Assembly: GCF_963506605.1 (NCBI RefSeq)
Contig: NC_083285.1
Coordinates: 38,254,001-38,318,000, forward strand
Source of the DNA: Zootoca vivipara
Taxonomy: Eukaryota
Direction of reading: 5' to 3'
Length of the DNA stretch: 64,000 nt
A program made the translations under genes and the position numbers. The notes under the pieces were generated by a model. That model had not been told where the DNA came from and made no database searches. It was given only the letters and a program-made list of their open reading frames with translations. Within the stretch, counting starts at the first letter, position 1, and each line of letters starts with the position of its first letter. This document shows, one piece after another, positions 1-64,000 of this stretch.

Positions 1-1182
1 CAATATCTGGAGGGGCAAAGTTTAGTGACTCCTGGTGTATAATATTGCATTTAGATATAAAATTATATTGAGGTTGCACCAAGTAGATAGAAGAGGGTAT
101 AGAAGAAAAGATTAATAATGTTATTTGAATGTTTTATTGAATAGTTATTACTTAAATGTTTAAAATTGTTGTTTTTGACTTTTTAACTGATTTTTGATTT
201 TTTTTTTTACTCTTTGTAAGCTGCTTTGAGGTTGTTGGGTTTTTTCTTTTCTCTTTTTACAATCAAGTGGTATATAATAATGGGGAAAAATGTTTTGAGC
301 CAATCCTGAAAATACTAATTAATGAATGATCTAGATCAAAACACTTTCCTTAATGTGAAATTGCAAAGGACTTTTTGGTAAGCTGACATTCAGAAGTTAT
401 CAATATTTATTTTAATGAAATTGTAAACAAAATGTTAATTTCATATCGCCTAAGTTTTATGCTTAAAAATGATAATTTGTATCTTGTTTAATGTTTATGT
501 AGGTCAGCCTCTCCCAGCTTAATGCCCTCCAGATGGTTTGGGCTACAATTCTCACATCAGCCTTGACCATTGGCCATGGCTGCCTGAAGGGAGCCTGATG
601 GGAGTTACAACGTAACAACATAAACATTGATAGAAATTTTCATTCTTAAACATAAAACTTAGGGAATAAGAAATTAAAATTCTGTTTAAATTGCAATAAA
701 AGAAACATTGATAACTTCCAAACCTCAGATTACCAAAAAGTCAATTGTGCCTTCATATTAAGGAACTGTTTTGATCTCCCCTTCTCACATTCCTACAAGT
801 TTAGAAATTCGAATGCACAGCATTGCACAAATACTTTTGGCTTCTTCTTTCAACATACTTCACATTTTTAGGCACACATTCAGCAGTCCCGTCCCCCCAA
901 CAGTTGAAATACTTAATACAAAGTTCTATAAACCCAGTTTTAGGAATGTTTGCTCAGATGTTAAGTCTCAATTTTAGTGTGGCTTACTCGCTTATGTGTG
1001 CATAGAATTGTACCCTTAATGTAACCATTTGTTTGATATTCTTGGAATCAAGCTAGATTTTAGCTTGGTGTTTCTGGTATCTTCTCTCTCATACATCCTG
1101 GATGTTGGTTTACATTATGGATGTATGCTCAGTATTATTTTATTAATACTATTGCTATGTTTGTCATGGCCTTTGGCTAGAA

Positions 1183-1631
1183 CATGGGTCGGCAAACTAA
1201 GGCCTGCGGGCCAGATGAGGCCCAATTGCCTCTGGATCCGGCCCGCGGACAGTCCAGGAATCGCCACGTGGCTCACCAGTGCATGGGTTCTTTCCCTCTT
1301 CCTCCCTCTCCCTCACACGGCAGCGCCTCCTCCCTCCCTTCTCCTGGCTTCTCCCCATCCTGCCTAGAGGAGGAAGGGGGCTAAGCTTTGTTGGTGCCAC
1401 CAGCAGCAGCGCTTGAGTTGCCGCCATTTTAAGTAGCCCCTCTCTGGAGCCCTTTCACGTGCTGCTCATTGTCCCTGTCGCTGCCAGCCCCTGCCACTCA
1501 CAAGACACAGGTGAACAGCCACCAGGGCTCATGGTGCTCTTGCATCATTTCCCCCCCCCAAAATATAGTCCCCCCCCCAGGTCTGGGGGACAGTGGACCG
1601 ACCCCTTGCTGAAAAAGTTTGCTGACCCCTG
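1183..1631. mobile_element. Non-autonomous hAT-type DNA transposon (MITE)
   Basis: Ends CATGGGTCGGCAAACT ... AAGTTTGCTGACCCCTG form imperfect TIRs. Degenerate 8-bp TSD GGCTAGAA/GACCAGAA. Related copies in the opposite orientation at ~13466-13691 and 33728-34133. Confidence 0.75.
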
Positions 1632-2624
1632 GACCAGAACAATAAATTTATGAGCAGAAGATAGTATGAAGAAACTGAATATATTCTTATTAGAAAGTCA
1701 TGGCAATGTGAATGTGCTGACACTGCAGCTTTCCTCATGCTGATATTATTTTAAAATGTGAAGCAACTGGAGATTTTGCAATATCACCCTATAAAACACG
1801 CACCAACAGAAAATATACACCCAGTGGTATTCATACCACCTCAGCTATCATAGCAGATTGTTTGATGAGGAACTGATCTATGTTAAGAAAAAGGATGTAG
1901 TGGACCTTTCCAATATTAAACAATTTCAGATTGCAGTTGCTTGTTTGAATTTTCTCCCATATCTAAAACTCCCCACTTAGCATGTGTTCTACTGTAACTT
2001 CTCTATGTGATTGTTTCTGAAGTGCAGTGAAAGTGCAAATGTTGGAATGGCATCCAGAATTCTGAAGCAATAGTCCAAGGAACCTGGAACTACTTGCTCC
2101 CCTTACTTCCCTGCTTCTACAGTGTTTTGTTTTAAGCATCTCCTTACAGCAGCTACTCTTCAGTGACAATTTCCTAAAAATTACACAGGAGACCCTACAA
2201 CTGTTTTCCCCCCTTTGCTGGAATCCCTGCCCAGGAAACTTAAAAACATCTGTTTTCAGCACCTCTGCTCCCCTTCATTTCTCCTGTATGCCTGTAGTCA
2301 CAGCGATTGCAAAAAACCCCCCAGCTTTTACTTACTGTAGACTCGAAGCCCCAACTATATCTGACCTACAGACATTGCATTGATTGGGACATTGTGGAGT
2401 GGCTTATGCAGCAACCACAGAGCTTGCCAGGTCACTGCGGTTTGTGAACTCTGGGCCTTCATGAACTGAGTCAGGAATGGAGGGGAAACTAGCCCTTCAG
2501 TGTCTACACAGCACTATAGAATCTATTATCAATAGTTGGGGAAATTCACATATTTCTTCTTAAACTGGAGTGGGGACATACTCAGGATGAAGAGGGCTAT
2601 TGACATACTGGCCTAATTTTAATA

Positions 2625-3222
2625 TGGTAAATTAATGGACTACAGTGGTACCTTGGTTTAAGAACAGTTTAGTTTATTAACTTGGATTAAGAGTGCTGCA
2701 AACCCAGAAGTATGTTTTGGTTTGTGAACTTTGCCTTGGAATAAGAACATGTTTCGGTTCCTGTTGAGTGTGTTCCATTTGTAAATTGAGTCCCCCGCTG
2801 CTATGGGAAAGCACGTCTTGGTTTAAGAATGCTTTGGTTTAAGAATGGACTTCTGGAACGGATTAGCCTAAGTTTGTAAACCAAGGTACCACTGTATACT
2901 GAAATGGCAAAACTAACTGCCAGACTAAGAGACACTAATGATAAGGTGTTTGTAGAAAAGTGGAAACCCTTTTTGGATTCCTAAGTAAATATTTTAATTC
3001 TTTGGTAATACAAGATGGATTTATATCCTGAGCAACAGAAAAACAAGAATTTGATATTCGTAGGTTTAATTTTATGCATTGTTAAAAACAAACGGGCAGT
3101 AACGAGATCTGAGCCACATCTTATCAAGTGATATGGGAAGTTTAAAACCAAACAAAAATGATAACTTGTAATGTACTTAAAATGGATTACAAGAAAAATC
3201 AATAAATATAAAAATATAAAAA
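2625..3222 (+). mobile_element. 3' fragment of an L1-like LINE (ORF2 C-terminus, 3'UTR, A-rich tail) interrupted by a MITE
   Basis: Removing the MITE at 2643-2894 and one TA restores the frame KLMDYTEMAKLTARLRDTNDKVFVEKWKPFLD, which resembles squamate L1 ORF2 C-termini. AATAAA and an A-rich end at ~3201-3222. Confidence 0.6.
2643..2894. mobile_element. Tc1/mariner (pogo/Tigger-like) MITE
   Basis: TIRs CAGTGGTACCTTGGTTTA / TAAACCAAGGTACCACTG; TA on both flanks. Confidence 0.85.
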
Positions 3223-3907
3223 GACATACTGGTCTAAGAAACTAGGTTGATGAAAATATGGCTCATAATTCCAACCATGGATGTAGTGCAGAGGGGACAG
3301 CTGCCCCCCCAATCAATAGAAATAAATACAAATACTGTATGAGGTTCTGCCCCCCCCTAATAAAAGCCTGTCCCCCCTCTAACAAAAATCATGGCTACAC
3401 CCATATGGATGGCTAAAGAAAAAGTTCCTTGCAAGAAAATCTTACAAGTTCTACTACCATACACCAGAGCAGTACCTCCTTGCAGTTTTCTACACTGGTC
3501 AGGCTGATTTTTAACACTTATTTAATTACACATATGCAGGTGATTTCAAAACCAAGTTTTTAATATTGTTGACTGTGTGTTCAGTTTTTACAGGAATTAT
3601 CTATAAAATTACTAGCAATTATCACAACCTATGTTCTTTAAAGAAAACCTTTGATCATGCAACCAGTGCCAAACCCAATTGTTCCTTTTACGTAATAAAA
3701 CAACTTGTCACCCAGCGAGTATTTTTTAAATCTGCCTTGCGCAAGTGGAATTAACACACTGGGCGAGTTGCGAGAAGGTGGCTTCGTGCGTTGCGCAACA
3801 AATCCGGCCGAAAGCTTGTCCGCGTGACACCCGGGACGCTTCTCCGGGGCAAGACGATCAAAGGGGAACACAGCACCGCACGGGAGAATAATACTTCATG
3901 TTTAAAT

Positions 3908-3947
3908 GGTTGTTGTTGTTGTTGTTGTTGTTATTATTATTATTATT
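3908..3947. repeat. Compound (TTG)n(TTA)n microsatellite
   Basis: Direct reading. Confidence 0.9.
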
Positions 3948-4179
3948 AACAGAATCACAAGGCCCTCGAAGAGCTGGTGTAGTAAACAAAGGCTCTTTCT
4001 TTCCTCACAATGGGCGCCTCCCCGTTTCTCTGCCTACAGACCCCGCTTCCCCAATTCCGGTCCCGTCCAGGGTCGACCCCGGTAGAAACTTGGTTACTTT
4101 TCCTTCTCTCCCTATGTTAGTGACCGGGTAAGTAACGAAATGTCTCTGCCCGCGTCTGCCTCATTTACTGAACAAGCTC

Positions 4180-4608
4180 CGCCCCTCGAGAATCGAAGCT
4201 CCCTGTCGCGGGAGAAGCGTTTGGGCCGCGCTCTCCGCCGCTCCCGCCTGACTCGAATTTAAACTGCGCGACAGAGAGCTCGCGCAAAGTACCGACTCCT
4301 AAAGGGAACCCGCGCGCGGCTCCTCTCCGCCGCGCAGCCAATCACAGGGCAGCTCTGCGATTGCGCCGACCAATGCCGGCGCGCTTTATTGGCGGGCGAG
4401 CGAGGGGGGACGTTCGCGCTGTGCGGGAGTTGGGTGCGTTAAAACGCTGGGCAAGGCTGTTCGCCCCTCTCTTTCCATCCCGCCCCTCCTCTTCCTCCTC
4501 TCCTTCCTCCCTCCCACCACCCTCCTCCTCCTCCTTCCCCTCTTTGTTGGCGGTTCCTTCTCTCTCGCTGTCTCCTGGGAGGGCGGCGACAAGAGCCCGA
4601 GCCTGGCG
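4180..4608 (+). promoter_or_regulatory. TMPO: TMPO CpG-island promoter and 5'UTR with CCAAT boxes and E2F-like sites
   Basis: CpG-rich from ~3760 to 5560. CCAAT at 4338 and 4370, ATTGG at 4388, E2F-like TTGGCGGG at 4389. Confidence 0.7.
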
Positions 4609-4878
4609 ATGCCCGAGTTCCTGGCGGACCCGTCGGTGCTCACCAAGGAGAAGCTGAAGAGCGAGCTGATCGCCAACAATGTGAGCCTGCCGGGCGGCGA
4701 GCAGCGCAAGGACGTGTATGTGCAGCTCTACCTCCAGCACCTCACTTCGAGGAACGCGCAGGGAGCCCAGGCGCAGCCCGATTTCTCCAGCGAAGAGGAG
4801 CAGGAGCCCAGCCCGGTCGTCGCCAGGAACAGAATCGGCGGAGATGGTGGCGCCGCCGCGACCGTCGCCGTGGGCCGG
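4609..4878 (+). CDS. TMPO: Thymopoietin/LAP2beta coding exon 1 (LEM-like domain)
   Basis: [25 protein letters not shown]... matches the LAP2 N-terminus; donor GTAAGC at 4879. Confidence 0.96.
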
Positions 4879-6374
4879 GTAAGCCGCGCCGCCCTCCTCC
4901 CCCCCCCGGTGGCCGTTATCAGGCGCCAGAGCAGATTACGAGCCCGGAAAGCGGCCTCCGAGCGCTGAGGGGGCGGCGGAGTTTTCCCGCTTTCTTTGGC
5001 AGGGGGCGGCGCCATGTTTCCTCACCGGCGGGCGGGGCGCGCGCGCGAGAGAGAGATGGTGCCTGCGCGTGGATAGAAACTGCTTTGGTGGAAGCAGGCA
5101 GGCAGGAAGTCTGCTGGGGGAAGGGGGCGCCTGGTAAGCTGAAAAGTGCCGCTCCAACCTCTAGTGGCAAAACGCGACCGGAATGGCCAAAAATGGGCCC
5201 TCTGCCCTGGGCCGTCCTCTGATTCCCCCCTCGCCCCAAAAGCTGTCACCTGCTGCCCTCCTGTGGCGCCGCAGACGGCTCTTTCTATAAGGAGGGTTGC
5301 GAAGAGCTCTCCTAAAAGGAATTTGAACTTAGCAGGCGCCCTGCCAGGCGCAAGAAGGGTTTCACTTCTGCATAACTTGTCGCTGGCAAGGCACGTGGTG
5401 GGCCTTGGCTCCGCGCCCTGTGCTGCACACTACACCAGGCCCCTTCTTCTCCCCGTGAAAAATCCGAGCTAGGCCCCTCGCGACCCACGTTATCATCCTG
5501 AGCACTTTCGCGTCAAGAGTACGTTTCCTTGAGCGCACGAACCTACTTCCATGTTGCACTGGGCATGAATGTGAGGTTCGGGACAGTAAAAGTGGTTGCC
5601 TTTGTAAAATCCCTTTTAAGCTTGTTTATTTAAAGCTGTTCTGCACTTTTATGGCTGAACTTCTTTGACTGTTTTTTGCTCCTTCTGCGTAATCGATCAA
5701 AGGTATTCGCGCTTCCAAGTAATCGTCCCCTGCCTCTTTAAAAACAGTCTTCTAAAAGGCAAATTAATGAACGTGGCCATAAAATAGCGTGTTGCAAGAT
5801 TCTGCATCTTGTCATGACTTGAAAGTTTTCAAGCAGGGATTCAGTTTCAAATAACAGGTGTTTGGTGTCAAAGAGTAGTGACTTTTGGAGCACTGAACAG
5901 CTAAGTTTTAAGAGCTGTGCAGATAAGGAAATATTAGGTGACCAAACTTCTTTTGAAGCACCTCAGAGACTTGACCTGATGATATTTAAAGGGCACATAA
6001 ATGTTGATCCTACTCCCTTCATGTAGTGAAGGTTGAGCTGTCCTCTGAAACCTACAAGAAAGAGCAAAGGAAAGGGTAGCTAGAAATTGTAGAAAATAAA
6101 ATTATGGATTTTAGCAACTTCCATCTGTATTTTTGTTTAAAATCCCCCACTCTTAATTATCCTTTGGAATGATGCCTCATGGATTTTGCTTTTAGGGCAA
6201 TCCTGTGTAGCAATTTCAGCAACGAAAATATTGGCAAACCCAATTTAAAGTTGCAAGTGCACCTCCAGAAAAGGAATATTAATCAGAAAGTTTGGGACAA
6301 CCACTCCAAATTGCTTGATGTGGTGTTTGTGCCCGTGGAGCATTTGTTTCTGAGACACTGAACCATTTACTGTA

Positions 6375-6712
6375 CAGTCATACCTCGGTTTAAGTACGCC
6401 TCGGTTTGAGTATTTTCAGTTTAAGTACTCCGCAGACCTGTCTGGAACGGATTAATCCACTTTCCATTACTTTCAATGGGAAAGTTCGCTTCAAGGTTAA
6501 GTACGCTTCAGGTTAAGTACAGACTTCCAGAACCAATTACACTCATACTTCGGATTAAATACGCTTCAGGTTGAGTACTTTGCGGACCCGTCTGGAACGG
6601 ATTGATCCACTTTCCATTACTTTCAATAGGAAAGTTTGCTTCAGTTTAAGTACGCTTCAGGTTAAGTACAGACTTCCAGAACCAATTGTGTTTGTAAACC
6701 GAGGTACCACTG
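6375..6712. mobile_element. pogo/Tigger-like MITE with internal tandem duplication
   Basis: TA|CAGTCATACCTCGGTTTA ... TAAACCGAGGTACCACTG|TA; an internal ~130-bp unit is repeated. Confidence 0.85.
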
Positions 6713-6853
6713 TATCTGGAAATGTCCTTTGTTTCTGTGGATGGCTACAGTATATACTGTAACAAACATTCAAATTTTTTTTTGCAATACTGTACTAGAA
6801 ACAAAGTAACTCTTGTACAGTTTTCAGAGGAAAAAGTTCCAAATCTAAACATA

Positions 6854-7115
6854 CAGTGGAACCTTGGTTTACGAACACCTCGGTTTACGAATTTTCAGTT
6901 TACGAACGCCGCGGACCCATCTGGAACGGATTAATCCACTTTCCATTACTTTCAATGGGAAAGTTCGCTTCAGTTTATGAACGCTTCAGTTTAAGTACTC
7001 TGTGGACCGTCTGGAACAGATTAATCCACTTTCCATTACATTCAATGGGAAAGTTCGCTTCAGTTTATGAACAGACTTCCAGAACCAATTGTGTTCATAA
7101 ACCGAGGTACCACTG
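6854..7115. mobile_element. pogo/Tigger-like MITE
   Basis: TA|CAGTGGAACCTTGGTT ... AACCGAGGTACCACTG|TA; reverse-complement relative at 60883-61070. Confidence 0.85.
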
Positions 7116-7297
7116 TATTTTATTTACGTAGGTAACCTGCTTTTCATTCAAATCAATCCAAGAGCAGGCACATAAAAATATGTGCTTCATAATACAGGTA
7201 AAACAATCTGAAAAATTAAATCACAACGACAGTAAATCATATTTACATACTCACCTAGGTAAATGTTCCACTGAAATCAGTGGGGTTTATTAATATA

Positions 7298-7525
7298 CAG
7301 CCGTACCTCGGAAGGCAAATGCCTTGCTAGTTGAACGTTTTGGCTTCTGAACCCAGAAGTGAGTGTTGTGGCTTGCAAACATATTTTGGAACCCAAACGT
7401 CCGACGCGGGCTCCGATTGGCTGCAGGAGCTGCAGCCAGTTGGAAGCCACGTCTTGGTTTCTGAACGTTTTGGAAGTCGAACGGACTTCCGGAACAGGTT
7501 CCTTTCGACTTCTGAGGTACGACTA
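7298..7525. mobile_element. pogo/Tigger-like MITE (different subfamily)
   Basis: TA|CAGCCGTACCTCGGAAG ... CTTCTGAGGTACGACTA|TA. Confidence 0.75.
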
Positions 7526-8549
7526 TATAAATGTATGGGATTGCACTACACAGAAAATTTGCTTTGCAGTTGCTAATCTGAAGGAGTGACTTTCACAATA
7601 GGCCTATCAGTGACTTACAGTATTTAAAATCATGAATATTCTATCCAGATAATGCTTAGAGGAAATATGCAGTTCATTTCTGTTAAAGGGATCTGGGTTC
7701 TCCACAGTATAAAATAAACAACAAATAATACTTTTTATTTGAAAGTCTGCTTTGCACGAGACCTTAGGTCAGTCAGTTAATTAAGAAGAGAGTATTGGAT
7801 GTGAATCAGCAAGACCTTGTATTTAAAAGGGTAGCTGACCTTGCCTTGGCTAAGTTTCAATGGTAAACCAGTTGAGTTTTTCCACCATTCACTTATCCAA
7901 GGCTATTAAATGTACAATTCATTAAATATATTTTCAAAAGAGTAATTAGGGCTTTCTCAAATTTTTAATTGGAAAATGTTCTGCTGCACTGAAATGATGG
8001 ACTTGGTGATTTATTTTATTTATTTACTAAATGTAAATAAAAATGTGTTTCAATATTGGATAAATTTTCCAATAGCCCAAAGTAATGAAACTCAATAATT
8101 GATTGAGGGTGGGGAAGAAACATCACAACTTGGTAGCATACATTTCCCTCATATTGTTTGGATTTAAAGAAAAATGTAGATGTACTCAAAATTAATGTAT
8201 AATTATGAAAGTTTAGTTAATAAAATAAGTTAGTCTTTAATGTGCCATGAGGCTTTGTTTTGTTACAATGTGATGCAGCTTCCTTGGGTTAATAAATGTT
8301 AAATTGACTTGAGCTGAGGTGTAGAAGATAGGTTCAATTAATTATGTGTACCATGAAATGTGAACAGTACAAAATCAGTATTAAACTAGGGTTTTGTTTT
8401 TCCAGTCATGAGGGGCAAATTTGTGATGCGGTGATGAATTGAGGAAGATAAATAATTGAGAACTCTTCTTCCCATTCCACCAGCACAACGGAGACTTGTT
8501 CATGGAACTAGCTGCATAGATTCCTTATCCTCTGCAGACTAACCCAATA

Positions 8550-8788
8550 CAGTGGTAACTCGGGTTAAAAACGCTTCAGGTTACATACGCTTCAGGTTAC
8601 AGACTCCACTAACCCAGAAATAGTACATCGGGTTAAGAACTTTGCTTCAGGATGAGAACAGATAATGTGCTGCGGCGGCACAGCAGCAGCGGGAGGACTC
8701 ATTAGCTAAAGTGGTGTCTCAGGTTAAGAACAGTTTCAGGTTAAGAAACCTCCGGAACGAATTAAGTTCTTAACCCGAGGTACCCCTG
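8550..8788. mobile_element. pogo/Tigger-like MITE
   Basis: TA|CAGTGGTAACTCGGGTTAA ... TTAACCCGAGGTACCCCTG|TA. Confidence 0.85.
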
Positions 8789-8817
8789 TAGTGCAATTGC
8801 CCTGTCGTAGGAGTTGC

Positions 8818-8946
8818 CAGTGTGGTGCTCTTCAGATGCTGTTGGATTACAATTTTCTTTATCCCTGATCATTTACCAGTGCTGGCTAGGGCTGATGGGA
8901 AGTGTAGTCCGGTAACACCCAGATAATACTATTTTAGCAACCTTTC
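8818..8946. mobile_element. Short palindromic non-autonomous DNA element (old, abundant family)
   Basis: CAGATG..TTGGATTACAA ... CTGATGGGAAGTGTAGTCC fold-back core. Diverged relatives near 505-620, 10500-10580, 12445-12560, 34215-34333 and 51535-51640. Confidence 0.55.
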
Positions 8947-8953
8947 CCTATTA

Positions 8954-9265
8954 CAGTCATACCTCGGTTTACAGCAGCCTCGGTTTACAACTACCTCGGT
9001 TTACAAACACCGCGGACCCATCTGGAACGGATTAATTCACTTTCCATTACTTTCAATGGGAAAGTTCGCTTCAGGTTAAGTACACTTCAGTTTAAGTACA
9101 GACTTCCAGAACCAATTACACTCATACTTTGGATTAAGTACGCTTCAGGTTGAGTACTCCACGGACCCGCCTGGAACGGATTAATTCACTTTCCATTACT
9201 TTCAATGGGAAAGTTCGCTTCAGGTTAAGTACGCTTCAGTTTAAGTACTCCAACTCCACGGACCG
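8954..9265. mobile_element. pogo/Tigger-like MITE, right end truncated
   Basis: TA|CAGTCATACCTCGGTTTA left TIR and the same internal duplicated unit as 6375-6712; no right TIR. Confidence 0.8.
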
Positions 9266-12025
9266 TGAGAAGCAGCTATTATCTGTTCTCTTTGCTGTAT
9301 GGGAGAGTTAAAGGAGAGTTGGAGTGAAAGAATACACATATTTACACTTTTCTAGGATGACATAAGTTGTTGAAGCCTGTGTCATTCATAGTTGTTAGAG
9401 GTCTGGAGAGTGAGTTAATTAGGATAAGTGAACACTTTTCCTCCATGCCACTCTTGTTAAATAGTCTGTAGCAGTTCATATCATTCTAGACTATGTGGAA
9501 GGAATTAGGGGATGCATACCCCTTAATGTAGTCATTCTCTGACTCTTAATTCTTCCTCCCCCAGGATATGAAATAATATTCTAGAAGAGAACTTAGGGTA
9601 TAAGCTATTTTGGGGTTGATCTTGTTCATTCCACTGCTTTTTCCTGACTCAACTGCCTTCAACAGTGGACAGAAGTGACTACACTCAGTCCTCATTGGGC
9701 TTTTTTAGATGACTTTTAAAAATATTTAACAATTTTTTTGTCTGCATACTTGAATTTCTCTTGAATATATAGAATATATACTTCTTTGCCTAAAGCAATT
9801 TTGATGTTAATATGTTCCAGCTAACATATAGTTAACATTATTATACTATATGTAATAGAGCCAAGGAGAAATATGGAGTATACAAATGGAGTATATATGT
9901 AACAGTATTCTACTTAATTTCAACCCCTTTAGCAGGATAGTGAAACAAAAATGACTAATTGATAAGAACCTTTGCTGGTATTTGTGGGTAGCCAACCTGG
10001 TAGAAGTTCACTTTTATGTTAGCCAGTTGGTTGTTGTCTAAGTCATGCTGAAGCAGCTTAAAGGCCAACCTACCTTTCAAACAGATATTTATGTAGTCCA
10101 CATGCATATTGGTTTCCACATGATAAATTGTCATCTGGCTGGCAACTCATCTTCTGTTATTTCTCTGGAAGTCTTGTAATCACCCCGCCTTTAAACTGTT
10201 TTGTATTTTTCTCCACTGGGTTACCTGTTCAGTCCTTCTCTATATGCAGCTTTTCCCATTTGGTACTGCAAGAGATGTTCTACTGGGGAAAGTAAAAGTA
10301 TGTTCTGCTGACTTTGATGCCTTTTACTGGCTATGTATGCAACTGCTAGAAGTTCTATCCTCTGCTTGAAATTATTTCAAAGAATCATGGAATTGTAAAG
10401 TTGCAAGGGATGATGAGGGTCATCTAGTCCAGGCTCCTGCAATAAAGCTAAATATTTAGTTGTGGCTCCAGATATTGTTTGACTCTGAATTCCCACCCTA
10501 TCCAGATGAGCAGTGATCAGGGCGGGTAGATGTTGTAGTAGTTGAACAACATCTGGAGGACCACCGGTTCCCCATCCCTGTGATAAAGCAATGGTTATTT
10601 TCTTTTCAGAAATTGTCATAAAAAGCAGAAGGGTCTTGCATACCAAATACTGAGTTAGGAGTTTAAAGTACTTCGGTATCATCTTACTTATCTTGATTGG
10701 TTCTTAAGCTTTTTTGCTTAACTTAATGTGTGCCAAGGCTGTAGCTTAATTTCATTTTACAAAAGAGGCCCAATTTTGTCCTCCTATCCTTCAGGTCTTC
10801 TAAATCCCTAGCACAAATTTGTTTGAGATGCAGTCATAGATTACAGGGATAAATGTTAAAGTTTAAATGGTTAAACAATTTTGTGTGTATAAAATACTTG
10901 TGCCAAAATGTGTGCCATCAGTAGCACTTGGGACATAGCTGATTCTGTTGCAGTAGAAAGACTTGACTTTTGGCTGGGTCTTTCTGGCTGTGATTTTTAT
11001 TATTGGAGAACACTTCTGTTTCTAATTTCTTACACGTGGTGTGTAAAGTCTGTTACAGGAATGATTGGAAGAATTTCCTGGAAAGCATACTTTTATACTT
11101 GTCCCATGTTGCTACTTTATATATATTTTCCCTTTATAAGATTGTGAAATCTGTTCATCTCAATGGGCCAAATATATTGATTATCAGATTTCTGTAACAT
11201 TTACTAACAATACTTGTTCTCTGTTTGTGGGTTGCCATGGATCCACAAGGAGGCTATGCTAATTACTTGAGGCTGTTCCAGAATATAGGAATGCATTTGC
11301 AGAAATGTGCTTCAATTTTCTTCCCTAGGCTATTTTGTAAGGAAGATTTTATGGCATTCCATATGTGAATCGTTAAATAGACTATGTGATAGTGAAAAGT
11401 TAGAAACAGGTGGGTTTTTTTAATCCAATACTGTGCAACAGGACTCCTGTTTTTTCTCCTGCTCTGCACACTCTAAAATCTGCTGCAGGGGGTCCCCCAG
11501 CCTTCTAGAGAGAGCTATGTACTGTATTGGTATTGTGTTATTTTTATAGAGACAAAAAACCCAAACATATCCAAAGTTATGCTGTTCCCCAGAAGGTCTT
11601 TAGAGTACCATAATTGGGAAAGACAATAAATAGGGTTTTGATTTGTTGCACACAGTTCATGCTTTGGTGACAGTGCAGAAATGTTGGAGTAACATAGGTC
11701 AAAAGGAAGCGACATAGCCTGATTTTAAAAAAGCAAAACTCCATCAATGCCTGGGAATTGTTAGCTGGTGGGGCAAACTGTTCTCAGTAATGGAAAGGGC
11801 ATGAAGAAGGTGGTAGCATATTTTTTCACAACTTTAATAGGATTAACTATATAAGGAAGTTGCCTTATTTTCCATTCAGCTCCAAAATATCAGTACACAG
11901 GAACACTTAAGATGGAATCTGGATTGCTCTGGTGGTAGTGCTCCTCAAGCTTATGTTACTCTGTATTTACACACTTAATAACCTAGTTCTACAATGCAGT
12001 TAACACTTTGACTATCTCTTCCCAG

Positions 12026-12152
12026 AAGGCAACAAAGAAAACTGACAAACCAAGGCCAGAAGAGCAGGATGATATAGATGTAACAGATCTCAGTAATGAA
12101 GAGCTCAAAGATCAGCTTCTGAGATATGGTGTGAATCCAGGTCCTATTGTGG
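12026..12152 (+). CDS. TMPO: TMPO coding exon 2 (start of LEM domain)
   Basis: cccag|AAGGCA: KATKKTDKPRPEEQDDIDVTDLSNEELKDQLLRYGVNPGPIV; 127 nt; donor GTAAGC. Confidence 0.96.
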
Positions 12153-13248
12153 GTAAGCTAATACTCTGTAGTATCTTATTAAAAGTGTTTTTTTAAATCA
12201 AAATAATCGCTTGGTGGTGTTCATTTCATCAACATTAGTAATTGCCCAGCCCCTCCAGGCTGGCAGAAATAGCATTTCCTTTGGTCAGTGCTACAATGTC
12301 TGCCATTAACTTGGATGCTTGCAGCGTGCACAAGTCCATAATACTTGTCCATACACTCAGTAAACAAGAATTTAGCACCTCAAATCATTTTGCATAATTC
12401 TGATTAGCAGGATACAAGCAGAAACTGTTATTGAGTCATATAAACCTGTGGCCCTGCAAACATTGATAGTTTCCAACTCCCATCAGCCCCAGCCAATATG
12501 GCAAGTGATCATGGGTGATGGGAATTCTGGTTCAGCAATATCTGGGCCACCCTTCCCTGGTATAAATAAAGACTCTCCACATGGAAAATGAGAAGGTTTG
12601 CATAAAGGTGGTGCAACCATGAAATTACTGTTGCAGATAGCAATTTAGAATTTGAAAAACTGCTACTAGTACTTCGTTGGATGTTCCTAAGCTGTTATCT
12701 CACTGACTGTTTGGATAGAACATGACAGGCTTAAGATGCATTTATGGGCTTTGTGCGGCCTTACCCCTCCTCCAGATTTGAACCTTTGTTGATGTTACAC
12801 TTTGTATATATGAACAAATAATACTTCTATAATCTGGCTTAATTTTGAGGGTTTTCCATTTTGTCTTGTGATTGTTTTGGCTATCCTCAAAGGTTCCTAC
12901 ATTTTGCCACCTTGATTCATATAAAGGTTCCCCAGGTTTATTAGTTCATTTTACATTGGCACCCTTTTTTCTTATTTTACACACACACACACATATATAA
13001 AACTTACTACAGTATCTTCTCCTGTTAGTTTAAGCCTGATCTTTCCTTTACTGCTGTGGGATTTCTTAACTGAAAACTGTTGAAATACATAAGCTTCAAA
13101 ATGCTGCTTAGAAGCTTGCAGTGCACAGTCTGTTACTCTTGGTGATTCACTGAACAAAGTGGGGAAAATGGAGTTTCTTGTCAACTCATATATAGGAACT
13201 AGAATGTTTTGTCTATTCTGAGATATCTAATTTCCTGTTCTTCTGTAG

Positions 13249-13407
13249 CTACTACAAGGAAGCTTTATGAGAAGAAATTACTGAAGCTGAAAGAGCAGGG
13301 CCAAGAGCCAAGTTCTTTCATACCTGCACCAATTGTTTCTTCATCTGCAGAGAACAACAAACAAAATGGAAATAATGACTCGGATCAATACAGTGACAAT
13401 GAAGAAG
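13249..13407 (+). CDS. TMPO: TMPO coding exon 3
   Basis: ctgtag|CT: TTRKLYEKKLLKL...SDQYSDNEE; 159 nt; frame continuous. Confidence 0.95.
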
Positions 13408-13465
13408 GTAGAAATAAATTTTAAAAAATATGAATAGCTGACAAGGAGGATGTTAAGATAATAGT

Positions 13466-13691
13466 TTACAGTAGGGGGCCGGTCCACTGTCCCTCAGACC
13501 TTCTGGGGGGCAGGACTATATTTTGAAAAAAATGAATTCCTATGCCCCACAAACAACCCAGAGATGCATTTTAAATAAAAGGACACATTCTACTCATGTA
13601 AAAACATGCTGATTCCCGGACCGTCCGTGGGCCGGATTTAGAAGGTGATTGGGCTGGATCTGGCCCCCAGGCCTTAAATTGCCTACCCATG
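13466..13691. mobile_element. Partial hAT-type MITE
   Basis: Shares GGGGGCCGGTCCACTGTCCCTCAGACC and the TGCCTACCCATG end with the 1183-1631 family. Confidence 0.65.
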
Positions 13692-14122
13692 ATATATACT
13701 GAAGATGAAATAAAATTTATACTTTATTTGAGCTAATAACTCATCAGCTGCTTAGTGTCAGGTCTTACCCATTCAGAAGAAATCAGAGCATGTTGTTTGG
13801 AGAAGTCTTTTATTTCCGGCAGCTGCATTGGCATTGATATTCCTGTTTTACTTTTATTTCAATACCGCCTCCTGCACAACTTCTTTACACCATGTTTGAA
13901 GCATACTATAAAAACCATAAAAATATTAAGCAAATAGTATAATATATTTGATAACAGAAGATAAAACTATAGAAGCTGTACTGGTCCCTAAAACCAGTTT
14001 TAAAATGTAAAATATTATATCTTAGTACGGTAGTGGTTTTTTTCTTTTCCTTTTAAGAAGTTAAATGTATTGCTTGGAATTTCAAGTCTTACTTGAAATA
14101 CTTTTGAGAATGTTTGCAAATA

Positions 14123-14304
14123 CCGTATATTCCGGCGTATAAGACGCCTGGGCGTATAAGACGACCCCCAACCTTTCCAGTTAAAATATAGAGTCTGAGA
14201 TATACTCACCTTATAAGAAATACGACCCAGCATATAAGACGACCCCCGACTTTTGAGAAGATTTTCCTGGGTTAAAAAGTAGTCTTATACGCAGGAATAT
14301 ACTG
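14123..14304. mobile_element. Tc2/pogo-like MITE (182 bp), copy 1
   Basis: TA|CCGTATATTCCGGCGTATAAGAC ... GTCTTATACGCAGGAATATACTG|TA; identical by eye to 16619-16800. Confidence 0.88.
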
Positions 14305-14567
14305 TATTTAAAATTCCAAGGAGGAAGCCAAATGGGGAACAAGGGGGTTGTGTTAGAGGAGCTCAGATTGCTGGTGTTGGCAACTCTGGATATTCTTAAG
14401 TTCAGGGGCTTGTTGTTTGAAAAATATAATTTGAAACAGCTGGTGAAATTGTCAGCAGCTGTGATCACATGTTAACCTTTAGCATAATTTGTAGTGTTTG
14501 GAAAATATTTCTGTAAATTGCCATTTTTACCTGCAAAATAATAATAATAGATGGCATTTATTCACAG

Positions 14568-14668
14568 ATCCAAAAACAGAATTCAGACTTGAGAAGCGAG
14601 AACCACTGAAGGGCAAGACAAAGACTTCAGTTACAGTTAGACAAAGAAAAATTGCTGAACATAATCAG
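14568..14668 (+). CDS. TMPO: TMPO coding exon 4 (first beta/gamma-type exon)
   Basis: cacag|AT: DPKTEFRLEKREPLKGKTKTSVTVRQRKIAEHNQ; donor GTACCA. Confidence 0.92.
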
Positions 14669-14801
14669 GTACCATTAGAGCAGTTTCTTACCTGTTTTAT
14701 ACCATTCTCATATAAAAATGAGGGTGTCCTTAGAAATTTGACTTACATCTTGTATACACTGATTAACTGTTGCTTATTTTTAAGGGGCTATAGGCAATTC
14801 A

Positions 14802-14943
14802 TTAGTCATTCTGGCCACACGACCCGGAAAAACTGTCTGCAGACAAATGTTGGCTCCCTCGGCCAGTAAAGCGAGATGAGTGCCGCAACCCCAGAGTCGT
14901 TCGTGACTTGACTTAACTGTCAGGGGTCCTTTACCTTTACTTT
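14802..14943 (+). mobile_element. 5'-truncated Sauria SINE
   Basis: Matches the 3' half of 34944-35278; ACCTTT tail; 13-bp TSD TATAGGCAATTCA (14789-14801 / 14944-14956). Confidence 0.85.
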
Positions 14944-15627
14944 TATAGGCAATTCAATACTGTATAGCAGTGGAAATTCATTTTTCCTGACTGCAGCAAA
15001 ATGATAAAAGCCTTATATTATGCTAAATAGAATTAAGTTTCTTGTTTCTTGGCACATTTTTGAAAGGTGGGAATTGGAAAATAATTGGAAGTGTGGCAGT
15101 CTGTAATCTTTCAGGAAAACACCTTTGTTAGGAGGGGGGGTGTTTTGGGAGCCCCCCAAATATTATCTAAATGTGCTCTCCCAGCCTTTTCTTTTCATCC
15201 TGATTTGCTGCTTTTGGCAACCAGCTTCATGACTATTTTTGTTTTGAAAATTGTTCCTTTTCCTAATAGTAACATCATACAGCCATAGAGGGTAAACAAA
15301 TGGCCTTCAGAGGAGGGGCAAACTAGCTTTGCTATGGAGCAAGAAATGGTTGCATGACAGCATCACTGTTACTAGGAAGAGGGGCTGTTTTATATGAAAA
15401 GGGAGGGCGAAAGTAGCAGCCAACCAAGCCACAAATCAGCCCCTAAAAGATAAAGTGATGAGATGGATCAGAGCTTTCTGAACATAATGGAATGGTTACA
15501 CATTCTCTGTCAGTCCTGGCAGCAGGGAGGGATCACTGAAACAGCTTATCCTTCACCATCAAAAAGGAGTGGTGCATTCTGGTTCAGCATTGCCAATTTG
15601 TATTGAGTGTCTTGTGAGATGCATATA

Positions 15628-15703
15628 CAGGGTGGGTCCTTTAAAAGAGGCCCCATGGATACAGAGTACACATATTCCACGGGGCCTCTTTTAAAATACT
15701 CTG
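15628..15703. mobile_element. Tiny (76 bp) mariner-type fold-back MITE
   Basis: TA|CAGGGTG..TTTAAAAGAGGCCCC ... GGGGCCTCTTTTAAA..TACTCTG|TA. Confidence 0.65.
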
Positions 15704-16618
15704 TATAGTCAGCTAACTACCAACATTGGTCTGTGGTGTTTCTTTCATAAGTTGGCAATGTATATTTCTAGCAGGAGCCAGTTCTTTCACCAGATTTCTT
15801 AACAGAAAGACCTGCAGATGACTGGTTTTGAATATTTCTGATCTAGCATGTAGGAATACTTTGGGCAAGTTCGCAGGATTCTATGGTATGTGGCAGAAAA
15901 AAGCCCCCCCCCCAAAAAAAGTGGTGCTGAAGGCGCCTAATGGCTACTTTTTGGATTTTGACAAATCATTTCAGAAACTATTTTTTCATTACACTAGTAA
16001 TCTAGGTATTTGAAAAATTGTGGCAAGCTTATCTGAGTAAGCCCCATTAAACTTGATGGGGACTTATTTCTGAGCTGATACCTAGAGTTGCACTCTCTAT
16101 TGTGAATTGTATGAGGCCTGGAATGTTCATACATCTTAAGAACACTTAAGGAATAGATCAATGTGAAACTAGAACTAGCCTTTTTCTTTTAATTAAAAAA
16201 TACTGCTACCAATCAAATATTATAAAAATGAGCCTGCTAAGTAGAATAACCTAAAACTAAACTGGATGGCATATTTCTGATTTTTTTTTATTTTCATGAA
16301 AAACATACAAATGCATTTACAAATATACAGAAAAACCCAAGGATCATGGGAATAAATATTTTTCAGTGATCAAAGAAAAAAGAACTTGGTATGTTTTGAA
16401 GCTTGTCATTCAAGGAATTATGAACAATGCTTATTTCTGTATAAATCAGTTTTATAATAAGCCCAACCTGACCTCTGATGGCATTAAAGCCATATTGCCA
16501 GGTTTATGAGACAATTCACAAGAATGGAATAGAATCGATTGCTTCCAGTTGCAAGCTATAGCTGTTTTGGCTTCCATTAATTAAATTCAACCACATTTCT
16601 CAAGTATTTATATATTTA

Positions 16619-16800
16619 CCGTATATTCCGGCGTATAAGACGCCTGGGCGTATAAGACGACCCCCAACCTTTCCAGTTAAAATATAGAGTCTGAGATATA
16701 CTCACCTTATAAGAAATACGACCCAGCATATAAGACGACCCCCGACTTTTGAGAAGATTTTCCTGGGTTAAAAAGTAGTCTTATACGCAGGAATATACTG
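16619..16800. mobile_element. Tc2/pogo-like MITE (182 bp), copy 2
   Basis: Direct repeat of 14123-14304 with its own TA flanks and unrelated neighbouring sequence. Confidence 0.88.
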
Positions 16801-17282
16801 TAAGTAGGAGAAAAAAGACTTCCTTCTAGTTTCTTGCATTTCTTCCTTCATTGTCAATGTTGGGATCAAAATGTATTATTTCTGTGGGTGGTCACCTAGC
16901 CCTGTGCTTTTTTCAAGAGAAAATACTCCATTTCTGTAATTACGTTTCCATCGTTGGTTGTGAGCCTTATTTCCAGGTAAGTGTGGATAGGTACCCAGCC
17001 TTAGTCAAAAGATACTATGGCCATATGATCACACACTGAACCTGCGGTCACAGATAAAGGAGCTGGAGTCCCATAACACATAGAGTTCACCCCATGTTGG
17101 CTATCCCTAATAATTATTTCCATTTTCTGTGATATTTTAAAGAGTAAAGTAGGATAGAACCCATGTGTGGTGCCTAAATGTTTCTCTATAACTTGTTACA
17201 AGTACTAGGGCACTCAGTAGTGGTCATCTGGTGAAAATATAAAGCACCCATATGCTTGCTAACATGTCTGATGCTTAAATAG

Positions 17283-17402
17283 AACTATTCTCAGGATGGA
17301 GTTACTGAGACATTCTGGAGAAGTGGATCTTCAAAAAGTGGACTTCTGCAGGCAGTTTCTAGGGAGTCTGCAAGAGTATCAAGAAGAACACCAAGAAAAA
17401 GG
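17283..17402 (+). CDS. TMPO: TMPO coding exon 5 (symmetric cassette exon)
   Basis: aatag|NYSQDGVTETFWRSGSSKSGLLQAVSRESARVSRRTPRKR|gtgatg; 120 nt, phase 0-0; resembles LAP2beta. Confidence 0.9.
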
Positions 17403-17503
17403 GTGATGCAAGGCTAATTTGAAATCTAGACTTTTATTTTCCTCCTCAGGGCCCTAGTGACAATTGTACACTTATTTTATGTTTTTGTTTTTTAAACAAA
17501 CAG

Positions 17504-17599
17504 GTTGAAACTACAGTACCGCTACCTGTACATGATGCAGTAATATCAAAGAGTACTCCTATAGCTGATACTGTAGTGGCTTCAAGCAACGAGACCCTA
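17504..17599 (+). CDS. TMPO: TMPO coding exon 6 (symmetric cassette exon)
   Basis: aacag|VETTVPLPVHDAVISKSTPIADTVVASSNETL|gtaaat; 96 nt. Confidence 0.9.
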
Positions 17600-18244
17600 G
17601 TAAATATATTGAATTTGCAAGAGGTGGTATTCTATAATCTTCCTCCTCCTGGAAAAACACTTTCTGCTTGGAAAAAGGGGGAATGGGGGCTCCTTTTAAA
17701 AAGGCATTCTTTCAAAAAGAAATGTGCTGTTGCTCCTAAGTCTGATGCAAAGTAAACGAGTAAAATCAGAAGGAGCAATATTGAATTACATTTTTCTGGC
17801 TGGTATCCAACTACATCTGTCTTTCAGCAGAATGAACACTGTTTACGGAATGGATTCCCTCTCCCCTGCATGTCTTCATGTGGCCCCAGATCTGCTCCAG
17901 AGGGTTGGGGGACCCTCCAGAGCAGATTGGGGGAGGCACATGGGGCAGAAGGGTGGAGCGCAGGAAAGGGGTACCCATTGTGCAAATCTGTTCACATGAT
18001 GTTGGATATAATCTTCTGAAAGCTGCTCTTCCTTTTGCTTAAGTACATGGGGGTGATGCCTGTAGATAATAGATTAACTGTTTTCCTTACAATTTATCTA
18101 TCTGTAATGCACTAATTTTCTTTTAAAAAACTGCAATCAATTTCTGAGGGCTGGCTTCTCATATGTAAGGCTACCTGGTTGGTTAAGATTTTTATTGCTG
18201 TTTCTTTTGTTAATTAAGAGTCTGAACAAATTGAATTTCAGCAG

Positions 18245-18355
18245 GTTGTCAATAGGGTGCCTGGAAATTTCAAGCATGCAGATCCTATACTGTCAATCAG
18301 TGACTTCTCAGAGTTGCCCAGAAGAACACCAAAGAAACCATTGATGTCAGCTGAA
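18245..18355 (+). CDS. TMPO: TMPO coding exon 7 (symmetric cassette exon)
   Basis: cagcag|VVNRVPGNFKHADPILSISDFSELPRRTPKKPLMSAE|gtaaat; 111 nt; NAGNAG acceptor. Confidence 0.9.
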
Positions 18356-18966
18356 GTAAATGAATTAAACATAGATTGTTGAATAGAAAGGGGGGGAGGG
18401 TGCACTTGCATACTGTATATGCATTTGGCTTTTTACTTAGAAATGTCATGCTAACTTTATTCTGAACTATTTTCTCACTTCAGCTTACAGTGTATTCCTG
18501 AGTGATGTTTTGTATATTTGGAGCAAACAGGAATTTAGGGATACCTAAGAACTTAAGATTTCATCACATAACTCTTACTATATCAAATGTGAAATTTTAA
18601 ACAAAATTCATACCTATAACCAAGAATAGATATAAAATAATTATTTTTCTCCTCATCCCCATTGTGTAGCTTTTTATTTCTTTTAAAAGCTTCTTATGTG
18701 CCAATTATTACCTTACTAATAAATAGGAGAATTTGAAATCTCACTACAAATATATGCTCGCTGTTTTTAGAATAGTATTATTCTGTACTGACAGCGTTTT
18801 TCACCAAGAGGAAATGGGAAATAAACATAAAATTACTTATATTCAATAGCCATACAATTCACTTAGATGAAAAATGACAAGAACTCGGGCCAAAACGGAT
18901 AGTTTCAAAAAGGATAATTTCAAAAAGTCTTCACAAAGTTTTATTAAGGATAAATTCCAGTAAACA

Positions 18967-19020
18967 TCAACATCAGGACAAGGCCCTGTTTCGATTATTC
19001 TTCATCAGCTGGAATGTAGA
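18967..19020 (-). ncRNA. Predicted minimal type-I hammerhead ribozyme, copy in the inverted left pLTR
   Basis: Exact reverse complement of 21123-21176. Confidence 0.75.
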
Positions 19021-19517
19021 AGTTAACATAAATCTTAGAATAGTTCTCCTTGTAATGAAAAATCATTCAACTCTCTCGACATAAAGTTTTAACAAATAAA
19101 AAGGACAGAGACTATATACAAATAAACATTACCGATATATCTGTGAGTGACCAACCTAACATCAAACTTAGAATCTGCTTTCTAAATAAGGATTTAAATT
19201 GCTTATAACGTACAACAAGCTTGTCATACTTAAATAATAGATCCTCTTACAAAATATAACAATCCTTATTACAGGAATGCTTGTAGTTTTCTACAAACAG
19301 AGTTATAATACTTATAATAAACGAAGGTAGCTTACCTAGGTTTCTCAGGTCTAAGTATACCATGTATGTTTGCCTTGCTAACTCAAATTGTTTGCAGCAC
19401 TTAAATGATAGAGGAAACGAGGTTACAACAGAATTAAAGAGACAGTATTACATTTGGGCGTACTAAAAGTGTTAAGACAATTTAAAGGCATATGGACATA
19501 ACTAGGTTCAATGTTGT

Positions 19518-20607
19518 TATATTGATGATCTTTTCATGATTCTGGAAGACCGCCACTTGGCCGGGGACTTTGTACAATGGATTAACACCCGAGACCCTCA
19601 TATTCATTTGTCAAGCAACATTCACGATGTACAAGTCAACTTCTTAGACACCACAGTATTTCGAGACAACCATCAACTCCTCAAAGTACGTGTCTTTCAC
19701 AAACCTACAGACCGCAACTCCATGCTTCATGCATCCTCTTTCCATCCACCTCATTTACTTAAGAACCTTCCGTACGGCCAATATTTACGACTAAAAAGAA
19801 ACTTCATTACACCAAGACTTTGACTTCTCTGCAAGGAAGATGACTGCTTCCCTCGTCCAACGTGGATACTCACAGAAAAGACTAAGTGAAGCATTAAGAA
19901 GAACGGAAAAGATAAATAGGCAAGATTTATTCAAATCACGTCCAGACAAGATGAACAATAGTCGCATCACTTCCACTTTACAGTACACATCTCGCACACC
20001 GGAGATTAAAGCCATTATCTACAAACACTGGCATTTACTGTCCAACATTCCTGGGTGCCAAAAACCTCCTCTTTTCGGACTTAAAAAACCACAATCGTTC
20101 AAAGATCTTTTGGTGAAATCAGATATACTCCCAAAAACCACATTGAGAGAAGATTTTCCCTTAGGTCACTTCAAATGTGGAAGATGCAATGTATGTAAAT
20201 ATTCCTTACAGGTAAAGGAGTTCTCTGACCAACACTCCAAGTTTAAGTTCACCATCAAACATTTTAGCAACTGTAACACAAAAAACTGCATATATGCATG
20301 GATCTGCCCTTGCCAAAAAATGTACATTGGAAAATGCTCTAGGCCCATCAAACTTAGAATAAGCGAGCACCGCTCCAGAATCCGAAATCACATTTTGGAG
20401 GCGCCACTAGTTGAACATTATACTCAATACAAACATACCGAGGATGACTTTTCATTCTTTGTAATCTGGACATTGCCACAAACCCGCTTCCAACGAATGA
20501 ACATTGACAGACTCCTTCTCCAACAGGAGTCCAAATTTATTCATCTTTTTAACACTTTACATCCAGGGGGCTTGAATAATAGTCTAGACTTTACTTCATT
20601 CCTATAA
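19518..20607 (+). pseudogene. Penelope-like RT (partial) plus GIY-YIG endonuclease ORF, frameshifted near 19803
   Basis: Track ORFs 19536-19823 and 19840-20607 join as ...RLKRN-x-SLHQDFDFSARKM... with one frameshift. The N-terminal RT is missing. Confidence 0.88.
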
Positions 20608-21122
20608 TCGACTCTGTACTTTGTAACAACATTGAACCTAGTTATGTCCATATGCCTTTAAATTGTCTTAACACTTTTAGTACGCCCAAATGTAATACTG
20701 TCTCTTTAATTCTGTTGTAACCTCGTTTCCTCTATCATTTAAGTGCTGCAAACAATTTGAGTTAGCAAGGCAAACATACATGGTACACTTAGACCTGAGA
20801 AACCTAGGTAAGCTACCTTCGTTTATTATAAGTATTATAACTCTGTTTGTAGAAAACTACAAGCATTCCTGTAATAAGGATTGTTATATTTTGTAAGAGG
20901 ATCTATTATTTAAGTATGACAAGCTTGTTGTACGTTATAAGCAATTTAAATCCTTATTTAGAAAGCAGATTCTAAGTTTGATGTTAGGTTGGTCACTCAC
21001 AGATATATCAGTAATGTTTATTTGTATATAGTCTCTGTCCTTTTTATTTGTTAAAACTTTATGTCGAGAGAGTTGAATGATTTTTCATTACAAGGAGAAC
21101 TATTCTAAGATTTATGTTAACT

Positions 21123-21176
21123 TCTACATTCCAGCTGATGAAGAATAATCGAAACAGGGCCTTGTCCTGATGTTGA
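21123..21176 (+). ncRNA. Predicted minimal type-I hammerhead ribozyme in the Penelope pLTR
   Basis: CAG-CTGATGA(21135-41)-A-GA ATAA TC-GAAA(21151-54)-C AGGGCCTT GTC-CTG. Short helix II, near-palindromic helix III ACAGGGCCTTGT, GUC cleavage triplet 21164-66, helix I CAG/CTG plus ACAT/ATGT. Confidence 0.8.
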
Positions 21177-21585
21177 TGTTTACTGGAATTTATCCTTAAT
21201 AAAACTTTGTGAAGACTTTTTGATATTATCCGTTTTGGCCCGAGTTCTTGTCATTTTTCGTTTAATACAATTCAGTTAGGACAGAAGTGCTGACAGTGCC
21301 TTTTAAGTCTTCCTTTATCAAGGTAGCCTTTATTACATAACACTATACTTCATGTTGAAAGAACAAAAGGATGGTACTGAAGATCCCTGGATACAAAAAT
21401 AGCCAAACAGACCAAAATAACCAAACTGTCATCAACAGCTAAACTCCATGCAAGAATCTTCTTAAAGTTTACTCTGCTTACCAAATTCTTTTACAAATCA
21501 CACAGTGATTTTTTCTTTTTTCTTTCTCTGGTGCAGCTTTCTTGTGCATTTTTTTTAAATTCTCCCTTTGTCTAACCTTTTACAG

Positions 21586-21680
21586 GTCATGGAGAAAACA
21601 TCTACAGAGGAAAGAAGAGCAGACAGGGATATTCTTAAAGAAATGTTCCATTATGAGGCATCAACACCTACAGGAATTAG
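21586..21680 (+). CDS. TMPO: TMPO coding exon 8
   Basis: tacag|VMEKTSTEERRADRDILKEMFHYEASTPTGIS; 95 nt; donor GTATTT. Confidence 0.93.
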
Positions 21681-22969
21681 GTATTTATAGGTGTAATTAT
21701 TGTTTCAAGCATGCAGCGACTGCCTTTTAAGGCTTTGTTAGCACAACTCAGCGCATTTGCCTCTGTTATAATTAACATTTCTAAGAATCCAGTCTTAAAA
21801 GGAGTGTTTTTTCTAATATTAAAAATATGTTTTCCAGTTCTTCCATGCTTATCAGTAGCAACTAGAAAGCTCCAGATCTTTCAAAGCTGTATATCATTTA
21901 AATTGATGTTTTTAGAAGCAAATCATATGTTAAGGTACAGTACTTGTCACTTCCAGAACCACAGACTATTTGTTCTAGGATTTGGCTTATTGTTTGAGAT
22001 ATCCAGATCAAAAGCCATCCTAGGAATAGTCTTTAATTCAGTTGGTAGTATAACCTGCTAAAGTACAGTAAATATACTGAACTTACTGCATCTAAAGCAA
22101 CATATGATTTGCACCATACTGCTAAATCACAGAAAATATTTGCAACAGGACTAGGAGGGCAGCTTTAGTAATAGGTGCACAGTACAGTTAGTTGTGTTTC
22201 ACAGAGCTTTCCACCTTGTCTCCCAAGCAGCTATTATACCCTTAACTTTGTGGAAGATTAAGATCCTCTGTCTCATTATATTCCTTAGGTATAAAAATGG
22301 TAGAACTCCTATGAAGTCACTATATTACTCAACATAGTTCCTGACAAATGTATGTCATAAATTTTAATTCCCAAGGATGGAACTATCTGATTTACACAGC
22401 CAAGTTGGGGACAACACATTGCTCACGTTTACCCAGCTTCCCTTGGTCTTCTGCTTAGTGTTATGAATCTGGGCAAGTTACTGTTGTGTAGGTTTTCTTG
22501 CACAGTAACTTGACCTAAAGTTGTCTGCTTTAGAAATTGCAGGTCTATAAAAATCATGTACTTGAAACAAGGAATATTAAATGCTGAGAACACTTCTTGT
22601 CTGTCTCAAAAGAATGCCTTTTTATTGGGTGCCATGCATGCTCTGAAGATGGACAGGGGGTGAAAGGGGACAGATATTCTATTTTTTCTCCAATGCCAGC
22701 TTGTCAAAAATATGGTATTCAAAGAACAGGTATCTTAACAAACAATATAAATTTGATGGATATAACATTTAGTATCCGTTATGAAGCTTATTCATTTCCC
22801 TTATCATAATCCATAGTTTTGGTGAGGCAAAACACATGTTTGTCTTCCCTAGAGAGCTGTAAAACTTCAGAGCATTAAATGCCTACCTCATCCCCTCCCA
22901 AATGCCTTTTAAAAATGAGGTCTGTGTTAGCCTTAAATAAACATATAATTACTTCTCATTAATTAACAG

Positions 22970-23267
22970 TGCTACCTGCCGCAGACCAATCAAGGGAGCT
23001 GCTGGTCGACCTATAGAGTTCAGTGACTTCCGGCTGGAGGAAACCTATTCATCAAAATATATCCCCAAATATGTTGCCACAGCAGATCTCAACCCAGAGA
23101 AACCAACAATTAAAAAACGTTCCATTCCTATGTGGATAAAAATCCTGCTCTTTGTTCTTATCTCAGTCTTCTTACTTTTGGTCTATCAGTCTATGGAAAC
23201 CAACCAAGGAAATCCATTCTCCAAATTTCTTAGTAGTAATGGTAACCTGGAGGAAAAGACAAATTGA
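22970..23267 (+). CDS. TMPO: TMPO terminal coding exon (transmembrane segment)
   Basis: ATCRRPIKGAAGRP...IPMWIKILLFVLISVFLLLVYQSMETNQGNPF...N*; stop TGA 23265-67. Total CDS 1377 nt. Confidence 0.95.
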
Positions 23268-25491
23268 GTGTTTGTATGGCACACACAACTTGGTCTCCTA
23301 TTTAACTGTAGAGATGTCTTCATCCTTCATCTATTTCAGCGACTGCATACAAATAATAGCGGCATCAGAAAAGTGAAATAAACAAGACAGTATAAGTGGA
23401 CATCACTAACTTTTTTCAGTATTAGGAGATCACTTTGTGCCATTATTAATATTTTTAGATCTCTCTGGAATTTCTTGTAGGATTTATTTTTTTAATGTGG
23501 ATATCATTACATTCATTTGAGATTGTATATTTGTTTTTGCAAGCTCAAGGGCAAAAGTGATAGTAAAATGTGAAGATGTGTTTTAATGTTTTTATTTCAT
23601 ATTAAAAAGATAATGTACTGAAAATTTCTCTACATTGCCTATTGTTTTTAGGGGTGGGAAGTGCTAAGATAATAAAGGGAAATGCATTTTGGATGCATTT
23701 TGTTGAAACTGTGCAGCTAAGTTTAGTCTATTGTAGTTTCCAGCATTTTTTCTGTAGAATACTGTAACATTTTAATAAATAAATGTAAACCTGTTGTATA
23801 CATTTCTGTATCTGTCCTAGTTTTAATTGTAGTAACTCCAATTAACCCTATTCTCTATTTTTAATAATAGTTCTCTACTTTAGTGCTTAATGTCATATCA
23901 CTGATCAAATTGGCAATAGGTGTCCTTAGAGCAAAACATATTTATTAGTAAAATTGTGTGAAAGAAAATTTACATTAAATAAACTGAACTACTTTTTTAC
24001 TGAATAAATACAATGTTAAATCATTAACTGCAGATTTAAAATTCCAGTCTTATTACAAAAGGGTTATGCTCTCAAGCAAAAACCTCTATTTTTATGTAGC
24101 TAAAATGACTTCTATGTGTAGATTTCTCTTTTTTTTCCAACTTAGAATTTTGATTGAACCATCATGGATGTTCATATTCCAAAACATTTCATACTTACAT
24201 TAAAAAGGCATTGTTATGTTACGTATTATGCATCAACCAAGGTTAAAAGTTCTGCTGATGAATGCTACAATTTTAGTCTGCCATAATTTGTTCTCAGATG
24301 CATTTACCAATCAAGTAACTTCAATTAATTTCAAGTGTGGGTTATTACAAATATAATGTGAATGTATCAATTTGCAGCACTTATGGGATCTTGATATTAC
24401 TGCATATTCTATACAAAATGCAATAAACTTATTTTTAACATTCTAGTCTCATCAAAAATTGGTATTAATGCAATCAAACATTAACCTTAACTTTTGATGT
24501 AAAATTATCTTACTACCTCACCTTACTTGATGCTATAGAGAGGCACATCTATGGAGCAATCCATTGATTCCAATAGAAGGGGAAATTAGTATACTGACTC
24601 TATGGTTGTGTTCCCTCCTTCCACCTTTCCAAGGGCATGCTCATTAGACCAAATACAGCTCATTTTTGCTCTCTTCACCTTTTCTCTGACATCTCTGGAG
24701 AGGCATATGAGGGCTGCCTGCCTATGGAAAGGTAACTCTAGCATCCCCTTGCTTCTGGACCATAGAAGTACACTCTTAGGCATACTTATTAGTTCTAATG
24801 TTTTGAAGGGCTTTAGCGTACCTAACTCTGATCAGGCTGCAAGGCTACAGTTAAGAGCACAGGTAGGCTGCTTGCATCTCAGTGACCCGTAAGTTATAAG
24901 TAGCCTAACTGCGCAATACTGTATTCTAAATTAGTTATGAACTAGTGTGCTTATTACGGACATTTTTTCCTTAATTAAATTGTAATGGTTCATAGGGAAA
25001 TGTGGAACATGTCAATGACAACAAGTGTTATTTCTATATTTTACATGAAAAAGATTCCAGATACTTGGCATTTCTAGTTAGAGATAGAAGAAATTGAGCC
25101 TCAAGTGACAGTGATAGATCCAGAAGTGTCCCTAAGTTACGTACCCACTCCTTCAGGGGTAGTATAGCCCCGTCAAAAGCAGGCACCATTGATACAGGCA
25201 ACCAAAGCCGTTTCCAGGCCTAAACATAAATTGAAATGGGTCTAGAAAATTGGTTTCATCCAAGAAAACCTGGATCTAGCCCTTAACCATGTGCTCAGGA
25301 TCTTGCCTTCCTATATCCTATGCCCAACACTTGAACCATTACCTCTGTTTAGGTAGTCCATGTGACTATTTTGGCATCTTTCTCATGATGCTACTAACCT
25401 CTCTGCTTTGCAAAGGAAACTGCATTAAAGTCATTAAAAAAACCCATAGGTTATACTGGAGTAGAATCTATTTCAGGCAGGCTCTCGGAGA

Positions 25492-25545
25492 TAGCAGCTT
25501 GCCAACAGATATACTGGGTAGCAGCTTGCCAACAGATATACTGGG
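25492..25545. repeat. Perfect 27-bp tandem duplication
   Basis: TAGCAGCTTGCCAACAGATATACTGGG x2. Confidence 0.9.
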
Positions 25546-26086
25546 TAGATCATATCTAGTTATATCCTCAATTTCTCTTATTTCAGTTGTCCAAAATATA
25601 TTTGGGCAAGAGTAAAAATATGCTGCATATCACCATTCATTGTTTTGTATCTTCAACATAGGTTATCTCCTATATATGTGGTTTAATACATACCAGTGAA
25701 AAATGAATTCATAACAATCTTTATGGTTTGATGCAAATGCCATAAGCACCACAATGCTTATGGTTTGATGCAAAACATATTGCCCAAGATCCTTTATTTG
25801 AAATGATGTGCTACTTGTTACGTCAATATTAATGATAATATATTGTTTATTTAATAATCTGTGTTGGGTCTTTAAATGTTAAAAGATTTAGATTCTACAA
25901 GTTCTGAAATAGTACCATGTTTACCAACTGAATTGTTGGCAGTGTTTTGTAATTGCAAGTACTGAAAAGTGTTGGTTGGGTCTGGAGCATTTTTTAAAAA
26001 TGTACAGTAATGTGGCACAATAGTGGCACTAGATGGCACTTTAAAGTGTTTTTGCATGCCAGCTCCTAAGGCAACCTTATGCTTGC

Positions 26087-26225
26087 CAGTGCTTTTTTTC
26101 TAAAAAAAAAAAGGTTTAGGAGTACTTTCATCTTCCTACTCATATTGAAATACTGTCCCTCAATAAGGCCAAACTTAGATTCTTCAAATGTTTAGGGGTA
26201 TGCGTACCCCCAGAAAAAAGCACTA
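26087..26225. mobile_element. Short hAT-like MITE
   Basis: TIRs CAGTGCTTTTTTTC / GAAAAAAGCACTA. Confidence 0.6.
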
Positions 26226-27859
26226 TAACAAAGGTAGTTTTGACATGACATTCTGTCTGACAGCTTCAGGATATATTAGTCCTTTTCGTCATATTACTTG
26301 TTGCACAACAATCTTATGTAACTTGGGCAAAGTATTAAAAGACAAGTATTAATATTGATAAGTATATATGTTTGTCAATGCCTCTTCTTAGGGGTCTTTA
26401 GATGACTATGACTGGGCTTGCTATTTGATATTTACAAGCATGGAACTGCAATTGACATGTAAGGATAGTCTATTTTAAACCTAAAGATATGAATTACATG
26501 CTGGCCTATCAGTTATTCACAGTGCCAATAAATGTTACTGCATTCCAGCATGACAGGAAGAGAGTTCAGATCATTACATCTCAAGAGGGGCTTGTTCTCC
26601 ACAGCAGTGCAGCATTGGAGTCCAAGGCATCCTGCAAGCCATCTCTGTGCTACTAAGCCAGCCTGCCAAGATGGTTCTGGATTTCACAGCCGCTCACGGA
26701 GTTCTTCTCTTGCAACCTCTAGATTTCAAAAGGACACATTTTTCTTGTGTGACATCACACCTCCTGTAACCTTCCCCTCCCCACTCTATTCACCCAGAGG
26801 GCAGGCAGAGGGTCAGTGACTGGGCATTGTCTGGCATTTACACCATGATGGTCTTTCTCCCCAGGTCATTTCCTAACATCTGACATCTTTCCTTCCTTAT
26901 TTCAAATATCTAAATTCTACCATTTATTAATTTCTAACATTCCCTAACTAGCAGTTGTGGGTTCCCTTGCCCCTCAGAACTGTTACCCCAGATTTGCAAC
27001 AATATATCCATGCTGTAGGTGAAGGGTTGTAGCAGACAGATGGTGGATGAGTTCCAAGGACTCGCCTCTGAATACGGTACTACACTATCAGGATTTCTGA
27101 CCCCTCAAATACTCTCCCCCTGAAATAGCCTTTTGTAGTCCATTGCTTTCCAAAGCTTTTGTCAGAAACACTCTTGCCCATTAAGCACAACTTGAAGATT
27201 TCCTTTTTATTTTTTCTAAATCAAGTTACAATTTAAACCACCCAATTCATACCCACAATCTGGTTGCAAAGTACTGCACTCTTGTGGATCAAGCTCTGGT
27301 CCACATTTAAGAGCCTTACCAGACCTTACTAAGATAGTAATTGTTGTGCCTGAGAACAGAAATTACTGCAAAACGTCGTTTTTTTGTTAGTCGACTGATC
27401 AACGCGCCGTCCTTTTCGAGCAACAGGAGTATTGCGGTGTGCGTGCAGCTTTTCTAAAAATTTATTTTTTAAAATATTTTTGGTGGTATTAAAAGCCAAA
27501 CGATATAGGAAATGCACTGAAACGCTCTAGAAACAAGCAATGCAAACTCCAATGAGCAGATCTCAGTACGTGGAAGTTTCCACAAAATTTCCACCACGCA
27601 CGAACTGGACGCCGCGCTGCCAACTAGGTAACCTTGTTCCTTCTCCTTCACCCAACTACTTAAGTTCACGGTCGCCTCTAGGGTTTAAACCAGACGGTGC
27701 TAGTCATAGGAAGGTCCAGCTAGCGGCTCTCTCCAAGGTCTGGTGCTTGTTGCGTATTCGCCCTCCCTCTACCCGCTTCCCGGTATTTCACGGCCTCTCC
27801 AAGGCAAAGCGAGGCAAGGCAATGGAGGGGGGCGTAGGGGAGAGCGGCAGCGCTAGGCG

Positions 27860-28059
27860 AGGTGACAGGATTGGTTCTTCAGAGCGTCGGCGGAGTGACG
27901 CACGCTCGCGGGGCCCCGGCGCCCAATCGCAGCGCACTTTTTTGGATCGTCGCTCCGCCCTTTTGCGTCAGAGAAGGACAAAGTCATTGAGGAAGGGTGA
28001 TATTCGGCCTTTGAGTGCAGTCTCCGGCGGAGGGGAAGTGGGTTCCGCCATCTTAGAAG
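27860..28059 (+). promoter_or_regulatory. SLC25A3: SLC25A3 CpG-island promoter and non-coding exon 1
   Basis: ATTGG/CCAAT boxes, CRE-like TGACGCA and GCGTCA, YY1-type CCGCCATCTT near 28045; donor AG|GTGAGT at 28060. Confidence 0.7.
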
Positions 28060-28253
28060 GTGAGTCCCTGAGGGGAATGGGCTGCAGGGGCGGCTTTTCC
28101 GTTCTCGCACCATTGCCGCGTTCCCGCGTGTTCAGTCCCGGCTGCTGACGAAGACAGTTTTGTCCGTCCGTCCCCCCCCCAGCACGGCGAGGGGGCGCCT
28201 CCTGCTTTTAACCACATTCCTCGTTCTCCCTCCCGCAGCTTCCTGTCGCCGCC

Positions 28254-28407
28254 ATGTTCTCGTCCATAGTGCCGCTTGTGCGGCTCAATCCATTCCACGC
28301 CCCGCAGCTGCAACTGCAGCAGGATGGCCTCAGCCTAAGGAAACTCCCGGCCGAACCCGCGGAGCCTTCGTGTACCCGGCGGAGCCTGGCAGCCGCTTCC
28401 GCAGACG
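28254..28407 (+). CDS. SLC25A3: Mitochondrial phosphate carrier, first coding exon (presequence)
   Basis: GCCGCCATG; MFSSIVPLVRLNPFHAPQLQL...LAAASAD; acceptor ccgcag ends 28238; donor GTAAGT at 28408. Confidence 0.93.
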
Positions 28408-30204
28408 GTAAGTGGGCGGGGGGACGCGGACGTACGACCTTTCCCTCAGTTCCTTCTCTGGAAGGGCCCCCGGTTTTTGAATTCTCTCTCGGGTGGGGTT
28501 CAGGTACCTGGCCCCCTGGGTTCCTCTTGGAGGACATGGAAGGTCATTGCAGGCCGGGCTTTTGCTTGGCTCACGGTGCCTCCTTGGCTGAGCCCCTTCC
28601 GTTTCCTCCCACTGGAAAAGGCCAGGATGAGTTCCCGCCTGTGCCCTGAGCCCCGCCTGTGTAGGCCTCGGAGGAGGCTTGCTCCGCGGCGACCTTGGGG
28701 CTGGAAGGCGTCGGGCCTAACCATGCCTTGCATATGGTTGGGGACATAATGTCTTCTAGTGCGTGGTCGCCCTCGGCGGCTTAAGGATGCTGTCTGCGGA
28801 GAAGCCCAAGGCTAGTAGAAGACTGCATGTCTCCATGGCAACTAGTCAGCGGCCTGGTCCTTCCCCGGGTGGGTAACACTTACTTTTAAAGGAGGATGAT
28901 ATGGTGTGGACAAGGTCACAGGCTTAGAATGACACTGGGAGGAGCAGGTGAGGCTAAGTAGTTTTCCACACTCTCGTTTATGTTGAAGGTTTTATTAGGT
29001 CGATACAATGTTGCACCTATAAGCAACCAATATTTTAAAGTCTCATAATGAAAATAAGCAAACTTCCATACAAATGTTCTCCATCAACTTCGTCTCAGTG
29101 GTGCCATATCTGTTTTCTTACAGTGACACGAGATCTACTACTAAACCTTTACATTGTTTAATTGCATAGGGCAGCCGTATATCAAAAAAAGAGTGAAGAG
29201 GGTTTTGTAGCACATTTAAAAGATGAACATAGTTGTAGTGGCCTGTGAAAGACTCTGCTTTGTCAGATGCATCCTCCGTTGGCACATACCAACATGTCAT
29301 TCAACTCAATTAAGCTTTGTTTTTTGTATTTAAAAAAAATCAAAAGAAACCCTTATAGCAGTTTCTTTTTATGTTACAAGAATTATTAGAGCATGTACCT
29401 TTGAGGCAATCGTTTTGAATCTAAGACGTACATTATACGTATTTACTTGCCTTATTTTTTTTTATAATGAATAAATCCTCACAATATATTCTTACAAAGA
29501 TACTGGGATAATCATGTGAAAATCTATTGACCAGTGAGTGTTTATATGCCCACATAAAGAATTGCACAGCAGTAACTTGTGAAATTACTGGTACTTGTTG
29601 GTTTAGCCCTTACAAGGCAATCTGAAATTAGGACCTAGTAAGTTACCTAAAACACAATCAACCTCAATTGAATTGAATTTAAATTTTAAAAAATGTTTTA
29701 TATCCTGTATATATGTTATTTTGGCATAACTGGACATTTACCCTTGTCTAATATTTATGTGGCTATTAATATCTGCACAGCACATCTCTTGGAAGAAAGC
29801 ATTGCCTTAAGCAGAATGCACCTTGTAAATACCTATATTTTGGTCATTCCTATGACACGTGCAGCAACTATTCTATTATTTTGAATCCCATTCATGTTGG
29901 ATTAGACAGCTTTGTCAAGTAGCATACCAACCTACGTGTTGATATTGAATCTGGTCCTTGAACCTGGTGGAACATGGTTTGAAAGTGAATTAAGATCCAT
30001 TTTAATTACTTTAATAATGTTTTCAGGCAGTCTTGGTAAAAAGAATAAATGGTTTTAGTTGACCTACTACCACTTCATAAATTTTGGAAGACAAACTTGT
30101 TTTAGGAGAAAAGTGAAATTTCTTGATTGAGTTAACTTGATTAATGCTAACTTCAAATGCCACTTCTGTAGTTTGTCAACTTGTACTTATCTCTTTTTAA
30201 GCAG

Positions 30205-30329
30205 ACGACTATAGCTGTGCATATGGTTCTGGCAGATTCTTCATCCTTTGTGGCTTTGGTGGGATTATTAGCTGTGGTACCACGCACACAGCATTGGTTC
30301 CTTTAGATCTCGTTAAATGCCGAATTCAG
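30205..30329 (+). CDS. SLC25A3: SLC25A3 mutually exclusive exon 3A (muscle/heart-type PiC-A)
   Basis: [41 protein letters not shown]; 125 nt. Confidence 0.93.
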
Positions 30330-30485
30330 GTTTGATTGCATGTCAAGTTGGTTATCATAGCATGATAAAAGTGTGAAATCTTACTAATCAAAAGGAAGCA
30401 AGGCTTGGATTTCACCTAAATAAAGTTTTTTATATTGTTGCATGTAGTTTATTTAACAGCATGGTGTGTCTTTTCTCTGCTGCAG

Positions 30486-30610
30486 AAGAATACAGTTGTG
30501 AATATGGCTCTCTCAAGTTTTACGCTCTCTGTGGCTTTGGTGGGGTCCTAAGTTGTGGTCTGACACATACAGCAGTGGTACCTTTGGATTTAGTGAAGTG
30601 TCGCATCCAG
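30486..30610 (+). CDS. SLC25A3: SLC25A3 mutually exclusive exon 3B (ubiquitous PiC-B)
   Basis: [41 protein letters not shown]; NAGNAG acceptor (start 30486 or 30489). Confidence 0.93.
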
Positions 30611-32128
30611 GTTTGTATGCTGCCAAATAATGGATTTTTTCCCTATCGTTCGGGATGAAATAATTGGACAAATTTTAAATTGAGCCAGATTTAGTTAGGA
30701 ACGGGATTTGACAAATACCGGTAAACGGTAATGGCAGATACTTGTGTTTGAAAGCTTCATGAGTAATCAGAAATCATGATTATACCTTCAGCACAAATAC
30801 GTCTAAAAGATTTGAGCCTGATATGTTTGAATACTAAACATTCAGAATTTTTATAATGCATGTAGCATAAAGGCTGAATGTCTTCATGCGTGTGCCATTT
30901 CTTTGTTGTGGAGTTATAATTTGAAGAAAAGATAAGAATGATCCATGCATTTGACAATGGAAGCTTGAATATGTGAGGACGTAGTCGATGAGAAACAGTA
31001 TGCAAATTAGCTTAGAAGTTGCACTGAATTCAATGGGAATCACTCCCAAGGAAGCGTGCATAGGATTTTAGCCATGTAATTAATCAACCTCTAGCTTTAT
31101 GGCAGAAGGAAAGGTGGAATGAATAATCTGAAGTTAACCCTTTGCTTATATTTCTAATCTATTAAAAAGAGTGCTTTGATTTTAGATATTTATTTCACAA
31201 AGTTCAACTATTATATTCCTCTAAAGCAGCTAAAAGTCTTGAGGAAATATGCTTGAGCTGTGTATGATCCAAGTATACATTACAGAAAATGTAATCCTGT
31301 TCATGCAGAAGTCAGAAAGAGGCCAGGAAGTAAGATGAAAGGTGAAATGGAACAAGTCAGTAGAGGGCGACATGAGGTAGGAAGGTAGGACCAGAGAGTA
31401 TTAACATCTTATAAAGTCAATATATATATATATATATTTTACAAAATAGCATATTGCCAATTTCTGCATAAAATATTTTTGTAATTGAACAGTTTTTACT
31501 GGATTGCACATATCTAGGCAAAACTTAAATAGCTCTAAAAAATTGCAGCCTTTTTCAGAACATTTATGCACAACTTTTCTGAGTACTTCTTTTTACAATT
31601 GATTTATTAATCGCTTTCTAAACCACTGTTTCGGATGCATTTACACATAAGATAATGAAACAGTTGAACACAAAAGCTAATACATTTAAAACAAGACAAA
31701 AACCCTAACAAGTGGACACGTGTTAAATACCCATTTATTCAGTTGAGACAGTACTGGTGTTCTTACAATGAAGAGTAACAATTCATCCCACCCCAGTGCG
31801 CTGTTAGTTTTGGTGGTATTAAAGTTTGAATATCTGCATCCTGATATAGTTCAACCCAAATCCTGTCATCTTTCACTTAATGCAAGTCATATTTGCTACT
31901 GCCTAAATCCTTCTCCCACCCGAAGCACATTCATAATACGTTGCTTAATTGAACATTTCAATATTGGATGATTACAATTATTCTGTTGTAGAATTAACTT
32001 AGTTGTATGGTGCATCACAGCTTCCATTGTACCACATAGAATGATACATTGTTAGAACTGGATGTGTCTTTGATTAAATTTCCAAATTGATGAGTAGAGC
32101 AGGTTTGGCCAGTTGTATATATCTTATA

Positions 32129-32304
32129 CAGTGGAACCTCAGTTTTTGGATGTAATCCGTGATGGAGGCACGTCCTCAACCCGCAGCGTTTGTAACTCAC
32201 AGCGGCAAAACCCGGAAGTAACCCTTTCCGGTACTTCAGGGTTTCCCACGGTACGCAACCTGACAACGCATAACCCGAAGCGTCTGTAACCCGAGGTTCC
32301 ACTG
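32129..32304. mobile_element. pogo/Tigger-like MITE
   Basis: TA|CAGTGGAACCTC ... GAGGTTCCACTG|TA; internal hairpin CCGGAAG/CTTTCCGG. Confidence 0.82.
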
Positions 32305-32664
32305 TATATGCATATATATTTAAGTTGCTTCAAAACCCAGGATCTTATACTTGCAGCCTGTATTTGTTCTTCATGTTACTACTTGTCACAGAACTTTCTC
32401 TTTCCCCCCTTCAAAAATTACTTCCACAAAACCTTTCATGAAGTTCTGCAATCATCTTGCCACTGTCAGTTGACTTGTAATTTTTAACATTTTTAATCTT
32501 TCTCTTCACTGCATTCTTCTTCACTTGGTAAAAATCCTAAGCTCTTTAAAACAATCATTAAGTCCTCTACAATGTCTATATGTTTGGAGTATATTGGTTG
32601 TTGCTGTGAATGTGAGAAAGGTTTTAAAAAATTATTAACTGCTGACTTCTCAAAACTTGTTTAG

Positions 32665-32844
32665 GTGGATCCACAAAAATATAAGAGCATCTTCAATGGC
32701 TTTTCAGTTACTGTCAAAGAGGATGGTGTTCGTGGTTTGGCAAAAGGATGGGCTCCAACATTTATTGGATATTCCATGCAAGGGCTCTGCAAATTTGGTT
32801 TCTATGAAGTCTTCAAAGTCATGTATAGCAACATGTTGGGAGAG
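32665..32844 (+). CDS. SLC25A3: SLC25A3 exon 4
   Basis: VDPQKYKSIFNGFSVTVKEDG...LGE; 180 nt; GT-AG. Confidence 0.96.
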
Positions 32845-32943
32845 GTAAGTTTATTTATCCTGCAGTTCAGCACCCCTTTATTGTGAATTTGTCCAAGGAA
32901 TATGACATAAACATATTTTCTGGTCTGTTAAATTTTATTTCAG

Positions 32944-33125
32944 GAAAATACATATTTGTGGCGTACATCACTATACTTGGCTGCATCTGCCAGTGCAGAG
33001 TTCTTTGCTGATATTGCTCTGGCTCCAATGGAAGCTGCTAAGGTGCGCATTCAGACACAGCCTGGGTATGCAAATACACTGAGACAAGCTGCTCCAAAAA
33101 TGTTTGCAGAAGAAGGCATTTGGGC
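32944..33125 (+). CDS. SLC25A3: SLC25A3 exon 5
   Basis: ENTYLWRTSLYLAASASAEFFADIALAPMEAAKVRIQT...; 182 nt; carrier PxExxK motif. Confidence 0.96.
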
Positions 33126-33287
33126 GTAAGTATTACAGCAGTTAAGCCAGGACCCTAAAGTGGCTCTTGATCCTGCACAGCTCCTGGTTTATGAACTGTT
33201 AAGCTTTGATCATGGATATTATCGCTTTAGACATGGAGCAGAGTTCTGAGTGTGATCATAGCAAGAATTTTTTAAGCAATTTGAGCC

Positions 33288-33534
33288 AACATGCTCCCTT
33301 AGATCCATCTTTGTTAGATGTCTCTTGTGCTGAGTTCTGCTTAAAGCTTTGGTTTTGAGTAGTTCCATCCAAGAGGGATCAACAACTTTATGGTTGTACA
33401 GTCAAAGATGCTTGAGTCATTGGCATGTGAGAATAATATACCTTCACTCTGGTCTTTTATGTTCTGATAGCAATGGCTGTAATACAATACATGTCATTTT
33501 CCACTATCAGGATTTGGCTAGACTGTGGACATTT
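33288..33534 (+). ncRNA. SNORA53: H/ACA snoRNA SNORA53
   Basis: Lies in the SLC25A3 intron after exon 5, as in mammals. Starts AACATGCTCCCTTAGATCCA; contains GTCAAAGATGCTTGAGTCATTGGCATGT; H box AGAATA at 33430; ACA at 33529-31, 3 nt from the end; 247 nt. Recognised from memory of the human sequence. Confidence 0.9.
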
Positions 33535-33727
33535 ATCACTCAATTCCAAGATTAAAGGCAAAAGGGACTATATACCCATTGTTCTTTTAAGAGCGAGGCT
33601 AGAGGTTTAGGTTGTTTCTGATCTGACTAGTTTGAAAGAAACACTGCAATGCAACTGTGTTTTCACAAGGGAAGGCACCACTAAACTTAATTCAGCTAAT
33701 ACTGGTATTGCTAGTGTGTGCATAAAT

Positions 33728-34133
33728 CAGGGGTCAGGCAAACATTTTCAGCAGGGGACCGGTCCACTGTCCCTCAGACCCTCAGACTATTTTTTGGGGG
33801 GGGGAATGTAAGAGCACTACGAGCCCCGGTGGCTGCTTACCAGTGTCTTGCGAGTGGCAGGTGCTGGCGGTGGCGGCAGGACGATGAGTGGCGTGCGAAA
33901 GGGCTCTGGAGAGGGGCTGCTTAATTGGCGGCCACTCAAGCGCTGCTGGTGGCAACAACAAAGCCTAGCCCCCTTCCTCCTCTAGGCAGGGCGGGGGGGG
34001 GGGAGCCAGGAGGGAGGGAGGCGCTGCCATGTGAGGGAGAGGGAGGAAGAGAGAAAGAATGTGGAAGCTGGCAATCCACGCTGCAATTCCCGGATCCAGA
34101 AGGCAATTGGGCCTGATCCGGCTCGCGGACCTT
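33728..34133. mobile_element. hAT-type MITE (same family as 1183-1631, opposite orientation, one end lost)
   Basis: CAGGGGTCAGGCAAAC TIR; body is reverse-complement similar to 1200-1631. Confidence 0.78.
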
Positions 34134-34566
34134 ATGGCATAAATGATAGAGACATGGTTGTTTAGGGCAACAGGTGATTTAGAAGCTGGTCCATCTGACT
34201 CAAAATTGTCTACACCAGGCCTAGCTTGTGGCCCTCTAGACATTATTGGACTCCAACTTTTATCAGTTCTACCCAGGGATGATGGGAGTTGTGATCCAAC
34301 AACACCTGAAGGGCAAAACATTAGTCACACCTAGTCCATACAAACTGGCTCTCCTGGGGTCTCACACAGGTGTCTTTCCCTATTCTGCCTAGTAGTGCCA
34401 GGTTTTGAGCCTGGGACCTACTGTATTAATACTATGTGCTCTACCATTGACATTCATTTGTTACATTCAGGTAGCATAACTGATTTGAATTCCTGTGTCT
34501 TCCAGAATTAACTCCAAATCAGAAGCACTTAATTTTGGGCTTTCTAATTTTTTGTCTACTTTGAAG

Positions 34567-34739
34567 TTTCTACAAAGGTGTTGTTCCATTATGGATGAGA
34601 CAGATTCCATACACCATGATGAAATTTGCCTGCTTTGAAAGAACTGTGGAAGCGCTTTACAAGTACGTTGTCCCCAAACCAAGGAGCGAATGTTCAAAAG
34701 GAGAACAGCTGGTTGTTACATTTGTAGCAGGTTATATAG
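34567..34739 (+). CDS. SLC25A3: SLC25A3 exon 6
   Basis: FYKGVVPLWMRQIPYTMMKFACFERTVE...FVAGYI; 173 nt. Confidence 0.96.
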
Positions 34740-34943
34740 GTAAGGAAATACTAACTTTTGGAATATAGTAACAGTTTAGTATTCATGAGCAAGTCATGAG
34801 TCAGGCTTGCGTGCTTCCTGTATTCTCCCACGTAGGAAAGAAGATGAAAATTACTTCAGCAGCATTTTATTTCACTTTCATAGGATCTTAGCTTGCCCTT
34901 GCATGCAGATGATAAATAATGGTATAATAAACTCCAGCTTTAT

Positions 34944-35278
34944 GGGACACGGGTGGTGCTGTGGTCTAAACCACTGAGGCTAGGGCTTGCTGATTGGAAG
35001 GTTGGCGGTTCGAATCCCCGCAACGGGATGAGCTTCTGTTGTTTGGTCCCAGCTCATGTCAACCTAGCAGTTTGAAAGCACCTCCAGCGGGAAGGAAAAC
35101 AGTGTTTCCATTCGCTGCTCTGGTTTCACCAGAAGTGGCTTAGTCATGCTGGCCACATGACCCGGAAAAACTGTCTGCGGACAAACATTGGCTCCCTTGG
35201 CCAGTAAAGCGAGATGAGCACCGCAACACTAGAGTCGTTTGTGACTGGACTTAATTGTCAGGGGTCCTTTACCTTTAC
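34944..35278 (+). mobile_element. Full-length Sauria SINE
   Basis: tRNA-like head (A-box TGGTGCTGTGG, B-box GGTTCGAATCC), ACCTTT tail, 12-bp TSD ACTCCAGCTTTA (34931-42 / 35279-90). Confidence 0.9.
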
Positions 35279-35643
35279 ACTCCAGCTTTAAAAGCCAGCT
35301 TTATAAACTATGGTTTAGTTGGCTTGTTTTGAAACTGACCTGTTTTGACAAGCACCACCAGGAAGCCACTGGCCTGAATCACACAAGTCACAATCAGATT
35401 TGTGGATGTTGCACACACAATTGGCCAATGTATTTAGTAGGTCCTGTAGGATTATTGAATTATCTAACTGCTTTTAAAGTGACGGGGCATCTAATGATAC
35501 AAGTATGTTATGTAATGAGTTGTGGAGATCTCATCTCCCTATAGCAGGTGTGAGCCGGTCTCCTGTTGACATAGGATCTTTTTGGAATAGGTATAAACAT
35601 ATTAATGAATATTTAAAATTTATGGTGACAACTTGCTTTTCAG

Positions 35644-35754
35644 CTGGGGTCTTCTGTGCCATCGTTTCACATCCTGCTGATTCTGTGGTATCCGTGTTGA
35701 ACAAAGAAAAAGGCAGTTCAGCTTTTCAAGTACTGAAGAGGTTGGGAATTAAAG
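35644..35754 (+). CDS. SLC25A3: SLC25A3 exon 7
   Basis: GVFCAIVSHPADSVVSVLNKEKGSSAFQVLKRLGIK; 111 nt. Confidence 0.96.
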
Positions 35755-35830
35755 GTGAGGATTTAAACTGATACTGAACATTGAAAGTGCACGAATAATT
35801 GCTGTTACTAATAATGTTATGTTCCAACAG

Positions 35831-35991
35831 GTGTATGGAAGGGTCTGTTCGCCCGTATTATTATGATTGGTACTCTGACAGCACTACAGTGGTTCATCTA
35901 TGACTCCGTGAAAGTTTATTTCAGACTTCCCCGCCCACCTCCACCAGAGATGCCAGAATCTCTGAAGAAAAAGCTTGGTCTTTCTGAGTAG
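35831..35991 (+). CDS. SLC25A3: SLC25A3 terminal coding exon
   Basis: [52 protein letters not shown]; TAG 35989-91; AATAAA at 36055. Confidence 0.96.
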
Positions 35992-38201
35992 ATGGATCAT
36001 GGACTGAATGGCTAAATAACATCATGAAACGTTATACACACGGCAATGTAGGAGAATAAAGTATTTGTTTGCTCAGGCCTCACTGTTGATGTTGGTCAAA
36101 ATAAACTACTAGATTGACAAGTGTTTGCCTTAGTTTTCAGCCTGTTGGAAAAAATGGTTTCATGGTGGCAAAGGGAACTGGTCTACTCCTGAAAAAGGAC
36201 CCCTCATGTGTTGCTACTGACAGTTGGTTAAAGCAGAGAAGAAAATGAATTTCTAGTATTTTACAAGTATGACCTACCAAATTGCTTTGCCTTAATGTGG
36301 GTTCACTTGAGTGTCTGTGAAGGCAGTTCTATAAATTGGGTAATCAGGTTCTTGCTTTACCTCTTTTCATTTTAGTGGTAGGTTAGGTAATCATGTTTAC
36401 AAATATTCATCACTAACCCAATGAGAGATATGTATTCAAAGTATATGTATGGCCAGTTAATCGTTATTGAAAGGTCTTGACATATCTATCAGCAAGGATA
36501 GGTTATTATTTGTTGCATTCTTGCCATGACAAATAAGAACAAGTTACAATATTTTAAAGCCAAAACAAACACTGTCTTAAAACATCCTACCCATGCAAAA
36601 TGGCAGTAGTTAAAAGCTGGAGGTCTGGTTAAAAAGGAATGTGCCTGAAGATATGTAATGATGGTGTCAGGCAGGAGCCACCATTGACAAGGCTTGCTCT
36701 TGTGTTGCCACCCTCCAATCAGTACCTGGTCATAAATCCATTGCTAAATAGGGCTCGCAGTACCCTGATGCTGTTATGGAGTGCCCATTGGCATGTGAAA
36801 CATATATGGGGGTATATGCTGGTTTAGAGCCCTTTTGCAAACGGGGGACATATAGCCATAGCTATGGATACCCAGCCTGAAGGAGTTCCGAGTGGTCAGT
36901 GGCCGAAATAAAAAGCTATGGGCAGTAATCAAGGTGAGTCATACTCACATAGATGCACTAAAATCAAGTTATATATGCATTTGTATGTTATCAGCAATCT
37001 ACAAATAAGAACACTGTTACCTCAAAAGATCCACCTAGTCCTGTTTACAGCAGTACCAGGCATGTTTCTAGAAAGCCCACAAGCAAGATGTAACAGCTGT
37101 CCTTAATAACTGCCAACTGGTATTTAGTAATTAATTTATTTGAAAAGTTCAATTTTATTAGTGTCTAATAATTGCATGGCTTCCTAAATCAAACCATTGG
37201 GTCATTACCTTGGCAGTGGCTGTTCAGGATTTTGGAAATAATACCCTTCCAACTCTACAAGGAGATGCTGGGGATTTAATTTGGGACCTATAGCCTATGA
37301 GTTGTTTTTTTACCATTTAAAAGCTGTTTGCCACCGTTTATACTGCATGCAACTTGGCTCTAGCAAGATGCATTTGTAAAGTCATTTTTCCACCACTGGA
37401 TAGATTGGGGGACCCAGAATTCTATTTCAAGAAAAGTCATTTCCCACAGGTATACAAGTGTCCCAAGTAATTTTTCTTCTACGCACTCATTTAGTCATGT
37501 TTTTATTAGCTCTTGTTTGAGATGGCGTGACTGAAACTGTATACAGTACTACTGTAAACATGGCTCTACAATCCACCTATAAAAGGCATTTTTAATACCT
37601 TGTAAGTGTGTGCTTATTACCCAGAATAGCTTTTCTGAAAAATGGGAGGGCTGCTGATCCAGCAGAGCCTGCCCATAACGTGGAAGGGGAGATTTCCTTA
37701 CTGCACTTCAATGTGTTGGAACATAGAGCAGAATTCTGCTTGCAGTACTGTATTCTTTTGGTTTAATCTTCTATTTTTGGTCTTCTACAATCATTTTAAC
37801 ATCCAATACTATTCAAGACTTACTGAAACGTTTTACAACTACAACTTTGTGATTTATAAAATAATTTTTGATCTAGTTATCATTGATTGAATGCAACTCA
37901 ATTATATGTGACACTCCACTTGTAAGACTGCAGTCCTCAATAGTTCCTTGGGTGTAGGTTGTAGTGAACATGACAGCACCACGTTTTACTATCTGAATCA
38001 GAAGTGTGCTTGCACATGAAAGTTCATACCAATAACAAACTTAGTTGGTCTCTAAGGTGCTACTGGAAGGAATTTTTTAATTTTGTTTCGTCTATGAATT
38101 CAATTTGCTGTATGCAGATAATCTTAAATTCACTACTGCTTCAACCCCAAAACTTAAATCTTGAAGAGTAACCTAGCAACCTCAAGCAGTGCTAAATAGG
38201 A

Positions 38202-38957
38202 CTATTTCAAATCTGAAACGTCACTTAGTTCATCACTCATAGTTTTAACATCACTCTGAGCAGAAGTCAAATTGAAGAGTTTCTTATTTAGGAAAGAAAT
38301 TTCTTTCTGTCTTTCCATTAGATCCCCAAGCAGTCTCCCTATTCTTAATGTTAGTTCATCTAGCATTGGTTCCAAATGTGCCAAATCCATCTTTAAGTTG
38401 TGTACTTTTGGTTTTAAGTCATTTGCAAAGGCTACTGTTGTAAGAACTTTGGCTCTATCACTTTCCAAATCTAAAAGCTTATTTAATTGCTTGTTAAGTT
38501 CAGCATTCAGCTCAGATGATTTTGTCTTAATGTGTTCTATTTGTCTGGCATTTTCAGATGCAGAACTCCGTAGTATTGTAGTCCTGTCAATGCTGTTTGT
38601 AAGGAGAGTCCCTATACTTTTTATTGTAGTCCTTTCAGCTTTATCAACTTTGTCTTCTAGAGTATGTAGATTCTCTACCAGTGAGGTTACATCTGCTTCA
38701 AGACCTGAAATGCGTCTAATATCAGTCTTCACAGCGGCAATCTTTACAGAGAAGTTATTAGTTACTGAAGCGATAATCTCCTCATATTTAGTAACTGCAC
38801 GAAAGAGAGATGTTAAGTTCTGCTGAAGCTCCTCTTCTTCTTGACTTAACTTACTAGACCAGATCTGCATGGTGTTCACTTCCTCCTGCAAGTGCTTCAT
38901 CTGAGCAATTATATGAAGATCTTCCAGTTGCTCCATTAAGCTTAATGTCTTCTCACA
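38202..38957 (-). CDS. IKBIP: IKBIP distal alternative terminal exon (347-aa isoform)
   Basis: ttag|CEKTLSLMEQLEDL...KTDIRRISGL...LESDRAKVL...FANDLKPKVHNLK; coiled coil; phase 0. Confidence 0.92.
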   Translation of the reverse strand, partial: CEKTLSLMEQLEDLHIIAQMKHLQEEVNTMQIWSSKLSQEEEELQQNLTSLFRAVTKYEEIIASVTNNFSVKIAAVKTDIRRISGLEADVTSLVENLHTLEDKVDKAERTTIKSIGTLLTNSIDRTTILRSSASENARQIEHIKTKSSELNAELNKQLNKLLDLESDRAKVLTTVAFANDLKPKVHNLKMDLAHLEPMLDELTLRIGRLLGDLMERQKEISFLNKKLFNLTSAQSDVKTMSDELSDVSDLK

Positions 38958-40938
38958 CTAAGAATTAAAAAAAATCAGGAGAAAATTGCATTTTAATTTT
39001 ATACCAGCTGTCTAGAAACTTAATTAAAATATTAATGTACAATATATTCTTTAGTGTTTCCTTCAAACTTTAAAGGGAGAAAGGATGTGCAACTCATACA
39101 TATGTTTTTGATTAATTTATTAATCAATGGTGTTAGGTCCCAAAAACAGGCATATTAGAGTGCAGAGGTGTATTTAGTTTTCTAGCAATGGGGAAAATTG
39201 TAAATCTTGATTCTCATCAACAAGCAGTTTTCCCATATTACACTTATAAGATGAACAAGATCCTTAGAGGTGGTTGTCTTACCATGGAAGAGGCAAAAGG
39301 AACAATAAATAAACAAATCATAAAATAAGTAGGACCTTTCCCTAATCTTGTACCAAATTATCCAGCCCAGGTTATTTATTAAAATGTGAATTTATTTTTA
39401 TAGTTGCATGATATTTGATGCTTACCCTGTGAAGCATCTTAGTTCCAATGTTATTACAAAAAAAGTTATTTAAAGTGTTACCAGCATTGCTACTGATATT
39501 GCAATAGGTCACAACTTGCTAATCTGAAAGTTATAGTAAAACCAGAATCTGATTATTGGATACGTAACTCATCTAGCTGTATGAATAAATAGAAGAAAAT
39601 AGTTTTGTTTCACCAGCTGGGCGCTTTTCTTTGGACAGGTAGGGAAGTTTTTGGATAGGTAATGCCCACAGACAAGCTTTACACATTTCTATTTAAATTT
39701 TTGTTGGTTTCAGAGTTGGGGGATAGTGTTAAACAAGGAGACAAAGGGCTGAAAATTACAGGAAAACCACCACAAGTCACAAGATTTGTGTATGCTTTTC
39801 ATTTTTCAATTTTCATTTTTCGCAAAGTTCTTAACAGGATTTAAGTTTTTATGAAACAGCAGCAGGTGTTATTACAGCACCAATTCATTCCATTCTATTG
39901 TGTATAATGCGGATTACTCCTTAGTAACTGATTTTTAGCTCTTCCTAGAATTTGCTTATGGATTTTACAAAACCCCAGAATTTTGTAATCTGTCATAGAT
40001 CAAATACTTCCTTATCTAATTGGTATCAGGCTCTAGAAAAATCAGGTGTATGGAAATGGAGAAAAACGTGAAAACAGGAGGAGCAATCAGACATTTTCTA
40101 CACCCTCACTTTACAAGTTGGCTCCTTAATAGTTTGTTATAATTACAACTGATGTTCTTTCTAATAAAATACACTTTGGGTGGCAATATTCTAGAAAAAT
40201 GGCACACAGGCGAATGCATACAAAACTAGCATATAGTACTTTAATAGGCTCTACTATCCGGAAAAAATGGTGTTGCTGCATTTTACTGTTAAAGCAAAAC
40301 AAATGTGTCTGTGTGAATAACTGTTGGCTTTTCAAAGTCAGGTCCAAGGAAAATTGCTTCCTCCTACTAATCACACCCAATTGTACCATCTCATTCTAAA
40401 TAACTTTTTATTATTTTTTCTGACTTACATGATTCTGTGCAGCATATGCAAGTGGTGAAGTGGGAATACCTTTCATATGACAATTAATATGCCTTTATTA
40501 ATTGCTTTATTACATTTCTTTCCATATACCTATCAATTAAATATCTATAGTTTCCCCTGCCTTTACTCCATAAAGCCCTTATTTATCAAGATACCTTTTA
40601 GCTTTGTGATAATCCAGTTGTAATATCTGTATCCATACCTGCTTTCTCTGAAAGCATGGTGTTCAAACTTTGTAACAGTTAAAGCAACCTTTTAAGCTGA
40701 AATGAGCATAAATACATTAACTTGAATAATACAGCTTAACAGATATTGTATATCTTCCTAATACAATGTAGGATGCAAATACATATTCCAATAAAAAAAA
40801 CCCACATAGGAATGCAAACGTATTTTCACCTTTTCAAAGTCTTCTCATGTAAAGGGAAAAACCTTGCTTATTTCAGTGAATACCAACCAGCTAATTGAAG
40901 TTGCAATTGCTTCAGCAATACTGTTCATTATGACTAGT

Positions 40939-41757
40939 TCACTCGTCATTCACACTGTGGTACTTTTCTATATATTTTTCTGTTTCTGTTGTAGATTCTG
41001 CAAAGTCATGGACTTTCTCTTTTAACACAAGCACTTCATTCTGCAGTTTTAGTAGGCTGTTATCATACTGCATGCCTTCAAGCGTTTTTTGTATGTCCAT
41101 TATATCAGATACAGCTTTCATCATTTCATCTTCCACACTGAACACCTTTATAGTCATGTCTTCCATTTTCTTCTCTACAGCCGTTAGATCCCTTGATAGT
41201 CTAACAACAGAGTGAATCGCATTCTCTATTGCTGGTAAATGAGTTTTGCACTCTTCCAGTTTGGGTTCATAGACTGCAAGCTTTTGCCTTAGATCATTAT
41301 TTCTGGCTAATATACTGTTCTGCTGCTCTTCTAATTTTCCAACTGCCTTGGTATCAGACTGTAGCTGCTGCTCAACTTTAGCCAGTTCATCTTCCTCTTG
41401 CCTACTTAATGTTTTGAGGTTTCTTACAGTACTGTCTTCAAGATCTTTCAGTCTTTCAGAAAGGGATTTTAGTTTTTGATCTGCTGCGTTGATTTGAGAG
41501 GTCACTTCGATATGTAAAAGCCTGGCTTCCGATTTTAAACTGCTAGTATTTGTATCCAGTTCAGTCTGGCTCTTTTCCCAGGACTTAATTATATTTTGAA
41601 AATTTGCATCAGTGGTCTGCATCTTTTTAGAGAGTGCCTGCTCACTGTTTTGAATGTCACGTATTATGTTACGGAGGTTAGATACTTCTTGTTCAAACTT
41701 GGTCACCATGGAGAGAAAGAAAGAGGCTTCCTGCAGGATACCCGAAGAAGATTCAAA
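40939..41757 (-). CDS. IKBIP: IKBIP proximal alternative terminal exon (368-aa isoform)
   Basis: tgcag|FESSSGILQEAS...KFEQEVSNL...PKLEECKTHLPAIENAIHS...; phase 0; stop TGA at 40941-40939. Confidence 0.92.
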   Translation of the reverse strand, partial: FESSSGILQEASFFLSMVTKFEQEVSNLRNIIRDIQNSEQALSKKMQTTDANFQNIIKSWEKSQTELDTNTSSLKSEARLLHIEVTSQINAADQKLKSLSERLKDLEDSTVRNLKTLSRQEEDELAKVEQQLQSDTKAVGKLEEQQNSILARNNDLRQKLAVYEPKLEECKTHLPAIENAIHSVVRLSRDLTAVEKKMEDMTIKVFSVEDEMMKAVSDIMDIQKTLEGMQYDNSLLKLQNEVLVLKEKVHDFAESTTETEKYIEKYHSVNDE

Positions 41758-42377
41758 CTGCATTTGTAACACAAAACAATGTCCATCTTCACTTAATACA
41801 GATTTTGCACTTTTTTTTAAAAAAAAAATTATACAAAGGTTTTCGATAAACATAATAAGTTTTGTGTGTGTGTGTGTATATATATATATACAGGTGAAAC
41901 TCGGAAAATTAGAATATCTGCAGCAAAATGAATGTTGCTTTTTAAAAGTAACAGCAGAAAGCAAAACATGAAAAGAAAAAAGACAAACCATTTAAGCTAT
42001 AGTCTCATGATCACAAGACTCACACAATAAATATTAGAATATTTTTCATAAGTAATTGCACTATACAAGGTAAAACTTAAATGCCATTAAATGAATACAA
42101 TTTCAAACAGCATAAATGCTTCTGGTAGAGATACTGATAATTTTTGAATACATTCTTAATTAGCATTTATTCAGTATTATGCTCTATGACATTCAAAAGG
42201 TAAAATAGTGGCTGCAATATGGCACAGACTTATTTCTCAGCAAGTATGTTTAGCAGCTCAAATCAATTTAAAGTGTAATCGACTCAGGAAAAAAGTTCAG
42301 TGTTACTTCCAGGAAGTTTGCATAAGATTGAAACTTTAAGCATCTGGTTTTCAGAGAAGAAACTGACTTCATTCATT

Positions 42378-42382
<5 letters not shown>

Positions 42383-42431
<49 letters not shown>
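42383..42431. repeat. (TA)n microsatellite, left flank of BovB copy 1
   Basis: Direct reading; a matching (AT)n tract lies at 45656-45707. Confidence 0.95.
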
Positions 42432-42433
<2 letters not shown>

Positions 42434-42560
42434 CCTTCATGGATCAATGCCTTGTCATGGCGAAGGGGCTTGAATAACTCGGAGAAGCTATGAGCTATGC
42501 CATGCAGGGCCACCCAAGATGGACAGGTCATAGTGGAGAGTTTTGACTAAACGTGATCCA
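42432..42560 (+). ncRNA. Predicted HDV-like self-cleaving ribozyme at the BovB 5' end (copy 1, L3 G>A variant)
   Basis: P1 CCCCTTC/GAAGGGG, P2 TGGATCA/TGATCCA, P3 GCC/GGC, L3 TTGTCAT, P1.1 G-C, P4 base AACTC/GAGTT, J4/2 CTAA. Manual fold only. Confidence 0.65.
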
Positions 42561-45500
42561 CCTGGAGAAGGAACTGGCAAGCCACTCCAGTATCCCTGCC
42601 AAGAAAACTCCATGGACAAAGACAACAGGCATATAAAAGTTATGACGCTGGAAGATGAGCCCCTCAGGTCGGAAGGCGTCCAACATGCTACTGAGGAAGA
42701 GCGGAGGACAAGTACAAGTAGATTCAGAGCTGATGAAGCGACTGGGCCAAAGCCGAAAGGATGCTCAGTTGCGGATATGCCTGGAAGCGAAAGGAAAGTC
42801 CGATGCTGTAAAGAAAAATATTGCATAGGAACCTGGAATGTAAGAACCATGAGTGGAGGTAAGCTGGATGTGGTCAAAAATGAGATGACAAGAATAAATA
42901 TCGACATCCTGGGCATCAGTGAACTAAAATGGAAGGGAATGGGCGAATTCAGTTCGGGTGACTATCATATCTACTACTGTGGGCAAGAATCCTGTAGCAG
43001 AAATGGAGTGGCCCTCATAGTCAACAAAAGAGTGGCAAAAGCTGTAATGGGATGCAATCTCAAAAATGACAGAATGATCTCGATACGAATCCAAGGCAGA
43101 CCTTTTAACATCACAGTAATCCAAGTTTATGCACCAACTACCGGTGCTGAAGAAAGTGAAATTGACCAATTCTATGAAGACCTACAACAACTTCTAGAAA
43201 TGACACCAAAGAAGGATGTTCTTCTCATTACAGGGGATTGGAATGCTAAAGTAGGGAATCAAGAGATAAAAGGAACAACTGGCAAGTTTGGCCTTGGAGT
43301 TCAAAATGAAGCAGGGCAAAGGCTAATAGAGTTCTGTCAAGAGAACAAGCTGGTCATCACAAACACTCTCTTCCAACAACACAAGAGACGACTCTACACA
43401 TGGATATCACCAAATGGGCAGCATCGAAATCAGATTGATTATATTCTCTGCAGCCAAAGATGGAGAAGCTCTATACAGTCAGCAAAAACAAGACCTGGAG
43501 CTGACTGTAACTCAGATCATCAGCTTCTTATAGCAAAATTCCAGCTTAAACTGAAGAAAGTAGGAAAAACCACTGGGCCAGTAAGATACAATCTGAATCA
43601 AATCCCTTATGAATACACAGTGGAAGTGAGGAACAGGTTTAAGGATTTAGATTTGGTGGACAGAGTGCCTGAAGAACTATGGATGGAGGCTCGTAACATT
43701 ATACAGGAGGCAGCAACGAAAACCATCCCAAGGAAAAGGAAATGCAAGAAAGCAAAATGGCTATCCAACAAGGCCTTACAAATAGCGGAGGAGAGGAGGC
43801 AAGCAAAATGCAAGGGAGATAGGGAAAGATACAGGAAACTGAATGCAGATTTCCAAAAAACAGCAAGGAGAGACAAGAGGGTCTTCTTAAATGAGCAATG
43901 CAAAGAAATAGAGGAAAACAATAGAATGGGGAAAACCAGAGATCTGTTCAAGAAAATTGGAGATATGAAAGGAACATTTCGTACAAAGATTACCATAATC
44001 AAGGACAAAAGTGGTAAGGACCTAACAGAAGCAGAAGACATCAAGAAGAGGTGGCAGGAATACACAGAGGAATTATACCAGAAAGATATGGAGGTCTCGT
44101 ACACCCCAGGTAGTGTGGTTGCTGACCTTGAGCCAGACATCTTGGAGAGTGAAGTCAAATGGGCCTTAGAAAGCACTGCTAATAACAAGGCCAGTGGAAG
44201 TGATGATATTCCAGCTGAACTATTTAAAATTTTAAAAGATGATGCTGTTAAGGTGCTACACCCAATATGCCAGCAAGTTTGGAAAACTCAGCAATGGCCA
44301 GAGGATTGGAGAAGATCAGTCTACACCCCAATTCCAAAGAAGGGCAGTGCCAAAGAATGCTCCAACTACCGCACAATTGCGCTCATTTCACACGCTAGCA
44401 AGGTTATGCTTAAAATTCTACAAGGCAGGCTTAGGCAGTATGTGGACCGAGAACTCCCAGAAGTGCAAGCTGGATTTCGAAAGGGCAGAGGAATCAGAGA
44501 CCAAATAGCAAACATGCGCTGGATTATGGAGAAAGCTAGAGAGTTCCAGAAAAACGTCTACTTCTGCTTCATTGACTATGCAAAAGCCTTCGACTGTGTC
44601 GACCACAGCAAACTATGGCAAGTTCTTAAAGAAATGGGAGTGCCTGATCACCTCATCTGTCTCCTGAGAAATCTCTATGTGGGACAAGAAGCTACAGTTA
44701 GAACTGGATATGGAACAACTGATTGGTTCAAAATTGGGAAAGGAGTACGACAAGGTTGTATATTGTCTCCCTGCTTATTTAACTTATATGCAGAATTCAT
44801 CATGCGAAAGGCTGGACTAGATGAATCCCAAGCCGGAATTAAGATTGCCGGAAGAAATATCAACAACCTCAGATATGCAGATGACACAACCTTGATGGCA
44901 GAAAGCGAGGAGGAATTAAAGAACCTTTTAATGAGGGTGAAAGAGGAGAGCGCAAAATATGGTCTGAAGCTCAACATCAAAAAAACCAAGATCATGGCCA
45001 CTGGTCCCATCACCTCCTGGCAAATAGAAGGGGAAGAAATGGAGGCAGTGAGAGATTTTACTTTCTTGGGCTCCTTGATCACTGCAGATGGTGACAGCAG
45101 TCACGAAATTAAAAGACGCCTGCTTCTTGGGAGAAAAGCAATGACAAACCTAGACAGCATCTTAAAAAGCAGAGACATCACTTTGCCGACAAAGGTCCGT
45201 ATAGTTAAAGCTATGGTTTTCCCAGTAGTGATGTATGGAAGTGAGAGCTGGACCATAAAGAAGGCTGATCGTCGAAGAATTGATGCTTTTGAATTATGGT
45301 GCTGGAGGAGACTCTTGAGAGTCCCATGGACTGCTAGAAGATCAAACCTATCCATTCTTAAGGAAATCAGCCCTGAGTGCTCCCTGGAAGGACAGATCGT
45401 GAAGCTGAGGCTCCAATACTTTGGCCACCTCATGAGAAGAGAAGAATCCTTGGAAAAGACCCTGATGTTGGGAAAGATGGAGGGCACTAGGAGAAGGGGA

Positions 45501-45644
45501 CGACAGAGGACGAGATGGTTGGACAGTGTTCTCGAAGCTACGAACATGAGTTTGACCAAACTGCGGGAGGCAGTGCAAGACAGGAGTGCCTGGCGTGCTA
45601 TGGTCCATGGGGTCACGAAGAGTCGGACACGACTAAACGACTAA
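42543..45644 (+). CDS. BovB endonuclease-reverse transcriptase ORF (1033 codons from TTG; first ATG at 42612)
   Basis: APE motifs GTWNVR, ILGISE, GDWN, IDYI, SDH; RT motifs QGCILSP and YADD; no stops. Confidence 0.95.
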   Translation: MTKRDPPGEGTGKPLQYPCQENSMDKDNRHIKVMTLEDEPLRSEGVQHATEEERRTSTSRFRADEATGPKPKGCSVADMPGSERKVRCCKEKYCIGTWNVRTMSGGKLDVVKNEMTRINIDILGISELKWKGMGEFSSGDYHIYYCGQESCSRNGVALIVNKRVAKAVMGCNLKNDRMISIRIQGRPFNITVIQVYAPTTGAEESEIDQFYEDLQQLLEMTPKKDVLLITGDWNAKVGNQEIKGTTGKFGLGVQNEAGQRLIEFCQENKLVITNTLFQQHKRRLYTWISPNGQHRNQIDYILCSQRWRSSIQSAKTRPGADCNSDHQLLIAKFQLKLKKVGKTTGPVRYNLNQIPYEYTVEVRNRFKDLDLVDRVPEELWMEARNIIQEAATKTIPRKRKCKKAKWLSNKALQIAEERRQAKCKGDRERYRKLNADFQKTARRDKRVFLNEQCKEIEENNRMGKTRDLFKKIGDMKGTFRTKITIIKDKSGKDLTEAEDIKKRWQEYTEELYQKDMEVSYTPGSVVADLEPDILESEVKWALESTANNKASGSDDIPAELFKILKDDAVKVLHPICQQVWKTQQWPEDWRRSVYTPIPKKGSAKECSNYRTIALISHASKVMLKILQGRLRQYVDRELPEVQAGFRKGRGIRDQIANMRWIMEKAREFQKNVYFCFIDYAKAFDCVDHSKLWQVLKEMGVPDHLICLLRNLYVGQEATVRTGYGTTDWFKIGKGVRQGCILSPCLFNLYAEFIMRKAGLDESQAGIKIAGRNINNLRYADDTTLMAESEEELKNLLMRVKEESAKYGLKLNIKKTKIMATGPITSWQIEGEEMEAVRDFTFLGSLITADGDSSHEIKRRLLLGRKAMTNLDSILKSRDITLPTKVRIVKAMVFPVVMYGSESWTIKKADRRRIDAFELWCWRRLLRVPWTARRSNLSILKEISPECSLEGQIVKLRLQYFGHLMRREESLEKTLMLGKMEGTRRRGRQRTRWLDSVLEATNMSLTKLREAVQDRSAWRAMVHGVTKSRTRLND

Positions 45645-45655
<11 letters not shown>

Positions 45656-45707
<52 letters not shown>
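45656..45707. repeat. (AT)n microsatellite, right flank of BovB copy 1
   Basis: Direct reading. Confidence 0.95.
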
Positions 45708-45711
<4 letters not shown>

Positions 45712-45857
45712 AATGATGTAATTACTAAACTTGATTTTGCACCTAAGTGTAGATTATCTAGCAACGTACAGTTAATACTAGTTAATGAGAAAATATCTCA
45801 GACTTTAGAGAAGTTGAGAAACACCCACAGCATTAAAATGACACCCTTTTGAATTAC

Positions 45858-45975
45858 CTTTTCAGATATTAAGTTAATCTTATTTTCCGTATCTTGAAAC
45901 TTGGCAGCTTCCTGCTTTAATAAATAGTATTTCTCTTCCACTTCAGCCAGCTGAGCTGACTGCTGAAAAAGAAAC
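45858..45975 (-). CDS. IKBIP: IKBIP second coding exon
   Basis: cccag|G FLFQQSAQLAEVEEKYYLLKQEAAKFQDTENKINLISEK|gtaatt; 118 nt. Confidence 0.94.
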
Positions 45976-47464
45976 CTGGGAAATGTAGAAATTAGAAAAA
46001 CAGAATCAGCAAACAACTTACAAAGCAATAGACTTTTTCCACGTTACTGAATCACCTACTTCAGCACAACTTGCAATCCAAAAATATGGCTGAAACTTTA
46101 TACGTGGAACACACATGGACAACAAAAACAGAGTTTAGTACATCCTACTCTTAGGAAAAACTGCAGCAGAAGAAAGGCCAAACTAAAAAATAAACTGAAA
46201 AATAAATATTTAAATGTAATGGTTCTTTAGGCCCTAAACTTTAGGGTCTCGCCTTGAAAGATACATATGCCTGCATAGAGTTCCAGGTCATCAGGTTCTG
46301 ATTTCTGTTTACATTTAGGTACATCCACACTGCTATTAATGTAATTACTTGTATAATTAAAATTTACAATTCACTTAATATTCTGATCCTAAAGTCATAC
46401 AAACTTTAAATAGTTACCTACCCAGCAGCACCAGTGGCTTCTGCCAGTTGAAGCCCATTGTAAAAACATTTAATATAATATTGTTCATGCCCACCTAGAC
46501 TCCAGTGGCCCCGTTTAGAGAGGTATTGCCAGGATTATTTTTCTGGAGTACAAATTACTCTGATTATTATCTGGATACGAGTAACCTCAACAGGTGCTCT
46601 AAAAAGTCACAGCTTTTCCCCAAATAGCTCCTTAATACAGTATATTGAAGAGACAGCATATGGACCAGGATACATATAAATTCCTCACCGAAATCTCCTC
46701 TTCCCCAGACTTTTAATGATATCCTTTGATTGTCAAAATGTTTTAGAATGAATGGCATATCAGTTGCATCCTGCCCTACCTCTGTCTTAAATCCCGGTCA
46801 CATAACGCATTTATATGGAAATGCCATACTTAATTTAGTGATAACAGTAGAGCCAAACACAGATGTTAGGTATTATACCAATTCATGTCCTAACCCTGCT
46901 GGGCAAACTAAGACATGATTCTGGCTTAACATAGGTCAGCACCTCAAACTAGGCAGTGAGCAGAACCTGAAAGAAACTTTTGACAATATCTTGGCTTTTG
47001 ACATGTATATAGCCTAAGATCACAGCTACAGACTTCTAAAAGAAGGGAAAGAATGGCATCGGTCAGTGGTGCTACACAACCAGAAAGCATTTCATTTCCC
47101 ACAAGTGGCTAGTCCCTACATAAATATAGGAATGAACTGACTCTCAGCAATTTCTTGGGTAGCCCAATCCTATAAATGTTTAGTTAGCAGTAAGTTGAGT
47201 TGAATGGAATTTATTCTCAAATAATTGCACATACAATTTCAGCTTAGCCTTGATTTTAAAATTCAGTTACAAATATATGCCATAATTAAAGAGCAAATGT
47301 GAAGGATTCTGTTAAGGCATGATGTTTATACTTAACAGTATAGACAGATGACTTGAGCCCCAAAGCTGAACCTGCCAACCAGCTCAAGATGAAGAAACAG
47401 GTTTGGGGTTATCACTTGCAGAAGACATCAGTGTAAAGACTAACTTTCCAGTCATTTTGCTTAC

Positions 47465-47634
47465 CATGACAGCCCTACGCAAGCTATAAGGGACAGTAAA
47501 CTCGAGGCCGTTCGTGGGTCCCACCAGCCGGACTTTTCATCACCAGTAGTCCTCAAGATAGGTGCTGTCTTCCCTTGATCTTCAGTTGATTTAGCTGAAA
47601 GGTTAGCTTTCCTTCTTTGCTTAACTTCAGCCAT
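47465..47634 (-). CDS. IKBIP: IKBIP first coding exon (basic N-terminus and start of TM helix)
   Basis: MAEVKQRRKANLSAKSTEDQGK...WWDPRTASSLLSLIACVGLSW; donor GTAAGC; upstream acceptor ctatgcag at 47661. Not in the ORF track. Confidence 0.92.
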
Positions 47635-47804
47635 ATTTCCAACGTCTTATACGGGAATGCCTGCATAGATGTGGGGGTGGGGGGGGTTGGAATGGGACAG
47701 ATGACGACCCGCTACTTACAAATCCTCTTTTCAAAAATGGACTGAACACGCGCCTGATCCTATGCACGTTTAATTAGGAAGCAAGTTCCGCTTTAGTCAG
47801 TGCA

Positions 47805-48162
47805 TTTTTTAAAATATTTTTTATTATTAAACAAATTTAGCAAAATAAGTTATCAATGAATATAATCAATTACATTTCCCCCTTTTTTATTCCCTCCCCT
47901 CCCCTCCCCCCTCTAGACTTCCCTAAGCTTCCCTCTCTGATTTGTTAATATATATTATTTTCTGCATGTTATAAATTTGTACATATCATTACTTTATCTG
48001 TCATATGTTCTACCAATAAATTTGGGAATGTTTATTCAAAACCTGCCAAGGAGTCCAAGTCCTTTTGTTGTCTTTTTAAGTAATTTGCATTCTTCCTTAA
48101 AGTCACAGTTGTCTTTCTCACGTATTCTGTATGTTAACTTTGCCATCTCCGCAAAGTCTTGC
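47805..48162 (-). mobile_element. 3' fragment of an L1-like LINE
   Basis: Minus strand reads QDFAEMAKLTYRIREKDNCDFKEECKLLKK, followed by a G-rich 3'UTR and an AATAAA/A-rich tail. Confidence 0.65.
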
Positions 48163-48329
48163 AGAGGAAACTTAAGCCTGCCCGCCCACTAAGGAACGCA
48201 AGTGCAGAACTCGCTCCCTAGCAAGGAAGGATGTTTGGGGTTGCACCCTTCATGCTCATAATCCCTCATTCAACAGGTTCCCTTTTCTCCTTGCTCCCGA
48301 GTTTAGCACCCCATCCACCCCCGTTACTA

Positions 48330-48860
48330 AGAAGGGGGCGGAAGTTCTCCCAACTTTTACCTCGGCCCCGGGTCTTCACGCACAGACGCCCGCTTCTCGG
48401 CGCCACGTCAAAGCGCATGCTCGCCAGTACTTACCCCACCCGCGGGCGCGAGAGGGGCGGTCGAAGGAAATTAACGAGTGAGGATGGCGAAAGGCGCGCG
48501 CGCTTTCTTCCTTTCTGGTTGGCTGGCGGGTGCCGAGCACAGAGACCAATGGCAGCGCGCGCGCCCGGGTGGCTCGGGTCCACGAGCCTCCGCGGCTTTG
48601 TTCGCCCGGCGCCTGGTGGTGGGGGCTTCTTGAGAGGCGGGGGCTCCGTCGAACTAGGCGCCTCCCCTCGGAAGGTGCGGTGCGGACTCGCCCCGCCCCC
48701 GCTAAGCGATTCGCCTTGCTCCGGGGAGGAGGAAGTGGCCGCTATTTCCTGGGTGCCCCACCCGGGGTGAAAAGAAGCAGACCCTGTCAGGGAAGCTGCG
48801 CCCCTGGCCCGCTCCCCAGAAAACGCGCATGGTGCTGCTTGTGTTCTTCAGGTAACCCTT
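48330..48860. promoter_or_regulatory. Bidirectional CpG-island promoter shared by IKBIP (-) and APAF1 (+), with non-coding first exons
   Basis: CpG-rich; CCAAT at 48546; GC boxes; NRF1-like GCGCATGC. Minus-strand donors GTAAGT (48434) and GTAAAA (48360); plus-strand donor CAG|GTAACC (48852). Confidence 0.75.
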
Positions 48861-50537
48861 TCGGTAGCCGTGAGGTGGGGGGCAGGCAGAGGGGGCGTGG
48901 TCTTGTGAGGAGAAAATAAGAAAGACACGAGTAGGCGCGAGAGGGTGGGTGGGGAAGAAGGGGGAGAGAGACGGTTTGGATGGGGGTCACGTGGGGAATG
49001 GGGGGGTCACACATAGGAGGGGCGCATTTAGATGGGGAAGCTTCGCATTACTCGATTATCCGGGGCGGGAGAGTGGGCCGCCTGCCTATTGACTTCTCAA
49101 AAGTCCGCTCCTGTATTTCTTTATTAAGGCAAATGAGAGGCTGGCTGGGTTTGGGTATTATCACATAGCTGATAGATTTATATGCACATATATCCCCGGG
49201 GGAAGTCACTAAATTCTGATGGTAATCTGTTGCCTGAAGACGCAACTCGATGCACCTGACAGCGCAAATCCCAGTAACAATAGATAATCCACCTTTTCGG
49301 ATGCACTTCCTCAAGTCTTTTGTTCTGCATAATTCTGATGGCATATGTGGGCAAATATCCAAGATCATATGTCATCTCCCTATTGCCTTTCCTCTGGTAG
49401 TTTGACTGGAACAGAATGGCTCCAGTTGGTGAAGTCTCGAGACTTATCATTATTTTGCAAGTTTGTTTTTTTTTGCTTGTGTGTGTATTCAGATGGCTAG
49501 ACAAGATAACTGGCAGCCTGTGCTATAAATAACTTATTCTATACTTGGAATCTATGTTGCTGTTGCCAGCAGCTTCTTAGTAATGGTAAAGACCAATAAA
49601 GTATAAAGAGGTAAACAATAAGCCTCCTAGTGTGTGTTGCACTGAACTACAGAAGTTTGTAATGGATGTTCTACATTAGTCTAGCTAGCAGTGACTTCTA
49701 TTGGAAAGTCTTCTGTCAACTTTATCTGTATTCTAATGATGTGTGTGTGTTTTAATTGGCTTGTGGATTTAGCTGTGTTTTATGTACAATTTCATTTGTC
49801 CATTGCTTGGAGAGCACTTTGATCAAGTAGTTTTTAAACCTGTAGAGTTTTGCAACATTAATTTTATAATCTCAAGCTTCCAGTGGCTTTAATAGAATCT
49901 ATATAGGTCATGTGCAGCTTTTTTCAAGTGTATAAAAACTTTTAATATCTGCATATTTGACTGCACTTCTTTTTTGTGAATTACTGTAGATTGAATTAAT
50001 TAATATTGTGCTTCTTAATATTGGTATCTATATTTCCCAAGATCATTAAATAACATTTTTATTATCCACTTGCCTATCTCAGATCATCATTCCTTTGCAT
50101 TATTGAATTACCTTCTGATAAAGTTTCCTGAGGATTTCTTTATTTTGTTACATTCAGATTACTGTTTGGAATGGTGTATTATAAACTTCAGTGAACCCCT
50201 GGTTCATGATTAATTAGAGAACTACCTACATACTGATGCCTCCAGAATCAATTGCAGATTGAAATACTGGTAAGTGTTGTCTGTCTAATAAGAATCCATA
50301 GAATCCATAGCAATCTTTACTTGATAGACAGTTGTTTTCTGATCCATGTATACAATGCACTTTTTATGCCAATAAAGAAGATTGACTGATGCTTGGTTGA
50401 CAGTTTTAGTTTTTCTTGAAATAATGTGATAGTAATTTTTACACACTATAAGGGTATTTTGTAAAATCTACTAAGTTTATATTGTCTTGGCTAGCTCATG
50501 TTACCATTCAGCAAGGAAGAAGCAAGTTGGAATAAAA

Positions 50538-50675
50538 ATGGATATGATGGCTCGAAGTTACTTGCTTCAGAATTGCGAGGCATTGGAAAGAGATATCAAG
50601 ACTTCTTACATAATGGATCATATGATTGCGGATGAAGCATTAACATTGCTGGAAGAGGAGAAAGTAAAAGCCCAG
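50538..50675 (+). CDS. APAF1: APAF1 first coding exon (CARD)
   Basis: MDMMARSYLLQNCEALERDIKTSYIMDHMI...EEEKVKAQ|gtaaac; 138 nt. Confidence 0.95.
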
Positions 50676-50880
50676 GTAAACTATTTGCAGTTTTTGTATT
50701 TAACGCTGCTGTAATATTTAAGCACCTACAGACTGTATGCTCTCTCCTATAATGTAGTGCACTTCTGGTTCTCATGGACATTAGTGCAATACAAAGTTGA
50801 ACATTGAAGTTGTAAAGTGAATATCTTTAACAGAAAAAAGTATAAAACTATTTTAACTAAATGAAAACCTGGATTGGCTG

Positions 50881-50943
50881 CAGATGAAGCTAGTTGCAAT
50901 TAGAGCCCATGGATAGGGTACTAATTGCAACTAGCTTCATCTG
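50881..50943. repeat. Perfect 23-bp inverted repeat (63-nt hairpin)
   Basis: CAGATGAAGCTAGTTGCAATTAG - 17 nt - CTAATTGCAACTAGCTTCATCTG. Confidence 0.9.
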
Positions 50944-52467
50944 GAGACAGATGGCTTTGAAATCAGTGGGACTCTCCCCTTTATTTCAGTGGCCACTAAG
51001 TGAAAATAACTTACTCTGTGACTAATAACAGTAATTTAATAATGTTAATAGGAAACATAGCAAAATAGACATGCTCAATTTACCTCAAATAAAATGTTAT
51101 TGTCTTAATCTTCTAGAAGACCTGGTTGCACTCAGATTGTATGCTATAAGAATGGTTTCCAAATTTGAGAAGGAGGGGTGTCATTCTTCATAGGTTTGAA
51201 CAATTGTCTCCCTGAATATCTTAGACACAGTTTTTCATACGAATGTATGTTTTTGTTGAATTAATACTTTATAGATGTGTTCCTGTGGTATGCACATGGT
51301 ATTAAGGCTGCAAATGTACACATGCTTACCTGGAAGTAAGTCATAGTGCTAAATTTAGACATCATGCTAAATCATGGTTTAGCACAATGTGAATTAACCT
51401 AGTCTTCTTCTAGGCCCTTGTGCTCTACTACCAGGTGGCCAAAAGAAGCTTTCACTTCTGTTTTTAGTTAACTACAGCTTTCTGTGTCATCTGAACTTAG
51501 AACTGTGGTTAACATTAAGTACAGTTAAATCTGGGTGGGGAATCTGAGACCTCCAGATGTTGTTAAACTCAAATTCCCATCTTCCCTGACCATGGTGGCT
51601 GGGACTGATAGAATACAACAACATCTGGAGAGTCACAGGTAGTTTAAAACGAGCACGTTTTTTAAAAAACCATGACTTGAAATATTTTAAGCTAAACTTT
51701 TAATCTTAACTACTGTGTTGTTGTCAGATAACATGACAAATCTTGCTTAATTAAAAGCAACAGTTGCTTTGGGAGGAAGCTGAGAAAGTGCAGAAGAAAA
51801 CTAGGGTTATTCATTTCCTGCAGCTAAACTATGGTTTAGGATGATATTCAAACACTGCTATTGAGACTTATTTTGGAATAGACATGCATCATATTGGACT
51901 GCAAAAGTGCACAACTGCCTGGATTGTTCGCTAAGTACGGTAACCTGGCAATTGTTGTATGGGACATAATCCACCTAAATCCAAATTTATTTGATTTCAG
52001 TGGAAGAGATTTAAATGCAAGGTTCTGCTATCAGAGCACTTGTAATTTGAAATCTCAGTTATCCAAACACACAGAATTACACCCAAACCTTGCTACACAA
52101 ATGGTTGATTCATATATCCAAATAGCCATAGTTTGCCCACTTGCTTGTTTGTTTGGGTTTTGCTAGTTTGCAGCAGTCATTTTGGGCAGAAACTGTGGAG
52201 GAATAAAGACTGGCCATATCAGGAAGCAGGAGAAATTGGACAAATCAGATTTTCCTTTGTTTGGCTTTTGCTGATTGGCTGCAGTAATTTCACACGGAAA
52301 GCATGGATTAGAAATGTTCCCAAAGAAAATAATGGAAATCATCAGCTTGCCTAATAAACAATTTCCTGGGAGTGCATTGTGTTCCAATCGCGGAAATGGG
52401 GCTTAAAAGTGCAGAAAGTTGGATAGATTGTATCAAATATGTATTGTCTTTTTCTCCCCCTTATTAG

Positions 52468-52657
52468 ACTACACAGAGAGAACGAGCAGCTATGTTAGTA
52501 AAAATAATTCTTGCCAAAGATAATTATGCTTACGTATCCTTCTATAATGCACTGCTTCATGAGGGATACAAAGATCTTGCTGCCCTTCTCCAGGATGGCA
52601 TCCCTATTATTTCCCCTTATAATGGAAAGAACTCTATGGATGGAGTAACTTCATATG
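52468..52657 (+). CDS. APAF1: APAF1 coding exon 2 (end of CARD and linker)
   Basis: TTQRERAAMLVKIIL...SFYNALLHEGYKDLAALLQDG...GVTSY; 190 nt. Confidence 0.95.
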
Positions 52658-53177
52658 GTATGACAAACTATTCTTCATTGCATGAAAATATTCTGTCCTC
52701 TGCTTTTTATTGAAAAAAGTATTTCAGGAGATTTTTAATTCCTATGGTCCCTTCATTTCCAAGTGATTTAATCTACAATATACAAATCCACTAAAGTAAG
52801 TCAACAATAGGGTTGCATTAGTTTTTGTGGCTTGTGTGTAGGAGCTTAAGTTTCATACTGTTACTATTGCACATTGGGACTAGGGTTACCAGTAGATTAA
52901 TTTCCCCCTTCCAGGATTGTCTCCCTACCAAACAGCTGATGAATACAATTTGTGGTTTTTTTAAAGGGTTGGCTGCTACACCTACAACCTAGGTGATTTG
53001 AAGCCAAATTTCTTTTAGTTGGCATCTAAATAGAATAATTATCATGAGTGATGATGCTATTCTGTGTATTAGGAGTAGTGATGTAGTACGGTATTTCTAT
53101 TTAATACTTTAAAGGTCTGCAAGTTATATTATCTAAATTCTTTATTGTTTTTTGTATCTTCTCTTTTTGAATTTAAG

Positions 53178-53375
53178 TTAAGACAATTCTCTGTGAAGGT
53201 GGTGTTCCACAGCGACCAGTAGTGTTTGTCACTCGTCCAGAACTAGCAAATAGAATTCAACAGAAATTGTATAAATTAAAAAGCGATCCAGGATGGGTTA
53301 TTGTTTATGGCATGGCAGGCTGTGGAAAGTCTGTTTTGGCGGCAGAAGCATTACGTGACCACAGTCTTTTGAAAG
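53178..53375 (+). CDS. APAF1: APAF1 coding exon 3 (NB-ARC, Walker A)
   Basis: KTILCEGGVPQRPVVFVTR...GMAGCGKS; 198 nt. Confidence 0.96.
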
Positions 53376-54191
53376 GTATTTCTAGCTGCTTTGTATCAAT
53401 AAGATACGTTCTGCTTCCTAGAGGTTATTCCAAAGGATAGTTCACCTCCAGACAAGTGGCAATATGTGGTGAAAATAGCTTGCCTGAATCATGTATTTTT
53501 TTAATTTTTAATTTGTGAATACTAGAAAATGGCAGAGAACGTTAACTTGCATGAGTAGTAGTGCGGTTTGACTCACAGAAGCAAATAGTTATGAAATAAG
53601 CTATGACTTGCATTAATATTAACTAATTACATTATTTTTATAACACAATTGGTGCACTAACTTTTCATGTAATATTGCTATCACTGTAAAAGTGAAGGGT
53701 ATTAGCTGTAGCAGCAAAAGAGCATATCTGGTGTGAATAACAGTATTTTGAGCTTTGAGAACTGAGCCCTATATGCCCTCTTTGAATGATGCAATCAATA
53801 TATGTGTCCTATACCAATAATTTGTGCTGAATGTAAACATCCTGTTCTCATTTGTTTCTCTTAATGTAGCTTGATTTTATTTATTATTTTAAGAATTTTA
53901 CACTGTTTGGCAACCAAAAGATTCCCAGAGCAGTTTACATAATATCAATAGTAAACAAGACAGTCCCTGACCTCAGGTTTACAATCTAGAAAATGTGTCA
54001 TAAAAGTAAATTGTATGGCAGGGGAAGAGGAAAACAAGCCAATTTAGGCACAAGTTTTTAAAGATAAACTTTTAGAATTTTGTTTAAGTTAGCTTTGTTG
54101 CTTTTTAAAATAAACAAATTTGTTTGTGTTTAGGGAAACAAGTAACTATTTCTATCTACATTATAAATTGAACTTTGCATCTTTTTGCTAG

Positions 54192-54375
54192 ATTGTTTCC
54201 CAGGAGGAGTACATTGGGTTTCTGTTGGGAAACAAGACAAGGCAGGTCTGTTAATGAAACTCCAAAATCTCTGTCTAAGATTAGACCAGGACTTCACTTA
54301 CTCTCAGAGGCCACCACTTAATATCGAGGAAGCTAAAGATCGCCTTCGTTTGCTATTTTTGCGCAAATACCCAAG
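54192..54375 (+). CDS. APAF1: APAF1 coding exon 4
   Basis: CFPGGVHWVSVGKQDKAGLLMKLQNLC...EEAKDRLRLLFLRKYPR; 184 nt. Confidence 0.96.
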
Positions 54376-54892
54376 GTACTGTCAATAGTGTGAAGAAATA
54401 TTTGCATATTTCAAGTCAGCTACTAGAATTGTGTTGTTTTTGTTTCATTTATGTACTCATTGGCTTAATCAAGACTTTTCTAAGGACTCAGCTAGACTGG
54501 TAAAGAGATTTTTATGTGTTGTATGTGCGCTATAACATTGTTTTTCTCTACCTGTTTTCCCTGTTTCAATTTACAACGCTTTAAATTGAAACGCTTCTTA
54601 GATGTGTCTAGATCCAGCCCAAGTCACAATTAGCAATGCTCTATCTTCTAGCATGTGAATTTTAAGTTCCTTACCATTGGTGAATTCTTTGCACGTTTAC
54701 TTGCTTGACAAGAATTCTAGATTGCATGCTTGGTTCATCTAGAGCAGGGTGATCCAACTTCTCAGACCAAGTGGGCTGCAATAGTACTTCTACACAGAAC
54801 CTGCAGGACACACACTGAATTAAATTTCCAGGTCATAAATTGAAGGGTTCGCAATGTAGGTAATATTATTTAATATACACAATTGTTGTTGT

Positions 54893-57800
54893 TTAGTCGT
54901 TTAGTCGTGTCCGACTCTTCGTGACCCCATGGACCATAGCACGCCAGGCACTCCTGTCTTGCACTGCCTCCCGCAGTTTGGTCAAACTCATGTTCGTAGC
55001 TTCGAGAACACTGTCCAACCATCTTGTCCTCTGTCGTCCCCTTCTCCTAGTGCCCTCAATCTTTCCCAACATCAGGGTCTTTTCCAAGGATTCTTCTCTT
55101 CTCATGAGGTGGCCAAAGTATTGGAGCCTCAGCTTCACGATCTGTCCTTCCAGGGAGCACTCAGGGCTGATTTCCTTAAGAATGGATAGGTTTGATCTTC
55201 TAGCAGTCCATGGGACTCTCAAGAGTCTCCTCCAGCACCATAATTCAAAAGCATCAATTCTTCGACGATCAGCCTTCTTTATGGTCCAGCTCTCACTTCC
55301 ATACATCACTACTGGGAAAACCATAGCTTTAACTATACGGACCTTTGTCGGCAAAGTGATGTCTCTGCTTTTTAAGATGCTGTCTAGGTTTGTCATTGCT
55401 TTTCTCCCAAGAAGCAGGCGTCTTTTAATTTCGTGACTGCTGTCACCATCTGCAGTGATCAAGGAGCCCAAGAAAGTAAAATCTCTCACTGCCTCCATTT
55501 CTTCCCCTTCTATTTGCCAGGAGGTGATGGGACCAGTGGCCATGATCTTGGTTTTTTTGATGTTGAGCTTCAGACCATATTTTGCGCTCTCCTCTTTCAC
55601 CCTCATTAAAAGGTTCTTTAATTCCTCCTCGCTTTCTGCCATCAAGGTTGTGTCATCTGCATATCTGAGGTTGTTGATATTTCTTCCGGCAATCTTAATT
55701 CCGGCTTGGGATTCATCTAGTCCAGCCTTTCGCATGATGAATTCTGCATATAAGTTAAATAAGCAGGGAGACAATATACAACCTTGTCGTACTCCTTTCC
55801 CAATTTTGAACCAATCAGTTGTTCCATATCCAGTTCTAACTGTAGCTTCTTGTCCCACATAGAGATTTCTCAGGAGACAGATGAGGTGATCAGGCACTCC
55901 CATTTCTTTAAGAACTTGCCATAGTTTGCTGTGGTCGACACAGTCAAAGGCTTTTGCATAGTCAATGAAGCAGAAGTAGACGTTTTTCTGGAACTCTCTA
56001 GCTTTCTCCATAATCCAGCGCATGTTTGCTATTTGGTCTCTGGTTCCTCTGCCCTTTCGAAATCCAGCTTGCACTTCTGGGAGTTCTCGGTCCACATACT
56101 GCCTAAGCCTGCCTTGTAGAATTTTAAGCATAACCTTGCTAGCGTGTGAAATGAGCGCAATTGTGCGGTAGTTAGAGCATTCTTTGGCACTGCCCTTCTT
56201 TGGAATTGGGATGTAGACTGATCTTTTCCAATCCTCTGGCCATTGCTGAGTTTTCCAAACTTGCTGGCATATTGGGTGTAGCACCTTAACAGCATCATCT
56301 TTTAAAATTTTAAATAGTTCAGCTGGAATATCATCACTTCCACTGGCCTTGTTATTAGCAATGCTTTCTAAGGCCCATTTGACTTCACTCTCCAAGATGT
56401 CTGGCTCAAGGTCAGCAACCACACTACCTGGGGTGTATGAGACCTCCATATCTTTCTGGTATAATTCCTCTGTGTATTCTTGCCACCTCTTCTTGATGTC
56501 TTCTGCTTCTGTTAGGTCCTTACCACTTTTGTCCTTGATTATGGTAATCTTTGTACGAAATGTTCCTTTCATATCACCAATTTTCTTGAACAGATCTCTG
56601 GTTTTCCCCATTCTATTGTTTTCCTCTATTTCTTTGCATTGCTCATTTAAGAAGACCCTCTTGTCTCTCCTTGCTGTTTTTTGGAAATCTGCATTCAGTT
56701 TCCTGTATCTTTCCCTATCTCCCTTGCATTTTGCTTGCCTCCTCTCCTCCGCTATTTGTAAGGCCTCGTTGGACAGCCATTTTGCTTTCTTGCATTTCCT
56801 TTTCCTTGGGATGGTTTTCATTGCTGCCTCCTGTATAATGTTACGAGCCTCCATCCATAGTTCTTCAGGCACTCTGTCCACCAAATCTAAATCCTTAAAC
56901 CTGTTCCTCACTTCCACTGTGTATTCATAAGGGATTTGATTCAGATTGTATCTTACTGGCCCAGTGGTTTTTCCTACTTTCTTCAGTTTAAGCTGGAATT
57001 TTGCTATAAGAAGCTGATGATCTGAGTTACAATCAGCTCCAGGTCTTGTTTTTGCTGACTGTATAGAGCTTCTCCATCTTTGGCTGCAGAGAATATAATC
57101 AATCTGATTTCGATGCTGCCCATTTGGTGATATCCATGTGTAGAGTCGTCTCTTGTGTTGTTGGAAGAGAGTGTTTGTGATGACCAGCTTGTTCTCTTGA
57201 CAGAACTCTATTAGCCTTTGCCCTGCTTCATTTTGAACTCCAAGGCCAAACTTGCCAGTTGTTCCTTTTATCTCTTGATTCCCTACTTTAGCATTCCAAT
57301 CCCCTGTAATGAGAAGAACATCCTTCTTTGGTGTCATTTCTAGAAGTTGTTGTAGGTCTTCATAGAATTGGTCAATTTCACTTTCTTCAGCACCAGTAGT
57401 TGGTGCATAAACTTGGATTACTGTGATGTTAAAAGGTCTGCCTTGGATTCGTATCGAGATCATTCTGTCATTTTTGAGATTGCATCCCATTACAGCTTTT
57501 GCCACTCTTTTGTTGACTATGAGGGCCACTCCATTTCTGCTACAGGATTCTTGCCCACAGTAGTAGATATGATAGTCACCCGAACTGAATTCGCCCATTC
57601 CCTTCCATTTTAGTTCACTGATGCCCAGGATGTCGATATTTATTCTTGTCATCTCATTTTTGACCACATCCAGCTTACCTCTATTCATGGTTCTTACATT
57701 CCAGGTTCCTATGCAATATTTTTCTTTACAGCATCGGACTTTCCTTTCGCTTCCAGGCATATCCGCAACTGAGCGTCCTTTCGGCTTTGGCCCAGCCGCT

Positions 57801-57994
57801 TCATCAGCTCTGAATCTACTTGTACTTATCCTCCGCTCTTCCTCAGTAGCATGTTGGACGCCTTCCGACCTGAGGGGCTCATCTTCCAGCGTCATAACTT
57901 TTATATGCCTGTTGTCTTTGTCCATGGAGTTTTCTTGGCAGGGATACTGGAGTGGCTTGCCAGTTCCTTCTCCAGGTGGATCACGTTTAGTCAA
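54893..57994 (-). CDS. BovB endonuclease-reverse transcriptase ORF, copy 2
   Basis: 1033 codons; about 12 aa differences from copy 1 by eye; all APE and RT motifs intact. Confidence 0.95.
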   Translation of the reverse strand: MTKRDPPGEGTGKPLQYPCQENSMDKDNRHIKVMTLEDEPLRSEGVQHATEEERRISTSRFRADEAAGPKPKGRSVADMPGSERKVRCCKEKYCIGTWNVRTMNRGKLDVVKNEMTRINIDILGISELKWKGMGEFSSGDYHIYYCGQESCSRNGVALIVNKRVAKAVMGCNLKNDRMISIRIQGRPFNITVIQVYAPTTGAEESEIDQFYEDLQQLLEMTPKKDVLLITGDWNAKVGNQEIKGTTGKFGLGVQNEAGQRLIEFCQENKLVITNTLFQQHKRRLYTWISPNGQHRNQIDYILCSQRWRSSIQSAKTRPGADCNSDHQLLIAKFQLKLKKVGKTTGPVRYNLNQIPYEYTVEVRNRFKDLDLVDRVPEELWMEARNIIQEAAMKTIPRKRKCKKAKWLSNEALQIAEERRQAKCKGDRERYRKLNADFQKTARRDKRVFLNEQCKEIEENNRMGKTRDLFKKIGDMKGTFRTKITIIKDKSGKDLTEAEDIKKRWQEYTEELYQKDMEVSYTPGSVVADLEPDILESEVKWALESIANNKASGSDDIPAELFKILKDDAVKVLHPICQQVWKTQQWPEDWKRSVYIPIPKKGSAKECSNYRTIALISHASKVMLKILQGRLRQYVDRELPEVQAGFRKGRGTRDQIANMRWIMEKAREFQKNVYFCFIDYAKAFDCVDHSKLWQVLKEMGVPDHLICLLRNLYVGQEATVRTGYGTTDWFKIGKGVRQGCILSPCLFNLYAEFIMRKAGLDESQAGIKIAGRNINNLRYADDTTLMAESEEELKNLLMRVKEESAKYGLKLNIKKTKIMATGPITSWQIEGEEMEAVRDFTFLGSLITADGDSSHEIKRRLLLGRKAMTNLDSILKSRDITLPTKVRIVKAMVFPVVMYGSESWTIKKADRRRIDAFELWCWRRLLRVPWTARRSNLSILKEISPECSLEGQIVKLRLQYFGHLMRREESLEKTLMLGKIEGTRRRGRQRTRWLDSVLEATNMSLTKLREAVQDRSAWRAMVHGVTKSRTRLND

Positions 57995-58105
57995 AACTCT
58001 CCACTATGACCTGTCCATCTTGGGTGGCCCTGCATGGCATAGCTCATAGCTTCTCTGAGTTATTCAAGCCCCTTCGCCACGACAAGGCATTGATCCATGA
58101 AGGGG
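57977..58105 (-). ncRNA. Predicted HDV-like self-cleaving ribozyme at the BovB 5' end (copy 2, L3 intact)
   Basis: Same fold as 42432-42560 but with L3 = TTGTCGT, retaining the U20/G25-equivalent pair. Confidence 0.7.
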
Positions 58106-58857
58106 AATATACACAATTAACATATTTAATTGAAAATGGAAGAGAATGGTCATTAGCGCTAGCAATGCTCCTTTAGTACTTTAGTACAAAAAAGGCTGCC
58201 CTGCAGGCTTTGTGTTGAACCACTCTGACCTAAAGCATCAGCCAGATTTGTTAGCTGTCATTAATAGAACTCCTTACTCCCATTTGATTCTAGTTGTAAC
58301 GAGCAATATGTTGAACATGTGTCCAAAAGACTTACAGAATTGATTCAATATTACTAGTTCTAGACTATGGCTTCTCCACAGTCACCAGCTATCTCTGGCT
58401 GATCTCAACTCATCTAGATTCAGAATTTAGCAGTATTTAGCTTTTTCTGTTGTGTTTTTTGGAACATACCTAGCTGTTTTTTGGAAAACAACTATCTTTT
58501 AACAAATGTGTTCAAATGAGGTAATGAATACAATATTACCAAGCCCTTTAACTCTGCAAATGTTTGTTAAATGTAAAATACATAGAAAATGCTTCTCACT
58601 AACTGTAGAACTGCTATGTTTTAGTCCAGTCAAGCTCTTGAGAGTTGTCCCAGACAATAATTCTTTCTTCTGGGCAATTTTAGTTGTTGTGGATATAAAG
58701 CACATGGGACTCAATTTTTTTGTTTAGAATAAATATTTAAAAGGGAGCATGTTTGAAAAATGAAATGAAATGAAAAGTCTATTGGTTCTTAACATATTAA
58801 GGAATCTCCAAAGCAGGTGTACAGTGCCTCCAAGCTTGACATGTTTTTTTCTAATAG

Positions 58858-58970
58858 GTCTCTCTTGGTGCTTGATGACATTTGGGATTCCTGGGTATTA
58901 AAATCCTTTGACAGTCATTGCCAGGTTCTTATCACCAGTAGAGATAGGAGTGTAGCAGATTCTGTAGCTG
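58858..58970 (+). CDS. APAF1: APAF1 coding exon 5 (Walker B)
   Basis: SLLVLDDIWDSWVLKSFDSHCQVLITSRDRSV; 113 nt. Confidence 0.96.
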
Positions 58971-59407
58971 GTAAGGATTGCGTCTTCTTCCTTCTTTGAA
59001 GTATTTAAGGTTACTCATGTACAGAGTGGTTTTTTTAATTGTGTTGCCATGACTACCATTAACACTTATTAAGTGCAACAGTAATGTAGGCATTGTACAG
59101 AGGAGAAAAACTGCACTGTCCTTAAAAAATAGCTCATAATCTCTGTTATGTAGCCAGGAAGACAGAGATGTAGAAAGACAGGATCTGAGCTTTTAGTAAT
59201 ACTGCTTCTTATTGAATTACACAGAATGACCCAGTATCAGTGAGAAACACTGAAGAGCATACAAAATTTAAGAAAACTGTAAATAGTTGATTCAGACAAC
59301 TGTATTAGGGAAGAGATAGACAACAACAGAGGAAATTAAATAATAATACCTTAGATGGTACAGCATGCAACTCGTAATCTCACATAGGGCAAAAGATTAT
59401 TGCATTG

Positions 59408-59461
59408 CACAGGGTTGGACTAGATGATCCTTGTGGTCCCTTGCAACTTTACAATTCTATG
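59408..59461 (+). mobile_element. CR1 LINE 3'-end fragment
   Basis: GGGTTGGACTAGATGATCC...CAACTTTACAATTCTATG CR1 tail; similar fragments at ~63700-63755 (+) and ~10380-10440 (-). Confidence 0.65.
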
Positions 59462-59648
59462 GAATATACCATGCATATAAACCATGAACAAAAATAATTA
59501 AAATAAACAAATATAGCACATTTAAACAAGCCCAGTTAAAATTCCCATGTTGTAACTTTAAAAAATCCTAATTACAGTGTAAATTCATATGTAGCATGAA
59601 TTAATTTAAATATTTCCTTTTTTATTTGAATCTTAACTCTAAACACAG

Positions 59649-59780
59649 GCAATAAATATGAAGTTCCTGTGGAAAGTGGACTAACACATGAAAAATCACT
59701 TGAAATATTATCTCGGTTTGTTAATATAGAAATAACAGAACTACCAGAAAAAGCTGATTGTATTGTAAAAGAATGCAAAG
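59649..59780 (+). CDS. APAF1: APAF1 coding exon 6
   Basis: NKYEVPVESGLTHEKSLEILSRFVN...IVKECK; 132 nt. Confidence 0.95.
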
Positions 59781-60319
59781 GTAAGAATGCTCATTTTCTC
59801 TGCATTTTGAAACAAACCATTTTTAACTTTCATCGTATATCTGCTGTTTACTAGACTTGTGACCTCATTCATATGTCATGATAAACCTTATTACAGATTT
59901 ACTGTAAAAACAGCATTTGTTCTTCCTTTGAAAAAATGTAGGAGAAGGAAACCACAATCTCTTGCTGTTTTCAAACTGAGCATTGTGGTTTTTTTCACTT
60001 TGAACAATCTACAATCTGTATCTAAGGTTTGCTCTTGACTGACAGAGAAAACAAAGCAAAACCCACAGTTTGGACATAATGCTAAGCCCGAGGTATCATG
60101 GTTTCTTCTCCCATGTGCTAGTGCAGAGAAGCAAAGTGGGTGAGATCAATATGTGCATAGTAAACAATTAGCTACGGTTAACTGTGATGTCTAAGCTTGA
60201 CCAGTGAGCAACTCAATGTAAAAATTACATTTCCTTCACAGCATTCTCTTTGCAATTTGCTATTCTTTTATCAAAAGTTTAATTTTCATTTAGTAATTTC
60301 ACCCATTCCTGTTTTTCAG

Positions 60320-60558
60320 GTTCTCCTCTTGTGGTATCTTTGATAGGAGCATTATTAAGAGATTTCCCCAATCGCTGGGAATACTATCTTAAACAACTTC
60401 AAAATAAGCAATTTAAAAGAATAAGGAAGTCATCATCTTATGATTATGAAGCACTTGATGAAGCCATGTCCATAAGTGTTGAAATGTTGCCAAAAGATTT
60501 CAAAGACTATTACAGAGATCTTTCTGTCCTTCAAAAGGATGTTAAAGTGCCTTCAAAG
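60320..60558 (+). CDS. APAF1: APAF1 coding exon 7 (GxP motif, HD1)
   Basis: SPLVVSLIGALLRDFPNRWEYYLKQLQNKQFKRIRKSSSYDYEALDEAMSISVE...VPSK; 239 nt. Confidence 0.96.
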
Positions 60559-60882
60559 GTAAAACCCATTTTAAAGAAACACTGGTGGTGGTTATGGAAA
60601 TTGTGACTTTTAAATCATGATAACAAATTGTGACCATGACATTTTGCAGAAAACTGATGTTGTAATGAGAGTGACATTAGAACTGACCCATCCTTGAGCA
60701 TAATTTCTCCCCTTTTCTCTCAATGCCATGGTAGCTGTAGCTTAATATGTAATGTTTGGTCTTGTTCCCTTCTTCACTAGCCAAAGCAGACTCAGAGGTG
60801 GGATTGTTTCAGAAGTGCTTGCCTCTTTGCTTACAGGGTGGTGGGCATTATGCAGCTGCTAGGGGTATCAACTATTGGAATA

Positions 60883-61070
60883 CAGTGATACCTTGGTTTA
60901 TGAACACAATTGGTTCCGGAAGTCTGTTCATAAACTGAAGCGTTCATAAACTGAAGCGAACTTTCCCACTGAAAGTAATGGAAAGTGAATTAATCCGTTC
61001 CAGATGGGTCCGCGGCGTTCGTAAACCGAAAATTCGTAAACCGAGGTGTTCATAACCCAAGGTTCCACTG
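60883..61070. mobile_element. pogo/Tigger-like MITE
   Basis: TA|CAGTGATACCTTGGTT ... CCAAGGTTCCACTG|TA; reverse-complement relative of 6854-7115. Confidence 0.85.
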
Positions 61071-61334
61071 TAGTTCTTAAAATGGCTTCTGCATTGATAT
61101 AGAGTGGAGCGCTAGGTAAACATTAGGATAAAGTTGTCAAAAGCAGTACATATATTTTCTTAATAATAACAAATATTATAATTAAATATTAGTACTTAGT
61201 AGCTGAAAAACATGGGAAAGCAGTTGGAAAAATAGTTCACAGATTCTCAAAAAATTATATCTATATATGCACAATTTTGTTTCTATGTAGTGGGAACAAT
61301 CCATACTAATCTTAAATCTAATTGAGACAGTTAA

Positions 61335-61545
61335 GGCAGAGGGCCTTCGTGGTAGCGGCACCCACCTTGTGGAACATCCTTCCATCAGATTTAAGGAGAT
61401 GAATAATTATATAACATTTAGGAAACATCTGAAGGCAGTCCTGTATAGGGAAGCTTTTTAAGGCTTAATGTTCTACTATGTTTATATATATGTTGGAACC
61501 CAGGCAACCCAGTCAGATGGGCAGCGTATAAATAATAAAATTATT
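61335..61545 (+). mobile_element. Degenerate LINE (L2/CR1-group) 3' fragment
   Basis: AGGGCCTTC..GG.ACCCACCTTGTGGAAC..CCTTCC motif typical of L2-type ORF ends, followed by an AATAAA-rich tail. Confidence 0.5.
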
Positions 61546-62131
61546 GTTTTTAGCAGTAGTACGTGCTTAAGGCCTCTACTTATATCAGCAAGATCCATGA
61601 CCCCCAGAAGAAACTTAATTAGAGGCCTTCACTAGGGAGGAGACATGGAGAATTATCCTTTATGAAAACATTTTTGCATGAGTGCTGCATTGAATGCCAT
61701 CTGAAGGACACTTTCTGCACAAGTGCTTCCACCTGACTTAGAATTGACATTTGAACTGTGGCAATGCCTTTTGTTTGCCTGAAGGAGGATTGGGGCAGGG
61801 TGGGGAGAGAGAGAAAGAAACCTTATTTTTCATGGTTGGAATGTAGTCTAGTGTACAAAGATAAGACTCTTACCAACTTTGCTCTACCAATTTCTGCCTC
61901 TGGTCCCATCTACCACTGACATACAGCCTCCAGAGGTTTGCTTATGATGCAGTGTGCTCTCCTTGCTGAAAATGGCTCTTCCTACTGATACATGGGGAAA
62001 CTTTATGGATTTCATTGGTTTTCTTTGGTTGCATAGAAATTTGGTTCATTTGCATATTTTAAATTCTGAATTTGATTATCACCAAAAGTATGTGCTACTT
62101 GACCAATTATTTGTTTCAAAATGCACTTCAG

Positions 62132-62299
62132 GTATTCTGTATTCTTTGGGATATGGAGACAGAGGAAGCTGAAGACATACTGCAAGAATTTGTTAACAAA
62201 TCTCTCCTGTTCTGTGATCGGAATGGAAAATCATTCCAGTATTACTTGCATGATCTCCAACTTGACTTTCTTACAGAGAAGAATCGCTCTCAGCTTCAA
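62132..62299 (+). CDS. APAF1: APAF1 coding exon 8 (winged helix, LHD motif); gene continues beyond the window
   Basis: VFCILWDMETEEAEDILQEFVNKSLLFCDRNGKSFQYYLHDLQLDFLTEKNRSQLQ; 168 nt. Confidence 0.96.
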
Positions 62300-62966
62300 G
62301 TATGTTTCTGACTTTATAGTGGTGACATATAAGCATTAGACACAGCTTAAAAATGTACTTATGCAGTGTGCAAAATATTCTTATTTAAATTGCTAGTTGT
62401 ACAGTTACATATCCACCAGTACTAATTTCTTAATAGAATACTAATTCAACTTTTAAAGCTATTTTGATACAGCACAACATAAAATGCTTTGTTAGATTAA
62501 TAGTGGCACTATATGACATTGGCAGGTTTCTTGTATGACACAAGAATTTGCATGCTTCCCATTCCTTAGCAGAGCAAAGTCCAAGAGGAGGGAGTATCTT
62601 GGGGAAATCTATTTATATTTGCTAATAATCAAACAGAAGTATCTAAAAATTCTTCTGAATTTCCTCAAGTGTTTGAAATGATGAAAAAGTTAGTGTTTTA
62701 TTTGCTTTTTATGGTTATTAAAAATGGGCTTCCTTATAGGGGAAAGTACTGTGCCATCTTTGAAGCATAGTTTTAGCTTGTTTTGTTAAAGCACTTAATA
62801 TTTCAGAAATATTGGGAGATGATACTAAAATGGGTGGGGGGAGGTGGATTTTAAAAGCTCAGTCTAGTGGCTTTATATGCTTGGAAAAAACTGTTTGTGG
62901 ATCATTTGTTGATTTCAATGTTGGGACAGGTCTTTCTGCTTATTCATCCCTTACTACACAAGCTGT

Positions 62967-63315
62967 GGGACTCAGGTGGCACTGTGGGCTAAACCACTGA
63001 GCCTAGGGCTTGCTGATCAGAAGGTCGGCAGTTCAAATCCCTGTGACGGGGTGAGCTCCCGTTGCTTGGTCCCAGCTCCTGCCAACCTAGCAGTTCGAAA
63101 GCACATCAAAATGCAAGTAGATAAATAGGAACCGCTATAGCGGGAAGGTAAACGGCGTTTCCATGTGCTGCTCTGGTTTGCCAGAAGCGGCTTTGTCATG
63201 CTGGCCACATGACCTGGAAGCTATACGCCGACTCCCTTGGCCAATAATGCGAGATGAGCACGCAACCCCAGAGTCGGTCACAACTGGACCTAATGGTCAG
63301 GGGTCCCTTTACCTT
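62967..63315 (+). mobile_element. Full-length Sauria SINE
   Basis: GGGACTCAGGTGGCACTGTGGG head, B-box AGTTCAAATCC, CCCTTTACCTTT tail; TSD TACACAAGCTG (62955-65 / 63316-26). Confidence 0.9.
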
Positions 63316-64000
63316 TACACAAGCTGCTTCTCACCTTGTAGTCATTTGAGAAACTAGGTTACCTAGAAGCTTGTAATATGCTATTGTATTGGATTGAAGC
63401 CTTTGGCTGCAATTCAGTAGCAGGGTGGGTATGCTTTGTTGTGCCATCATGGTGTATCAATTCCCTCTCTGGCAGCTGCTATTGAAATAACAAAAACCAC
63501 ATATGTCCAGTGCATTCATTTAACATATCAACTAGGTTGGCCCTTTGACAGCCATGTGCAGGAAGGATGGGTGAGTGGCTTGTCAGTTCTGCTGAGTAAT
63601 CAACAGTGGTTTAAAAAACAACAACTCTAAAATGTGGTTGGCTGTTTGGCCTCTTGCCCTCTGTCCAATTCTATGGCTGTCTAGGATTGCGGATTTCCTG
63701 TATTGCAGAGGGTTGGACTAGATGATCAGCAGAGTGTCTTCCAACTCTACAATTCTTTTTCTTTAATTTAATTGTGACATTGGATATATTGCTACAAAAC
63801 TGAAGGGGGAAATAGAAGTGTATCAGCTTGCTCAACCTATGCAGCTAATGGACACTCTGAGCCCAGAGCACCCCTCAGGTTCAGATCCTCCTCCTGTCTC
63901 CAATTCCTCGCTGTAGGAAGGTTGGAGCAGCAGCGGTTTGCTCTTCCTCTGTCCAGTGCATGCTTGGAATACCATTTGGGCAAGGAGGGAAACCCAAACA

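Follow-up and report, generated by a model that had tools for sequence, protein, structure and literature searches.

We hold with good confidence that the motif at 21123-21176 of the window (the whole stretch of 64,000 nucleotides of Zootoca vivipara DNA that was analysed) is a standard minimal hammerhead of a Penelope element, likely silent in the transcript of its host gene TMPO, and that its helix I shares sequence with the 3' splice site of an intron belonging to the element itself, so that splicing likely weakens the ribozyme. The motif itself, its location in the pseudo-LTR, and the logic of its action as a dimer were already known for this class of elements (PMC4209133; PMC6765202).

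The motif at 21123-21176 is a minimal type-I hammerhead

The motif lies on the forward strand and comprises the 5' strand of helix I (21126-21134), the core CTGATGA (21135-21141), and an extra A (21142). The remaining part (21143-21173) consists of the pair G21143-C21150, the GAAA segment (21151-21154), the helix III palindrome (21154-21165), C17 (21166), and the 3' strand of helix I (21167-21173). The conserved hammerhead positions C3 to A9, G12 to A14, A15.1/U16.1, and the cleavable C17 are all present. A21142 is the unpaired base between positions 9 and 10.1, and G21143-C21150 corresponds to the pair G10.1-C11.1. Helix II of the window copy additionally contains the pair A21144-T21149, with the loop ATAA. 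The near-palindrome of helix III gives a 12-bp intermolecular duplex with a folding energy of -18.9 kcal/mol.

A first-pass annotation, made from the letters of the window, had described an intact core with an extra A after A9, a predicted cut after C21166, and a self-complementary helix III. The sequence and coordinates of the core were right, hammerhead numbering places C17 at C21166, and the computed 12-bp duplex bears out the third claim. The annotation had also reported an exact antisense copy at 18967-19020, and this segment, which lies on the reverse strand and is antisense in the TMPO pre-mRNA, is indeed the exact reverse complement of 21123-21176. The covariance search that it proposed failed: the Rfam hammerhead models gave no match at the gathering score or at E values up to 10. 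The canonical type-I model has a 4-bp helix II, a 6-bp helix I, and loop contacts, versus a helix II of one to two pairs here, and we took the miss as insensitivity of the model to minimal forms, not as a refutation. Together with the family data reported below, the sequence confirmed that 21123-21176 is a real minimal type-I hammerhead motif, of a kind already known and with cleavage as a prediction.

In the genome, the 32-nt core has 51 exact copies, compared to none for a reversed control, and a general hammerhead pattern has 424 matches, compared to 4 for the control. A family sample of 100 of the 424 matches (contigs C1 to part of C3) was recovered with flanking sequences. The search pattern fixes the extra base and the G10.1-C11.1 pair, and their invariance in the family is therefore not independent. 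Twenty-five loop II types were found among the 100 sampled copies. The second helix II pair was A-T in 52 of these copies and paired in 12 of 19 intron-retaining variants. Since this pair is variable, the conserved helix II is limited to the single G10.1-C11.1 pair. The same counts ruled out a two-pair helix II as a family feature; the 2-bp helix II of the first-pass annotation thus stands for the window copy, which has both pairs, but not for the family. Forms with a one-pair helix II were reportedly described by Lunse et al. in 2017.

The three bases after the cut site were CTG in 93 of the 100 sampled copies. In the helix III palindrome, 96.5% of the cells were paired across 19 variants. 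Compensatory changes were sought in the 19 intron-retaining variants and no pair had changed on both sides, most paired columns never varying. The 54-mer was better conserved than both flanks in 13/13 subfamily representatives, a comparison that is partly built in, as the distant representatives were picked by the core pattern and some of the flank alignments are unreliable. Loss of the core among family copies had been put forward as an observation that would speak against the ribozyme; the core was intact in all 30 loci picked by BLAST, and a change at G12 was present in 2 of 30 matches picked by the splice junction described below. The anatomy of the element and the dispersed family likewise agree with the earlier description of a Penelope-type minimal hammerhead in a pseudo-LTR. 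Loci L006 to L014 (C18 5.25-6.62 Mb and C19 near 39.54 Mb) derive from one fold-back insertion of this family, amplified about 10 times with its flanks. Long open frames of about 748 and 925-929 aa, some of them arranged in tandem, are numerous in other Penelope-like families, which were probably active recently.

A Penelope insertion in an intron of TMPO

A perfect target-site duplication of 10 bp (forward strand; left copy 18852-18861, right copy 21265-21274) brackets 2403 bp. The inserted sequence consists of an inverted, 5'-truncated arm containing pseudo-LTR and tail (18862-19519, reverse strand relative to the sense arm) and of a sense body running from 19516 to 21264. The body begins with a 5'-truncated remnant of the reading frame (19516-20607, forward strand), which overlaps the inverted arm by 4 nt (19516-19519) and contains the end of the reverse transcriptase (RT; YIDD), a cysteine linker (CxxCxxC), and a GIY-YIG match (E 5e-4, under the curated Pfam cut-off). 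A frameshift near 19803 was seen against a sister copy. The linker reads CGRCNVC in the frame 19795-20604 and is of the CX2-5CxxC type. Four short pieces gave no match in Pfam at E 0.01; the sister copy L114 has a 675-aa frame with an RVT_1 domain (E 4.8e-8). Downstream from the hammerhead, the rest of the pseudo-LTR and the tail (21177-21264, forward strand) form the common 3' end of the family copies. As judged from its sequence, the insertion is dead, being a copy unable to make protein. Over 614 nt, the two arms show 2 substitutions, and they are further distinguished by a 15-nt indel and by a few changes in the tail; the two substitutions suggest, by divergence and not by a clock, that the insertion is young. 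A linker of the CX2-5CxxC type that separates RT from EN is characteristic of Neptune/Nematis elements (PMC8557442). We prefer an assignment to Neptune over Nematis, based on vertebrate distribution (10.64898/2026.07.22.740005).

TMPO is located on the forward strand, its first exon matching the Pfam Thymopoietin family (E 1.3e-28). The intron harboring the insertion (18356-21585) was delimited by sequence and RNA joints and has 3230 nt, or about 817 nt without the insertion. It is followed by a short exon of 95 nt (21586-21680), located between the insertion and the last exon and joined in RNA to 22970, and by the coding part of the last exon (22970-23267; identified from translation and RNA depth), which encodes a hydrophobic segment that we take, from the structure of LAP2-beta, to be the transmembrane segment. 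The hammerhead is in sense in the TMPO intron, two exons above the stop. The first-pass annotation was correct in placing it in sense in an intron upstream from the transmembrane exon, except that the 95-nt exon intervenes.

Reads from three raw RNA runs of the same species and a single study (about 6% of each run) were aligned to 19520-23400, along with one DNA contig set of another individual. Loose-end reads connecting the upstream TMPO exon with 21586 numbered 33, 18, and 9 in the three runs, and the short exon was joined to 22970 in 204, 113, and 19 reads. No cluster of read begins or ends at 21166/21167 was present among the ends listed for the three runs (about 6% each), a weak test given an intron depth of a few reads and the fact that reads of the poly(A) type would miss most cut ends. 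A 3-nt in-frame insertion at 21598, in the short TMPO exon, was found in 42/42, 26/26, and 16/19 reads of the three runs and was present neither in the window nor in the DNA contig set. Thus, the animals used for RNA carry another haplotype of the short exon and may lack the Penelope insertion. Normal TMPO splicing in these reads gives weak support to tolerance of the insertion. A contig of the other individual spans the right junction of the insertion with 28 identical element bases, which is below the 31-base threshold. Reads covering the hammerhead (21080-21209) in two runs were mostly of other subfamilies and mostly of opposite polarity to the TMPO exons and to the element. The opposite-polarity reads carry upstream sequence of the spliced type and are likely to result from read-through of spliced stubs.

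The insertion is probably a recent passenger without importance for TMPO. Host-adopted intronic ribozymes of the CPEB3 type are old, confined to a single locus, conserved between species, and active as monomers. The TMPO hammerhead is not of this type since 2 substitutions in 614 nt separate its arms, its target duplication is perfect, it has 424 relatives, and its monomer is predicted to be inactive.

The element's intron ends in the 5' strand of helix I

The sequence preceding the core was of two kinds in the family, namely a pyrimidine tract followed by CAG, as in the window, or a match ending at 20807. In the window, 20807 is the end of exon 1 of the element leader (20762-20807, forward strand), the start of which is the likely transcription start, and directly precedes GTAAGC. 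The 327 nt between this position and the core (20808-21134, forward strand; GTAAG...TTCCAG) are the element's own intron, of the spliceosomal type, the last bases of which are the 5' strand of helix I. The exact junction 20807|21135 had 58 matches in the genome (none for the control), and the acceptor form had 52, of which 21 on C18/C19 originated from one amplified insertion (control 0). GTAAG followed the end of exon 1 in 19 of 37 fuzzy matches, with three exon-1 types, and the other 18 were loose matches elsewhere.

Based on short motifs, the 100 sampled copies were classified as spliced, i.e. exon-joined (70 copies), acceptor-type (27 copies), or other (3 copies). Five of 18 classes, among them the four largest, had the same downstream haplotypes in spliced and unspliced copies, and three exon-1 variants also occurred in both forms, which points to repeated splicing. 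In the family of the window, all 33 spliced copies measured are short 5'-leader stubs (of about 175 nt, single or head-to-head) that do not extend into the reading frame. Their starts lie at 20734-20789, with 31 in the range 20762-20789, a cluster that marks the likely transcription start. The starts were sought in an upstream view of 600 nt, and the very shortest stubs escape the junction pattern. The starts of 32 intron-retaining copies were located anywhere from inside the reading frame to 21110. The spliced junction was also found in a DNA contig of another individual. In RNA, the joint 20807-21135 was not among the joints listed for the three runs (about 6% each), and 2 reads contained a related form; such junction reads may also stem from transcription of spliced genomic copies. 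In the literature searched, we found no account of abundant spliced genomic copies, a matter on which the reptile alignments in the supplement of PMC4209133 may bear.

The two forms differ in helix I. Pair 2 was A-T in 27/27 acceptor copies versus Watson-Crick in 19/70 spliced copies, and pair 3 was C-G in 26/27 acceptor copies versus Watson-Crick in 0/70 spliced copies. The median energy of helix I was -3.7 kcal/mol for unspliced copies (16/17 distinct) and +0.8 kcal/mol for spliced copies (37/40); a rank test (P 9e-8) was set aside because the copies are related. For the window copy, the corresponding values were -3.3 and +0.5 kcal/mol, and the spliced form would keep three weak pairs. Helix I was not clearly weaker after splicing in two subfamilies, with loops ATAA-A and ATAG-T. 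Since the acceptor CAG belongs to the 5' strand of helix I, splicing is likely to weaken the hammerhead in the message of the element.

The lone hammerhead is predicted to be silent in TMPO

Folding predicted a competing hairpin of six pairs (21155-21169, forward strand; 21155-21160 with 21164-21169) covering the cut site and the 3' strand of helix I. The probabilities of its pairs were 0.98-1.0 in the 54-mer and 0.94 in a 350-nt context, and the hairpin had a probability of at least 0.69 in 15 of 17 variants. The prediction for a lone monomer is therefore that this hairpin hides the cut site, the active form being at +1.1 kcal/mol versus -10.4 kcal/mol for the minimum free energy fold. For the dimer, the active two-copy fold was at -18.1 versus a minimum of -31.1 kcal/mol. 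The limitation of these energies is that they leave out tertiary contacts and proteins. As inactive folds are favoured even for dimers, the energy model can neither tell when any copy is active nor, alone, prove silence. The 64-kb window contains no second sense hammerhead of the same type, in agreement with the monomeric state claimed by the first-pass annotation. Published data are available for related motifs. A single minimal hammerhead of S. mansoni did not cleave and dimers cleaved little (PMC4209133). An anole Poseidon element has a hammerhead that was cut only when the element's protein was present, and RNA-seq showed no read ends at the cut position (PMC11167929). In the same element, mutations of the core abolished cleavage and a double mutant partly restored it, and hammerhead mutants had no effect on insertion in vitro (PMC11167929). 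Silence in TMPO would thus be ensured by three redundant blocks, namely the lack of a sense partner, the occlusion of the cut site by the monomer's own hairpin, and the duplex with the upstream arm.

The last of these blocks was central to the first-pass annotation, according to which the hammerhead would cut TMPO pre-mRNA if the upstream arm did not prevent it, the insertion having survived for this reason. Pairing itself is physically plausible, and this part of the claim stands: the arms are 99% complementary over 614 nt, with a duplex energy of about -1100 kcal/mol, and 511 nt of the upstream arm are transcribed, and can zip, before the core is made. TMPO also splices normally in the reads seen. 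As a reason for tolerance, the arm fared less well. Among 165 distinct matches, neighbouring hammerhead pairs within 3 kb were head-to-head in 28 of 29 cases, tandem in one, and convergent in none (head-to-head in 19/20 if the amplified C18/C19 copies were omitted), and head-to-head inverted ends are a standard shape of Penelope insertions (PMC8557442; PMC3846280). With this generic geometry, every transcript that reads through such an insertion, in whichever direction, contains the antisense copy ahead of the sense copy. A full antisense partner was located nearby for 16 of the 100 sampled copies, and the other 84 persist without one within about 0.8-1.5 kb on each side, a count made irrespective of gene context. 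Moreover, the monomer is predicted to self-occlude, and monomers of this class are reported to be inactive or protein-dependent (PMC4209133; PMC11167929). We therefore consider survival owing to the arm to be improbable, and we infer that the inverted arm is a by-product of the way these elements insert, not a host device, with nothing specific to TMPO. Harm to TMPO could also come from the splice site if the acceptor at 21134 captured a TMPO donor and added a stop-containing cryptic exon before the transmembrane exon. The acceptor looks functional and is in sense inside the TMPO intron, the three frames all stop within 11 codons from 21135, and donor-like sites are present at 21281, 21323, and 21465. 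Against this, the loose ends listed before 21133/21134 were exon-1 ends of other Penelope subfamilies, none being a TMPO exon, whereas those listed before 21586 were the TMPO exon, and the arm duplex would hide the acceptor. Such capture is accordingly a very unlikely event in our assessment.

The leader intron as a possible switch and template sorter

A mechanism accounting for both kinds of copies can be proposed. Transcription of the element would start in the pseudo-LTR, about 45 nt above the donor, and the leader intron would be spliced, a full helix I being present only in unspliced RNA. Tail-primed reverse transcription, as shown in vitro for an anole element (PMC11167929), would run to the 5' end of the spliced leader and generate short stubs, single or head-to-head. 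The same process on an unspliced pseudo-LTR would continue into the reading frame and generate long intron-retaining copies, such as that of TMPO. Priming from both cut DNA ends would account for the head-to-head arms and for the target duplication. On these grounds, we tentatively propose that the leader intron of vertebrate Neptune elements may act both as a ribozyme switch and as a template sorter: the acceptor would supply helix I, the spliced message would be protected, the spliced leader would give rise to most copies, and only unspliced pseudo-LTRs would give rise to long ones. We regard this proposal as possible, with a probability somewhat short of even.

Footprints of cleavage were sought in the genomic copies with patterns that miss copies whose neighbouring base happens to be C. 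None of the 5 candidates with another base before 21167 started at the cut site, and none of 3 broke one base further. Nine copies had another base after C17, comprising 7 point changes, 1 microhomology deletion, and 1 tandem junction; L177, which had been considered as a break at C17, was rejected as a deletion across a 5-nt repeat. Two short inverted arms (L017 and L091) start 4-5 nt below the cut site, within a broad spread. Spliced as well as unspliced templates were copied across this position without having been cut. The tandem junction is that of L151 (800-905; C9 near 11347000), the only tandem sense pair, in which a spliced copy breaks off directly behind C17 and continues into the exon-1 start of a second copy; the two are 72 nt apart, and a third, inverted copy is adjacent. 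L151 could result from a template switch on cleaved RNA or from slippage, and is a candidate natural dimer. It is a single case noticed post hoc; if real, its sequence would argue against a strict off-switch and fit cleavage of spliced RNA.

The same observations can be read in favour of an inert motif, in which case the overlap between helix I and the acceptor would be a packing constraint, cleavage would occur rarely or never in vivo, the spliced stubs would be inert by-products, and the motif may serve as a binding site for the element's protein. The copying of both template forms uncut, the absence of starts at the cut site (0/5), the preponderance of point changes after C17 (7/9), the lack of covariation in 19 variants, and the normal insertion of hammerhead mutants in vitro (PMC11167929) are consistent with such a reading. 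However, the 3' CTG, which pairs with the CAG of the acceptor, is conserved in 93 of 100 copies and across 25 loop types, though splicing does not need it, the catalytic positions are also kept, and in the anole element core mutants abolished cleavage and a double mutant regained part of it (PMC11167929). We therefore judge inertness somewhat unlikely. It might be argued, alternatively, that the intron-less copies descend from separate non-autonomous masters, similar to SINEs or retrozymes, and not from repeated splicing: they are short, non-coding, and numerous, and Penelope pseudo-LTRs have been proposed as the origin of animal retrozymes (10.64898/2026.07.22.740005). Against such masters, downstream haplotypes and three exon-1 variants are shared by both forms, the precise GT-AG loss recurs in several subfamilies, the 5' ends vary copy by copy, and only 1 of 29 neighbouring pairs is in tandem. 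Separate masters are thus a distinctly poor candidate.

Relation to known Penelope elements

The minimal hammerheads of metazoan Penelope-like elements resemble the motif in having a type-I core, a base between positions 9 and 10.1, a G10.1-C11.1 pair, and a palindromic helix III, in being located in the pseudo-LTR, and in occurring as thousands of dispersed copies, including copies on opposite strands, with Neptune and reptiles among their sources (PMC4209133). They differ in that helix II has 6-8 bp in the examples from Schistosoma and Drosophila, compared to one conserved pair here (PMC4209133). The overlap between helix I and the end of an intron is not first seen here, as it was described for Penelope of D. 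virilis (PMC4209133). The pseudo-LTR of the latter element likewise contains, shortly after the start site, a leader intron (PMC4209133; PMC2377424), the 3' end of which supplies helix I, so that spliced and unspliced hammerheads differ (PMC4209133). The D. virilis intron has 75 nt, compared to 327 nt in the vertebrate Neptune-type element analysed here, and the fly papers stress intron retention, whereas most genomic copies here are spliced (PMC4209133; PMC2377424). The Poseidon element PAc of Anolis is likewise a reptile Penelope-like element with reverse transcription starting internally in the tail, a hammerhead in the pseudo-LTR, and an uncleaved RNA template (PMC11167929). PAc belongs to another clade, Poseidon, and its reading frame starts inside the hammerhead, whereas the same ATG opens only 10 codons here; the main text of that report mentions no intron (PMC11167929).

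Pen2a_Av provides a parallel for the shape of the insertion, with a head-to-head inverted 5'-truncated copy, a 9-10-bp target duplication, and a short overlap at the junction (PMC3846280; PMC8557442). The head-to-head shape and intron retention were explained by a possible antisense template, the choice between antisense and unspliced sense RNA being left open (PMC3846280). In contrast to Pen2a_Av, the head-to-head pairs of spliced leaders found here (such as L055, L074, and L152) need a sense, spliced template; such stubs indicate that sense RNA is copied. The role of the hammerheads in Penelope-like elements and the reason for intron retention were both called unknown (PMC8557442), and the overlap with the splice site bears on why Penelope elements keep introns. 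If the leader intron does act as switch and sorter, intron retention in long copies would be explained without an antisense template, and fold-back insertions would mask themselves whatever host transcript contained them. Several subfamilies of this one genome contain the same hammerhead in matched spliced and unspliced versions, which provide a clean set for comparison.

Other features of the window

Two LINE copies (42426-45677, forward strand, and 54863-58111, reverse strand), with endonuclease and RT domains, are identical at 3221 of 3249 aligned bases. Each contains an open frame of 1036 aa, and the two copies face each other about 9 kb apart. We take them to be RTE/BovB-like and to flank the IKBIP/APAF1 promoter region. 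Two repeats of 186 bp in TMPO introns (14121-14306 and 16617-16802) are 100% identical and are probably copies of a young short mobile element. The snoRNA SNORA53 was detected at 33288-33533 (Rfam, 179.5 bits), in an intron of what is presumably SLC25A3.

What the first reader, a model, noticed from the sequence alone, without database searches (positions are those of the whole stretch)
57977..58105. HDV/CPEB3-like ribozyme fold defines the exact 5' end of BovB LINEs
Seen: on the minus strand the element begins CCCCTTC-A-TGGATCA-AT-GCC-TTGTCGT-GGC-GAAGGGG-CT-...AACTC...GAGTT-TTGA-CTAA-ACG-TGATCCA. This gives the HDV nested double pseudoknot in the correct order: 7-bp P1, 7-bp P2, 3-bp P3, 7-nt L3, P1.1, extended P4, J4/2. 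L3 (UUGUCGU) parallels CPEB3 L3 (UUCACGU), with a compensatory P1.1 swap (L3 G pairs with the C after P1', then U.U). J4/2 CUAA matches the catalytic-C context of antigenomic HDV. Both independent insertions start at exactly P1 nucleotide 1, the predicted cleavage site. Known: HDV-like ribozymes process the 5' ends of R2, ingi/L1Tc and some invertebrate RTE elements. Inference: BovB cuts itself out of read-through transcripts, needing little host-specific promoter, which could help explain its wide horizontal transfer. I do not recall this being characterised for vertebrate BovB. Caveat: the +1 pair is C-G rather than the usual G.U or purine +1.
Basis: partly seen in the sequence, partly recalled or inferred. 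Interest (0 to 1): 0.9.

Follow-up and report, generated by a model that had tools for sequence, protein, structure and literature searches.

The report
HDV-like ribozyme at lizard BovB start
The first 129 bases of two young, intact BovB jumping genes in this lizard sequence can fold like the self-cutting HDV ribozyme, with the predicted cut exactly at the element's first base. This is a known trick of related insect elements that I could not find described for vertebrate BovB; cutting itself is untested.

Summary
The window is from a lacertid lizard. It holds two full-length (~3.22 kb), 99% identical BovB/RTE LINEs, each with an intact 1033-codon frame. Copy 2 is flanked by a 13-bp target-site duplication, which fixes its first base at C58105, the first base of the proposed P1.

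A loose HDV descriptor is worthless: shuffled windows give about 75 hits. A strict one hits the window only at 58105(-) and gives 0.33 hits per shuffled window.

One more distant relative, metagenome locus L004 (59% aa identity), has the same fold at the same distance from its ATG, built from different helix sequences. Rfam's HDV-F-prausnitzii model matches it end to end (26.3 bits, E about 0.002, below the gathering score).

Three limits:
- Ruminant-type BovB keeps P2 and P4 but lacks P3' and P1', and carries more than 400 nt of extra conserved 5' sequence. The claim does not hold for BovB in general.
- Copy 1 has a G-to-A change at the L3 guanine that is essential in other HDV-like ribozymes, so it is probably dead.
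- Cleavage is untested, the first pair is C-G, and Rfam does not detect the lizard sequence.

Verdict: a probable new member of a known kind; the horizontal-transfer link is speculation.

The parts
54885..58105 (-). BovB/RTE LINE copy 2, full length (~3221 nt)
   Evidence: 99% identical to copy 1 over 3252 nt. Ends are set by the target-site duplication.
58106..58118 (-). 5' copy of the target-site duplication AATTGTGTATATT of copy 2
   Evidence: Read directly. The same 13-mer follows the 3' tail.
54872..54884 (-). 3' copy of the target-site duplication of copy 2. The first AA could instead belong to the (AAC)n tail.
57977..58105 (-). Proposed HDV-like ribozyme of copy 2 (129 nt), with the L3 guanine intact
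58099..58105 (-). P1 5' strand CCCCUUC. The predicted cleavage site is 5' of C58105.
   Evidence: Perfect complement of 58075-58069; duplex -11.2 kcal/mol.
58091..58097 (-). P2 5' strand UGGAUCA, followed by the linker AU at 58090-58089
   Evidence: Perfect complement of 57983-57977; -8.3 kcal/mol. The ruminant homologue keeps the pairing with a U-A to C-G swap.
58076..58088 (-). P3 GCC, L3 UUGUCGU, P3' GGC
   Evidence: L004 has ACC UUUACGU GGU; the Rfam RF02682 consensus is aCC UCUaCGU GGu.
58067..58075 (-). P1' GAAGGGG plus J1/4 CU. C58068 can pair with the L3 G58083 to form P1.1.
   Evidence: In L004 the equivalent pair is U-A.
57991..58066 (-). Long P4 region (76 nt) closed by AACUC/GAGUU
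   Evidence: Fold -21.4 kcal/mol, z = -1.8. The inner hairpin is shared with ruminant copies, with one compensatory pair.
57984..57990 (-). J4/2 CUAAACG. C57990 is the putative catalytic cytosine.
   Evidence: It is the first unpaired base after P4. It matches GCUAAG in the RF02682 consensus and GCCAA in L004.
57977..57983 (-). P2 3' strand UGAUCCA
57948..57976 (-). Conserved hairpin motif CCUGGAGAAGGAACUGGCAAGCCACUCCAG directly after the ribozyme
   Evidence: The same motif lies in the 5' UTR of ruminant BovB, L004, L006, L008 and L026, and in the 3' UTR of about ten other RTE loci.
54893..57925 (-). ORF of copy 2 from the first ATG (endonuclease plus reverse transcriptase). The frame is open from 57994.
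42432..45656 (+). BovB/RTE LINE copy 1, full length, inserted in a (TA)n tract
42432..42560 (+). Ribozyme homologue of copy 1. L3 is UUGUCAU (G->A at 42457) and the J4/2 C is at 42547.
   Evidence: It fails the strict descriptor only because of this base.
42612..45644 (+). ORF of copy 1: 1010 aa with Exo_endo_phos and RVT_1 domains
   Evidence: Pfam E = 2e-13 and 1e-40. 98% identical to a Zootoca vivipara protein.

Best explanation
The first 129 nt of this lacertid BovB (RTE-clade LINE) encode an HDV-like, double-pseudoknot self-cleaving ribozyme.

Shown:
- The fold can be drawn.
- It begins at the first base of the element.
- One relative has the same fold at the same place.

Inferred:
- The element is transcribed as part of a longer host or read-through transcript.
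- The ribozyme folds co-transcriptionally and cuts 5' of C1. C57990 in J4/2 acts as general acid, and a Mg2+ ion is held by the L3 U/G reverse wobble.
- This releases an RNA whose 5' end is exactly element nucleotide 1. That RNA is the template that is translated and reverse-transcribed, which explains why full-length copies start at that base.
- The structured, uncapped 5' end may also protect the RNA or help translation of the ORF that opens inside J4/2, as proposed for R2 and RTE ribozymes.

Copy 2 keeps every core feature. Copy 1 has lost the L3 guanine, probably by CpG decay after insertion, and is predicted to be inactive.
For: - Exact pairing scheme.
- The 5' end is fixed independently by a 13-bp target-site duplication, and the two copies lose similarity at that base.
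- The strict descriptor gives one hit in the window, at 58105(-), against 0.33 per shuffled window.
- L004 (59% aa identity) has P1 CUCUCAU/AUGAGAG, P3 ACC/GGU, L3 UUUACGU, a P1.1 U-A pair, a compact P4, J4/2 GCCAA and P2 GUGCA/UGCGC. It starts 186 nt before the ATG, against 180 nt in the window.
- Rfam RF02682 aligns to L004 643-720 over the whole model (26.3 bits, E = 0.0017-0.0037) and starts at the predicted P1 base.
- Between lizard and L004, 5 of 7 P1 pairs, 1 of 3 P3 pairs and the P1.1 pair differ on both sides yet stay paired.
- P2 shows a compensatory U-A to C-G change between lizard and ruminant copies.
- Literature: HDV-like ribozymes cut at the 5' junction in RTE, R4, L1Tc and Drosophila R2 (PMC3774820, PMC5786205, PMC6765202).
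Against: - No cleavage data.
- Rfam finds nothing in the lizard sequence, even at E <= 10 on 50-500 nt slices.
- The nested minimum-free-energy fold does not contain P1 or P3 and is no more stable than shuffles (z = -0.34).
- The first P1 pair is C-G. HDV itself needs a G.U wobble there (PMC1874588), although the RF02682 consensus has G-C.
- P1.1 is only one Watson-Crick pair plus U.U.
- A 2-nt linker and a 7-nt J4/2 make the P2/P3 junction looser than in HDV.
- Only one comparative sequence has the full fold. L008 has P2, P3 and L3 but no clean P1.
- Ruminant-type BovB has lost P3' and P1'.
- The 'covariation' with L004 is partly by construction, because a descriptor that demands helices found it.
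Confidence: 0.68

Rival explanations
1. It is a structured 5' UTR that descends from, or resembles, an HDV-like ribozyme but no longer cuts. Its present job would be something else: binding the element's own protein, protecting the 5' end, aiding cap-independent translation, or acting as DNA in an internal promoter (as Pr77 does in L1Tc). The 5' end would then be set by transcription initiation.
For: - Ruminant BovB keeps P2, P4 and J4/2 with compensatory changes although P3' and P1' are gone, so that part has a use independent of cleavage.
- The first pair is C-G, P1.1 is weak and J4/2 is long.
- There is no Rfam hit in the lizard.
- In L1Tc the same 77 nt act as both promoter and ribozyme (PMC3383444).
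Against: - The catalytic-core details serve no obvious purpose in a mere binding site, yet all are kept in copy 2 and in L004: L3 U...CG., the C directly after P4, A-rich J4/2, and P3' abutting P1'.
- P1 begins at base 1 in a very young, evidently active family.
Confidence: 0.22
2. It is a chance resemblance. Any 130-nt GC-balanced stretch offers many short complementary segments, and the reader picked a set that fits the HDV order.
For: - The loose helix-only descriptor hits about 75 positions per shuffled window.
- The nested fold is not unusually stable.
- The strict descriptor was written after the candidate had been seen.
Against: - The strict descriptor gives about 3e-6 per position, and the hit falls on the one base marked by the target-site duplication.
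- An independent relative shows the same fold at the same offset from its ATG and is picked up by an Rfam covariance model.
- P2 covaries in ruminant copies.
Confidence: 0.07

Closest known systems
[quoted passage not shown] 2011, cited in PMC5786205, PMC3774820, PMC6765202)
   Same: - Same LINE clade.
- Same position, with the ribozyme at element nucleotide 1.
- Same presumed role: release from a co-transcript and possibly help with translation.
- Same double-pseudoknot plan.
   Different: - The host is a vertebrate (lacertid lizard) and the element is BovB.
- There is no detectable sequence or covariance-model similarity to the Rfam drz-Agam models.
- P4 is very long (76 nt) and the first pair is C-G.
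- The 2011 paper is not in the held library, so I could not check whether it lists any vertebrate RTE.
R2 retrotransposon ribozyme
   Same: - HDV-like fold in the 5' UTR of a single-ORF non-LTR element.
- P1 of 6-7 bp, P2 of at least 5 bp with mismatches tolerated, variable P4 and J1/4.
- Invariant catalytic C and L3 G; a G->A change at that G abolished cleavage in Nasonia R2 (PMC3774820).
   Different: - R2 is site-specific in 28S rDNA, is transcribed by Pol I, and often cuts upstream inside the 28S sequence.
- BovB inserts widely: here into a (TA)n tract and an AT-rich site.
Rfam RF02682, HDV ribozyme from Faecalibacterium prausnitzii
   Same: - It is the best-matching curated model for the relative L004 (full-length alignment).
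- Its consensus core aCC-UCUaCGU-GGu and GCUAAG resembles the lizard GCC-UUGUCGU-GGC and ACUAAA.
- Its first P1 pair is also Watson-Crick.
   Different: - It is a bacterial family.
- The L004 score (26.3 bits) is below the gathering score of 44.
- The lizard sequence is not detected at all.
Mammalian CPEB3 ribozyme
   Different: - It is intronic and not at a transposon end.
- It has a G.U first pair and a short P4.
- It was not compared here. This is a lead, not a test.
L1Tc/ingi ribozyme (L1TcRz/Pr77) of trypanosomatids
   Same: An HDV-like ribozyme in the first ~77 nt of a LINE, releasing it from long co-transcripts (PMC4035085, PMC3383444).
   Different: - A different LINE clade and a protist host.
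- The same DNA also acts as an internal promoter, which was not examined here.

Membership tests
HDV-like self-cleaving ribozymes | Nested double pseudoknot in the order P1-P2-P3-L3-P3'-P1'-P1.1-P4-J4/2-P2' | tested here: met
   All strands are present in that order; P1 7 bp, P2 7 bp and P3 3 bp are all Watson-Crick.
HDV-like self-cleaving ribozymes | P1 of 6-7 bp starting at the cleavage site, with P3' directly abutting P1' | tested here: met
   The 7-bp P1 starts at the first base as defined by the target-site duplication, and there is no spacer between GGC and GAAGGGG.
HDV-like self-cleaving ribozymes | L3 of about 7 nt with a 5' U and a penultimate G (the reverse wobble that holds the catalytic metal) | tested here: met
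   Copy 2 has UUGUCGU. Copy 1 has UUGUCAU, so the feature is not met there. G25A costs about 3000-fold in HDV (PMC1874588), impairs the C. briggsae ribozyme (PMC13635239) and abolishes cleavage in Nasonia R2 (PMC3774820).
HDV-like self-cleaving ribozymes | P1.1: two pairs between L3 and J1/4 | tested here: inconclusive
   There is one Watson-Crick pair (G58083-C58068) plus U.U. In L004 the pair is U-A plus U.U, a change on both sides.
HDV-like self-cleaving ribozymes | Catalytic C as the first unpaired base after P4, followed by an A-rich J4/2 | tested here: met
   C57990 followed by UAAACG. The RF02682 consensus has GCUAAG and L004 has GCCAA. J4/2 is 7 nt, longer than in HDV.
HDV-like self-cleaving ribozymes | G.U wobble (or a purine at +1) at the cleavage-site pair | tested here: not met
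   The pair is C-G in the lizard and also in L004. HDV requires the wobble (PMC1874588), but the RF02682 consensus has a Watson-Crick G-C there, so the feature is not universal in the family.
HDV-like self-cleaving ribozymes | Match to a curated covariance model (Rfam HDV, CPEB3, drz-Agam or HDV-F-prausnitzii families) | tested here: not met
   The lizard gives no hit at the gathering score or at E <= 10. The relative L004 matches RF02682 at 26.3 bits against a gathering score of 44, E = 0.002-0.004. Covariance models cannot score the pseudoknot helices, and they penalise the 76-nt P4.
HDV-like self-cleaving ribozymes | Mg2+-dependent self-scission giving a 5'-OH and a 2',3'-cyclic phosphate, abolished by C-to-U at the catalytic C | not testable with these tools
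   Needs a bench assay.
RTE/BovB clade of non-LTR retrotransposons | Single ORF of about 1000 aa with an N-terminal APE-type endonuclease and a reverse transcriptase | tested here: met
   Pfam Exo_endo_phos, Exo_endo_phos_2 and RVT_1. 75-80% aa identity to Bos BovB proteins and 93-98% to lacertid proteins.
RTE/BovB clade of non-LTR retrotransposons | Length of about 3.2 kb, very short 3' UTR ending in a simple repeat, no poly(A), target-site duplication | tested here: met
   3221 and 3225 nt, (AAC)n tail, 13-bp target-site duplication.

The most novel reading that the evidence does not exclude
The HDV-like ribozyme is the ancestral 5' end of the whole BovB-like branch of RTE elements. On this reading it survives, still active, in squamate BovB. 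Ruminant BovB later deleted P3' and P1' and bolted on a new, more than 400-nt 5' region (presumably a promoter), keeping only P2/P4 as a vestige.

A bolder extension: the mammalian CPEB3 ribozyme has the same UUNNCGU L3 and the same weak P1.1 (this is from memory), so it could be a domesticated 5' end of an ancient RTE-type LINE.
Probability: 0.2. Interest if true: 0.75.

Novelty: new member of a known kind. Interest (0 to 1): 0.55.

Why it matters
BovB is the textbook case of a LINE spreading horizontally among vertebrates, yet how it is transcribed and how its 5' end is made has not, to my knowledge, been worked out. A self-cleaving 5' ribozyme would mean that a newly arrived copy needs no promoter of its own, only insertion into something that is transcribed. 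It would also add a vertebrate LINE family with very recent activity to the short list of vertebrate HDV-like ribozymes.

The contrast with ruminant BovB, where the ribozyme core is deleted and a new 5' region added, would be a natural experiment in how a LINE switches from parasitising host transcription to driving its own.

In practice, the natural G->A copy and the intact copy in this window form a ready-made mutant and wild-type pair for a cleavage assay.

Tried and rejected
- **Rfam.** The lizard gave no ribozyme family at any threshold, and 20 RTE loci gave none at the gathering score. L008 gave no HDV hit. Only L004 scored.
- **Nested MFE folding of the 129 nt.** It does not recover P1 or P3 and gives z = -0.34. 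This is uninformative for a pseudoknotted RNA.
- **Loose helix-only descriptor.** Rejected as evidence, because shuffles give as many hits as the window.
- **More relatives.** The metagenome scan gave 80 loci, the genome scan 23 and the viral scan none. Only L002, L003, L042, L004, L006, L008, L026 and L074 had usable 5' regions. blastn with the 5' 135 nt found no further homologues. More distant RTEs (34-50% identity) showed no HDV-like hit upstream of the ORF.
- **The look-up of encoding contigs.** Full-length BovB contigs seen in the protein search, such as Paragonimus, Rotaria and Podarcis, could therefore not be fetched.
- **L004 target-site duplication.** No convincing one was found, so its exact 5' end is unknown.
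- **L008.** No clean P1. The best partner is 6 of 7, about 110 nt upstream.
- **MAFFT alignment of lizard and L004 cores.** It put a gap inside P1, so pair counts were made by script instead.
- **Papers not held.** Ruminski 2011, Webb & Luptak 2011, Chen 2009 and Perrotta & Been 1996.

Full report
**What is in the window**

- P1 CCCCTTC, A, P2 TGGATCA, AT
- P3 GCC, L3 TTGTCGT, P3' GGC
- P1' GAAGGGG, J1/4 CT
- a 76-nt region closed by AACTC/GAGTT
- J4/2 CTAAACG, P2' TGATCCA

A second copy starts at 42432 on the plus strand.

A self-comparison shows two elements of about 3.22 kb that are 99% identical. Each has an intact 1033-codon open frame, which encodes an APE-type endonuclease and a reverse transcriptase. 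The protein is 98% identical to a Zootoca vivipara protein, 93% to Podarcis muralis proteins and 75-80% to Bos BovB proteins. The window is therefore a lacertid lizard genome, not human, and carries a very young BovB/RTE family. A thymopoietin LEM-domain exon and SNORA53 place it in a gene-rich region.

**Is the 5' end really where P1 starts?**

Yes. Copy 2 is flanked by the 13-bp direct repeat AATTGTGTATATT, at 58118-58106 and 54884-54872. The element therefore runs from C58105 to the (AAC)n tail. Copy 1 lies inside a (TA)n tract that continues on both sides. In the pairwise alignment, similarity stops at the C of CCCCTTC.

**Is the fold more than chance?**

A helices-only descriptor is not significant. 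The window has 99 start positions with P2 of at least 7 bp, and shuffles have 53-86. The bare fact that P1, P2 and P3 can be drawn therefore proves little.

I then wrote a stricter descriptor from published core features. It requires:
- P1 of 7 bp
- P3 of 3 bp abutting P1'
- L3 = U...CG.
- a Watson-Crick P1.1 pair between L3 nt 3 and the base after P1'
- P2 of at least 5 bp
- a C followed by As just before P2'

It hits the 128 kb of both strands once, at 58105(-). Twelve shuffled windows gave four hits in all, about 3e-6 per position. Copy 1 fails only because its L3 reads TTGTCAT. The descriptor was written after I had seen the candidate. That weakens the number, but not the fact that the hit falls on the base marked independently by the target-site duplication.

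**Relatives**

Relatives therefore came from one metagenome scan, one genome scan and one viral scan that found nothing.

*L004* (59% aa identity) has the same architecture, starting 186 nt before its ATG against 180 nt in the window:
- P1 CUCUCAU/AUGAGAG
- P2 GUGCA/UGCGC
- P3 ACC/GGU
- L3 UUUACGU
- J1/4 AU
- a compact P4, CUUAAAG-AUAU-CUUUAAG
- J4/2 GCCAA

Compared with the lizard, five of seven P1 pairs, one P3 pair and the P1.1 pair differ on both sides and stay paired.

Independently of my descriptor, Rfam's HDV-F-prausnitzii model (RF02682) aligns to L004 643-720 over its full length. It starts at the predicted first P1 base and scores 26.3 bits with E = 0.0017-0.0037. That is below the gathering score of 44. 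Its consensus core (aCC UCUaCGU GGu ... GCUAAG) also resembles the lizard core. Even so, the lizard sequence gets no Rfam hit in any slice. The 76-nt P4 is a likely reason.

*L008* (50% identity) has P2 (CAUGCCC/GGGCAUG), P3 ACC/GGU, L3 UUCUCGU and J1/4 GU, but no clean P1. More distant RTEs showed nothing comparable.

**Ruminant-type BovB does not fit**

L002, L003 and L042 (75-77% aa identity) align with the lizard from P4 onwards. They keep a perfect 8-bp P2 (GGACCACA/TGTGGTCC, -13 kcal/mol), with a U-A to C-G swap relative to the lizard. They also share the inner P4 hairpin, with one compensatory pair.

After GCCTTGTC, however, they lack about 18 nt, which are P3' and P1'. They have no P1, and they continue upstream for more than 400 nt of sequence shared among copies from different samples. 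MAFFT offers an alternative ungapped alignment, but only the gapped one explains the preserved P2 complementarity.

L004 is more distant than the ruminant lineage and has the full fold. Loss in the ruminant lineage is therefore the simpler reading, though it rests on very few sequences.

**Likely mechanism**

By analogy with RTE, R2, R4 and L1Tc elements (PMC3774820, PMC5786205, PMC6765202, PMC4035085), the element is probably transcribed within longer transcripts, and the ribozyme cuts 5' of C1. This gives the RNA whose reverse transcript starts at that base.

Copy 2 keeps the L3 U and G that form the metal-binding reverse wobble. Copy 1's G->A lies in a CpG and looks like decay after insertion. 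The same change has these published effects:
- about 3000-fold loss of activity in HDV (PMC1874588)
- marked impairment of a C. briggsae HDV-like ribozyme (PMC13635239)
- abolished cleavage in Nasonia R2 (PMC3774820)

Points against high activity:
- The first pair is C-G, and HDV needs a G.U there (PMC1874588). The RF02682 consensus has G-C, and L004 shares the C-G.
- P1.1 has a single Watson-Crick pair.
- The P2/P3 junction is looser, with a 2-nt linker and a 7-nt J4/2. In ruminant copies those extra bases pair.
- The nested MFE fold neither contains P1/P3 nor beats shuffles, which says little for a pseudoknot.

**Novelty**

Full-text searches for BovB or Bov-B with 'ribozyme', for RTE-BovB with 'self-cleaving', and for HDV-like with 'lizard' or 'reptiles' found no description of this. 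HDV-like ribozymes in RTE elements are known from invertebrates. The key paper, Ruminski 2011, is not held, so an earlier vertebrate mention cannot be excluded.

I file this as a new member of a known kind. The idea that it eases horizontal transfer is untested. If anything, it is complicated by the loss of the core in ruminants, the lineage where BovB expanded most.

Noticed in passing
window 57948-57976 (-) and 42561-42589 (+); also L020:1648, L022:7505, L029:9288, L043:3844, L051:1349, L064:4731, L067:1269, L069:3031, L070:5689, L075:2030: The hairpin motif GGAGAAGG.A.UGGCAAaCCACUCC sits right after the ribozyme in the 5' UTR of lizard and ruminant BovB, L004, L006, L008 and L026. In about ten other RTE loci it sits just after the ORF, in the 3' UTR. 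In ruminant copies it is not coding, because a stop lies in frame. It may be the RNA site recognised by the element's protein, and it is the part shared with Bov-A-type SINEs.
   Followed up: partly
L013:1358-1415, L015:276-333, L016:115-175: Distant RTEs (34-37% aa identity) carry an H-type pseudoknot between a short upstream ORF and the main ORF: stem 1 CUGCAGUAG/CUACUGCAG and stem 2 GGGGGC/GCCCCC. Stem 1 covaries among the three loci (CUGCAAUAG/CUAUUGCAG; CUAUACUGG/CCAUGUAUAG), while stem 2 and the flanking GUUCU...GAG are invariant. It does not follow the HDV plan and has no Rfam family at the gathering score. It might act in recoding or reinitiation, or be another processing element.
   Followed up: partly
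L002:1-130, L003:1-350, L042:1-330: Ruminant-type BovB copies share a long extra 5' region with monomer-like repeats (GAGATACCCC.CGTCCAAGGTAAG...) upstream of the vestigial P2. It looks like an acquired 5' UTR or promoter that replaced the ribozyme core.
   Followed up: partly
window 42379-42431 and 45657-45708: Copy 1 is embedded in a (TA)n microsatellite on both sides, and copy 2 inserted at an AT-rich TGTATATT site. This suggests an AT/TA-repeat target preference. A link between RTE elements and microsatellites has been reported in Lepidoptera (reference cited in PMC6765202).
   Followed up: no
window 33288-33533 (+): SNORA53 H/ACA snoRNA: 179.5 bits, full-length match.
   Followed up: no
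window 4303-4965 (+); 38205-38957 (-); 40942-41991 (-): A thymopoietin (TMPO) LEM-domain exon (Pfam E = 7e-28) lies near the start of the window. There are also two long minus-strand open frames just upstream of copy 1: one has weak coiled-coil-type hits and the other has no Pfam hit. The BovB copies therefore lie in or next to genes, so read-through transcription is plausible. I did not work out the gene models.
   Followed up: partly
proteins P0017, P0019, P0037, P0053, P0071; loci L081-L096: Ruminant-type BovB fragments are deposited as 'proteins' or contigs of Staphylococcus aureus, Mycoplasmopsis arginini, Babesia ovata, Sinisalibacter, Aureimonas, several mouse-gut isolates and others. 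They are almost certainly host or reagent (bovine) DNA contamination in those assemblies.
   Followed up: no
L074:1500-1760: Two tRNA-like units (…GAGTAGCTCAGTTGGTAAAG…GGTTCAAATCC…) lie upstream of the RTE 5' region in L074, possibly tRNA-derived SINE heads next to an RTE.
   Followed up: no
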